Positions 1 through 64,000 of a DNA stretch of 64,000 nt are shown piece after piece. The notes beneath the pieces are model-generated. The model was not told the DNA's origin. It saw only the letters and a program-made list of their open reading frames with translations, and did not search any database. Both the position numbers and the translations under genes were made by a program. Numbering within the stretch: the first letter of the stretch is position 1; each line of letters opens with the position of its first letter. The DNA comes from Bigelowiella natans CCMP2755 (taxonomy: Eukaryota > Protista > Cercozoa), in NCBI GenBank assembly GCA_000320545.1, contig ADNK01000825.1, positions 1 to 64,000 on the forward strand, written 5' to 3'.

Positions 1-36
<36 letters not shown>

Positions 37-384
37 AGTTTGTGTGTGTGTGTGTGTGTGTGTGTTTCTTCGAGGTTGTTCTTCCATCTATCACTTCGCT
101 ACTACTTTGAAAGAAAGCTTCTTTCTATGCTCTTGCTGTTTTAAGTTGCTGCTGCTGTTATTACCAACGTTTGCCGAATCACGGGGAGCAAGGCGAAGTA
201 TGCTGTTAATCCAGGCCCTCTCTTAGCATCCTGGCTTCGGTTTGAAGCGTTTTTTTCCTTTTCCCTACTAATATGCTTCTTATCCTTACTGCTATTCGTA
301 TTCTCCTTATTCTTGGCCATGTCGTCGTAAAAGGTGTAATATACATCAAACCTGGAAGGACAAACATCACGCACCACTATCATT

Positions 385-416
<32 letters not shown>

Positions 417-496
417 TTGTACCATTCATGCGCCGTGAAGAACCCTCACTTCATAATGCAGAGCTCATACTAGATTCGTTGGTGAGCTATATTAGT

Positions 497-538
<42 letters not shown>

Positions 539-1013
539 ACACACATACGCGCGCGCGCGCGCGTGCTGCACTTCTGACTTTGCTTGCTGCTGGTTTGACG
601 TGAAAATGTCCTCCAAGGCCAACGGGTGTATTCCATATTTTGTAGCTATCTATCGAATGACGAGTAACAAACAACTCTTTCACGATGATTGCTTCTGATA
701 TAAAGCATGCTTAAAACCATGCCTTCACTCGATTAGATCCATGAGGCAGTCGCTATTACGTATACTCCAGCTGCACACTGCAATCGTTCAAGATTTGTGT
801 GTATAAATATGCATTATTGCTGCTACGTCCACCTTGAGGAGTGTCATTTTGGAGAATCTGGGTATGTTGATCCATCGGATCTACCAAACAGTAAGGAGGA
901 CAATGGAGAACTAAAAAGATGATGATGATGATGATGATGAGTATAGCTTGTATTGTTACATTTGAGATATTTTTCGCAGGCTAGCAGCTTCTCCCTCTCT
1001 CTCCCCCTCTCTC

Positions 1014-1057
<44 letters not shown>

Positions 1058-2455
1058 AATCTCTTACTCTTATCCTCCCTCCCTATCACAACCTTTGTTG
1101 TGGGTCTTCGGTTTCCTGAGAGGTGGGATTCGACAAGAAAACGAGAGAATGATAACAGTAACGGCGATGATGATTATGATGCAGGTGACGATGATGATTA
1201 TGATAGGAATATTGCTAATTCAAATAACGAACGATGCAGAATAATCCTATACACAAGTAATCTTTGAGTGTTATGTCAGTCAAAACGAAAGCATCTAACT
1301 ATAATAGGAATGCTTCTTTACGTGCAGAGAACCGCAGAATTATGATCCACAAATAGTGACATAACTCCTCAACGATAACACGGAGGAGTCTATTCTGCGG
1401 CATGATAAAAGCCAACCCGCACCTCAAGACAAATCAAGTCGGAGTGGCTGCCCAATGTGTAGATGCTATTCGTCTTTACTATTATTACCAAATAGGAACT
1501 CCTTGAGAGTTGTTCCATGATTGACCTCGATGCTTTGGAAGTCCCAATCTGTTTGTCTGGCGATCTGTGTTGTGGTACAGGCAGAAGAAAGGCAGCAGGG
1601 AATTGGCCATACAACTACCACAGCGATGGTGCTGCGCTCTCTTTCTCTCGAAGATGATGATCTACTTTGAGCAAAGGCCCACGAATTAGGTACTCGCTAC
1701 TTTTGCAGGATTCCTCAGCAGCAGCAGCAGCAGCGTTTGTCATCATTCAGTTCGATGATGCCGGGAATTGATTAAGAAACAAAGATATCTACATACATTC
1801 ATGGAAAAAGGGATAATACCATTTCTGCTGTTCGGCTTCGATCCGCCGCTATAGTCAAGCAGATCTCGTCCTCTGCGTAGTCGCAAACTACCACAACTTG
1901 CTTCTTGCGAAAAGGATCATTGCCAGGTTCTAGAGGAGAGACGCTTCTCAGGATCACCGCTGCCTATCATATTCGGTTATTCAAGCACTCAAAGTCATCT
2001 CTTAGGGCAAAACAACATTCTTGTCGCCGCAGCGGGCGGAATTATAGCAAAGCTATGAAGCAGTATTCATAACCTTGATGTTGTCGCAGAGAATAGCCAA
2101 CTTTATATTCTTTTGGACTGTCACAATTTAGCATTCAGATGGAGAAGCATTCATTGACTTTTTTTTGGGAAAAAGGAAACATCGATGGTGCCACCACGGC
2201 GGAGATAATAATTAGTACAATGGTGGAACACAACAAATTGTGGTTGCGCATTGGCTTTGAAAAACAATGTAATATTACTGTGAACGAAGGTTCTGAAGTC
2301 TATCGACATGTTGGAGTGACTTCTAGATGCATGGGATGAAAGGAGCATAGGAAGAGATTTGTTGTCGCAGTTTGATTCTCCCCCCGGAAAAACTTCATTT
2401 TCGTTCGCAACGTTGTAGCTTCTACTCAAACACACACACACACACACACACACAC

Positions 2456-2526
<71 letters not shown>

Positions 2527-3550
2527 GCAATAGGAGTAGTTGTATTAGTAGTATAAATTCCAACTGAAAATAGTTGTAAATGGCTCATGAAGGTAGAAAA
2601 GGAAGTATACTACACGTACAACTAATACTGCTGTCGGGTTGTTTATGATGAGGATGGTGTTGATACTTATTACAGCTAGTTCAACTTGAAGTTCTAGTCG
2701 CATACATGGAATTATTCGTCAGCGAGAAGATATCCATATTTGCAGCTGCGCCTGTGATGAAGGTAAATTTCTCGGCGAGCGATTTTTTTCCTTCCGGGCG
2801 CAAACTCCATAGATTGAACTGGGGGGCGGGGGGGGAGACGATCAAAAGTATTCCTCTTCATAAATAAGGAGAATACGAGAACTAGACATTATGGTCTATT
2901 CATCAATCAAAATTATCTTCGGAGTGGTATTTGCAAACACCACCTGTTGTCGAATGCCCCAATCGAGTTCGTCAACTGTCAGGGCCCCATCGCCGTCCTC
3001 ATCGAAACTTTTGAAGATCCTCAGAAGATTTGTATCTAAATTTGTCGAAGGTGTTACATTTCAGTTGATGTGCTGCCTAGTATTTTGAGTGGACGAAGTG
3101 GCTTACGTGTGAGGTCAAACATATCATGGAGATATGCTGTTCCAATATTCATTTTCGCTATTCCGATTTGCGGCTTCTTGGTCTCTCTTTGTTTTCCAGA
3201 AGGTGATATGTACTTGGATACCGAAATCCAGTAGGCAATAATGTTCCGGAGTTCTTCTGAGCTGTCTGGCTTCAAGCTGACGAGCTTTCTGAGTTTCTAT
3301 CGGTATATATGGGAAAAGGACCAAAGCAGTCCTTAATTTACTTGCGAGCACCCTCTCTTATACATATTGGCTGTGCCATCTTTAGGTGTGGACTATGATG
3401 GCTTACAATATGGCAAGTGGAAGGAACTGCGGACGGACGAGTAGGTCCCGAATCATCGTCAAAGGCCGGGCTTGCTTTAGACCGCTTTATCTCACCCATG
3501 TTTGTGTTGCTGTTCCTGCTATTTTTCAGCATTTCTATTGACATTTGCAC
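1..3550 (-). CDS. Multi-exon EF-hand-containing protein, 3' part probably runs off the window
   Basis: AG/GT-bounded exon near 2925-3030 reads DTNLLRIFKSFDEDGDGALTVDELDWGIRQQ (canonical EF-hand loop). Other coding-like minus-strand segments occur at about 3400-3540, 3100-3300, 2730-2820, 2280-2420 and 1830-1960. Full exon chain not resolved. Confidence 0.55.
2457..2523. repeat. (CA)n/(AT)n microsatellite, representative of very many (CT)n, (GT)n, (AT)n, (CAT)n, (TAG)n, (GAA)n tracts in introns
   Basis: Directly visible perfect dinucleotide run. Similar tracts occur throughout 1-10 kb, 16-28 kb and 50-64 kb. Confidence 0.95.
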
Positions 3551-3789
3551 CCAATATCAGTGACAATAATTTAGTTATCTGTCTGACAGCTATTTGGGCT
3601 CTGCGTCAGTTTGTCCCCCCCCTCCCGAGCACTTCTCTGCAGGCAACCCGAGCCGACAGAAAAGGCAGATCCTACTTCGTCGAAAATAAGAAAAAATAAT
3701 ACAATGGTATTGTCGCAGACCATGAACTGGATGTTATTTGTTACTGCAAGAAACCCTTCACGACGACCTGGCCACATTCATGTCGCAGG

Positions 3790-4900
3790 TTAGAAACCAC
3801 AATGGATCATCCCGCACAAATGAACTTTCTTGGTTTCGAACTGAGTCGAGACCTTGCTAGCGTGTCTACGAGATGTGTTGAAGCTAGACACCGGCATTGC
3901 TTGATAGCCAGCATCACGTTGTCAGCATGCAATGATGCATTGACAATGAGCAACAACATGCATATCCATGCACGTGCAGAATGTGTCAGTGCGAAGTGCA
4001 AATGCCTTCTAGCCTTGTCCGGTGCACGCTAGCACGTCCAGCCATGCTGGCATGGCTGGACGTGCCTGTGAGTGGAAAACTGGCATGAACGCGATTCAGC
4101 GCCATGCAGCTCGAAATCTTGCTTGCTAGTTGCGCTCTCTTGGAAATTACCGGCAAATGTGCTTCTTGGATGATGGCAAGCTAGCAAGACTAGAAGATGT
4201 TGAAATTGTTCGATCATTGAACGTGCCAGCGTGCTGCACGTGGCTTCGTTCCACACCAGCTGGCCAGCACGGTTGCTCCAGCTAGCCAGTCTAGCAGTGC
4301 TGGCATCATTCAGTGCCAGACTAGCAGAATCATGCGCATGCTGGCATGTCTAGATGCAATGGACATGTGTCTAGAGATCCAGCTGCTAGAGATGTCTAGA
4401 TGTGCGCTAGACATGCAAGCTAGCAAACTTGATGTGCATGGTAGCATGATGATGGACACAGCAATGTGGTGTGTGTAACATGTGCACATTCATCATGTCT
4501 AGCTGTGGCTAGCTAGCTAGCTAGATGTGTGTGTGTGTGTGTGCACGTGATGTGACGTGCACGTGGAACTCTAGAACTAGCTAGCTAGACCTGTGGACAA
4601 CTTACATGCTAGCTAGCTAGCATGCAAAGACAAAGACAAAGACAATCTAGCAATGATGAAGAACTACGTTCTCAAGTCGTGTGGCCAGGCAGACTAGCAG
4701 AGCATGCTAGCATGTCTAGATCTAGAGATGTGTGTCCCATGTGCTTTGTTATGCTAGCATGTTTTCTAGCTTGCGCCACAACGTTGAATTGCGTGGCACA
4801 TCTATGATCTCGCGACTCCATGCACGTACCATTATGCATAACACTATGCTTGCTTTGCGAGCATTGCTAGATTGATGAGAAAAATCATGCAATGTGTGCA
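3790..4900. other. Intergenic C-to-T-decayed block 1 (CATG/TGCA/CTAG rich, probable fossil coding or mobile DNA)
   Basis: Dense catg, tgca, ctag and gctagctagc motifs. A minus-strand frame in register with the 3802..4032 ORF reads protein-like but contains TAG/TGA stops. Confidence 0.65.
4032..4065. repeat. Perfect 16-bp inverted repeat with 2-nt centre
   Basis: gcacgtccagccatgc-tg-gcatggctggacgtgc; the arms are exact reverse complements. Confidence 0.95.
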
Positions 4901-4988
4901 TTGAGTAACAAAGATGAAGGCTGCATGAGACAAATTAATCTTAATCGCACCTAGCATCTGATCCTATTGCAGACGATACATTATTATT

Positions 4989-6647
4989 TTACTTCTTCTG
5001 GCGATTTTGAACGGCTTCAACTTCGGTCGAAGCATACTTTTTTGCTAGAGAACTCAGATTCCCCTGGATAGAGCTGTCTCGTGTTCCATTATCATGATGT
5101 TGCTGGGAAGTGCCTAACGACTTCATCTCAACGTCCTTATTCTTCTCAACGGCCTGATGGTGAAAGATCAATGGGAATAATGGTGATTGAACAAACGTTC
5201 ATATTCCCCCCTTTCGTTTGCACAGAAATGCCATCATCAATCTTGGATGTAGATGATGATTCAGGAACCAAAACGACAACAGCAGCAACAGCAGCAACAA
5301 CAAGCTCTCCTCCTCTACACAGAATCAACACTGAATTAACATGTCGCAGCTCGTAGTTTCATGATAGCAAATCTCTTATTAAAATTGTTATTATTATTAT
5401 ACAGCGTGCCTGATTACGACCTTTGCATGCCGGACAGCATTCTTTGTATTCGACGAGGAGTAGAATGAGGGGGCGGAGTTGTTGGTGGGGAGACCCCCTT
5501 CTCCCATATCATGCCGTTCTTGCTTGCGATCATGCCCCCCCTCGTTCTCTTCCTGATCGCTGCCCTCCTCCTCCTCCTCCTCCTCCTCCTCCTCCTCCTC
5601 CTTCTCGTGAGCATGGAACATGGCGCATTGGTGCAGGCTGGTATCGACGGAACCTAGCTCCTCATCGCTCAGGAACCTTTTGTTGATGTTCGTATCATCG
5701 TCCTCATATAATCGTCATCATCATCATCATCATTGCTGATATCATATAATTACTTCTAATCTTCTTACCGAGGGAAGATCGTTTTTCTCAATATCACGAG
5801 CGATGCGATCAGCAAAGGAAATATCTAAAGAGGAGGGGGGGGGGGGAAGGCGAGAAGGATGATATCACAACACGACTACGTAGCAGCTTCTTCTTCTTCT
5901 TGCTTTTCATCTCTTACCATTGCACCCTGCGTGAAGGTCACCGCGTAGATGATGCCGCAACACAATGCTTGAAAGAGGGTAAAATTGCGGAGGCGAGGCC
6001 ATGCGATTTTGTCCAGAAACGAGTGCTCGCTTTTGCGGAGGTCGGGCTCTGTCGCTAGTAGCGCTACAAAGCAACAGGCGAATAAAACGTCAAATCCATC
6101 CTCTTCATCTTCTTCCTCCTTCATAATCTCCTCCTCCTACTACTACCTACCTACCTACCTACCTACCTACCTAATCGCTCAGCAAATTGGTTTCCTGGGA
6201 ATGATGCCACACCCATGTACAGGAACAAGCCTTTGTTTGGTTATTATTAACGTAAATACGATACTATATTCGATAGAATAGAAACAACATCAGCTGCAGC
6301 ATAGAGACAAACCAGTCACTCGGAAGGGGGAGGTTAGATCTAGACAGGGAGAGATGACCTGACCTTCCTTTCTCTCTCTCTCTCTCTCTCTCCCTCCCTC
6401 CCTCCCTCTCCCTTTGCTTTCTCTCTTGCTTCCTCTCGTGCTCACCGTCTAAAGTGGAGCGAGGAATCAAGCCCAAGACTATCAGAAACGGTGCGGATAG
6501 CATAATTCCAATAATCAACGCCTAGATGATGATGCAGCAGCAGTGTGCAACTCACTGTCAGATCGATCTCATGTGTACTAGTAGATTGGCATACGAAAAG
6601 CATAACCATGTACTCGCAACAGGCAAAATCACACACATACCGGCCAA

Positions 6648-6687
<40 letters not shown>

Positions 6688-7246
6688 CGTAGTCTTATAA
6701 TACCTGGAAGAAATTAGATGCACGCTGTTCATGCACGTGTAACACACGTTCGCGCCATTGGCCTTAATATCCAAGCGGAAGAGGAGAGGGGGGGGGGAGG
6801 GGAATTGGTTAGGACGATAATCGATGATGATACGGAAAGAGGTTAGATTGGAGAAACTTTACCGTTGACGCAATACTTAGCTGTTTGTGTAAGCGACTTT
6901 GTATGGAGAGGGGCCTATCAGTACAGAATAATAAGATTCAGGCCGAGATGGATGATGCATTCTGCTGCTGCATTCACCAGCATCATTATTATCATCATCA
7001 ATATCCTCATTATCTCCACCATAATCATCGTGTTCTTGTCGTCATATGCTTCTCTCCCTCTCTCTCTTCCCTTTATACTGCTACCTGCGGGATGAGGCCG
7101 TTGGTAGGGGGGATGCCTAGTAATCCTGTGATAAGCACGATCACGCTGCACAGGCACACCAACAACAATAATAAGTAAAGAACAAGGGCAACCCGAGGTG
7201 GGAGGAAGAGGAGGATGTATGAGATGAGAAAAATGGTGATTATGAA

Positions 7247-7310
<64 letters not shown>

Positions 7311-7491
7311 AATATCGAGTATCCTCTTGTTTCTCCTCCTCTTCCTCGTGTTACTTCATTCCCCTTCCCTCCCCTTCCTATCCCCTTAATTCATTGTGCA
7401 ATAACCACCCACCCGACAACGAAAAAGTCCCAGTGGTAGGCGCTTCCCTTCTTCAACCTCTGCAACAATGTAAACAGAGGTTCAGACTCTA

Positions 7492-7541
<50 letters not shown>

Positions 7542-10500
7542 ATGTGTGTCTGTTTCTCTCTTCTATCGTTTCGTACAGTAGGAGAATGTTTATATTATCA
7601 TTCGGGTCTTCTCTCGTTGTGTTTCATCAAATTGTGTCTTCTCTCCTACAAGTCATCATTATTCTCTCAATCATCAGACACGGTGGCAGGCTAATTGCTT
7701 CTGCCCCTCCCTGCCCCCCTTCTATCCCAGTATCCAATGGATTGCTATTGTGCTGTAGTGCTGTAAGTGCGTATTTCAAGGCACCAACGAAACGGACCAT
7801 ATCAGCAGACTGGCAAAGAAGCGAGGAGACGTTGTGATCGAAGAAGAATAGTACAGTGAGGAAGAACCCAGGCACAATTGCCCCAATTGCTGCTCCCGGA
7901 GATATGTCGGATAGATCGACAAACCAACCACGCCCACTGGTCGTCGACCATCGCAAATGGTAGTAAATGTAGGGAGGAGGAGGAGGAGGAGGAATACATA
8001 ATTTATGTGATGATGGTAACGATGGTGACACGACGATGATGATGATGATGATGCTAATAATGAAGGAGGTGAGAAGAATGAACTTCCCTCCCCCTCCCCT
8101 CTCTTCTCTAAGACACGGCACTGAAGACACAAAACTGTGCTAATAGTGCTACTGCTGCTGTTGCTGTTGCTGCTGCTGCTGCTTGTGGTGGTTCTCGTTC
8201 GTACATCGAAACATCGCCCAACTCACTCTTCTTATTCTTCTTCACATCCTCCCCTCCTAATCCTCCTCCTCCTCCTCCTACTACTACTACTGCTGCTGCT
8301 ACCTTGTGGTCTGAAATGTATCAGGAACGTCCAGTGTTTCAATGTCGGTACTGCGGGCATCTGCTGACATGTATGGAACCTGTGGTGGAACAAACACAAT
8401 AAGATGATATGATGAAGGTGGAGAACGATAAACGAAGTTAAAGAACTAAGGAGAGAAGAACGAATTAGTCACAGGCAGAGACAGAGGAGGAATGTTGTAG
8501 TATCATTATTCTCATCGTCACCATCACCATTAGATATGTTTGTTGGTGGTTGCCACTTGCAAGTTGCCCACTTACACAAGAGAAGAAGATGATGGATATC
8601 GTCGCGCCATAGTCAGCAATCAGCTCGCGGATCTCCGGAATAAACACAACCCAATTCCTGAGACGAAGAAGAGGAGCAGTCGTGATAAAAGTAGCCAACA
8701 TCACACTCAACAAACATGCAGTTCTGAAGCAGCAGTAGTAGAAGAGGTGGTAGTAGTTATCGTTATTACTACTATAGTCATTATCACTATCATCACCTTG
8801 CTGCACTGAGTTTCGTTGCAACAAAGAAGGTCCCAAGCGATAGCCAAAGCGACAGCAACGCGACATCCTAGTGATGAGCAGACAACTTTGAGGGGGAGGA
8901 GGAAGAGGGGTAAACATACGATAACAGAGCTGACGATACAGAAACACAGCAACCAAAATATTAAAGTATACTCTCACATGGTATGATCTCGTCATATTAC
9001 CAAGCCTTTGTTAAATTGCTTCTGAATGCCATTCAATCCCGTATACCTGGTAGCATGATGATCAAATTTAGCAACACGAGTATTATTATCATATTAGACT
9101 TCTTCAGAATGATGATGATGATGATGGCGATAGAAAATACAGGTAGATAAAGGCAATGAGAACTCCGAACGTCTCACAGCTATAGCGTGTCACCTAAAAG
9201 ACAACACGAGAGACGTCATCACTCAGCACTATCACCGTCATATACTACAACAGAGAGGTTTCAGTTCAGGCTTACAATTACCCAAGATATAAGCTCACAC
9301 ATATTGAACACAGCCAGGAGAATATGCATGATTGCCGACCAAATCTGACAGCAGGGGAACAAAGCAACAATGATTGACTCTTTTCACTTTTCCCCATGTG
9401 CACGAAGTCGACGACGAACGGGTTGCATCGAAATATTGGTGGGGGAGGCAGCTCAACTGCATCTACATTTACATTTACATCTACTTCACCTGCGTCCATG
9501 CGTAAAAGGGGATGAAGTTGATATCCAGACTTTTCGAGATGGTAAAAACAGCGACTGTGAAGATGGAAACGGGTCCAGTGACGCCTAATCATCGTAAGGA
9601 CAAACATACATCGTGAGGATACCATCGTGTTGGCGAGAAGTAATTGTGAGAGAAGTATAGACTTTATTATTCAACATTAAGCAACAAACAACTTCTGGCC
9701 TAAGCGGCGATAAAGATGATAATCATTGAATTCTATAGATCATCATCATTACAACCTAAAATACAGAGGGGTTGCCCCCCAAAGATGGAGAAAATGCCCC
9801 CAGCTATAGCTGTCGATAGTATCACCTGAACAGAAGAAGAAGTAGTAGTAGGTAGTAGTAGTAGTGATAAATAAGAATTAGTAGTAGCAGCAGCAGCAGT
9901 AGTAGTAGCAGTGATAGTGTTTTCTTTGTGTATTATGTAGGAAGGTGGTATGGTTGAAACTGCTGCACAGCATTGCATGTGTTATGTCTATTAGAGACTG
10001 ACTTCTACGGTTCCGATAAGCGGAGTCCCATCATCATCTTCTGTTCCTGCTTCTAGGAGAACGGAGAAGGTAATGGCAGGGGCCAACGATGTAAAGAACA
10101 TGTAGAAGATGGAAGCCGTAACCTGAACAGTGTGTTGATAGAGGATGCAACAACAGATTTCAAGATGTTGGCTACTAGTTCAATGCATCAGAATATCTTA
10201 ACTATACATTCGTATGCTACATACAACGACACTGTAGCTCGTTTATACGCGCGCGTGTAACTGTTTGATCCGATGACCTTGGCGTGAAATATATCGGTCC
10301 AATCGTCATAATAATGAGGAGCTCGGCGTAGTAAATCGTTCCACATGCCAGTTCCGAAGCCCTTCACATGCAGCAACAAAACAACACGAATGATCGGTTT
10401 CGAGAGACGATTTAGTCTGTTCATGGGGGTTAATTACCCTTCTACAAATATCTCCGAGAGTAACATCGAAGGAGAAGCTTTCATCGTCATCCTCTGAGGC

Positions 10501-10800
10501 CTATCCATCATCAAAATACAAACACAATGAAAATCTAGTTCTCTCACAGATTTCATCAGGTATGGAAGAGACACCGAAGATCCCAGCGACTCTTTCTCTT
10601 CCTTTTTTTTGGGATTAGCCTTGCCATCATTTTCTACATTTGATTCCCCATTCCACGTCATAGTCTTTTGAAAGATTGAATGTTCTTATGATACATTCGG
10701 AAAGGAAGGTGCATAATAATTGTTTACTTGCTTTCTGCCGTTAATCTCGCCATTCAGTCTCCGTGAATCCACAACTGGTTCAACCTCCATGACAGTATCC
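4989..10800 (-). CDS. SLC4: SLC4/BOR-family anion (bicarbonate/borate) transporter, about 20 exons
   Basis: Exons read GFGTGMWNDLLRRAPHYYDDWTD, VTASIFYMFFTSLAPAITFS, STAIAGGIFSIFGGQPLCIL, PGFFLTVLFFFDHNVSSLLCQ, LKKGSAYHWDFFVV, GLLGIPPTNGLIPQ/APLHTKSL, VHEQRASN, GLFLYMGVASFPGNQFAERL and IFPLLIASLVILRK. These are HCO3_cotransp motifs in the expected order. Stop at 4989-4991; exact start uncertain. Confidence 0.93.
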
Positions 10801-10932
10801 TACAAATAAATTCAATCACCTCTTCCTTGCCCCATCTCCTCTCCACACACGTAATGGTTTGGTCCCGCACCTTATCAGCGTACAGGCAGCTAGACTCGCA
10901 AATTAGCCCTTTATGAAGTTAGTCTCCATCAA

Positions 10933-12650
10933 TTGTCTGCGATGGTGGATACGAATTCGATTGAAGCAGCAGGCTGCCTTCTTCCTTTCCTTTCCTTTCA
11001 ACTTGATTGCGCCGTTGTGTTTGTGGATCGCAGCTGCGTGATGCACGTACTACGCAGCTACCCGAAACTTCCTACAATTTACATGTGCGACACATTCATC
11101 TTTGTTGTCGCATGCATGAACTCCCTCGTGCACTGCAGCAGGTACACCAACAAACCGTCCGGTGACTACGATTCGTGCTAGGGTTAGATCTACCTCAGCA
11201 AGAAATGGCAAAGCTTCAAGATGATGCGACAGTAGATCTAGGTGAAATTGTGATAGACAGGCAAAAATAGCCTCGCATTTGATTTTGCTGGAAACTTTGG
11301 CCAAATCAACCAAAAAAAGGTGTTTGAGGACGTGCAAACTTCCGACTGGTTGGAAACGCATGTGATTCATACAAAAAAATGCCACCTGAAAGTGTGGGTG
11401 AAAATTGCACCGAACTAGCGAACACAATCTGAGCACATGCCAGTTCGAGGCACTGCGTTTCGCATGCTGCAAATGTCTTGCAACACTTTGGAAACGCAGT
11501 TCATCATCATTGTCATCATTGTGCAATGTCAGAGACCGTGATCGTCTTCCGTGGAACAGGTGTGGCCTTCTGGAAGTTCCTGCTCAGATTGGACCTCACC
11601 AAAGCCAGTTCGAGGCACTGCGTTTCGCACACTGCAAGTGTCTTGTGACACTTTGGAAACGCATTGTGCGTGGTTCGTCGTCATTGTTCATTGTTCATTG
11701 TTCATTGTTTTTTGTCACCATTGAGGATGCCAGAAGACTCAAATCACCTGACCTCCCACTTGCAATTGCTAGGTTGGCCGAAAGTGACTTTTGGAGTCCT
11801 GCCCGCACGCTTGTCATGGTGTCATCGGTGTCTTCACAACACATGGACCTGCAATTGTTGCACCAAGACCCGTGTGCACACTTTGGCACGTGCTTGTGTG
11901 CTGACGTGTGCCACACATGAACCATCGCAGCAACAACAGCGAAAGCATTGTGATGTGTTTCACGGGACACAATGACAGAGCTGCGTGGACACACAGGCAC
12001 GTGCTTTGGTGCACAGTGCTTTGTCTCTCACCATTGGCATTGTTCACGCTTGTCACAGGAAAAAATGTTCCAACAAAAATCGGTTGCACTCACTTGCATT
12101 GAACAATGCATCGATCGAAATTTCATCTCCATTTGTGATGCAATGATGCCGTGATGGCATGAAAAACAACAACGTGCGCACATGCACTGACTGGGACGTC
12201 TAGACGTGTCAATCGCAACCCAGCAATGCATCTAGCCAGACACGAGCGCGCAACTGCACGTCTAGCACACGTTGGTTCTGTCTTTTCTGTTGCCAAACTA
12301 GCAAAACGCATGCGCTGTCATCACCAGCTCTGGAGCTGGGTGTGCGCAGAACGATGCACGCGTTGCACATAGTTGGTTTGCCGAACCATGTGCGTGCGAT
12401 TCCGTGCACAAGTGGCAGCGGCATGCGCGACAAAACAAGACGGATGCACTGCTAGACTGCTTGATCGTGCCTCGGCTCTGCTGGTCTGGGCAAACCACGC
12501 ATCTGCGCGCCAGCATTTCCTGCTAGCCTGGCAGCAAGGCAACATTTTTTTGAAGGTTGGACAACAGTGTGTGTGATTGTGATGGAAAATGTCACATGTG
12601 CTCTAGTGCTAGCCGTGGCGCAAATGGCTGCGTCCTACTCGCCTACTTCC
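10933..12650. pseudogene. Intergenic C-to-T-decayed block 2 containing a fossil plus-strand reading frame (10933-11541)
   Basis: The frame has many C/G-ending codons and is interrupted by 6 TAG and 1 TGA with no TAA. The exactly antisense frame is open (ORF 11050..11526). Surrounding DNA is rich in CATG/TGCA/CTAG. Confidence 0.6.
11439..11663 (+). repeat. 60-bp direct repeat, two copies (11439-11498 and 11604-11663)
   Basis: gccagttcgaggcactgcgtttcgca..ctgcaa.tgtcttg..acactttggaaacgca; 5 mismatches, 4 of them in two reciprocal TG/CA pairs. Confidence 0.95.
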
Positions 12651-13149
12651 ATCTTCACATCTGCGGTTTTTTTTTAAAGGAAGGGAAGTTGCGAATTCTC
12701 TAGGCAATGATGCAACCACCACTCTCTTGCTTTGCTCTACTTCCTTTTCTTAATCTCCTTGGAGGGCGGTTGTTTGTTGCACAGGAAGTGCAAAATCCCC
12801 TGAAACCATGGCAAATTAATCGAATTCGGCAATGTGAGAAGATGAAGAAATACCCTTTCAGAGATTTCTTATTTCTGAAACCTCGCAGTTTGCGACGCTG
12901 CTTGTTTCTCTGTAGATACAATGTGATCAAAGTCAACACAAACATGTGTGTAACACACACATGTATGCACATATGTGCATAAATATGTACATATAAATGT
13001 GTATATATTTACATATGGATGCTGTTTTTGTTGTATGTGGATGCTGTTTTTGTTGTTGTTGTTGTTGTAGGATTCCTATATTCTGTACCTCTTTTTGAAT
13101 GTTTTCATTAATAGCCGTCATTTGGTCCTGCTGAGAAATTATGATGATT

Positions 13150-15407
13150 AAGTTTTAACCGATGAAACGCGGGGGGGATATTCTTGAAACTGGGGCATTA
13201 AGTAGTGTATTACCAACGCCAAAATTTCCCGATTTACGACGTATCTGATACAATAACACTGTGAGTTGTGAGAAAGAAAGTGATGACTTGAACATACCTG
13301 ACGCGTTTATTATCATCCACCAGATCCCTCACTTTCCCTTCCTGAAAAATTCCAGATGAATCCTCTCTTTGAATCATTTGTTGCCAATTGTAGGAAATCA
13401 ACAAGTGATATTGCCAGAAGAAGGAATACCAGTTCTGCGATGAGTTTCTTCCTCTCAGCTTCATCCGCTCCAACCGCCTCACCAGGTGAAGTTGTCGTAG
13501 GTAAAGTTATCATCTGATAGATGAATTGCATAATTTGAGAATGGATAACATTTTTCGATTTGCATCTATGCTTACTTTTTGCTTTGGTGCTTCCGTTGCA
13601 GCTGACCTAGTGCCTCCTGAAACTATTACAAATCACGTTTCTTTTCAGATTCTCTCACTCAAAATGTCGAGACGTGGAGTGCAAGGACGTTTACTTATTT
13701 AGGAACATTCTTGTTTTCTACCATCCCAAATTTGTTTTCGACTTTTCTGTGCGTTTTGGTCAGCAGTATTACCAGGTTTGGGGCTGGATTGAGAAGCGTT
13801 TCTGGCGACCTTCTCCAAAAAATCGGCTTCTTCATCCTTAAGGTTAAGAATTCATGTTAACAACAGGAAAGAGCTCAACATTGTGAAATGTTGCACGGAA
13901 AGATTTTGCTATTTTCCCAAAATCTTCAAAGCGTCGTGAGTAGCAACTCTCTAAAAATTTACGTAGATTTTCCTTCAATGATGAAGATCTATCAAAAATA
14001 AATCATGAAACGGGACCCAAAACTATTGATAGCATCTATCAATCTGGGCACTCTGGTATCAAATCTGTCACTACCGGGTGGATATCATTTCCAGCTAAAT
14101 CCACAGCCTTTAGAGCTTTAAAACACCTGAATTTGAAGGTAATTTAAATGAAAAATCTACTTGCAAAAATTTAGAATAGCTTTGACCCAGCTTTCCAAAT
14201 GGGTGGCTCAGTGAGTTCATTGTTCGACGCGATCAGTTGCTACGAATTAGCGAGGAAGAAGGTGGTCATGATTGTGGTGAATAAGTCATATTATGTCATT
14301 TATTCCTTCAAAGAAAGACAATTTGAAGTCTCCTAACTATGCTAGAAGTGAAATGGTGCTACCTGTATCTTGATGAGATGCGTCATATCCGGTAACTTTT
14401 TCAATCTGTTGTTTTTCATACTGACAATCCGAAGGTTTCGCATGCCCTACGATAAGTAGATGAAAATTTACATTCCCGTGGCACTAATTAATTTCCTATT
14501 CAAATAGATAACCTTAAAATCGACTTCCTCCAGTTCGTTGTCATCTAGTTCTACCCTCATCAGTTTCTGTAAAAGAGTTCCATTAGAATTCTTCCGCCCA
14601 GAGATCACACAAAAGCAAAGTTTTAGTATTTAAACACTAATTACCTTGATATGAGCGAGGGATGGAAATTTTCTGAGCTTGTTGAAAGAGATATCTAGAT
14701 TAACTAGGCTCGTAGCACCTAGGAATGTGGTGATAAAATCTGAGAGTATGGCCTTTTCTTCGTTGTTGTCAAGACGAAAACATAATTTTAGTGAGGACTG
14801 GGACCTTCGAATTTTTTAATATCAATTTCTTCGATTTTGTTCCTCGACAGATCGAATAGCAACAGCTGATGACAAACATTCAACATTCACTGAATCCAAC
14901 AATCGTCTCGTTAAACATATGACGCTTCTGACGCTTCTGACGCTTCTGCCCCACATGGTGAAATTGTAGTAGCTTCTAAGAAATATCTTTTTAATGCTTA
15001 CATTTGAAAGTCCTGATACATCCGGAACCTCAACAAGTTCATTGTTGGGAACGTAGATGTACTCCAGATTTTTAAGAGCAGACAGACTCGGCAGTCTCCC
15101 GATCTGATGAGGTACGTTGTTGTAAACACCCACCTCTATCGAAAAGCATAAACATGATTAAACTTACATTATTTTCTTGCATGTATAGCTCTTTGAGGTT
15201 TGTGAATGGATTTAATGAAGGCACATCGAGTTTCCTAAGATCGTATTGAGGCTCAATCAAGGAATGACCATGATTCGCTCACAATCCTACGACATACCCT
15301 TGAGAAGAATTGATGGCGAGTTTATTCACACTCTTCGCATTTTCGGCGATGTTAGCGCCAAGATCACGCGCCCATTTGATCAGCGCTTTTTCCTTCTTCT
15401 TGGACAT
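13150..15407 (-). CDS. Leucine-rich repeat protein (SDS22-like LRRs) with low-complexity/coiled C-terminus; many short introns
   Basis: ATG at 15407 (MSKKKEKALIKWARDLG). Spliced exons give NLKELYMQENN, NLEYIYVPNNELVEVPD, LLLFDLSRNKIEEI, SLVNLDISFNKLRKFP, KLMRVELDDNELEEV, NLRIVSMKNNRLKKLPD, QLIASNNELTEPP and ALKAVDLAGNDI with GT-AG introns. 3' end approximate. Confidence 0.88.
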
Positions 15408-15978
15408 GTGGCTTCAAGGGGGGAGGAGCGTTCGACAAAGAAGCCCAGGCGGCGGGATCGATAACTCAATAGGATTAAGCTTTCCTTCTTGTCGCGATAC
15501 AGAAACCCTGTGTTATTTGACAAATTGAAGGTGAATGAGGAGGTGAAAAGACCAGGTCATTTTCAGGATTATTTACTTATAATTTTACCAATTTCTCTTA
15601 TGTGTTGGTATTTATCCAATAAAACAGAAAATACATAGGATTCTTACTCTGCGACGTAGATTCTCGGCTTTCAGATCCGTAGGATTTAAGGTTCCAGTGG
15701 CCGTTACTCTGTGTCCACGGATTTGCTGGAACTGATCCAGATCTGTAGTCTAGATCTGCGAGCAGCTGGAGCGATAAATTGTTATAGAGAAAAATAATAA
15801 TATCTAGAAATAAAATTTTCTCCTCAAATATAATATTTCGTGTGTTTTTGAGAGTGTCTTTTGAAATATTGATTCAAACCTACCCCTCACCAACTATTTG
15901 CACCGACTTGCCGATCGATCACTTGGGGAGGGGCAAAGCATGTATTTTTGCTAATCGACAAGCGCTGCAACATTGATT

Positions 15979-16859
15979 ATGGTCACAAGCGCACGCCAAT
16001 TCTTGTTCAGGGGCCACAGCGCTGCTGCAGCGCTATTATGCTTGTCCACACTCACGTTTACCCAAGCCACCGCATTCGAGGCAAAGACTGGCCGACAATC
16101 TGCTGGAGCAGAAGCGGAGTGGACCTCAGCCGTATTGGTAGACCCTAAAGATTTTCCTCGTTTCCTCTTGAAAAAAACAGCTGCTGCCACTGGAAAGAGG
16201 ATCGGCGGGAATGAGACGAATTATCAGTATGCTATGGGAAGTGGTACGACCGCGAATAACGAGAACGGGGCCGTAAAAGGCCGTGTGTGCGGATCAATGC
16301 TCTGCCCTTACCAGGAAGGTAGTGAAACATGATTGTGGGGAGTTAGAAATGCAAGAGAATCCTGAAAGGAGAGCAAACATTGCCATGAAGTATTACGCTG
16401 ATCCATCATCACCCAAATCGTTTATTCAATAGGAGTCTGTTGCCCTGGAAAGTCATTTTGCTGTCCTTCTGGCACTGCATGTTCGACTGAAAGAGCAACC
16501 TGCCTTCTTGATCACTCTGTAATTACCAATAACCTTTGATAATTTGAAAATAATTATAGATATTTCGTGTCTATGATTATTTTCCAATTCTGATGATACC
16601 CACCGTTTCCCTCCTAAATTTCTAATATTTCTCTTGTACAGAAGAGTTCTGCGGGTGACATTACCATGCATCAGCACCCTAAATTTCATCACGGTGATAG
16701 CGACGGTGGGACCAGCAACATCAAGAGCACCACCAACGCGCATGAGTCCGAAAGTTTTTATCAAAACCGAATTCCCAGAGCCCCTCCTCCTCCTCCCCCT
16801 CAAATGGCGTACCAGCTGCAGGTAAGCAGACCAACGAACAGGACAGAGGGATCCTGCCA

Positions 16860-16902
<43 letters not shown>

Positions 16903-17045
16903 CATGTCTCATCTAAGCATGTTGTCTGTTTGCTGGCTTTCGTATCAAAAGAACCATGTTCCGCTGCCGCTTGCGATTCAGCTACCGAGATCTTCAGGTT
17001 GCTTGCTGCTCATATTGCTTTCAGCCATATCGTCAAATGGACATG

Positions 17046-17083
<38 letters not shown>

Positions 17084-17144
17084 CTATCTCTGCAGACACT
17101 TACTCCAAAGACCTGCGCGATTAGTTGTTTGATAGCAAATTAAA

Positions 17145-17190
<46 letters not shown>

Positions 17191-18393
17191 GTGCGACTAT
17201 TGTTATGTTATAACCCTCTTCTCATTGTGTGGTATGTAAGATCTAGGCGGCGGATCTGCGAATGTACCCCCAGCAGCACAGGCACCGAATCCGAAGCCGC
17301 TGTTTGAAGTGGAGGATGCCGGTGATGATCAGAGTAGCGGCGGCGACAGGGCCAATTACCATCGCAACTCACCTCAGGTTCCCGCCATTGTAGCTGATTC
17401 TTCCTTGCGATGATTGGTGGTGATGATGAAGATATTTCAATGCATTCTTCCTCTAATGCGTGTATGGTTGGAGGGGGGGGGTGGAGGCACAAGCTACTAA
17501 CGCTCAAAGCGCAAACACTCTTAATATTTCCTCCATTAGCTGCTATTTCTACTGTTGCTACTACCTGTTCTTTTCCTTATTTTTCTTAATTTTTTCATTT
17601 TTTTTTCACATTTGTTCTCTTCTTCTTCTTTTCCTTCATCATTGTCATCTTCTCTTCTAATTCTTCTCCTTTCACGCAGCCTGTGGTACCCACACCAGTT
17701 CGTGGGGGGCACAGCCATCATAGCAGGATTAGCAGCAGTACGGAAGGAGGAGAAGGAGAAGCTGGAGACAAAGAATTCGTGACACCCACCTGGGGAGAGC
17801 GGTTGTTTCGCATGACTGCTGTTGTTGTAGCTGGGCATCCTACCACTTAGAAAGAGATTAATTAGCTTCTCGTTGTAAGTACAAGCGACCACCGATTGTG
17901 AAAATTGCCCCTCTCCCTAACGTATCATCGCAAGCTTGATCCAATGATGTTTCTGCTGCTGCTGCTGCTGCTGCTCTTGCAACACGTTGTCTACGTACGT
18001 AGGGGGCCGCTGGGGCGGCTTAGCCAGCACGAGGAGATGGAAATGATCGAGCCAGTGAGGAGGGGTCCTGCTACTGAAGAGATGAGCTACATGCCGACAT
18101 TGATGCGAACGGAGTCTCAGGTTGCTGCTGCTACTATTTGGTGAAATGATATTATTCCAACCTGCTGCTGCCTTCCTCCTCCTCCTCCTCCTCCTACTCG
18201 TTTTGATGTTTGCACCATAGATTCCACGTCTCCGTGAAATGAGGGATTGCTGTCAACATTGCGGCTTCTGTAAAGGTTGTGACAGCAGAGACTACTCCCT
18301 GTACTACCTATCTTATCAATCGTCAATTTTTGCATCGGATAACTGTTGGTGATGATTTATATGTATATGTAATATTATATATATATGTATAAA

Positions 18394-18432
<39 letters not shown>

Positions 18433-18609
18433 TGCCTATCTTTGTTCAGGATGTTCAATGTGTTAAAAGAACGCCTATGGATTACAACGATTATCCAACC
18501 AGCCAAATTACCATCTCAGTCTTAGGAAGTAGTAATATGAATATAGCACAGATGACGCAAAAAAGCGATTGCGATCCGATAACGATGATCAACCCACATG
18601 TTTCATGAT
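15979..18609 (+). CDS. Secreted or membrane protein with a half-granulin Cys-rich motif followed by low-complexity sequence
   Basis: Hydrophobic leader (AAAALLCLSTLTFTQATA). Splicing 16318 to about 16433 gives CGSMLCPYQEGVCCPGKSFCCPSGTACSTERATC. Later exons and the stop position are tentative. Confidence 0.65.
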
Positions 18610-18689
18610 ATTCAAGTTGAAACCTACACTCGTCATCATCGTCGTCGTTACGATTATTCGTTAAAATGGTCATGCTCATCAAGCTGCAG

Positions 18690-19000
18690 CGTCCTGCATT
18701 TCAATAACTTGCCTGTGTGCATGTATGCATCATGCAGGATGTACGCTTGCATTTATTTGTAGATGCTGTCAATCATGTCGCTTTGCGCAGCTAATGGGCC
18801 CTGTAATTAGGTATAGGCGCATTGACTGCTGTGGTGTGTACGGTGGCCTGAGCGCACATGCAAACATCTTGTTGCGTATCTTCGATCTGCGCAGCAAAGG
18901 CATTTTCTGTACGTCGTGTGCAAGCACGTACGTCTTGAAGCAGTAGCCAAGCAAAAAATATGTTAATCACTTACGCAGCCTGCGCGAGCATCCACTCTCA
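18690..19000. other. Intergenic decayed block 3 (short)
   Basis: atgcat, catgca, tgcgca, gcacatgca motifs between two convergent 3' ends; weaker than the other blocks. Confidence 0.45.
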
Positions 19001-19072
19001 CCAGCACAGGATTTCTCTCAGAATCCTTTGATTTCATTACAGCTGTATATGTGTACATGTATAGCGCAGCTA

Positions 19073-19697
19073 CTAACGCTTAGTATCACTCGCCTTTGCT
19101 GGCGTTTGCTTCTTCGCCGTCGTGATGAGGGCGGTTGGGTCCGATGCTGATGGAGCAAGTGCCCTCCTCCACGAGTCAAACGATTCTGCCATCTTTGGAT
19201 TCTCCCGAACATACTTTACAAATTCCTAATATTGTATGATGTGACCAAATGTACGTGGTCTCAGTCTATCTCTCTCCTCCTCCTCCTCCTCCTCCTCCTC
19301 CTCCCTATTCCTCTTTCTCCCACAACTAGCTATGCTGCTACTACTACTACTACTGCTACTACTACTTATGATGCTACCTCCAATGCAATCTTGCCATCCT
19401 TATTTGTGTCAACATGCTCGAATATATGCTTGATTTCGGGTGACTGCTCATTGGAAGGGCACGCCTTTTGTGTGTGTTATGTGGAGTGATTATCGATGGA
19501 AAATACCATCAAATTCGCAGAAACAAATCTTCCCTTCTTTCAATGGGTGAAAATGCGTGTTGTCACCACACACCTTGCGCAGGATGGCCTCAAATTCGTT
19601 CAAATTGAGATATCCATCACCATCCACATCGAAGATAGAGTACACACGTTCAAAGATCTGGATTATGTTAACACAGATATATACATAAATCTATGTA

Positions 19698-19740
<43 letters not shown>

Positions 19741-21377
19741 CGCCGACATTCCCCCCTCCGGGTACATATGAGCTTGGAAACATACGCATTGCCCGATGGT
19801 ACTACTATATTTGAGCCCCACATCATCACCCACTTTCGCGTGGCAGCAATATATCTATCCATCAGCATCACAGTTATGTTCATCAAAGGCGTGGGGTAGT
19901 AAGGAGGAGTCGCTGTCTTCTTCATCTTCTTATTCTTCGTCTCCTTCTTCTCATCACTACACACAAGCTACTAGAGCAACACCAACAACAACTACTAGCA
20001 CTTCCACCACCACTACTTCCGCAATGATGCAAAGATAATACGTGCATCCCTAATACCGTTTCACTGGAGAGGTTTGTGTTCGCAAACGCCATACCGATTA
20101 AATATACGCGGAAGTCGATGTAACCATCTCCGTCCTGTGGATGCATCATGGGAAAATGAGGAGGGGGGGGGGAAGAGGGAGGGGAGAGTAACGGGGAACC
20201 GCAAAACACAAACAGAAGGTGATAACAAGACTGGACAAAACAAACTCAGGGTAGAAGAGTGATAATGGTGAGAGCTCCTCCCCGTCGTGTGTGTGTGTGT
20301 GGTGTGCGCACGCGCAATAACATATTGGCCACCACCAGCAGCAGCAAGAGGAGGAATAACAGAGTGAGGAGAAGGAGGAGGAGGAGGAGAGGGTGATATA
20401 CATTATCAATCAATCAATAACCTCATCGAGCATATCAAACACGTTTGACCATTGCGGAGATCCTGAAGCCTATGATGATGATGATGACGACGACGATGAT
20501 GATGATGATGATGATGATGATGATAACATCCATCACGTTGTCACGCATGCGACTTCCAAGAGAGCATCATCATCATCATCATCGTCGTCGTTGTTGTTGT
20601 TGTTGTTGTTGTTGCTATTCTCGTCGTTGTGGGCTCGGTAAGAACAGTACCTCCATTCCAGCGAGGAAGTCGTCGCGCGACAGCTTTCCATCCTTATCGG
20701 TGTCCAGTTTTAGGAAGGCCTATGTGGATGGCAGCAATGCTGATGATGGTGCTCATGGTGTTGATGCTGGTGGTGATCGTAGTCTGACAAGTGCCACGAA
20801 AATAAAGTCAGCAGAGAACGACTTCAATGTTTGCACTGAAGTTCAGAACTACTGCTTTTCGATAACCCCCCTCCCCCCCTCCCCCCCCCCCATTCCCAGG
20901 CATCCCTTTGAAACCTCGAAGTAGCGCTTGATGCTGTCCAGTTTCATTGAGAAATGCTCGCGAATTGCGTTTGCCTGCAGCGACAGCGCGCACATGTGGA
21001 AGAACGGCGAATAGCGTGTGAAGGAAACGAAGATGATGGTGAAGGTGAAGAGGACGATGACGATGACGGATAAGGGGACAAGTGCAAACAGAACATCGTC
21101 GTTCACCAGATGGGCTTGCCAAAGCGATCAAAGAAACACATAAACAAGACGGATCAACACTAACAAGTATATATTATTCGTTTGAGCGAAAGGGCAGCAC
21201 CTACCTCGATAACGACTGATTCAGCAGGGGCATGGTTTTTGATCGCAAGGGCCTACGACAACAGGAAGAACAAGAAGAAGACAGCAGCAGCAGAAGCATG
21301 ATGATGATGATGATGATAATGATGATGGTGATGACGATGTATTATCCTCGTAGGAATGGCCACACATCATACCACTT

Positions 21378-21411
<34 letters not shown>

Positions 21412-21487
21412 AACTAATACCTGCAACTTCACATCATCGAAGCTATGATTGGTTACCTAAAAGAGAGCATGCAAGCAGCATGGCAAA

Positions 21488-21524
<37 letters not shown>

Positions 21525-22712
21525 ATGATGCTGACAACGACGGTCTTGAGAATTTGATGATGAGGCATAAATGCTGTATAAAGCTCATCATTCTCGCACA
21601 CCTCCACCACCTTCCAATTTGCGCATGACAAACATCGTCGCTTTCGCAATCTTCATCATCATCATCGTCATCATCATTATCATCGTCGTCACGTTTGCGT
21701 GCCATTTACATACTCACAGTCTCTCCGCTCCCCCCCTCCCTCACATCGTCCTTCTACCACCCACCTTGAGATTGAACCATGTACCCATCTGATCCCTGAG
21801 ATGATGGGAAACAGAAGAAGGAGGAGGAGGAGGAAAACAATGCAACATGATGATGATGATGATGATGATGGTGATGGTGATGATGATGGGAAAAGAAGAT
21901 ATTTGGCTCATTATCTTTCTCTGTATATTTGGGCAGCAGCAGCAGCATAAACAGCACTACTACAACTGCTGGTGATGGTGGTGGTGGTGGTGGTGCCACT
22001 CTTCTTCTCCTAGTCTCGTCCTGCTCTTCTTTTTGCGGGTTGTTGGCGTTAAACCGACCTTACTCTCCTCGAATAGAGCAGAGCATCCTTCTTCTCTTCA
22101 AGGTTTGGATCATAAATCGGTCCGAAATCGACCTATTATCAAAGCAGCAGCAGCAGAAGAAGAAAGAAGAAGAAGAAGATGAAGAAGAAGAATAGAAAGA
22201 AATGTTCTAATTAAGGTCCTCGTTCTTAAAGAAGCAGCAGTCTTAGCTTCGCGTACAACACCTACTACAACTACTGCTGCTACTACTACTACTACCACCA
22301 CCCACTTCTACTACTACTACTATTACTACTATTACTACTACTACCACTTCTTCTACTACTACTACTACCTCCATCTTGTTGCAGGGCTCGCACATAAGGC
22401 GAAACAGCATATGGAAGAGGCTTGGCCCAGCTGAGACCTGCGAATCGGTTTGGTTGGTAGCGTGGAGAATGGTGTTTACACAACGGAGGAGGACGATGAC
22501 AAAGCAAACAACACATAATAATGACGATGATGATGATGAAAGATGATGAGAAAGATGATGATGATATCCAATGATCGTTGTTGAAAAGTTGCACTGCAGT
22601 GAAGGAAAGCAGTATCATATTATCATCATGCATGCAAAAGGCACTTTCTTCTTTCCTTCCATTCTATGAAAACCACACTCCTCATACCCATTCTGGTCAT
22701 CATCATTATTCT

Positions 22713-22758
<46 letters not shown>

Positions 22759-23543
22759 AACTTCGATAGGCTACTCCTCTTCCTCCTCCTCCTCCCCCCC
22801 TCTCCTCCTCACCCATGCAGGGTTGAATCGTCCTGAGTACTTAACACCGATCATCTGCACGGGTCTGAGAAGGTGATGATCAAGGAAGGAAGAAAGAGGA
22901 AGGAATCAACCAATCAATCGATCAATCAATGGTGACACATATGGAGTGGTGCTAAAGTAGGACTAGATTCCTGATTATTAACTTCCACCAGAACTACGGC
23001 AATGCTACTAGCGAAGGCAGCGGTCAGATGGGAACGACACTTCAAGAACCGATGTGAATGAGAGTTATGATGACAATGGTGGTGGTGGTGGTGGTGGTGG
23101 TGGTGAGATGGAAGCAGCAGTAGAGGGGAGAGAGGGAGAGAGAGGGAGAGAGAGAGAGAGGGGGGGAGAGGAATAGTGCTGATCTACATCTGAAACTTGA
23201 CAATATACCTTCCCGGGTTAAAAGCGCCAGCTTTGAACGTGATCAAGTTCTCTCCGTTTGTGCATGTGGCCTTTGCATTACGTAGTGTCACAAGAAGGAT
23301 GATGATAATAAGAGGAGGAATAGACGATTGATGATGTTGATGACAATGATGATAATGGCAGCCTTTTTCAACTGGAGAGCAAAATCTACCCAATATTTGC
23401 TACATAGCATAGTGCTACTACTGGTAGTACAGCTATGAGGACCTCAGGATAGATGAGAATGTGAGACCATCCTGATCCTAGTATTGTTGTTGTATTATGG
23501 GAAGAAGAAAAACAACACATAAGAACAAGAAGGACAAGCGCAA

Positions 23544-23578
<35 letters not shown>

Positions 23579-23949
23579 ACGTCAGCTGATAAGGCAGCAA
23601 GAATCTATTTCAAAACCACTGTCTATGTAACCCTCCCCACCTACACAACAACACGCACATATCAAGGGATATCAACGCAAGCGCCCATTCCCATCCTACT
23701 ACTGGGACACAACAACAACAACAACAACAACTGGCAAATCACCTTTCTTAGCTCGGTTTATCAGTTCTTGCTTAACCTAGGATGATGATGATGATTATTA
23801 TTATTATCATTATTATGACTGTTTCTATATCCAACACATATACATCATCAACCGGCAACTTCATTCACAATGAGGTGGACGAAGGTGGGGCAGCAATCAC
23901 TTAGAAAGCTGAAGAGAACGAAAGAAAGGAGAAAGAGAAAGAGAGAGAG

Positions 23950-23988
<39 letters not shown>

Positions 23989-24553
23989 GTTTTTAATCAT
24001 CATCATCAACAACAACAACAGCAACTTCACCTCGTGCCGGGAGGAGGCCGAGAATCGGTCGAAGGTCACGGCCTAACGAGAAAGCGAACGAGTGAAATGG
24101 ACAACAACAACAACAACAACAACAACAAGGAAGGTATTCGGACTATCAACATAGTGTAATGTTAATAAATCAATCAAAACTCTGCTGCTTTTCTCCTCAT
24201 ATCGACAACAGCACATACATGCTATCATAGCAGCACCTGAATAGCCTTCACCACTGATCCAAGCCCAGGCAACTGAGAAACAGCAAGGGCCGATCGTAGT
24301 ATGGTGGGGGAGAGGCGAGGGGATGAATATGAGTGCGATTCAATGAGAGCGGCTGCTCTTCCTACTCATCAGACAGCACTAGTTCCAAGGAAAAACATGT
24401 CAGGGCTGGTGCTGTTGGGTGTGAAAATAATATCGTATTTTCATGCATGGATATCTATATTTATGTGCGCGCGCGTCTGTGTGTGTGTGTGTGTTTGTGT
24501 GCGCAGATGTAGAGTTCGGTCCTTTGACGGGGCATAGATAATACTACTGACAT

Positions 24554-24587
<34 letters not shown>

Positions 24588-26700
24588 GCTACTACTTTCA
24601 GGTGCTCTGCTGCTGCAATGGGTGCGGGGAAAGCTGCAAACACCATAAATGCAGGATCGCAAAACGATACATGATTTGAAACCTGGAGGGGGAGAGAGGA
24701 GAAGGGAATAAAGGCTTTGGGTAAGAGAGAAGGAGAGACATCATGCAATGCTAACATGGGTTCAATGGAGAATTTCGAGAAGACTCGATAATTGAGCCAC
24801 AAATATACATATAAAGGAAGAAAGGCTCGTAAGGATAATCGATAGCATCATCATGAATTCCAATATAAAGTGAATGACCCACAGCTCAGGACCAAAATCA
24901 CTACCTATCCTAGCTTTTTTTTTTATGAAACGAGGCCGTAGCGTACATATTTCTCAGGCCTCAATGCATATTCTAGACAGATCACAACGATCATTGAGCT
25001 GGCATTGGACAACCAGTATTGGGGCTTCATCAGGAGAGGCCAACTCGCCCCTTGTATCGATCCACAGATAACCCTGAGACGACGTACGCGCAAAAATATG
25101 GTGGATCCATAAAAGAGGGGAGGGTGATGGGATTAGAGGGCATGAAGGTACATGTGCTGGATAGGCGACGATAACTAAATGGAAAGGTATTTATCCTTGC
25201 ACTTTCGGCTGATTCTTGATGATGATGCAACTTCTATTTTTAGCTCACTGCTTCTTCTTCACGGACACATCACGACCCCACACCATCACACCGTGAAGAA
25301 GAGTATGGATCTTGCAACATAACGGATAGGCTGTAGCATCAATCGCCTCCAGGGTGGAAGTGGTCGATACCTTCGCAACAAGGAGGGATAGTGAGGGAGG
25401 ATAGATATGCGACAACGAGAATAATGATTTATGGTTATGATGGCGATGTGACACCAAATAACGATGACAACTAGCTATAGCCAGAACCACTGCCTACACC
25501 GACCAGCAAATGTGACGAAGAGACTTAGAGGCCACTCGTAATAACTCCTATGAGTTGTTTGGAGATGTGATGTTAGATCATGCTGCTGCTGCTGCTGCGT
25601 CATTTCCTAGCTTATCAGAGAGGAAAATCGGCTTTGGCCTGTGACACACCTTCTCTTCCATCTTGTTGATTGTCTCGCTAGAGTACTTCCTGGCATTGGC
25701 TCTCTCCGATACGTACTTATACGCGAACTAATGAGAAATACCCACCAGAATCTGTGTCGCCGTTGTAGTGATGATAATGCTACTGATCTACCTTTAGTTT
25801 TTCTTCACCCGACGAAGGAAGGCCAACGCCTCTTTGATCGATGTATGCATAAAGGTCTTCTATTGATTTCAGACTTGGGGAGGAAGGGAGTCCATAAGTT
25901 GCAATGGTTGCCACCTGAAAAGCAAATTTCACGTATGATTCACGCGAATAGTGTAGCAAAATATAGAAACTACCGTCGCTCCTATAAGAATGCTCACGAT
26001 CATACCGAGAAGTCTCAGAGGAAACAAGATGACAGAATTGAAGCTAATTCTCAGGCGGTCCTACAGTTATTCGTTGCTGTCAGATAATACGACAACCCCC
26101 TTAATTTCCGATGTTGGAACACACCATTTCTCCTATCCTCCATGTATCGTTCACGAATGGGTTCGACACGGGTCTTGGAAGTTTATCGTAAACAGAAAGC
26201 CTCCTCCGATGCATTCGGATCACTCTAGGACGCACGGTTTTGTGACCGCTAGGCCTCCGATCCACACATTCTCCCAAACGCCACCACACGTAAGAACCAG
26301 CACAGAGCTGTACTGAAAGGACGAACGTGAGGAGGAAATTGTATCCCGAGGCAAAGGCCGCGCGATATGCTTGCGCTACAAGAACGTAAAAGATAAGATC
26401 GTAGGAGTCGAAGGAAGTTGTTGAGCCCTGCATGGATGAGATTCTCTTCTTCGTTTTCTCCGTCGATTGGTTGTTGTGATGAAATCTGTTCGGATAGAAG
26501 GCAAGGGCAACGGTGTCTTCGTAAGACTTAAATTGACCATATTTCATACCTGCGACAACCAAAAATGTTTGTCTTAATACGCTCTTCCACTATCTATCGT
26601 CAAATTCGAAGCTGCAGTCGCCGGACTCCACATCGGCACCATGAGCAATCTGCAGCGATTATAATGTGCTCTGAAAAACACTTTTTCGTTCACGAGACAT
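19073..26700 (-). CDS. LPCAT: Lysophospholipid acyltransferase, LPCAT1/2 type with C-terminal EF-hands
   Basis: Exons: NPFVND, ILFPLRLL, PLPPWRR, GELASPDEAPILV/VSNHVSFCD (HxxxxD), ILIYPE/ATCTNGENLITFKAGAFNPG, PVQMIGVKY, PIYDPNLEEKKD, then EF loops DTDKDGKLSRDDF, DEDGDGYIDFRVY, DVDGDGYLNLNEF and DTNKDGKIALEEF. Stop TAG at 19073-19075; 5' end uncertain (26214 to about 26900). Confidence 0.92.
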
Positions 26701-26733
26701 TTGGGCTTGCGTTGTTCAGTGTGCACATTGCAG

Positions 26734-26770
<37 letters not shown>

Positions 26771-27154
26771 GTTGTGTGTTCTTGTGTGAGCATGCTCACA
26801 GTTGCACCTGCTTTTGCATATTTGCTGTTTTTGTTTCAGTGACGCCCCAGGAGGATGTTGTGGACACTGTGGATTGCACTTTTTGCTCCGGTCATGGCAG
26901 AGTGGTGGAGTTTACCCACGTTCTCCTATTTCGATTGGTCGATTAGTTTCCTAGCAATGTAGAATGCTTTTGTTTGATAGTCTTGAGTGCTTCAATGATA
27001 AGGAATCCTCCCAGTCCAACGAGCTGCTCAGCTGGCGAAGTGTTCCTCGTCGACAAGTGCTATCTAATTTCGAAAACTGAAGTAGGATGAAATCTTAGCT
27101 TTAGAAATATATTTGTTGGGGAAAAAGCAAGTAGATGCTTAATGCTACGAAGTC

Positions 27155-27531
27155 TTGATATGGACATATGTGTCATTACACGACCTCACATCAATTGTGT
27201 GTGTATTTGTGAATTTGTTGGTTGGTTAGTATCTTGGTTTAAGCAACAACCAGCTTGAATCGATTCCAAAGGAGTTATCCCAGCTGAAGAATCTGTCGGT
27301 CAGTCTAGTGCTCGGAATTGATATGGACATATGTGTCATTACACGACCTCACATCAAATGCGTGTGTGTGTGTGTTTGTGTATTTGTTGGTTGGTTAGCA
27401 ACTCTATTTATACAACAACCATCTTGAATCGATTCCAAAGGAGTTATCCCAGCTGAAGAATTTGAAGGTCAGTTCAGTCCAGTGTTCGATATTGATATGG
27501 GCATATGTGTCATTACACGACCTCACATCAA

Positions 27532-27570
<39 letters not shown>

Positions 27571-27922
27571 GTGAATTTGTTGGTTGGTTAGTATCTCCAT
27601 TTAGGCAGCAACCATCTTGAATCGATTCCAAAGGAGTTGTCCCAGCTGAAGAATTTGAAGGTCAGTTCAGTCCAGTGTTCGATATTGATATGGGCATATG
27701 TGTCATTACACGACCTCACATCAAATGCGTGTGTGTTTGTGTGTGTTTGTGTGTGTGTGTGCGTGTTTGTTTGTTTTTGTTGGTTGGTTAGTATCTCTCT
27801 TTGGGCAACAACCATCTTGAATCGATTCCAAAGGAGTTATCCCAGCTGAAGAATCTGTCGGTCAGTCTAGTGCTCGGTATTGATATGGGCATATGTGTCA
27901 TTACACGACCTCATATAGCGTG

Positions 27923-27953
<31 letters not shown>

Positions 27954-28025
27954 TATTTGTTGGTTGGGCAGTATCTCGATTTAAGCAACAACCATCTTGA
28001 ATCGATTCCAAAGGAGTTATACCAG
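27155..28025 (+). repeat. Tandem array of five LRR exon+intron cassettes (unit 169-200 bp)
   Basis: Exons 27230-27298, 27399-27467, 27592-27660, 27792-27860 (69 nt each, AG/GT bounded, phase 0) and 27972-28025. Introns share gtcagt...gatatgg(a/g)catatgtgtcattacacgacctca...(GT)n...ttgttggttgg(tt/gc)ag. Confidence 0.97.
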
Positions 28026-29198
28026 GTGAACTAGATAGTGTTCAGTACGGTACATGATGTTTATGTAGTTTTGGGAAACAATATTTCAGTATTTATATCA
28101 CGGCATTGCGACGCTTATTTGTTGGTTAAAATTAAGTATATGGCGGTTTTATACTCGAATTGATAGGGAATTTCTTTCAAAGGGGTTTTCGCATTTTTCG
28201 TCATGCTGCATAGTGCTATATTTTGTATCGATTATTTTATTTTGAATCTCTTATTTTAAACATTACTATCCTGATCTTGGCAACTGGACGCCGAAGTTAA
28301 ATATGAGCCACAACAACAAGGATGAGCTGCTTCCCTGGGAATTGAGATATGTTGACCCGAAGGTTTGACCAGAATTAACGTGGCCTTTTAGACATTGTAT
28401 TTTTTGTCCTTTCTCCTGGCACCAAGTCAGATTGATACAATGTTTCTTGCTTGTTGCTGAACATACCGAATGGTTTTTTTGGGGGGGGGGGGGGGAGACA
28501 AAGTCCAACATGCTGGATTTAAGGGGAAATAGGCTCAAAATGATACCGGAGTCATTGCTAAAGTCTTGTAATCTTGAGGTGTGTTCGATGTGGTTTTTTT
28601 GGTGCTTGTACCAAGGATGAGATTTATCATATTGTATTTCAAGAGTGACAAATACGTCAATTAGTTTTCAAAACGACACGTTTGCGAATATTTATGCCAC
28701 TATAATTATCACTATTTTGATTTTATATGTCATAGTAGCGTTTGTACCCTGTTGGGGAGTTCATCCTAAATTGTTTTTCAAACACCTACCCCTGCAAATA
28801 TTATTCATCATATGGACAGAAAATTCATTTTGATGGCAAAGAACTGATCACAATGAGCTACAACGAAGTCGTGCATCTCAATGAACAAGGTCGCTGCCAT
28901 GACTTTAATAATATTTATCTATCAACTGTTCCTCATCGTATCTGTGTCATAGGCCTAAAAACATGGCTAATGGCCCTGGCAAATATGTACGAAATCGACG
29001 AAATGCATATCAACAAGGTTTTATCTCTTGTTCAAGTGCAGAAACAAGCGCTAAATAAATATATGCCAAATAAGATTTATATCGAATCTGATGAAACGTT
29101 TGCGCGTTCAGTTGATGGGTGAAGAGTACTCTGCGATGGATCTTGTGCACATTGAAAAGGAAGAGCTAATGGAGGTTTTCACGAGTTATACAGCTTAG
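27230..29198 (+). pseudogene. LRR receptor-like gene or pseudogene built on the cassette array, with degenerate downstream LRRs and a weak SAM-like C-terminus
   Basis: Cassettes encode YLGLSNNQLESIPKELSQLKNLS etc. Downstream are ITALRRLFVG*N* (two TAA), LNMSHNN, MLDLRGNRLKMIPESLLKSCNLE, GLKTWLMALANMYEID and LMGEEYSAMDLVHIEKEELMEVF. I found no convincing first exon or continuous spliced ORF. Confidence 0.5.
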
Positions 29199-29229
29199 CT
29201 GGCAATTCAATGACCTAATAATATACTGT

Positions 29230-30790
29230 GTCGATGTGCATCTCTATCATGTGCAAATTTTCCATGGGGGATGCATAATACTATGTAATTTTGCTCATTC
29301 TTCTATCTTCAGCACACGGATGTACGTACATTTCGTTGAAAACATGCGCACTGATGGTGTTTGTGCGCTCAACCAGGTCATTGGCAAGAGAGGCCCGACT
29401 TCAAAACTGCACCGTTTGTTCTCGAATTTGAAATCAAGAAACGACCAAACATGTGCTTTCTGACCATTTAAATTTCTCAGCAAAATGCAAATGGTTTTCG
29501 TGTTGCAGTATTTGTGGTCCGTTCTCCCAAATCGATTCACATGTCATTGTGTTTGTTGAGGTTTTGACAGTGCTAGACTGTGCCATGTTGATTTTGTGTA
29601 GCATTCAATTCCTCGATTTTGTGCTGTCATCAACGCTTCATTTGTTGCATCATTCCAATCGCATTCAAAAAGCACACGCTGAACGTGCATGTGCACCTAA
29701 TCGACCTCTCTAGCTCTGCATGCTGGGGTCTGTGTAGCAAGCGTATACGTGGTCACGTGCTCATCAACAATGAATGCATCATCACATGAAACTTTTGCTG
29801 AAATCATTTTGCTTCGCCTTGCATGCCCTGTACGTCGCTCCACACATCGCTAGCGTTGTTCTCGGCAATCACACATCAGCACGCCATACATGTGGCAGTC
29901 GCATTCGCTCATTGGAACCCATACATCTAGCCATGCATGATGGATGCATGCGGCATGTCGCTTCCCACATGGCGTGTGTTGTGTTGGTAGCTAGCGCTAT
30001 GGCTAGCTAGCTGGCTAAAGCATGCATGTGCGCAGCTGCTTGTTATGAGACGGATACGATGTAATGAAATGTTTAAATTTTTCAATGGTCATCCTGATGT
30101 AGTAGCTGTGCAATGCAGCGGCTACATAACAGCGCTCAAATTGTTTGTATCTGTTTGTTACAATAAGCTGCTTATTACTATTGCATGTTGATCGAGATTC
30201 TGCTGTTGGGATAATGGATGATCGCGATGAAACAGCAAGCACATCTTTGTGCAAACGAACTTGCGTACAAGTCTAGCTAGAAGTGTTGCAGTCGCAGCGC
30301 TAGATCGTCATCAACTGCGCAAGTACCATAAGCCAGTCTAGCTAACTAGCAGCTTTTAATGAACACGACCTAGCTAGCTAGCTAGCTAGTGCAATGAATT
30401 CAATGAAGAAGAATTTGCTTTCTCAACAATTAGTTAACGCCCACGTGCATGCATGATACCATGCCCATTGGCTAGGGAAAACCACAGCTAATCGAGCTAC
30501 GCACAGTTGCAAGTGAAGACTATGCTAGAGTGGACTTTGACAACACAAGCAGGCTCATCATTATCAATCGCACCCGCACGACAGTAGTCAATTTGCAAGT
30601 CGATGAGGTGATCAACTAGCATTGGTTGTCCGATGACTCCGTTCGTGGGCACAATCCTAGCAACACTGGTCTTGAAAATGAAAAATGAGGTATGGTTGCG
30701 ATGGGGATGAGAGTCCAGATTTGAATGAAAACGCAACGCATGTTATCACATGCAGAAAATTGCGTCCATCGATATGTCGATAGGACCCTC
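29230..30790. other. Intergenic C-to-T-decayed block 4 with fossil reading frames
   Basis: catgcatg, tgca and (ctag)n at 29989-30012 and 30370-30389. Stop-interrupted frames lie antisense to the open ORFs 29453..29713 and 30497..30736. Confidence 0.65.
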
Positions 30791-30906
30791 CCCTCTTAAC
30801 CGTGTCTGTACAATCAATCAGTGCGCGGAATTTTAACCTCCGCCACTGCTATTCTTCTAATATATTTGACCGATCATCATCATCATCATCATCATCGCCG
30901 TCGTCA

Positions 30907-31513
30907 TTAAACAAGGGTCTTGATGAGCTTAGCCAACTCAAAGCCGAAGCCAACCCAATTGCCCTCCGAGTAGTCCGTGCACGCGGCACCGACCTCCTTC
31001 TCAATCTCAACCCCGTTGATGAGTATGTGGAGAATCTGCTCAATCCACGATATCTCCGGCGCGACGCCAAGCTTCACAGCGAGCTTCTCAAGAAGGTCAG
31101 CGAACTCCTGCATGTGGCAATCCCCAACAGAGTTGGACACGGCAGTGAATCCCTTTCCTAGGTCAGCAAGCCCCGCTTTAATCGCATCCTTGTCGTGCTG
31201 CCAGTGGAATATGACGCTTTGGTGAGAGTCGTGGAACTGTTGATATGCGTCACCAAAATCGGTCCAGGCACTCTTAAGGTCGGTCTCACACGCCTTGAAG
31301 CTGCCCTCGATGTCCCCGAGGAATTGTAGAACGCCAACCACCATGTAGCAAATGTCCGATGTGCAGGCGTGCCCTTCTGTCCACTGTGCAAGGTCGTTCA
31401 TTACCTCTCCAAGCGACTGCCCGACGGCCCTAGTCAGAGGAGGGAAGCAACGAGTGAGCGACAAGGTAAGAAAACGAGCCACCATCTTTCTTTTGTATAT
31501 TCTTTTTTTCCAT

Positions 31514-31586
<73 letters not shown>

Positions 31587-33634
31587 GCCGAGTATGTTTA
31601 TGTCTATGTGTGTGTGCGCGCGCTCGCGCGCTGTGATCAATGCAACACAAACAGGTTGACATCTTCATCGCTACGAGTCACAGGTTGACATCTTCATCGC
31701 TACGAGTCACAGGTGCCACGGCAGTTGCAATTACTGCTACCTGTAGTCGTGGTGTTCGAAGGCCTGGAGAGTCGCGTACAGTTCCTCGTAAAAATCAGTT
31801 CCGTGCACCAGGACTTTAGTGACGTCATCGAGGATGGTGGTGTTAGCAAATCCAAAGACGTTCGCTTCCTGCTCGATGTACTTGAGCTCATCCGTGATGC
31901 CACATCCCGTCACAGCCTTGGAGATCTCATTCAAACCCTCGGCCCATTCGTTCACGGCGCTGCCGATCTTTTTCTGGCCGAAGTACTGCGCGCCGGCGAT
32001 GAAAGCTTGGTTCGCGGCATACAGGTCCTGCTTGCAGATCGAGAGGTCTTGGAGAGCTATGCCGAAAGCATGGAGCAAACCCTCGACGACTTTGCACACG
32101 AATAGGTTGCACTTGGAGCTGGCGACAAGATCGGAGAGCGTTCCGAGGTCGTTCCCGAAGGCCGCCCAGTTTTGGGCCTTGAAGTCCTGAGAGGCGCGCG
32201 CAAGGTCATCCGTAACATCCGCTCCTTCAACAATGATGGAAACCACGCTGGCGATCTCAGCAGATACGGCTGACCCACCGAGCTTCTTGGCAGTGTCTTC
32301 CAAGATCTGGGCGAGCTCGGGAATGTCGCATGCCGATACAGCGCCTGCTAGCTCCTGGACGCCTTGCGCCAAATAGCCCACGGCTTGGCCCAAACTCCCA
32401 CTCTCGAAGCGACTCATAGCATTTTCGATGTCATACCAAGCATTATCCGCCTTGCCGGAGCACTTGGAGAAGTCTTGGAGTTCGAGTTGGAAAACGCCGA
32501 GGAGCCCCTCGATGACAATGCAGGCCTTGGTCTTGCAGTTTGAAGCACGAAGCGACTGGAGGAGGCGGCCAAGCATCAGACCCGCCTGGTTGAAGTCTCC
32601 AGAGGCGATTGCAGTGATGGCTTGGTAAAACTCGTCGTAAACATCCGCGTACTTAACCACGATCTGGTATTTGCCAGACACCTCTTTCACAATCGCTGCC
32701 TCGAGCTTGGGCGCAACCTTAGCGAGGACGTTAGCAAGAGGCTTTAGCCCGCATGCGTCATTTGCCAGCGCCTGAGCGAGGTAGTCGAGTCCCTTGGCCA
32801 TGCTCTCGACTGATTGCTCAGCCTTCTTTTCCTGCCATAGGTCGACCGCATACGTAAGGTTTTGGATCGCTGGCTCAATTGCAGATTCGCAAGGTCCGAC
32901 GTCCTTGGCCACCGCCTGAACAATCTGAAGAATGCCGTCTACGAGCTTGCATGCCTTAGAGCTTCCGCATCCACCGAAGACGTTTGAAAAGTCGTTTACC
33001 ATTGCGCCGATGGCGTCCCCAATGTCAGAGGCGCTGCCAGAGCGGACAGCGGCGCTCAGAGCCTCGATGTCCTTCTCAAGGTCGCTCGCGCCAACAAGAA
33101 TTTCAACGGCCTTATCAAACCCGGCGGTGGAAATATTTGCCCATCGGATGGCGGCAGCAAGGGCGTCAAGGCGCGCTTGAACCTGCGGCACACCGCAGTC
33201 CTTTACAGAGGATGACAACGATGAGATCGCGCGTCCGAGGGAAATCACTGCTGTCGTGTAGTTCTTCCCTTCGAAATCTTGAGCGAAATCTTTAAACTCG
33301 TGGCCAGATCCAGAGATATCTTTCACGCACCTAGAAAAAGCGATACGATGTTGAGACATGAAGGGAATGATGAGTAGCTATTCAGCAACGAAAAAATGGA
33401 TATTCAAAAAAAGATTTACGTTTGCGTGTCAACGCCAGAGACGCCAAGAAGCTTGAACACCACGTTGAGGATCGTTGCAGCGTCGGGAGTAGGAATTTCC
33501 GCACGAATGTGAAGAAGCGGGTTGTGAAAGGTGGTGTTGACGTGCTGCTGTTGTCTGGTGACGAGGGACATGTCGAATCCAGACACAGCAACCGCAAAAA
33601 GAAAAAGAGCTAAGGACTTAGAGGAAGCCATCAT
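30907..33634 (-). CDS. Secreted protein of about 775 aa with five ~143-aa Cys-paired alpha-helical repeats, unknown function
   Basis: Exons 33634-33420, 33330-31741 and 31429-30907 join in frame via GT-AG. Signal peptide MMASSKSLALFLFAVAVSG. Repeats share C..D..., a mid Cys, I.V.G.D/E...D/E, W...G..LG.L and linkers CGSSKAC/CKTKAC/CNLFVC/CTSDIC. Confidence 0.9.
31651..31714 (+). repeat. 29-bp exact tandem duplication (2 copies plus partial) in an intron
   Basis: acaggttgacatcttcatcgctacgagtc x2 followed by acaggt. Confidence 0.95.
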
Positions 33635-34254
33635 GTGTAACCTAGTAGTGGGGGCGTCAATCTCGTTTTTGAATACCTGTAGACCAACTTCACATGAATA
33701 CAGGTAAAACTAACCCTTTCACCCAAAAACTGAATCCCCACCCACCATCAGACGCAAATATATTGTGCTGTAATTGTATTCTCATGGTTTTAAGGAGGAA
33801 CGGTTCATAATAATGTATTCTCATGGTTTTGAGGGGGGGGGAGATGGACCGAGAGAGCTCTTTGGTTATTGACTACTACTGGTTAACGAAGTCTGGAGGT
33901 TGGCGGCTTTTCCCAACAAAATGGTGATCTTTTATACGAAAGACTACACAATATTGTTGTCGCAGTATAACAACGAGATCACCCTAACCCCAACCCAAGC
34001 CCTAAGCCATGTTGGTTGGAGAAACAGTTCTAAGGTGTTGCCCGTTTAAATGTTGTCGCTCTGTCAAAAATGACGAGTGTTTTTCGAAAATGGAACGTCT
34101 GGAAAAAGAAAGAGTAACGCGGTAACTGAAACCTTCTCTGCACTGGTGGGAGGTTGAACGAAACGAAAGGCGACATTATCTCTCTCCCTCAGCCGTCAGC
34201 CATTCTTCGACTCGGAAGGAGCGTAGAACGAAACAGCTGTTGTAGCACTCCTTG
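33635..34254. promoter_or_regulatory. Putative bidirectional promoter
   Basis: Lies between head-to-head start codons; contains a 17-bp direct repeat tgtattctcatggtttt (33775-33791, 33814-33830). Confidence 0.5.
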
Positions 34255-35435
34255 ATGCCTGGAGTCGGGACTGAAGGGGGGAACGAGAAGAACCGTGTGA
34301 AATTTCAGCCAATGGAGGCAGGGGATCTAGGTGAAGATGAGGAGGACTACGACGAACCTGGCAACGATGAGGAGCAGGAAAACTACGATGAACCTGGAAA
34401 CGATGAGGAGCCGGAAAATGACGACGAACCTGGCAACGACGAAACTGAACCAGGGAATCTAGGTGATGGCAATGAAGGAGAGGTTCCTCATTATGGTCGT
34501 AGAGAAACCCTGTCGTTGCACTCAATCCGCCAAACAACGATGCTCGACGGTGGCGCCCGTGCTCAAAAAATGAAGCTTTTCGAGGTGCAACACCCATCAA
34601 CCTGTACACCGTGTAACAAGCAGCATCGTCAGTTGCTTCCAACAACTTTTTTGACTGTGCCACATGAATTTGCGTGAGAAAATTTGGAATTTTAAAGTTC
34701 TACCCTATCTGAAATGACACGAGCAACCTTCCAGTTTTTTACGGCCGAAAATGGCCTTGAGTCGAAGAAGTCTCTGACCAAGATCGAGTTTGAGCACGTG
34801 CTTGAGAAATTAATCATGCAACTCAAGTAAGTGGTGTACAATTGACGTAATACGATGCATGGAAGGGAGGGAAGGGGAAGAGGGTTCGTATCTTCGTCGA
34901 ATTTTCTAAGATAAAAAGCGGATGTGCGCTACGGTATTGTGAAGTAAAACATCTATGCAGGTTACCTAAGTCTCCATATGTGAAAACAATATTTCGAAAA
35001 TTTGCGTTGGGTTCTGTCCCTAAAAACATCAAGGTATGTTGTTTTTCAGCAGCTGCTGCGAGTGGCAGCGTTTTTAGTTATTGGTTTAGATTTCATTATT
35101 CCTGACCTGCCCGAATAATGTAAACAGTACACACTCAAGAACACTGTACGTATTCATAATGGTACATGTGATTAACTCTCTCATTCCCCGCCCCTGTAAA
35201 TGCTACTTGACAATCTGCTACAGGCGAAGATGGCAGTTTCAGTGATTGAAAGTTTGCGGGGTGCAGTGCCGCGCACAATGTCCAAAATTGATGCGTCCCA
35301 GTTTAAAGCTGTTCTAGAAGATCTTACATTTAAAGTCTTCAAGAAGCTCAGCACTGACGCTAAAAAGCTATCTTCCGATATCGCAGCTGTCCTCTCCTCA
35401 TTCATGGTGCACCCCCTACACTCACTCTATGACAT

Positions 35436-35502
<67 letters not shown>

Positions 35503-36539
35503 CTTTTGTCTGATGAACTACGGTATGCCTGATCTATTTTCTGTAATCCTCACCCATCCAATTTATCTGCTCTTTTGCCTTATTTATAGATGTGCGGGGG
35601 CTACTCTGAAATCATCTTCAAATATTCGCTAAGAAAGCTGACGACCGACACTATTGACAGAAAGACTTTCACTAATTTCATTATCAACGCTATGCTTCGG
35701 TTCAAGTGCCCATTTCCCTCCAAGTACTCGGTGACGCGAGCCTTGCGATTCCTTGCCTTAGCGATTGTTGACGAAACTGTCATACAAAAGGTACTGATTG
35801 TAGTGGTAAGCCAGCAGGAGAGTTGTGCAATATATGAGTGCATATCAAAAATAATATTGGTATTGGAGGCGTTTACAACACGTGCAGCAATTCCTTATCA
35901 TCCGCAATTTTTCTATTTTCTATATTTTTGTAGGTTCTGAAGTATACCAGGCTCGAGAAGCAGAAGCCGAAACTGTTCCGCCGTAAATCCAAATTTCTCA
36001 AAGCCTCAGGGGGGGGTGGCAGCACAACAACGCAGTCAACGCAAGGAGCTGTCTCAGAATTGTATGGGCGCCTTCTGGACAGTAAAATAGAGAGAAAGAA
36101 TTCAAAGAAGGCCTACATTGGAGCAGCAAAGGTTTGGGCAGTACAGGCGGAATTGTTTGCACTCTCATCGTTTCTATTCTTCCCCACAAACCCCTTTTCG
36201 ATTAATATGTTGGAATTGATTTAATTTAAGTAATTGATATCCAAGCATATCATTCTCGCTTTCTCCCTTTCTCGTATACAGGGGCGAATGCCCAAAAAGT
36301 GGTTCACGGATATGATAAAGGCGAACCCATTCGAGGATCTTGTGGTGGAGGGTATTATGGCTAGTTGGCACAAATACACTCCTACTGGAAAACTCAACGC
36401 AGCCGGCTTCGCAGACATTCTTGAAGAGATCATCAAGTCCACGTTCACCCGCATTACATCTGGGCGTAAGGACAAGGTGAGCAAACCTGTTACGATTCTC
36501 TATCACTATCTGCTTTGTTCTCTGTATATCTTCTGCTTA

Positions 36540-36613
<74 letters not shown>

Positions 36614-37673
36614 TCCTTTCTATTGGCTTCTCCTACGTTAATAAACGATACTAAGTGTTGTCTCTATCTTCTTGCTTTAGGAATTGGATGATATTGACAT
36701 GGACGCCATCATCACGTTGCTCACAGGAACAAAGCCTACCCAAACTCAGCAACACCTTTGCGACTTTTATAAGTCCGAGAAGCTTGCAGCTGCTCAGGTT
36801 CGACTCGAGCAGAACACGAAAGGAGGTTCTGAAGCTGGGCGCAAGGGTAAGAAGAACCGTCGAAAGAACGACAAAGGCCGGCAACAAATAGAAGGAAAAG
36901 AGGGCGATTCAGGTTTGACTCTTGAGCAATTTGGAAAGTTCATGGCCCGTGCATGGAAGCACGAAGCAGACTGCGGAGAACCCGCGCGCGCCCACGCGCG
37001 ATATTTGGGTGCGCTGTTTCTGTTGTCGTTTGAGGACTCAGCCGTGATATCGATGGAGCAGGAACGCTTGGAGCTGGAAGAGTCCGGTAAACTCGAGGAA
37101 AAGCGTAAAAAATACTCGGTCGATGATGAAGACCCCAATAGTGAGGGAAAAGACGGGAAGGGAAAGGATAGCGGCGACTGGAGAAAATTCGAGTACGGAC
37201 TTGACTTAGAATTTTCAGACGGTGAGAACAGCGAAGGGGAGAGTACCGATGAGGAAGAGGCTGCTCTCCAAGAGGACGCTGAGGTTGAGCAGGAGCTTCA
37301 AGCTCAGCCCAAGGCTAAACAGGCTCCACGCCGAAAGAAGAAAAAGAAAAAGAAGAAGAAAAAACGCCGGTATGAATGGAACGAGAGGCACTGGGTGTTG
37401 CCCTCTAAAAACGACCGACAGGTAAGCTCGCCCTTTAAGTCATCGTTCGACTCTCAAAAAATCCATTCCGTTCGTGCTGACGGCTCGAGTTACATCAATC
37501 CAACCAAGATGAACAGGACCGGCTTGATGAGGCTTCCCAGGCTCAGGGGTCTTGTCAAGAGCTATGGCTACAAGCCAACGAAAGCTAATGCACAACAGAA
37601 CTTAGGATCCTCAGCTTCATGTCGATTGCCTGTTATTGAGGAACCTAGAAAACATTCCGCTGGTACCAGATAA
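34255..37673 (+). CDS. Multi-exon protein of unknown function, acidic N-terminal repeats and Lys-rich C-terminal part
   Basis: ORF 34252..34677 (first exon), internal exons such as LEDLTFKVFKKLSTDAK and GRMPKKWFTDMIKANPFEDLVVEG, and a 329-codon terminal exon ending at 37673. Confidence 0.75.
34351..34450 (+). repeat. Coding 36-bp tandem repeat (DEPGNDEExENx) x3
   Basis: gacgaacctggcaacgatgaggag... repeated in frame. Confidence 0.85.
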
Positions 37674-38059
37674 TAGAATGCTGAGTCTCTCCCCCTTCAT
37701 CCCTTCTCAAGAAGAAAGCGGCAAGTTTACATAAATAAGCAAGCATTCACTTTTCCATGAGATATAGCTAGTGTCGAGGTTCTTGTGGCGGTCTTCGAAG
37801 TTGAGATTCAAACGTTTGTAGATTACTCTCCGTTGATAGTGGTGGAGAAACGCGTACAATAAGACGATCTTTCACCCAACGGCAAGAAGTTTTCGCCAAA
37901 ATATGATCTATTCCTATTTTTTTCTTGTAGAGATATTTGAAAACGATTCTTTCTCCTCAGACCCACAATGTGAATCTCCCAAGTGTAAAAAAATGTAACG
38001 TAATTTTACTGTTCTATGAGTATTTCGATACTCCTTTTGGAATGGAAGTGGCGCATGTA

Positions 38060-38520
38060 TCGATTTCCAACTTTCCCCCCATTCAAATTTGATATGTGCA
38101 TGTAATCGATCGAAAACCAGATTCGTTGAAGTTACAACCAGTCGAATTTGTCGAGCAAAAACTGTAGCCATGCACGTTGCAATTGCAGTGTCGTCATCAT
38201 GCACGCTGCACATGTGCATGCTTCGAGCAAGAGCAGTTGCTAATCGACATGCATGTGCATGCGTCACAATGACACAGCAGCACGCTGCACCGCACAGCAG
38301 TAGCTGTGAGCTTATGTGTGACAAGACTACAGCGTAGTCGATCTTAATGATGTGTAGCACGTGTACTGTAAACATTGCGCATGCGCTTGTGGCATAGTTG
38401 TTGTTACTGCTGCAGCAGCCGGAGCGAGCTCCAGAATCCGCTGCCCATCATCCCGATGAGCAACATGGCGTGTGTTGTACAGTGCGTAGCATAGCATGTG
38501 TACAACTCACACTGTAAGTA
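38060..38520. other. Intergenic decayed block 5
   Basis: tgcacatgtgcatg, catgcatgtgcatgc, gcgcatgcgc, agcatagcatg between convergent 3' ends. Confidence 0.6.
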
Positions 38521-38636
38521 ATAATTTATTAGATTAGAGATCTATCTGGGCACGTCTGTTCGTATGGCACAGTATCATATATACGAACTATTAGTCTTCA
38601 GGTTTCGATGTTGCCTTCAGTTGCTACGACAGTTTT

Positions 38637-38767
38637 TCATTTCTTAAGCTTCCCAACAACTGGGTATTTTGATTCAAATCTCTGAACCCATTTTTGTAAG
38701 CTCTCTGCGTCCTTTTCCCTGTTTTGAACGAATAGGGGTTTGGCAATAATTTTAATTTTCCATGTCG

Positions 38768-38814
<47 letters not shown>

Positions 38815-39942
38815 CATATATTTATTTATTTATTTTGAAGGAATTCGAAAGTTACGTGAAATCGTCCATTCGAGGATCATCGACATCTTGCTGATCCATG
38901 GACATCTTGCCTGTATTCAAAGTGCTTAATCATAAAACAAATAAGACCAATGACCTTTTTTGCACCTACCCAATCCTCTGCTTGCATCTCTTCCGGCAAA
39001 AAGCCCATACATTGCACCAGGGCCGTAGAACTTAGCCTAGGTAGATGAAGGTGTAGTCGTAAAGTAGAGTAGAGTAGTAAACCAGTGTAAAAGTAAAGAA
39101 GATGGTTTCCCTCTTTAGGCGTGCTGAAGCTTAATTATTAACCTTTGACGAGACATCATATATGATCCCTTTCAGTGCAATGAAAATAGGTTTCCCATTT
39201 GTTCCGTCAAAGTATGTGAGCTCTGTTAAAACCACAGATGAACGAAATTTTACATTTGTGTCTCCAACAATGCTTTCATTACCTTTCCGCGTGTAATCCT
39301 TGTAATACTTTTCATTTCCATCGCTTGCTCGTGCTAGCTGCTCGATTTTATACATGTAACCACACAATGACTGAGGTTCGAAAGAGTGGGGGGGGGCAAT
39401 GAACACATCCACAACGTCTCCAGCTTTCTGGTAAGCAAATCGCTTTGTCTACGACGGGTGGGGAAACATACCTTACTCCCTAATGCGATAGAAAGGCCAG
39501 TGGTGGGAACAGCAAGAATCGATCTCCGGCTGAGTCGAAAGGGAGTGGTTCTTCGCTCTTCAGCACTGAGGTAGTTCCTGTTCCTGCTTCAGGACATGAA
39601 TTTGATGTCTTCTCTCAGTTTCTACATGACAGCAATTTGCACTGAATGTGCTCAGAAATTCACATTATCACCATTCCAAAGAATAATATTTCCCTTTTAG
39701 CTACTCCAACCTTGTTACTTGTGAAAACGTGCGGACTTTGGGGCTTCGATGGGCAGTGGCCACGCTGCCCCTCCTCAACGAGGCCTACAATGTACACAAT
39801 GGAAATGGGTCACTATTCTACGACTAGGCAAGGCGGAAATTGTGCGATGAACTGTTACTCGAATGCCACTGGCGCAGGGCTTGGAGGTTGTAGGGACAGA
39901 GAGTAGTAGGAACGTGAGTGCAGTCGCAAGGGAGAGGGGCAT
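38637..39942 (-). CDS. MAPR-family cytochrome b5-like heme/steroid-binding protein with bipartite (signal + transit-like) leader
   Basis: ELTYFDGTNGKPIFIALKGIIYDVS / KFYGPGAMYGLFAGRDASRGL / GKMSMDQQDV / LQKWVQRFESKYPVVGKLKK* (TGA 38637-38639). N-terminus MPLSLATALTFLLLSVPTTS followed by R/S-rich segments. Confidence 0.88.
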
Positions 39943-40283
39943 GGTGGGGTAGTCGTTCCTGTTATGGCTGAGAATGCTTCTCCTTCTCGTTCTTCTACTT
40001 CTTAGTTCTTCCTCATCTCATGATTCATAGATTATTACCATATTTTACGGATCATAATTTTACAGCTGTAATACTTTTCGGGTCCGAAGACGTCGGTGAG
40101 CGAGCGAGCTGTGTGTCCGAGTAGGAACGGGAGAAAAGGAGAGCTGAAAACATCCTAAAATATTTGACGAAGATGAACATCTTGTTCTCACTGAACGACA
40201 ACAATAACAACAACTTATTCTCCCGAACACCACAGGACGAGTGTGGCTCTCGAATCTCCTCCCCACGAAGGAGCTGGTGGCGG
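39943..40283. promoter_or_regulatory. Putative bidirectional promoter
   Basis: About 340 bp between divergent ATGs of the MAPR and OCA genes. Confidence 0.5.
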
Positions 40284-41900
40284 ATGGAAAGTCATTCAGG
40301 GAAGGCAAGGACCATGCGAACAGCGATTCGTTATTACCCACCTCAAAACTTCGGAATGGTAGAAGAGGACTTATACCGCTCCAGGTTCCTACTAGATTCA
40401 TGCAATGGGAGTTCTGGACGATGCTTCGGGAAGCTTTTTTTATTTTTACGATCGTCGATTGACCAGTTGGAAGTTTTTTCTATATATAATCTAACAGAGC
40501 TTCCCACATTACTAAATAGTCGTTCAAATCGAATATTATTCATTTGCTCACAGCGCTCCGACAAGCGTCAACTTTCCCTTTCTGGACACTCTGAAGCTGA
40601 AAACGATCATTTATCTCTCCCCTGATGACCCTTCAGATAAATTGTACTACCAATTACGATACGATATCTCCCATGTTCGCCTTAAAATCTTCTCGTAAAG
40701 CTCTGTTACTGTAAAAGAGTATGCATCATCTCAGCGCTTTCTTCGAATATGCCTTTAAGCTGCCACAATCAACTTTACCTTCGGCCATGTTCTCCAGGTA
40801 TCAGTTCTGCGAAGAGCAAAGTATTGCAGTCATCAGACCCGCTGAGGTAGGCCTAGTGTGATGGTGGCTGTGACATCAATATCCAAAACGCGTTTGATGA
40901 CCTGCTCTTCTGCTGCTGTTCAACTTCTGCCGGCTGTTCAGGATGTCACAACCCAATCAAAGCTTATGACCCTGCCCGAAGAAGCAGTTATACAGAGGTA
41001 TAGAACTTTAAATTTCTTATCAACCACTTTATCTACGAGATTAATCGGATCGATTTGATGGTTCTGCTTGATACCTCTTCGATTGACACATTGTGTTTCT
41101 TATCCCTCCTTTCTTGCATTATTTTGGTTCTTAGTTTAGACACCTTACTGGATAGGCGGCACTACCCAGTGCTTGTTTCCTGTCAGCTTGGAAGGCATAA
41201 AACAGGCATGGTAGTGAAACGAGATGGTGTACTTTTCTCGCAGCCACGTTTTCCATATTAAAGCTCAACTCCCCATGCGGCTGTTAAATACATCCTCTTC
41301 CTCGTTGTATGTTGATGGTGTAGGTTATAGGCTGCTTGCGCAAGCTCCAAGGATGGTCACTGAGCAGCATTTTCGCAGAATATCAACGATATGCGGTGAT
41401 AAGTTAACAGTACAATGAGATGATAGGGTGGTAATGGAAAGGTGAATGTAGTTACTACTCCTAATATTGATTGCAAGGGCTAAAACTATTATTTTACTAA
41501 TCTCAAAGGGGAAAACCCGAGTTCAGAATGAGCAATTTATTGAGCTATTTGATCGCGATCTTGTCCTGATACCTCGAGAATCACCTGCTGTTTGGTTTAC
41601 GGTACTTCAAATGACATTAACGTTATATATTTGCAAAACCTCACCTTCAATTTTCAAACATACCATTACCAATCATCTAATCCTCATCAATATAATCAGC
41701 GTCTTCGCGAAGTCCAACATCGGATAGTGGAGAGTAAACAGAGCACCAAACAAGAACAAGAGCAGCAGCGGGAAGAGGAAGGAGTAGAGAAGGGGGGGGG
41801 GGCTGGTCAAAAGCAGCACAAACAAAGATCACAGGGGAAGCGAGAAGAAGTAGGAGAGAAAGAAGTACCAGTCCCAGAAGGTAATATATTGGCGAAGTAG
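40284..41900 (+). CDS. Siw14/OCA (PFA-DSP) family phosphatase-like protein
   Basis: YYPPQNFGMVEEDLYRS / APTSVNFPFLDTLKLKTIIYLSP / LDRRHYPVLVSCQLGRHKTG / MVIGCLRKLQGWSLSSIFAEYQRYA / RVQNEQFIELFDRDLV. Start at 40284 or 40314. Confidence 0.9.
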
Positions 41901-42479
41901 CGATAATAGTAATAAAACGAGAAAAGAATGATAGAATCACGAGGGACAGAGTGTTGATGACACAAGATTAAAAAAAAATCAGGTGGCGGGAAGGGAGAAA
42001 TAGCAGAATTAGTAGAAAAGAAAAAGGCGATCAATGTGATGGAGGAAGAAGCTAGAGAAGCGGGAGAAGAGTCCAAGGTCGTGTGTATTAGATAATCAAT
42101 GGTGGCGATGCTGATGAGGATGTTTTACTCACTAAAGTAACTTTTATGTATTTTGATTTCCCTTCCATCATGATGATAATGTTGACGGTATCGATGAGGC
42201 ATGTGCGTTGCATTGATGTTCGTGGCAGTTTTCGATAGAATTTAACTTTATCAACTACTTGTGGGTACTTTATTTATTTCCCCATCCATGTTTTCACTTC
42301 TTTCTCAGTGGTCATTGCATCCTCATCGCCCTTTGAGCACAACGACATCTAATGCACTGCATCCTACTGATGCTGACTGTAATAGCGATGTCAAAAGATA
42401 GATTCGCATTATAGTGTACACGAAGGACATCAATAAAGTTTCCCTTTTCATTTAATAAAAATGGCATACTAGCATAGCT

Positions 42480-42790
42480 AGATAGCTTTTGCTTGTCTAG
42501 TTGTATCAATTGCATGTGGATCGTAGTGCCCAAACCGCCTCGGCAGCTCGTGGTAGGCTAGTAGGTGGAGATCAGCAGTCTGCAGTGCAGATCAGATTGT
42601 CTAGTTGCATTAAGTGCATGTTCTTGGCAATGTTGAATGGCAAGCTAGCTAGCTTGCAACGTCGCGGGCGCTAGCTCTAGAGCTAGCTAGGCTAGTAGGG
42701 CGTAACAACAATGCTACGCTTTGCACTATTACATCTAGACATGCCATTGCATTGCTAGATTTGATGATCTAGTGGTCGTGGCAGGTATCT
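42480..42790. other. Intergenic decayed block 6
   Basis: gcaagctagctagcttgc, gctagctctagagctagctaggctag and tgcatg motifs between convergent 3' ends. Confidence 0.65.
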
Positions 42791-42795
42791 TGCAT

Positions 42796-45493
42796 TTAAG
42801 CTATGCTACATGCACGCAAGGACGACAGGTTGCACATCACATTGCTTATTGACAAAACTGAAATAAATAAAAATAGGGAATACACTACATATTGCCTTAT
42901 GAATAAATAATTACATGCATAATGATTTCCAATAATCATTGAATAAAATTTTAAGCACTTCAAATAATCACGATTAGCGATGAAAGCAACAGGGGAAACA
43001 ACCGCCAAAAATGTTGTAACAACAGACCCAGCAGCATCCAGGTTCATCCTGGTAGTTTTGTAGTAACCGCCGCTTAACAAAAAAATAAATATCATATGGT
43101 GTAAGAAATTAAGGTAAGAGTAGTTAGAGTTATTACTTTGCCAAGCTTCACCTGCAGTGGATCCCCACTATCCGAATAACGGCTCCGATTGATCTGTAAA
43201 CGGTACAATAAATGAATCAGATTTACAACATTATGTGACAAATTTCTGACCTTTAAATTTTCTTTTTCTTCTGGTTTGTTTTTCAATGCTGATCCCCGGG
43301 TGCGCTGATGATTTAAGAGAAGCGTCACCTCATCTACGCGCATTATATGATAAAATGAAGTCAGGATTATGTAAATCGGATGTCACCTCAGAGCCTATAC
43401 CAGATCCCACGCTTATACTTCCTCCCATGTCATTCCTCAAATCGTCCCCGGAGCGACGCCGGCTGCGAATAGCAAAGCCTTCAAATAAAGATACCAATGA
43501 TTTTTAATTAATATACCCAAGAGCCGCTGATAAAGAATTTATTTCTTGAAGCTGATGCGTGAATGTCTCTTCATATTTAAATTTCATGTCTCTGGCTTTT
43601 TGACGAAGTTGCTCATTTTCAGCTCGTAGTGTGGAACAAATATTTGCTGCCATCTCAAGTTCCCTGCGAATCTCAGGAAACTGTGACAAGTCCGCTTCAG
43701 CCTTGGTATTGCGTCTAAGCATGGGTATAGGGTATAAGAAGACTTAATACAATTGTGCTTTCTTAATTAGTTATGTTACATGTTACATACCGCCTTCGAC
43801 TGCGGTTTGAGGTCGGGGAGTTCAATGAGACACTCATTTTTCTAAGTGAGTTTCGTAGGCCTTCATTATCTGTGTTGACATCTAGCATCTGTTGTTCGAG
43901 ATCGGTCCGTTTCTGAAATTGTTGACAGGTGGATATCATTAGTAGAACAATTATGAGGATTTCAATCCATACCTTCTCTTCTCTCTCTGCCTTCGAAATG
44001 AGATCAGCCGCCTTTTCTCGATGTACATCAAGATCCTTTGTAAGTTTGATGTTCTCACTTTCAAGCTTTTCGATTTTTTGTTTTTGTCGATTCCGCTCTG
44101 ATAGCAGGGTTTTGTTTTCCTCCTATGATATCAGGAAGATGTTTCAGAATATTAATTTCAGGGGGACTAGATGATACCTCAAGTTTGTCTAGCTGTCCTT
44201 GTAATATCATTATTTTGTTTCTAAGTTCCAAATATCTTTATTCATGAGTCCACACTCATAAGTTTTATATGATCTTTTACCTATTTGCGCGATCTTTATG
44301 CTCTAGTGTTGTCGCTAGGTCCTCAATGGCACGTTCCTTTGCTACATGTTCGTCAACCGCTGAGCTTTGCAAACGCTCAGTTCTTATATTTACTCCTAGT
44401 CCCTCGTAATCTGAACCCGCTGAGAGACGGTCAAGGTGTTTCTCGCTAAGTGCATCCTGAAACATGACATTTGGCTTTCTATAGTAGAATGTAATCTGTG
44501 CAAATTGTTGTTGCATTTGTTCAATTTCACCTCATTCGAATTTCGTTCAAATTTTCCAGGTTGGGATTTGTAATCTTGAAAAAGCTGTAGAAGGTCTTCA
44601 AAATCAATGGTATCTCCATCGTTCTTACCGAGTTCTTTATACAACTGTGCAACATAACTGTTTAAACCTCAGCAAATTAGAGGGCGGAAATTAGCATCCT
44701 TTGGACTTACTTGTGAAGCTTGTTCACTACTGAGTTCGCTACCAGTGTAGGAGGAAAAAAGGTTGATAAATTCGCTCTGTGTTAAGTGGCCATTTCCGTT
44801 TGAGTCATAGTTTTCGAATTTCTCTCTGAGCTCTTCAACACTGAAGTCATCGCTGGAATAAGAATGGTTAGTTCATATAATTCTGTAAACCATAGTTTTG
44901 ACAACACAAAACCTTGCTGCTCGACTCCGAGTTCCACCACTCCCTCTATCAGTTGGTCCGCTTCCACGTTCATTTTCTCTCCAATTCTGCAACGTACGAA
45001 TCAATGATTTTCAATTCAATCGAGCTTACGAAATAATCACCTCAAAATCTTTGGAAGTCATTGTATCGGAATTATACTTTGGCTTCCTATTACCTCTGGA
45101 AAACAAATACATTCTCTATAAATTCTGTTCGAAAGGAGTAATTGATTTTGGTATGTACCCTCCTATCCATTTTTCAAAGTCTTCCTTTGAAGGTGTCCGC
45201 TTCCATTCGTTTAAAAAATCATCGACTTTGACTTTACCCTCTACGGTCATGGTGCAAAGAAGATGACGTTGTGTTCGAAATCATTTTTATTTGTTTTTTT
45301 CACCCTCATCAGGATCCAACGTGTTGAAAAGTTCCTCCTATCAATGTAATTGATAAAAGTTAAGCAAATATACAAACAAAAATAAATGTTAACACACCGC
45401 AGTGATAGCCTTTTCAGATGTCTGGTTTGTATCTTCCAAGTCCTGAAGAATTTCTGGCAACGATTTCTTACGTTCCCTCGTTTCCGTTGTCAT
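42796..45493 (-). CDS. EF-hand and coiled-coil protein, many short introns
   Basis: MTTETRERKKSLPEILQDLED; EF-like LIEELFNTLDPDE/GRVKVDDFL and VYKELGKNDGDTIDFEDLL; heptad-rich exons EEENKTLLSERNRQKQKIEKLESENIKL and LRAENEQLRQKARDMK. 3' end approximate. Confidence 0.78.
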
Positions 45494-45944
45494 CGCGGGG
45501 TCTTTTGATTTTTTTCGTGCTGGGGCTGGTGTGCCCAAACAAGACCTAGATTATGAACAAAAGGAACGCATTCTTTAAGAATGAATCGCACGAATCACTC
45601 ATACGACAAAAAATATTGTGTGAATTCACTATGAATAGCTAAATATCTTCTTTCTTGTGACTTGACTCGCACGATTCCGCAGTTTGGAGCTTGCAGAATG
45701 CCGGGTTTAAAACTAGTTTCGTAAAGAATGCAAGAGAGTTCAAACCAGGGCAGCACAGATACACTGCATTTGGAGAAAAATAGCAGCTCATTATACGGTG
45801 AGATTCTGAAGACAAGCTTACCTTAATGACTAATTAAATAAACGACATGCATCTTGTTTTACAATGGTTCAGTAAGAATACTCAGAGTCACCTACATTTT
45901 GTCACTGCGACAAAAAACTGTTTAACAAATGTGACCGGTCAAAA
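45494..45944. promoter_or_regulatory. Putative bidirectional promoter
   Basis: About 450 bp between divergent ATGs. Confidence 0.45.
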
Positions 45945-48900
45945 ATGAAAACAACGCCAGCGCACTCCATTCTAGCTTCGTTCCTAATTGTTGTTGTTAC
46001 CCATGCTCTATCGCACCAAAAAGCCGGAATCCTACATCATCAGGTATTATCAAAGTGATATTAACACCTCTTACCTGTTCGTAGCAACCTTATGATTTTA
46101 ATTTCAGATCGAATTTGACGGTCGAGGTGGAAATGAATCTTTGCAGTTTATCAATGAAGCACCTCATAGTGATTCTGGAATAGATGAGTCTTTAAATGAT
46201 ATAAATATTAAGTCTTCGTCACATGGAATCATTCCACAACCAACAATACATGATATGGAGGCATCTCAAGATGAGGCTAAGATTGTGAAGTTATCTTATC
46301 GTAGCGTCGAAGTTCTAAACTTTATGCTGAAGTTTCTTACAGGGTAAGATTATGTGGGCGCTGTGATGATATATGTTGAGCACACTAAACTTGTAGGGCG
46401 CTTCTCATTGGAACTCTCACGCGATACTACTATTATATTCTTTTTGACGCTCGTAAAGTGGATCTAAGAACACATTTCCGTTTTAAAATTAAACAAGAGA
46501 AGTCCGGCCCCACAAAAGTAGAATGTGGATGGCGTGCCCCAAACAGAGACGAAATCATACATCAAGAGGAAATTAAGAATTATTCAGTTCCTACAAGCCT
46601 ATTAGGAGGTATAGTTCCTTCATAGTTTCAGATCCAATGTTGTGATCAAATTAATGCGCAGGCTCACATGCATGTCGCCCAACATCTAAAGACAGGGTTT
46701 GTGGCGGTATTTTCTATATTTTTCCGAGTTTAGTCTATTGGTATAACATTTAATTCGAAAGGTAAACGTAATTATCCTAGAAGACAGAGAAATGACATCA
46801 TTCTTGCTGGTAGTACATATTCCAACTTTCGGATATTGTCATTGAAAATTTTCACATGCAAATAGGAGGAATTCCTGAGAAGAAGTCGGGAATAAAGTTT
46901 ATTTCCGCTCATCTATCGGAGTGGGAGACCGCTATACTATTGACAACTCTCATGGTGACGACATACATGAAACTCAGACAGTTTGTACTGTTCACAATGA
47001 CATTAACATACTGTTAGACAATACCTGGAATTTTCAGTCTTCCAAGAGTTTTGGTGGGTTCTCAGCTCGGAAAGACAGGCATGATGGTAGAATCAACAAC
47101 CTTGTGTATTCAGTACCATTAACGCTACGCCTTATGCAAAGATTTGGGCACTGTTTTTCGTGGCTAGCATATTATGTGGATATTTTCTCGCAGCCGTACA
47201 AGATTTATTGATTACTGAAGGTGAAGGGAGGTGGTGAGATCTAAATTTGGAAAAAATCTTTTAAACATCTAGGTCAAATTATCTGACATGTTTCAGTGAA
47301 TCTCTACTTGTGCATATCTTCAAGTGGTCGATGGGCTACTGCTGTGGATTATTTGTAGCGTCACTCTTGGTAATGATACTCAAAAAAAACTTCGTCTTAT
47401 GTAAAGGAATGTACTGTGTGTGTAGGCTATTCACGTGATAGGTACCACACTTATTGCAATGAGTGTGTACTTGAGCGCATGTAAGCACAAGTTTCCAGGT
47501 TTGTAGACACTCAAATACTTGTATCGTGTCATTCTAATATCATTGCGGTATTACGTATTTCACAGAAATTCCTATCACGATACCTATTGGTCTTGCGGTA
47601 TCAATCTTCATTTGTTTTAAAGAAATATATGTTTATCGATATTCTATCATCCCATGTAGGCAATTATATGGTCAACATCCGTAAATATGTCAAACAGGCT
47701 CAACAAAAATGGCATCCGTATGGTAAAGAAAAATATCGAGAATATGATACATCGGTACTAATAAAAATGATATCGCATTTAGCTATCAATTTTGGGAGTC
47801 ATCAGCCTCTTAAGTTGGCTAGGTACTCTATATTTGAGTTTTTGTGTGGAATTCTCTTTTATTTAGTCTCTGAACTAATTCGAGTGAGAATTTCAGGCAT
47901 TACTGGTTTTTTAATGATTCTAGCAGCCGATAATTCTGTTGTTCCATCGATATCTAAAGAGTAAGAAGGCAAATAGCACAAACTAGAACTTCAAAGATAT
48001 TAACGGGTATACTTTCATGCAGGATAGCTCCTGACACTCTTGAAAAATGGAATGATGAACAGATCTTGGAACTGTAAATCTTGTATTTTTATGTGTGTGC
48101 ATTGGAGTGACATTTGAATGTTTGAATAGAATCTTCGAAGTTGGGATAATTCTTCTAGGTTATTGAACAAACATTTACATTAAATCTCAGAGCAAGTTGA
48201 TAGATGGGATTTTTTTTTACAATTCATGTGTATTTTTCTTCCTTTAGGTAGCGGAGGATTGGTTTTGCCGCACTTACCTTACCTAAAGAATTGCATGAAG
48301 GAACCTAAGAAGTTTGGAAAAGTATTTGGTAACTAAAGTTTTTCGATTGCTTCGCTAGTCATCACTAGAATAGTTGTGAAATGCACTCTTAGGTGCCTCT
48401 TCATTTACGTCTGCAGTCATGTAAGGCTTCTTGAGGGTTTCTTGTGCATTATTAATGAATGAATTTAGGTATACCACAATCACCTGGATGGGAATTTGGA
48501 GATATGGAACGAATCTTGACATCTTAGTACGAATTAATGGAATCTATTCCCATATTTGGTGTATGAAATCAATTATTTTTCAGATTGTTTCAAATTTAGC
48601 TCGGGAATCCTCTGTCATTGGTGTAAAACATTTCGAATTCAGAATGACTTGTGACCATATTTTTTTGAGATTCTGATGTGTACTCAAAATATATCCAAGG
48701 ATCTTGTGCAGCTGGTTTAATCGTGTTGCTTCTTCTCATTTCCGTTCACCTACTGGTTAACCTGATTCAAATTGAAGAATTAGTATTTTAAACTAAAAAT
48801 TTGGAATTACGAATAGCTGTCGATTTATGCCGGTGAACTACATGTCTATTGCCTCAAGAGGTCCATCCTTATAGTACGCTAAACAAAAGAGATAATAATA

Positions 48901-49800
48901 TAATAATTCTGTTCTTTGATATTTGTAGCTTCTCTTCAAAGGGGGATAGTGCAGATCATTTTGGTACCATAAACATTAATGTAACACAAATATGAATGAT
49001 CTTTTTTTATATCCGTATCTATCGTAGGCAAAGTGTCAATATACGTTTTTACTATGGTTTTTGGCGTCATAGCGTCGTGCATCTTGTTCGAAGAATTCAA
49101 GGTGTTATAGAACATGTTTGCAAATATCAATTTCCGTTCCACCGTACACGGACAAGGCGCTTATATTATCATTTCTTTTAGATATTGTCCACTTATGCTC
49201 TCCTCAGTGTTACGGTAACAGAAATCTTATAGATCTGCTGAGAGTAATAGAAAAGCGATATTCTGAAAGCGATATCCGTAACAACACTGTAAAATAGCCG
49301 AATTTAACTAACTACATGTGTACCATAGATCCTTGGAATCGGTCTTTCATCGTCTATCTTCTTGAAGGTATGAATGAATAAAGTGTCCAGGTTATGAAAT
49401 GTTCACAGATGCTGAATATTATCTAATTAAGGAATGTTGGGCTTATGAAGTCGGAATATGGCGTTGGGTTCCTGTCAGCATATTGGTTATTGATATTTAA
49501 ATTTGTTCTATGTTAAAGTTATGATATTAAGATATACAAACATACTCATTATTTATTTCCTTCAAGTTACTAATTGGAACTTATTTGATATCTTAATTAG
49601 ATACTGGATTCAGCTCTGCTGACGTGCATCAGCAACTTATGCGCTATAGTTCTTTGATGGTTAAATGGTATGTGTTTATGTAAGTCTATGACGATATTTG
49701 TTCAAAAGAATTATTAAGAATGACAACATTTTCAATCAAAAGAATACATCATTTACATGCATGTACATAGCTGTTGTTAATGTTATTTAATTAAATTATA
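45945..49800 (+). CDS. Multi-pass membrane protein with signal peptide, possibly amino-acid-transporter-like; AT-rich with short introns
   Basis: MKTTPAHSILASFLIVVVTHALS leader; hydrophobic exons WETAILLTTLM/TIPGIFSLPRVL, AKIWALFFVASILCGYFLA, SIFEFLCGILFYLV. Family assignment rests only on the GIFSLP-like motif; end approximate. Confidence 0.5.
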
Positions 49801-49879
49801 GCAAGATGATGCTGAATACAGATAATATTATGAATACTGATTTAGTAGGATTAATCATGCCATAATATGATGATGTGCC

Positions 49880-50350
49880 TCCTTCGTCGCGCTCCTATTA
49901 TGCATTGTAGCGTCATCATTTGCACCATGACTAAATGAAGTTGTGGCACACACCCTCTTCATTTGCTACTATGTACGCGATAGCGTAGCTGGAATTCCCA
50001 CGAGTTCCAGTTCAAAAAGCTACACTCCAACATTTTTGGCATGAAAAGTGCATGAATGACCTGTCAGCTATCAATGCATGTTGATAAATTTTGGAACGTA
50101 GCGATGGACATAGCATGTGTGCTGTGCCACGAACTTAAAATGTTTGTTACTAGAACACAAAATCTAGAAGCAGTCTAGCAGTGGGTTTCGCATTGAAAAT
50201 GTGACCCAATCTAGCAATCATTGAGCCCCATGATTGTAGATTCTGTTCGTGCGTGCGTGCACTTCTAGATGTGCACATCAGAGCGGTGATCAATTTGTTC
50301 ATACAAGATTTACTGCTGCAATGATCCAGATGCTAGAATCTGTTGGACTT
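49880..50350. other. Intergenic decayed block 7
   Basis: tgcatg, catgaaaagtgcatg, aatgcatg, tctagaagcagtctagc and tctagatgtgcacatc between convergent 3' ends. Confidence 0.55.
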
Positions 50351-50581
50351 CGCCAACGTCATTTAGGATGCACGTCGGGCGAATTGAGGGATAATGAATT
50401 AAATCTTCATCCTTATGTACCTTCGATGACAATAATGAAACTCAAAATCAGTAATCTGAAACAACTTTCAATAAAAATTAAAGACACCCTATTTTTTGCT
50501 CATGGCAACTACTCCAACAGGTTAAAATCATTCTACTTATCGTGTTTTCTTTTATCCTTCAATCGGCATCATGTGAAATTT

Positions 50582-52050
50582 TCACTCAAACAGGTGGGAA
50601 TGATGGATGTTGCAGAATACCCCTGATCGCAAGAGAATACTTCGAATTCCTGCATCATTTGCACCCTTTATGTCCCTACCAATGAAGTCAGAACAACATA
50701 ATACAGGAATTGCTATCAGTGTCAAATGAATCGTTCCTGATCGATTTTAATGCAGAACAGATACAATAAATAAATTGTGTGGTATAGGGAAGAGGAGGAG
50801 GGAGCACGACGAAGATAAGGGTGGCTAAGTGGTAAAGTGGGTGCTATGATGTATGAAGAGCTACGTATCAAGAGTATCTCCGATGATCACTGCTTGGTTC
50901 TTCCCATCCATGCCTTGATCCTAAAATTTAAAGTGCGGATTGCAGGGCAGACGAGGAGGAGGAAGAAGAAGAATAAGATGATGATGCAGGAAAAGAAGAG
51001 GAGGAGCAGAAGAAAATTCCGGAATTTAGACGACTCATTGAGAAAGAATTTTGGTGTCTACTTTTTGAATATGTTTCTGTTTCTCTCTCTTTCTGTCTGT
51101 CACTAATTGTTTATTTGGGTTTTTTAATTTTATACTAGCACATTGTAGCCTCCTTCTTGTTATTCCTCTTCTATATACTGATAGGCAATGAGGTAGCAGG
51201 TGTTACCATGAGCATCTGGATTCCTTTCTGCATCATGTACACGTGCCCCCTATTGCCTGATAGTTCAGCATTATGTTGATGGCATCATGAAGAAATAAGG
51301 ATTCTTTATTTTATGTGAATAATGCACGATAGAGAGGTTGAGCATGGCAGTCCACCCCAATAATTTAGTTTCATATTCACAACAGAAAGTGCAGGGAGAC
51401 CTCCCTTTCCACTGTTGTGCAGTCGCTGAGTTGCCTAAATGTCGATAATGTATCATAAGAAGTGTATTTCTGCGCGAGATATGTACCTACACCACGCACG
51501 CACGCACAGACACACACACACACACACACACACACTAAATTTAATTCTTTTACATGTAATAGTATATGCGTGTTCATGCTGCAGTGTGAAATACATGTGG
51601 ATATGTTGCCGAGGCGACAAACGCTTCGATGGTTCCTGGTCCCGGCAAGGTCAAATCCTATAATAAATGAATAAATCATTTGGTTTGTGGAAGAAGAAGA
51701 AGAAGAAGAAGAAGAAGAAGAAGAAGAAGAAGAAGATAATGATATATCTAAATATGCTTCTAAGATCGACATCAACCAAGGCAATGCTTTCGTCAACAGA
51801 AGGGAAAGAAAATAAGTAGGAGGGAATTCTTACGAGTTGTGCAAAGCCAGGCTCTTTTGCTAACTTAGGATTATGCGTATCCCGTGCATGACAAAGGAAG
51901 TGCTGCCATTTTATAAGCCGTAAGAACATAATGAAATTTAGAGAAAAAAGCACCATATGTTCTATTTAGTACAACTTCGTGTACTCGTCATCAAACTCCG
52001 AAATATGGTATATATGCCCACAAAACATGTATGTGCATGTTCCATCGATT

Positions 52051-52082
<32 letters not shown>

Positions 52083-52158
52083 CCTCCCTCTCTCTTTCTC
52101 TTTCTCTCTGAGACTTCTCACAAGTGTGAATGAGAGTCGAAGTTCATAGGACGTACGA

Positions 52159-52199
<41 letters not shown>

Positions 52200-53096
52200 C
52201 ATAACATAAAAAGAGGGAGAGAGGGGGGGGTGGGGGGGGTTGAATAAATGGTGATTGTACCGCGCCGTTTGTCACGAGCCAGACGATATTGCGGAGGATT
52301 TGATATCGAAATGAATCATCTTTCCATGGTTATAAATTGTAGTAATGTATAAATTCAAATTTAATGGTTGCTTTTAAAATATTCATTTCTAGATACACAC
52401 ACACACACACATACACACACATACACACACATACACACTCACACCCGCATTCACTCATACAAACGTGCAAAGAATCAAATATTAATAATTCGTGAGAGGA
52501 GTAAGTGAATGAAGAATTGCCTTGGTTCGCTACAGCGCTCGCCTCCTCCTTGCCATGATTAAGATTGGGCAAGACTTCCATAATCCCCTTATCCAACGAG
52601 ATGTCCCCATCGGATGCTACCACAACGAATGTTCTTCTGCCCTCTGATTGACAAGGACGAGAGGAGGAGGAGGGGGGGAGAGAGGTGGGTGAGGAGTGAG
52701 AATCCGTGTCGGTGGATGCAACGGTTACGTGCTATTTTTATTTCTGAGACACAACGTATAATAGAGCTTTTGAAACGCTTATAATAGAGCCTTTTTCTCT
52801 CACTTTCTTTGATATCTCGTGCCCATTCCCGCACCACCGTGTCACTGAGCGACGTGCGAATCTGAAAAAACATCATCACGAAAGTGGTAATAGTAGTAGT
52901 AGTAGTAAGTACGTGATGAAAAGTCTCATACTTCTTGAGAAACCACTTCGTCTAATATATAATATCATCACCATCGTTATAATTCTTTTTCTTCTCCTTC
53001 TTTTTCTTCGCTCGTTATTACGCATTTCTTTGCCACAATCATGTCGTCTCAGCGGATATCTACTACTACAAACTACTACTACTCCTACATCCCCTG

Positions 53097-53128
<32 letters not shown>

Positions 53129-53296
53129 ACCTCCCACGAGCTCAAGAGCTTCTCCGGCACTCTTCTAGAAAGGATGCGAAGGAAAGAATCTTGTACCTCG
53201 CCATACGCACAGCTGCAACAAGGAAACATACGCCGGGGAAGGAAACGGGGGAGAGTTTGGGCAAGGATTAGATAGAGATACACACACGTACACACA

Positions 53297-53337
<41 letters not shown>

Positions 53338-54658
53338 GTACTTATAAAAGCATTTCTTGTAGTTCTCATTGGTTGTTGGTCTAGTTGTTATTTTGAATTA
53401 TTCTCGCTGTTCCTCCTCCCAACCTCCTCCCTATCCACTGCCCATTTTGTGCGACTCACTGACCTTGATTGCAGAACAAACAACCTCGCATTCAGGGGAG
53501 CATTTTCAAGAAGAAAATCGGCAGCCGCCATTCCACCCGTGAATATCTTGTCTAACGGGATGCTCTGCAGGGTGCGTTAGATCATGTGATCGTAAGAAAT
53601 AATTGGTACATCATACACACGATGTGTGTGTGTGTGTGTCTGTGTGTGTGCGTGTTTGTGCGTGCGTTGCATATGCACTCTACCTTTCCAGCAGGTAAGG
53701 AAAAGGGGCCGGAAGAGAACTTGGCTTGAGTCCCGATGGCGCCCTTAGCTCCCGAGTTTGAGAGAAGGACGTACGGAAAACTGCTCTCTGTGAGAAACTA
53801 TGGGTTGCACATGAAGTGTATAAAAGGAAGAAAATGGCGATAGCAATTAAGATATGAAAGAAAGAAGAAACGTTTCATCACCTCCACAGCTAAGTCCCTT
53901 TTCCTATTACATAATACCTTGTGGAAGTCTGGAGTGGAAGGGAGCAAGCCCAGATCGTTGTACAGTGTACCATCAAGGTCAATCAACACGCCCTTCACTC
54001 CTCTTAGGTGCTCCTCCGTACAATTGGGAGGGACTTGGAGGGTGGTGCTTTGGCCTCCACGCAGTCGATTTATCGTGTTATCACTACTGTGGTCATTTTC
54101 ATGCTCCAAATTGAACTCAGAAACAGCTGAATTAATCATCAACACCACCAAGGATGGAACCTTTGCGAGAAAGAATCCAACAAAGCTCAGGGCCAATCTC
54201 AAAGCGTTTGCCGTAAAATTTTGGGCTTGTGCAATAGCATCTTTGCTGATAAGGGAACGGCAAGTGTGCTGGAGAAAAGAGACGTACGAGGAGCGGCGAG
54301 GATGTTGAGAAGGAGGAACATCCCACTGGTGAGGAGGAGTGGATGGTAGCAGAGGTATAGACGGAGAAGATAACGATGAGGAGGACGCAGAGGAGGGCGA
54401 TGATGATGAGGAAGAGGAAGAGGACAACGATTTCGATGGCAGAAGGACATAATCTGAGAGCAGCTTGTAAACATCCAGGCCGCTATCTTGTCTCTGCATT
54501 ATATTTGAACAAAGAGTTCATGGGTGTTTTTCCTTAGACGAGAGAGAGAGAGAGAGAGAGCACGCAAGTTGTAACAGCAGCGTACGCGGACATACCTTAT
54601 CGTCACCAACGTTGCTGCCACTTGAGCAGGCCACGCAGAGTACAAGCACAAGCAGCAT
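50582..54658 (-). CDS. HAD-superfamily subfamily IIA (NagD/pNPPase-like) hydrolase with predicted signal peptide
   Basis: Motif I VLIDLDGTLY; YVLLSNSG; IPLDKIFTGGMAAADFLL; PGPGTIEAFV; AVIIGDTLD/TDIKGANDAGIRSILLRSG. N-terminus MLLVLVLCVACSSG. Confidence 0.88.
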
Positions 54659-54954
54659 CGTGGAACAGCACAGGCGTCGCTCGCTCGGTGCAAGAAGGAG
54701 GCACAGACGAGAATCGGCGCACGTCGACGGACAGCCGCCTACGACCTGGTCAAACCCATCACTCGGTCGAAAAGCGAACCGAGGATATCCTAGGATCTTA
54801 GGCGATTTCACACAGTGCGACAAGGTTCGAAATAGCAGATCACGTATCTGATATTAGCAGGTAGTAACAGCAATACCGGGGGGAGAGGAATGGCGCCCTA
54901 CCCGAGGCGTAGGCTCGCGTATGAGTAAGAGCCCTACCTGACGCCGATCGTCGC
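54659..54954. promoter_or_regulatory. Putative bidirectional promoter
   Basis: About 300 bp between divergent HAD and PPR start codons. Confidence 0.5.
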
Positions 54955-55654
54955 ATGGAGGGGAGGGGGAGCTCGATGATTCGAATGATCCGTTCATTTT
55001 GGGTCATGATGCTGCTGAATGGTCTCCATTTGGCCTTCTCACGAGGTCATTCAGGTGCGTCGAGCTAACGTACCCCCCCCCAAAACATGCCACCAAATTT
55101 CCCAGTGATTGAATGTTCGCTGTGCTTGAATCAACTTATTTCTTTTCCCAGGAATATCCCGTACAGTCCCAAGTATATCCTCCCTTTCCTCCTCACTCGC
55201 ACTTCGACGCCAACGATATTCCTCCTCTGACTTGTCGGCCCCACGACATTCATCATCATCTTTCTCTCCTCCATCCACTGCGAAATCTCGTCATACTTAC
55301 TCCATCCGACGCTCCCCGTCGTCGAATATAGCTTCTGTAAGGACGGCGGGTGGAAAGGGAGATGAGATTCTTCCTCCAAAAGATGAAGATGGCTTACCGC
55401 AAACACCACCACGCCGGCGGCGTCGCCGATATCAGCCGCTTCCTTCTCGGGCAGGAGGCAGGATTAATCTGCGTGGGCCCCGAGGCTATAGCCCAAACCG
55501 GATCACCTATAACACGCTGATTAATGCCTGTGTGAATGGCGGGTAGCACTTTCAAAACCTACTGTAGTAGAATGGGGTAGCCAGAGGCTCTACTAAATTA
55601 GCATTGTACCTCCGTCAGAGAGAGGCATTGTACCTTCGTCAGAGAGAAAGATAG

Positions 55655-55715
<61 letters not shown>

Positions 55716-56387
55716 TGCGCCATGATCACTGGTCCTTTCCTTTGTCAACCCCACCCAAAAGAAAAACTTGAATAATTAACGATACTTCGAGCCCACAGAT
55801 GCATCATGCTCATCGTCAAGTGTACGACACAACACTCGCTACTATTGTCCGTCAACTCAAAATCAGCTATTGATTTACACTAAGGAACGTGAAGAAAGGA
55901 GTTGAGCTTCTAGCGCAGATGCAGAGGGAGAGGTTGCAGGTAGGCGGTACCATTCGAATATGATCTATGATCAAATAAAAGCACTCCGATCAAATTGATA
56001 AAGCTGCAACATCAAAGCCATCTATTTGATCTTTCACAGAAGATACTCACACGCACAGAATTTTTTGTTAGAAGCATGCACACACGCACTATTAATGGCT
56101 TTGGAACTATTTAGCCGGATGTGGTCACATTTACCTCTCTCGCCAAGTCTCCAGATGGAAGAAAGTCAGTCAATATGAGATATTAAAAGAGGAGGCCATA
56201 CAGTAGGAATAGCAGTATGAGGAGGAGGAGGAGGAGGAGGAGGAAGGGGGGGGGGGGGGTATAGTTAGGTAGAGAGTAGGGATACTACTAATAGAATCTC
56301 TCCTCAGCAAAAAGGGGGGGGGGGTGAGGGTCATGGGAGAAAAGAAGGTGATGCAAAGAATTAATTCAAAAGGACCCATATCATTAC

Positions 56388-56418
<31 letters not shown>

Positions 56419-58619
56419 ATTGTCTCTCTCCGAGCAGGTTTGTAGAGATGATGCAGAGGATGGGAATCCAACCCAACAGCGCGACTCTGTCGACTTCGAT
56501 CTCGCGGGAAACTCGAATCGGTGATGTGACGCAGAACTGGGCAGCCTCACTGCAAGTCTTCGAGAAAACATTGCGTGAAGACAAGGTAGTAAGTTTGCAC
56601 GACATTTATCACTCCTCTGTCGTTTTTCCCTGATGGTTTCCCTCTACTACTTTCACCATAATTCACTAATTGATGTCATCGTTGTTGTGCTGCTTCCCTT
56701 CCCCCCCCCCCCCAGGCGCTTATAAACTCTTTTGTCGTAAATTCGATCCTACATTCTCTCAATCAAGCGAGCAAATGGGTTATTGTTTTGACAGTCATAC
56801 TGATGATGTAAGGATGGTTGCATGTAGTAGCCTGCCTCTGTCTTTCTCTTCCCCTCATTGCATTCATTAATATAGATATTTACCCTGCTGCTCTATGCTG
56901 TGCTCAACTGCTTCACTTGTACTGTTCTCTCTTCTATCATCACAAACAGGCCCTCACGTTGTCGGTTTTCCAGCAATGCCCAGAGAGGATGGTATTCATA
57001 CATTTCCACCACGATCAAAGACGAGGCACTTGTATACATCTCTGGCAGTTATGATGATGGTGTGTGTGATGGGGTCGGTTCTGGTCCAAGTTTCATAGTT
57101 GTTGTTGTTGTCATTGTTGTTTCAAGTATATTAATGATGCCGATTATATTCCAAATGTAACGCACAGACGGACTCCGGCAGCTGTGGCTTAGCAATGCAC
57201 GCAGCGTATATGTCGGGCCGGCACCGTGATGTTCTCGCACTGTTTGAACGTGCAAAAGTGAAAGAAGAAGTAGCAAGCACTGAGACCGCTGATGACGATG
57301 ATAGCGGCGGATATTTAACTAACGTAGCAGGGCTTGATCGTGGCCAATCAGCATTAGCAGCATCTCTTCCCGAGTGCCCCCCTACTTTCCCTCCTCCTCC
57401 TCCTCTTCGTCGTGCGGTGCTCCCCCTCTCCACACATAAGACCCGTATGAAAGCGCAGCAGTCTCTTGGAGACTTCCAAGGCGTTCTTTCGAGTTACGAA
57501 GAGATTATAGCTCAGCTGTCATTCCAGCAGCAGAAGCAGCCGGAGGAGCAGGGGGAGGAGGAGGAGGAGGAGGAGGAGGAGGATCGATACAGTAACTATG
57601 CTGACAACGCCCCTGCTGCTGCTGCTGCTGCTGGTGATGATGCAGGAGATGATAGGAATGGAGAAGTCACCTCGAGTTACAGGCAGCAGCGTCGAAGTCG
57701 TCGTCGTCTACGTCTAAGGCAGCAGCCTGACTCGTTTGTTTACCAGCTAGTGTGCCGAGCTCTTGGGAGGAGCTTGCAAGCAATGGGTGCACCACCAACT
57801 ACGAACAATCTTCCTCTCAATGCTGATACGACGACGACGATGACGTCTAATAAAAGTGACGATGACGATCGCCATCAAGGGGAAGATGAGAAACACGGAG
57901 AAGAAGACCCGCGGCTTCGCCTATGGAGAGAGCAAGGGAACGAGGCCCTCATCGCTGCCATGGAGGCACAGGGGGTGGTACCGAATAGTGACCATCTCAG
58001 AGCTCTGCTGGAAGGGCTGCTGCTGACGACGACGACGACGACGAGGTGGGGAGAAGGTAAGATGATATCGGAAGCAGAGAGGCCAGCGACGATGATGATG
58101 ACGACTGGGGGGGGGGGGGGGGAAGCTGCTCAGAAGGCCCAACAGAGCAGGGGATGGGCAGGAGGCGATAAAGTATTTGCTCAGATTGCAAGAGATGTGC
58201 TCCGCCTCTTTACAAGGCGCTGTAACGTGACAGCAACACCGCATGATATAGCTCTCGTTGTCCGTGCACACGCGCCGCTTGACCTGGAATCGGGCCGTAG
58301 ACTTCTAAAAGATATTGGTGGTTTTGATGGTGGTGATGACTATGGAGAAGAAAAAGCAGGAGAACAAGTAGAAGAAGGCAATGGTCCTCCTCCTCCTGCT
58401 AATGCTGCTACTGCTACTGCTACTGCCTCGACTGGGAGAATGAGAAAGGATGATATTGCAGTTTACAACGCACTGCTGTACTGCTGCTGTGCCGTGAGTG
58501 GGAATTGGCAGAATGGGCTTGCTATCCTGCAAGATATCATAGTACGTCGTTCGAAGATTAAGAGAGGAGAGACGACGATAATATGATGATATATATATAT
58601 AGCTCATCGTGTGCTTGTA

Positions 58620-58658
<39 letters not shown>

Positions 58659-60664
58659 AGATGTGTAATATATATATATTTAAATGTATTCATTTATTTA
58701 TCCATGTTGCTTTTTCTCGACTTCTACTGCCCCCCCCCCCCCCCCCTCTGCTCAGAGTCTTAACTTGGAACTCGACCGTGAGACATATCGTACAATTGGC
58801 ATTGGGTTCATGAGGGGGGGCATGAGCGACAGAATGGAGGAGTTAGTTCTTACAGGGTCTGGTAAGATGCTGTCCCTTAAACTGGATCCTATGCCATATC
58901 AGGTTGATATATATTATACATATGCTTGTGTGTGTGTGTCTGTGTGTGTGTGTGTGTGTGTGTATCGTAGCAGTCTCGTTATTGTTTACTCTTAATCTCC
59001 TTCACCATCGTCGTTATCACCATCATCATCATCACCTACAACAACAACAACTACCACTACTACTCCTCCTCCTCTAAGGGGCTGTTGGAGGCTGCTAGCC
59101 AGTATGGAGGGTGGCAAAGGTGCCTCTCCCTGATCTCGTCGATGAGGGCCTCAAGCCTCAGGTTGTCACGTATGTAGTAGCCGCACCACCATCTCAGGGC
59201 ACATAAAAAGGGTGTTTGCAGTGACGATGACGATGACGAAGAGGATGAAAGATGATGATGATGATGCTGATGATAAGTGACGATGTTGTATGATGATTGA
59301 TTTCGATCAGGCCCGGGAACTCCGCGTATTTGGGCCTGGTGCGGGCGCTGACGTGCAATGCGCGATCTTTCATCTCCGTAGAGCACATCGCCGACATCCT
59401 CGACCGTGCATCCATCCCCATCGACGATGACGTCGTCGCCTCTCTCATGATGGAGGCGAGTTTGGACTTGGGGGTAGTTGAGGAGGAGGATAGGAGGGAG
59501 ACCCGTAGGCGGAAACCGAAGCTCACGACTGGACTTACTGCGGAGGAGGTGTGTGACGAGGATATGGGGGAGGGGGAGGGGGGGGGGTGGGAGGACCAAG
59601 GAATGACGGACCAAGGAATGACGATCGCAATGAATAAGAATCGCCTGTACCACCGCACTCTTGGCATAAAATGCGTCGTGTTTCCATGCTAATACAGGTT
59701 GCTGGCTTCCGCGTCTCCGATTTGGCGACATCGACGTTCATGTGGCTGATGGATCGCATGCAGATTCCCATCGGGGTTTCGTCCTACCGTATTCTGCTTA
59801 AAGCCTACCTCACGGACAATAGATGGGGCGACGCCCTTTGCCGTCTTTGATCAGGTGCTAAATCCATGTCTATTGACGGTTACGGTCGGTGGTGATGATA
59901 CATACTGAAATATACACAGAGAGCGAGCGAGAGAGAGAGAGAGAGAGGGAGAGGGAGAGAGAGAGAGAGAGCAAGCCACAATGATGCTATTGTCTTTCTT
60001 TCTCTTCTTCATCATCTCCCCTCCTCCCCCCCCTCACTACGCTATCACACCGGTACATCTCCTGGCTTCTCCCTCCTTTTAATCTTCCCCTTTTCCGGAG
60101 TATGGCGTGTATGCAGCGATCTATGCATTGCTGGAAGTCTATACTGCGTGCTTTGTCGACTCCTCATCGAAGCACGTACTTCTATCAAAATTATGGTGAT
60201 GATGACGATGATATACCACTACCTCTACAGATGGTGTCACGAGTGCTGCTTCCCGATGTCCGCAGCTGCAATGGGTCTAGAAATGGCTGATGAGAATATA
60301 AATATCATATCGTTCGTTTTGTGGTTGCGTGAATCGTACGTCTGTATTAATGATATGCTCATGTTTATAAACCGTAACTTTCGGAGGGAGGCCTATTGTT
60401 ACTTTGATCATCAGCAACAGCATCATCCGTATCATCATATATTCCATATCCGATTCACACTCTCACAAACACACACACACACACACAAACACACACTCAC
60501 ACTCACTCACTCACTCACTCACACGCTCGAACAACGCATGGCAGGCTCATCCTTGCATGCAAGAAGGAGGCGCGGGTAACCCAAGCACTTAACATCGTAC
60601 GATCGATGCGACGGCTAGGAGTTTTGATGAATCAGGTGGTGGCTATGTTCCATACGTGTGTGTG

Positions 60665-60700
<36 letters not shown>

Positions 60701-60932
60701 ATGTCCTTGCTAATTGGGAAGGACTGATGGCAGACATCCAAGAAGAAGAAGAAGAAGACAAGGAGAAGAAAGAAGAGTGTGATTCTTGCTACTATATTCT
60801 GTGGCCTTTGTTGCCGCTGAAATCGTTGATTATCTGTTATGTTGGCCCCCGTTATCACGAATAGGGAACATACAACGCTTTGCTCACCGTTTGTGCTGCG
60901 GGAAGGCAATGGACAGTGGTACCCGTCCTGCT

Positions 60933-60963
<31 letters not shown>

Positions 60964-61617
60964 ACATTGCTTAGCAACTACTACTTCTATTACTATGCCC
61001 CGAAGAAGAAGAAGAAGAAGAAGAAGAAGAAGAAGAAGGCGAAAACGATGATTACAGCATAATTTATTACCTTTTCTGCTGCTGTGACGTTGGAAATTAG
61101 GCCGATGCAGTCCTCGCTGATATGAAGCTCGGCAGGAAAACAGGCGCGTATCTATCAACGAAACCCTCGAAAAGGACATACGACGCCCTCATTCTCACGC
61201 ATGCACGCGCATCGAGATGGTGGCGAGCTCTTGAATATCTCGAGGAAATGACAACAACGAGGAGGGATGTGAGCAGGCCAGTGTCGCGAGGAATGCCGTT
61301 CAGCTTTCAGGTGCTGCTCTCTCCTACTAACAAATGTCTATTTTAACACACACACACACACACACACTGCATCCGCAGTAGCAGTAGTAGTAGCGGTAGT
61401 AGTCGTATATCGTCCTCCAAGAAGTGGAGATTCATGTTCATTATTAAATTATATGTATCTGCTGCTGCTGCTGTGTGTGTGTGTGTGTGTGTGTGTAAAT
61501 GTCAGCCGGACATGCACACAAAGCAAGCATTCTCCGTTTGCGTGGCAAGAATGAGCGATCCGGTGGAAGTTCTGTCGCTGTACTCTCAGCTGCAGCAACG
61601 ATATAGTAAGAGTTCTC

Positions 61618-61655
<38 letters not shown>

Positions 61656-61822
61656 CTGTCTACTATCCACAAGCACATCTCCTCTCCACAGGATTTCAGA
61701 TACAACACAATGCACAACGCAAAACGTATACACGCCCCCCCCTCGTCGTCCCTTTGCTCCTTACACTTTCCTCTGTGTTGTCGCTCCCTTATCTTCCCCA
61801 TATTTACCTCGTTGTCGTCGTT

Positions 61823-61854
<32 letters not shown>

Positions 61855-63370
61855 TATCTTCATCATCTTATTCTTTTTCTTCTTCTCTTATACTAATATA
61901 TCGTTGTTTTTCCTGCTGCTTTTCAAGACATAACCGTCAGTCCAGATGCGCTCCGCTCCATGCTCGAGAACGCAAGCCGCACACAATGCTTGCCTCCCCT
62001 TTCTACTTCCCCCGCAGCAACCGATTACGATCTAACTGTGGTGGAGGAGGATGGGGGGGAGAGGGAGACGGGGAAAGATAAGAGAGACAGCAAACAGCAT
62101 CATCTTCATCTTAAAGGTCTCGCTACATATATGGGAGCGCTCCTGAAGCTGTGGAGGCTTGTTCCACAAGAGACTCGTACGGAGAGAAGCTTTCATCGCA
62201 TCATCCGCGCATGCTGCCGTGCTGGTCTGTGGCGTCCCGCGGTCAAAGAGCTCATTCTATTGCAGGAGTTCTCGATGGCAATGGCGACGCCGTCTTCGTC
62301 ATCATTATTAAGGATGAATGCAGAGGAGGAGGAGGAGGAGGTGGAGGAGTGGGCAGAAGCTATATCATCTGGCCAGAGTCAGCAGCAGCAGCAGCAAGGA
62401 GCAGCCAGGACCTCCTCCTCACCCCGTATTATCACCCCCACCACTGCATATGCTGCCGCAACGGATGGTGACATGATTGGGCAGCAGTCACAAGGGGATG
62501 ATGAGGCAGATGGGAAGGCAGAAGAAAAAGAAGAAGAAGAAGAAGAAGAAGAAGAAGAAGAAGAGAAAAGAGAAGCAGCAGCTGCAGTAGCCGAAGGAGA
62601 AAGCAACTACGATGAAAACAATTATGACCAAGAATCATCAGCGGGTAGGGGTGGTGGTAGTAGTAGTAGTGGTAGCACCCAGTTCTTAATACACCACGAT
62701 ACTACTGGAACTGTGGAGGAGAAGCAGCGAATCAAGGCTATGGCCCGAACGGTGCGGCACGTGGTCCAAACTCTCGGGGAAGCACGGAAGTTTACCCTGG
62801 CAACACGTGTATTTCGTAGCTTTGGCTTCGATTCCGCAGAGGACTATCAGACGCTTCTAAATGCAGCAGCAGCAGGCTCACGCTGGGAAGAGGCACTGCA
62901 GATTCGAGCCGAGTTGCAGGTGGTGCAAATCCTCTTCTCCCCCCCCCCCCCCCCTTACGATCCGCCATTCCTCTCCGAACATTTCCCCTCTCTTTCCTTC
63001 TCTCTCCCTCTCACTGCCTCCTCCTCCTCCTGTCGGTTTAGTTAATGAATAATACCCTTTTCAGGCCAAGTCGGGTAACAACGCCCCTTTGAAGACGTCG
63101 CTTCTGACAGCAGTGATGCGCGCTTGTACCAAGGGCAAGCAGCATGAGCGGGGGATCGAAGTCTTTGAACGGATGTGCGAGCAGAGGATCGTGCCAGATG
63201 TCCAGGCGTATAGCTCTCTCATACGCATGCTGGGGAGAACTGGCCGATGGCAAGACGCGATGCGCGTGTACCTGCTATTATTTGTCGTGGGGGGGGGGGG
63301 TAGATTTTGTCAAGGATCTAAGAAGTAACACTCGTTCATGAACGAATGCGAGCGGTTTTGATTCATTTAT

Positions 63371-63418
<48 letters not shown>

Positions 63419-63723
63419 TCCCTTCGTCTCCTCTTCCGCCTTCCCTTTGGCCCCCATCCATCCATCCATCCATCCATCCATCCATCCACCCATCCTCTAA
63501 CATCGTTAGATACGTCGGAATGACAAGCGTCCGTCTGCAGCCGGACATGGGGTGCTACCAGGGCTTGGTTCAGGCCTGCGAGAGAGGAGGAAATCGCGTG
63601 GCGGCGCTCATGTATCTCGAGTCTCTCGTTGATAGTGCTTACTCAGAAACCTTGGTTGACCCACAGAAGAAGCTCATACTTCAGACAGTCGACGATGAGG
63701 ACCCCCCCCCCGCGGAAAAATAG
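54955..63723 (+). CDS. Large pentatricopeptide-repeat (PPR) protein with bipartite plastid-type leader
   Basis: PPR-like segments ITYNTLINAC, VYNALLYCC, SSYRILLKAY, YNALLTVCAAGRQW, RTYDALILTHARASRWWRALEYLEEM, SFHRIIRACCRAG, PDVQAYSSLIRMLGRTGRWQDA and PDMGCYQGLVQACERGG. Leader MIRMIRSFWVMMLLNGLHLAFS then an S/R-rich stretch. Stop TAG at 63721-63723. Confidence 0.9.
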
Positions 63724-63822
63724 CGCCGCAGAGGTGAAATGGGAGCAGTGTAGCTATAAGTTTCTAAGTGATAAATCTGAAGAAATAATGTAGGAATCAC
63801 GTGTAGTAGCAGTGTTGTAGTA

Positions 63823-63855
<33 letters not shown>

Positions 63856-64000
63856 TAGTATTAGGGGAAGTAGTAGAAGTAGCAGTAACTAATGGTAGTA
63901 GTGGTAATATTAGTAGAGTCGTTACCATGATGCTGCTGCTGCTGCTGCTGGTGATAGCATAATTAGAACAGGTGCGAGAGGTTAATTATGTAGGCAATAG

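What the first reader, a model, noticed from the sequence alone, without database searches (positions are those of the whole stretch)
27230..28025. One-exon-one-LRR cassette array with hypervariable ligand-facing codons
Seen: five cassettes translate YLGLSNNQLESIPKELSQLKNLS, QLYLYNNHL...LK, YLHLGSNHL...LK, YLSLGNNHL...LS and YLDLSNNHL...LYQ. In the four full exons the scaffold ESIPKELSQLKN is identical apart from one synonymous change. The x positions of LxxLxLxxNxL vary: codon 3 = GGT/TAT/CAT/TCT/GAT (G,Y,H,S,D), codon 5 = AGC/TAC/GGC/GGC/AGC, plus codons 1, 6, 8 and 23. All 69-nt exons are phase 0, so any can be skipped, duplicated or swapped in frame. Known: these x residues form the concave binding face of LRRs, and a similar one-LRR-per-exon shuffling architecture was described for brown-algal (Ectocarpus) ROCO genes. 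Inference: a diversifying recognition or immune-receptor system in this protist.
Basis: partly seen in the sequence, partly recalled or inferred. Interest (0 to 1): 0.85.

Follow-up and report, generated by a model that had tools for sequence, protein, structure and literature searches.

The report
Tandem LRR exon array, Bigelowiella gene
Five near-identical exon-plus-intron units, each encoding one leucine-rich repeat, lie inside an already annotated 236-residue LRR-only gene of the alga Bigelowiella natans; they differ almost only at the six binding-face residues, a pattern already described in brown algae and Tetrahymena.

Summary
Window 27155-28054 holds five tandem units of 169-200 bp. 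Each is one LRR exon plus a (GT)n-bearing intron: four exons of 69 nt and a fifth cut to 54 nt, all with phase-0 boundaries. All amino-acid differences among the four full exons fall on six positions (23, 1, 3, 5, 6, 8). These are the x positions of LxxLxLxxNxL.

The array is exons 2-6 of an annotated Bigelowiella natans gene, JGI Bigna1 86952. It encodes a 236-aa LRR-only protein, and Pfam finds no Roc, COR, kinase or NACHT domain in it. By eye it has no signal peptide or membrane helix. The introns are as conserved as the exon scaffold, so the invariant scaffold reflects recent duplication or homogenisation, not constraint alone.

The variable 24-nt patch also varies more at third codon positions. 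The tail of the fifth copy is far more diverged than anything else in the array. I therefore favour concerted evolution, with selection keeping surface residues distinct, over a proven arms race.

I found no other copy in the window, no transcript data, and no docking/selector pairing. LRR exon arrays are published for brown algae (72 bp, phase 2) and Tetrahymena (90 bp, phase 2). This is a small rhizarian example: a new member of a known kind, of modest interest.

The parts
26964..27056 (+). Exon 1 of JGI gene Bigna1 86952 (ATG start, 93 nt, ends in phase 0; N-terminal 31 aa)
   Evidence: Exact spliced mapping of P0186 to the window. Protein identity.
27155..28054 (+). Tandem array of five exon+intron units, with start-to-start spacing of 169, 193, 200 and 180 bp. 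It begins inside intron 1 and ends in the decayed tail of copy 5.
27230..27298 (+). Cassette exon 1 (gene exon 2), 69 nt, phase 0/0, YLGLSNNQLESIPKELSQLKNLS; 3' end/donor of type A
27399..27467 (+). Cassette exon 2 (gene exon 3), 69 nt, QLYLYNNHL...NLK; 3' end/donor of type B
27592..27660 (+). Cassette exon 3 (gene exon 4), 69 nt, YLHLGSNHL...NLK; type B
27792..27860 (+). Cassette exon 4 (gene exon 5), 69 nt, YLSLGNNHL...NLS; type A
27972..28025 (+). Cassette exon 5 (gene exon 6), truncated to 54 nt (18 codons). It is spliced at a GT donor where the other copies read CAGCTG.
28026..28054 (+). Decayed remainder of copy 5. It has an in-frame TAG at 28032-28034, and the original donor position reads TT instead of GT. 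From codon 17 on it differs from every other copy at 18-19 of 41 positions.
27299..27398 (+). Array intron (100 nt) with a near-invariant 40-nt core, a (GT)7 tract and an invariant 3' end TTTGTTGGTTGGTTAG
27468..27591 (+). Array intron (124 nt), (GT)17. Its first 66 nt are identical to those of the next intron.
27661..27791 (+). Array intron (131 nt), interrupted GT tract
27861..27971 (+). Array intron (111 nt), (GT)13. Its first 55 nt differ at 3 positions from the first array intron.
28297..28362 (+). Gene exon 7 (66 nt, phase 0/0): an older, degenerate LRR (LNMSHNNKDELLPWEL...)
28820..29198 (+). Gene exons 8-10 (28820-28889, 28953-29017, 29112-29198 including the stop): an irregular repeat and a helical C-terminal tail
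28488..28568 (+). Unannotated candidate LRR exon inside annotated intron 7 (81 nt, ag|..|gt, phase 0/0, contains LDLRGNRLKMIPES). It may be an alternative exon or one missed by the gene model.
   Evidence: LRR profile hit of 11.4 bits, the best outside the array; sequence read

Best explanation
The array is exons 2-6 of an annotated Bigelowiella natans nuclear gene, JGI Bigna1 86952 (EukProt P007772). The gene encodes a 236-residue LRR-only protein of the 23-residue SHOC2/RSU1/Leptospira-LIC LRR class.

Its LRR domain grew in the germline by tandem duplication of a unit of about 170-200 bp, made of one 69-nt phase-0 exon plus its intron. Each intron carries a (GT)n tract and a near-identical core, which give ample homology for unequal exchange (inferred).

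The units have since been kept nearly identical, introns included, by very recent duplication and/or gene conversion, that is, concerted evolution (inferred from the pattern). A 24-nt patch at the 5' end of each exon, plus the last codon of the preceding exon, has stayed different. This patch encodes the beta-strand and concave-face residues.

Because conversion cannot skip single codons, selection must act there. It is purifying at L2, L4 and N7. At the six x positions it either maintains a distinct residue in each repeat or favours new ones.

The product is most likely a cytosolic protein-binding scaffold with five surface-differentiated repeats. This is an evolutionary process. Nothing here shows a somatic or splicing-based diversification system.
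For: Gene identity:
- The alignment-seeded search recovered P0186, named jgi/Bigna1/86952/estExt_fgenesh1_pg.C_150159.
- It maps without mismatch onto 10 GT-AG exons of the window.
- A neighbouring ORF is 100% identical to B. natans P007774.

LRR class:
- Pfam LRR_4 scores 94 bits and LRR_8 74.5 bits, with nothing else found.
- The AF2 model gives pLDDT 92-97 over the five cassettes, with strands at cassette positions 1-3.
- Foldseek aligns the model to LIC12759 at 0.9 A and SHOC2 at 1.0 A over about 113 residues.

Duplication of exon and intron together: the intron core has 1/40 variable columns and the last 20 intron nt have 2/20.

Patch contrast:
- 10/18 nt columns vary in the six concave codons, against 4/51 in the other codons (p=2e-6 against other exon plus intron blocks).
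- E1 vs E4 differ at 6/24 in the patch and 0/45 outside. E2 vs E3 differ at 6/24 and 1/45.
- Downstream introns differ at 3/55 and 0/66.
- In concave codons pN=0.42. In the other 17 codons pN=0 and pS=0.19.

Homogenisation rather than youth alone:
- Third positions vary at 4/8 in the patch against 1/15 outside (p=0.03).
- The copy-5 tail differs at 18-19/41 although its first 16 codons and upstream intron match the others.
- Intron 5' halves run A-B-B-A while the 3' halves follow a different order.
Against: With only five copies, codon-model tests have no power. I could not separate maintenance of distinct residues from positive selection. E2/E3 share 0/66 intron differences yet 6 nonsynonymous patch differences, which strong recent positive selection would also produce. 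No orthologue, second strain or transcript was available, so neither expression nor copy number is independently confirmed. The 20-nt core was absent from JGI metagenome/metatranscriptome contigs, although a neighbouring gene's B. natans transcript is held by the JGI source that the look-up of encoding contigs reads. The cytosolic location rests only on my reading that there is no N-terminal hydrophobic stretch. The AF2 model is poor for residues 146-175, so the annotated 3' half of the gene may be partly wrong.
Confidence: 0.55

Rival explanations
1. Very recent tandem duplications followed by true positive (diversifying) selection on the six concave-face codons. The protein would then be evolving new ligand specificities, as proposed for brown-algal ROCO LRR exons.
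For: All 14 minimal nonsynonymous steps fall in six codons, with none in the other 17. E2/E3 and E1/E4 differ at 6/24 in the patch but at 0-1/45 in the rest of the exon and 0-3 per 55-66 nt of intron. Several codons differ by 2-3 nucleotides. The same positions are reported as positively selected in brown algae (PMC3341825, PMC11378527).
Against: Synonymous or third-position variation is also concentrated in the patch (4/8 vs 1/15). This points to an older or unhomogenised segment rather than to faster amino-acid substitution. The unhomogenised tail of copy 5 is about 45% diverged, similar to pN in the patch, so the patch need not exceed the neutral rate. The sample is five copies from one genome.
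Confidence: 0.25
2. One reading: a diversifying recognition or immune-receptor system. Symmetric cassette exons are skipped, duplicated or swapped, by alternative splicing or recombination, to give a repertoire of binding surfaces. The array would be one of many in the genome.
For: All of exons 1-7 are multiples of 3 nt with phase-0 boundaries, so any skip stays in frame. An unannotated in-frame LRR exon candidate lies in intron 7. Brown-algal ROCO LRR exons are alternatively spliced (PMC11378527). Elevated exon skipping was reported for B. natans in the genome paper, though later data disagreed (PMC6142364). Other first-stage notes describe ankyrin and other one-repeat-per-exon arrays in this genome; these are unchecked.
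Against: The gene is a 236-aa LRR-only protein with no signalling domain and, by eye, no membrane or secretion signal. No other copy of exon or intron occurs in the 64 kb, on either strand. No docking/selector complementarity and no significant intron structure were found. No isoform or transcript was retrievable. Skipping an internal LRR shortens the solenoid but does not create new residues.
Confidence: 0.1
3. No selection on the surface: the pattern is a neutral by-product, from a mutation hotspot next to the (GT)n tract, an assembly artefact, or a decaying pseudogene.
For: Each variable patch starts 20-25 nt downstream of a (GT)n microsatellite. No transcript was found in the searchable collections. 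Tandem 170-200-bp repeats are prone to mis-assembly.
Against: The intron nucleotides between microsatellite and exon are nearly invariant: the last 16 nt are identical in all four and 2 of the last 20 columns vary. Within the patch L2, L4 and N7 never change the amino acid, while all six x positions do. There are no stops or frameshifts in four full copies, and all splice sites are intact. JGI annotated the gene with an EST-extended model name.
Confidence: 0.05

Closest known systems
Brown-algal (Ectocarpus, Saccharina) ROCO and LRR-only genes with 'shuffling' LRR exons (Zambounis et al. 2012, PMC3341825; Teng et al. 2024, PMC11378527)
   Same: One LRR per exon in tandem exon+intron repeats. 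The exons are symmetric, so copy number can change in frame. Variable or selected sites lie on the concave face. LRR-only genes with such exons also exist there. Both lineages belong to SAR.
   Different: The brown-algal exons are 72 bp with phase-2 introns and a different exon boundary within the repeat. Here they are 69 bp, phase 0, with the boundary between x2 and x3 of LxxLxLxxN. That argues for an independent origin. The host here has no Roc-COR. No inverted or inactivated intronic LRR relics were found. This is one array of five copies, and alternative splicing has not been shown.
Tetrahymena 90-bp-exon LRR gene arrays (Xiong et al. 2019, PMC6564038)
   Same: Tandem arrays of exactly equal-length LRR exons with similar introns. 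They are attributed to ectopic recombination or unequal crossing-over. The genes are young and lineage-specific, in a SAR protist.
   Different: Tetrahymena has 90-bp exons, more than 96% flanked by phase-2 introns. There are thousands of genes, and they are associated with a LINE-like REP element. Here there are 69-bp phase-0 exons, a single small gene, and no nearby retroelement seen.
Solved 23-residue LRR proteins: Leptospira LIC10831/LIC12759/LIC11098/LIC12234, human SHOC2, RSU1
   Same: The same repeat class (xLxLxxNxLxxIPxEIxxLxNLx). Sequence match reaches E=4e-18 and structural match 0.9-1.4 A over about 113 residues at 40-50% identity. Their concave faces bind partner proteins.
   Different: These are resemblances of repeat type only, and orthology is not implied. 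The Leptospira genes have no introns. SHOC2 has about 20 repeats.
Lamprey VLR and insect Dscam (cassette-based receptor diversification)
   Same: Repeated LRR (VLR) or duplicated-exon (Dscam) modules with variable binding residues.
   Different: There is no flanking cassette bank and no incomplete germline gene, as VLR would need. There is no docking/selector RNA pairing for mutually exclusive splicing, as Dscam would need. Nothing indicates somatic diversification.

Membership tests
Leucine-rich repeat proteins, 23-residue SHOC2/RSU1/LIC class | LxxLxLxxNxL core with a 23-residue period, and Pfam LRR models above their gathering scores | tested here: met
   P0186 scores LRR_4 94 bits (cut-off 27) and LRR_8 74.5 bits (cut-off 27). 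The five-exon alignment gives the consensus YLxLxNNHLESIPKELSQLKNLx.
Leucine-rich repeat proteins, 23-residue SHOC2/RSU1/LIC class | Curved solenoid fold with one short beta strand per repeat | tested here: met
   AF2 pLDDT is 92-97 for residues 31-140, with strands at 32-34, 55-57, 78-80, 101-103 and 124-126. Foldseek matches 4u09 at 0.9 A and 7txh at 1.0 A.
ROCO proteins (LRR-Roc-COR) | Roc GTPase domain followed by a COR domain in the same protein | tested here: not met
   Pfam finds only LRR families in P0186. No Pfam hit reaches its cut-off in any + strand stop-free segment from 26.6 to 30.2 kb. The next gene's transcript, on the minus strand, covers 30414-33724.
Brown-algal type I 'shuffling' LRR exons | Each LRR on its own exon, in tandem, with symmetric phase | tested here: met
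   There are four 69-nt exons and one 54-nt exon, all phase 0/0.
Brown-algal type I 'shuffling' LRR exons | 72-nt exon and phase-2 introns (PMC3341825, PMC11378527) | tested here: not met
   The exons are 69 nt and the introns are phase 0.
Brown-algal type I 'shuffling' LRR exons | Positive selection (dN/dS above 1) at concave-face sites | tested here: inconclusive
   pN is 0.42 in the six concave codons, against pS of 0.19 elsewhere and about 4-10% intron divergence. But third-position variation is also enriched in the patch, and the tail of copy 5 is about 45% diverged. Five copies are too few for site models.
Brown-algal type I 'shuffling' LRR exons | Alternative splicing of LRR exons; intronic or reverse-strand LRR relics | tested here: inconclusive
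   No relic copies occur on either strand of the window. Splicing could not be tested because no transcript was retrievable.
Tetrahymena 90-bp-exon LRR arrays | Exactly 90-bp exons flanked by phase-2 introns | tested here: not met
   The exons are 69 bp with phase-0 introns.
Dscam-like mutually exclusive exon clusters | Docking site complementary to a selector sequence next to each variant exon | tested here: not met
   The inverted-repeat search of 26400-29400 finds no arm pairing with the conserved intron core. Intron folds have z-scores of +1.5, -0.7, -1.9 and +0.3.
VLR-like somatic cassette assembly | Banks of partial LRR cassettes flanking an incomplete germline gene | tested here: not met
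   nhmmer and blastn find no further exon or intron copies in the 64 kb. The gene is complete from ATG to stop.

The most novel reading that the evidence does not exclude
Bigelowiella natans, and thus Rhizaria, has independently evolved a family of symmetric one-LRR-per-exon arrays. Cassette exons would be skipped or exchanged to vary the binding surface. That would be a third independent origin within SAR, after brown algae and Tetrahymena, of an exon-array-based recognition repertoire. The unannotated in-frame LRR exon at 28488-28568 would be one alternative cassette.
Probability: 0.1. Interest if true: 0.6.

Novelty: new member of a known kind. Interest (0 to 1): 0.3.

Why it matters
If the pattern holds genome-wide, LRR exon arrays with surface-restricted variation would be documented in all three SAR branches. 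Each branch would have a different exon length and phase. That would be a clear case of convergent use of tandem exon duplication to build and retune binding surfaces.

As it stands, this is one small array in an annotated LRR-only gene. It is useful mainly as a clean textbook-like example. Introns serve as an internal neutral control, and an unhomogenised edge copy exposes concerted evolution. It also flags a probable flaw in the gene model's 3' half.

Tried and rejected
1. Protein word search with the stop-free 80-aa read-through of exons 5-6 found no candidate. The real product, at 236 aa, lies outside the length window. Seeding the search with an alignment headed by a 268-aa relative then found it.

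2. Exhaustive phmmer over 1.84 billion representatives gave only generic SHOC2, ROCO and NACHT-LRR relatives at 66% identity or less. The gene itself did not appear.

3. The exact 20-nt exon core in JGI metagenome contigs gave five single hits, all unrelated ESIPKEF contexts. This yields no transcripts and no second array.

4. Exact-product look-ups of P0186 and P0022 are not on record.

5. Ab initio enumeration of 5' exon chains gave 1507 open models and was uninformative. An ATG at 26855 that I considered by eye was wrong; the annotated start is 26964.

6. ROCO architecture is rejected: no Roc or COR domain.

7. Dscam-like docking/selector pairing, an Rfam family in the introns, and stable intron structure were all negative.

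8. The search of earlier scan notes by sequence was blank.

9. A mutation hotspot next to the (GT)n tract is rejected. The intron bases between tract and exon are nearly invariant, and the scaffold codons inside the patch keep their amino acids.

Full report
**What is there.** Tandem Repeats Finder reports a 169-193-bp period over 27155-28030 at 87% match. The repeat finder gives five copies spaced 169, 193, 200 and 180 bp apart. The 20-nt exon core occurs five times against 0.02 expected, and only here in the window.

The cassette exons are 27230-27298, 27399-27467, 27592-27660 and 27792-27860. Each is 69 nt and lies between an AG and a GT. The fifth copy starts at 27972. The translations are those quoted in the finding. 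nhmmer with the exon profile and blastn with the 40-nt intron core find no further copy on either strand of the 64 kb.

**Organism and gene.** A neighbouring ORF (31737-33359, minus strand) is 100% identical to a protein whose cluster includes EukProt Bigelowiella natans P007774, JGI Bigna1 131793. A JGI contig with that gene's transcript maps to the window at 99-99.9% identity. The window is therefore nuclear DNA of the chlorarachniophyte B. natans.

The stop-free read-through of two cassette exons found nothing in the length-limited protein search. In the exhaustive search it found only generic LRR relatives at 66% identity or less. Seeding the last search with an alignment headed by a 268-aa relative recovered P0186. 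P0186 is EP00466_Bigelowiella_natans_P007772, or jgi/Bigna1/86952/estExt_fgenesh1_pg.C_150159, at 236 aa.

A spliced mapping places P0186 on the window without mismatch as ten GT-AG exons:
- 26964-27056
- the five cassette exons; the fifth is spliced after codon 18, at 28025
- 28297-28362
- 28820-28889
- 28953-29017
- 29112-29198

Exons 1-7 are all multiples of three with phase-0 boundaries. So the array is already part of a public gene model. From my own knowledge of JGI naming, the 'estExt' prefix marks a model extended with EST data. I could not inspect those ESTs.

**What the protein is.** Pfam finds only LRR families in P0186: LRR_4 at 94 bits and LRR_8 at 74.5 bits. No stop-free + strand segment between 26.6 and 30.2 kb reaches the score cut-off of any domain family. 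The next gene, on the minus strand, has a transcript covering 30414-33724. There is therefore no Roc, COR, kinase, NACHT or TIR module, and the gene is not a ROCO.

The N-terminus (MLLFDSLECFNDKESS...) has no hydrophobic signal-like stretch, and I see no membrane helix. This is direct reading, not a predictor result.

AlphaFold2 with a 34-sequence alignment models the five cassettes at pLDDT 92-97. It places a three-residue strand at cassette positions 1-3 in every repeat. Foldseek superposes the model on Leptospira LIC12759 (0.9 A, 113 columns, 50% identity), on other LIC proteins, and on SHOC2, RSU1 and LRRC8. The same proteins lead the sequence search of the PDB. Residues 146-175 of the model are poor (pLDDT 36-53).

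**Where the copies differ.** Among the four full exons every amino-acid difference lies at positions 23, 1, 3, 5, 6 and 8. With the repeat written L22-x23-x1-L2-x3-L4-x5-x6-N7-x8-L9, these are x2, x3, x5, x7, x8 and x10 of LxxLxLxxNxL. By established LRR structure these residues flank and alternate with the core leucines of the beta strand and face the concave side.

- All six concave positions vary. None of the eight other non-structural positions does (Fisher p=3e-4), and none of the 17 remaining positions does (p=1e-5).
- By Nei-Gojobori counting, the six concave codons have mean pN=0.42 and pS=0. The other 17 codons have pN=0 and pS=0.19.
- At the nucleotide level, 10 of 18 columns vary in the concave codons, against 4 of 51 in the rest of the exon. 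In the intron, 1 of 40 core columns and 2 of the last 20 nt vary (p=2e-6 for concave codons against all the rest).

The sharpest contrast comes from the two most similar pairs:

| Pair | Codons 1-8 | Codons 9-23 | Downstream intron |
|---|---|---|---|
| E1 vs E4 | 6/24 | 0/45 | 3/55 |
| E2 vs E3 | 6/24 | 1/45 | 0/66 |

**How to read this.** The introns are as conserved as the exon scaffold. Mean pairwise divergence is 3.8% for the intron core, 5.6% for exon codons 9-23 and 25% for codons 1-8.

Three observations make me favour concerted evolution, with the patch escaping it, over 'recent duplication plus accelerated amino-acid change':
- Third codon positions vary at 4 of 8 sites inside the patch but at 1 of 15 outside (p=0.03). 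This includes synonymous CTT/CTC at L2 and TTA/TTG at L4. The patch looks older at silent sites too.
- The fifth copy matches the others through its upstream intron and first 16 codons (0-1/24 differences in codons 9-16). From codon 17 on it differs at 18-19 of 41 positions. It has an in-frame TAG at 28032, TT at the old donor position, and a GT donor at 28026 where the other copies read CAGCTG. This is the behaviour of an array edge that homogenisation does not reach. It suggests the array is much older than the interior similarity implies.
- Intron halves are mosaics. The 5' halves run A-B-B-A, while the 3' halves follow another order (a-b-a-c-b from the intron before cassette exon 1). The (GT)n tract lies between the halves.

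Conversion tracts cannot skip single codons. Selection must therefore act inside the patch: purifying at L2, L4 and N7, and either maintaining or diversifying at the x positions. Five copies in one genome cannot separate those two. A neutral hotspot next to the (GT)n tract is unlikely, because the intron bases between tract and exon are nearly invariant.

**Tests of the 'system' idea.** No inverted repeat pairs the conserved intron core with a unique flanking site. No Rfam family matches. The four introns do not fold better than shuffles, with z-scores of +1.5, -0.7, -1.9 and +0.3.

No transcript or isoform could be retrieved. The exon core is absent from JGI metagenome/metatranscriptome contigs apart from five unrelated hits. 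The exact product is not on record in the contig index. I do not know whether the JGI sample that holds the neighbour's transcript is part of the scanned collection, so this absence is weak evidence.

**Context in the genome.** A second, unrelated LRR gene lies on the minus strand (about 14100-15300). It also carries one divergent 22-residue LRR per short exon. One repeat per exon is thus not special to this locus. Other first-stage notes on this genome describe an ankyrin one-repeat-per-exon array and a 24-aa repeat built by exon duplication. I did not check them.

**Comparison with the literature.**
- Brown-algal ROCO and some LRR-only genes have one LRR per 72-bp exon with phase-2 introns. 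They show exon shuffling, positively selected concave sites and alternative splicing (PMC3341825; PMC11378527).
- The B. natans array shares the principle but differs in exon length (69 bp), phase (0) and boundary position within the repeat. That argues for an independent origin.
- Full-text searches pairing Bigelowiella with LRR or exon duplication/shuffling terms returned nothing describing this.

**Verdict.** The feature lies in an annotated gene and belongs to a known kind of architecture. I rate it a new member of a known kind, with interest about 0.3.

Noticed in passing
window 28488-28568 (+): An unannotated 81-nt open segment with ag|..|gt and phase 0/0 lies inside annotated intron 7, preceded by a run of about 15 G. 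It encodes a good LRR (contains LDLRGNRLKMIPES; 11.4 bits, the best LRR hit outside the array). Joined after exon 6 it keeps the 22-23-residue register into exon 8 better than annotated exon 7 does, and the AF2 model of the annotated protein is poor over residues 146-175. It may be a missed or alternative exon.
   Followed up: partly
window ~14100-15300 (-): A second LRR gene on the minus strand has about seven divergent 22-residue LRRs, each on its own short exon separated by introns of roughly 70-130 nt. One repeat per exon seems common in this intron-rich genome.
   Followed up: partly
window 27155-27197 and the four later copies (27318, 27492, 27685, 27880): A 40-nt intron core (TTGATATGGRCATATGTGTCATTACACGACCTCACATCAA) is 97-100% identical in the first four copies and over the first 34 nt of the fifth, which is tighter than synonymous sites in the exons. 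It has no Rfam match, no significant fold and no complementary partner nearby. It is probably just homogenised, but a splicing-signal role was not excluded.
   Followed up: partly
window 27299-27971: Every array intron carries a (GT)n tract of different length (longest pure runs of 7, 17, 6 and 13 repeats). This accounts for the intron length differences (100-131 nt). The tract sits where the 5' and 3' intron halves recombine into different mosaics, so it is a candidate site of unequal exchange.
   Followed up: partly
window 30414-33724 (-); locus L006: A JGI contig (sample 3300017192, 2905 nt) is a spliced B. natans transcript of the neighbouring 774-aa gene. It matches at 99-99.9% identity in three blocks, implying introns of about 87 and 308 nt. 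The EukProt/JGI model for this gene (P0022) is only 602 aa, so that model appears truncated.
   Followed up: partly
window 26104-26589 (-): A minus-strand open frame begins with MKYGQFKSYEDT... at about 26547, some 420 nt from the LRR gene's ATG at 26964. The two genes are divergently oriented, and a (GT)22 tract (26736-26779) lies between them.
   Followed up: no
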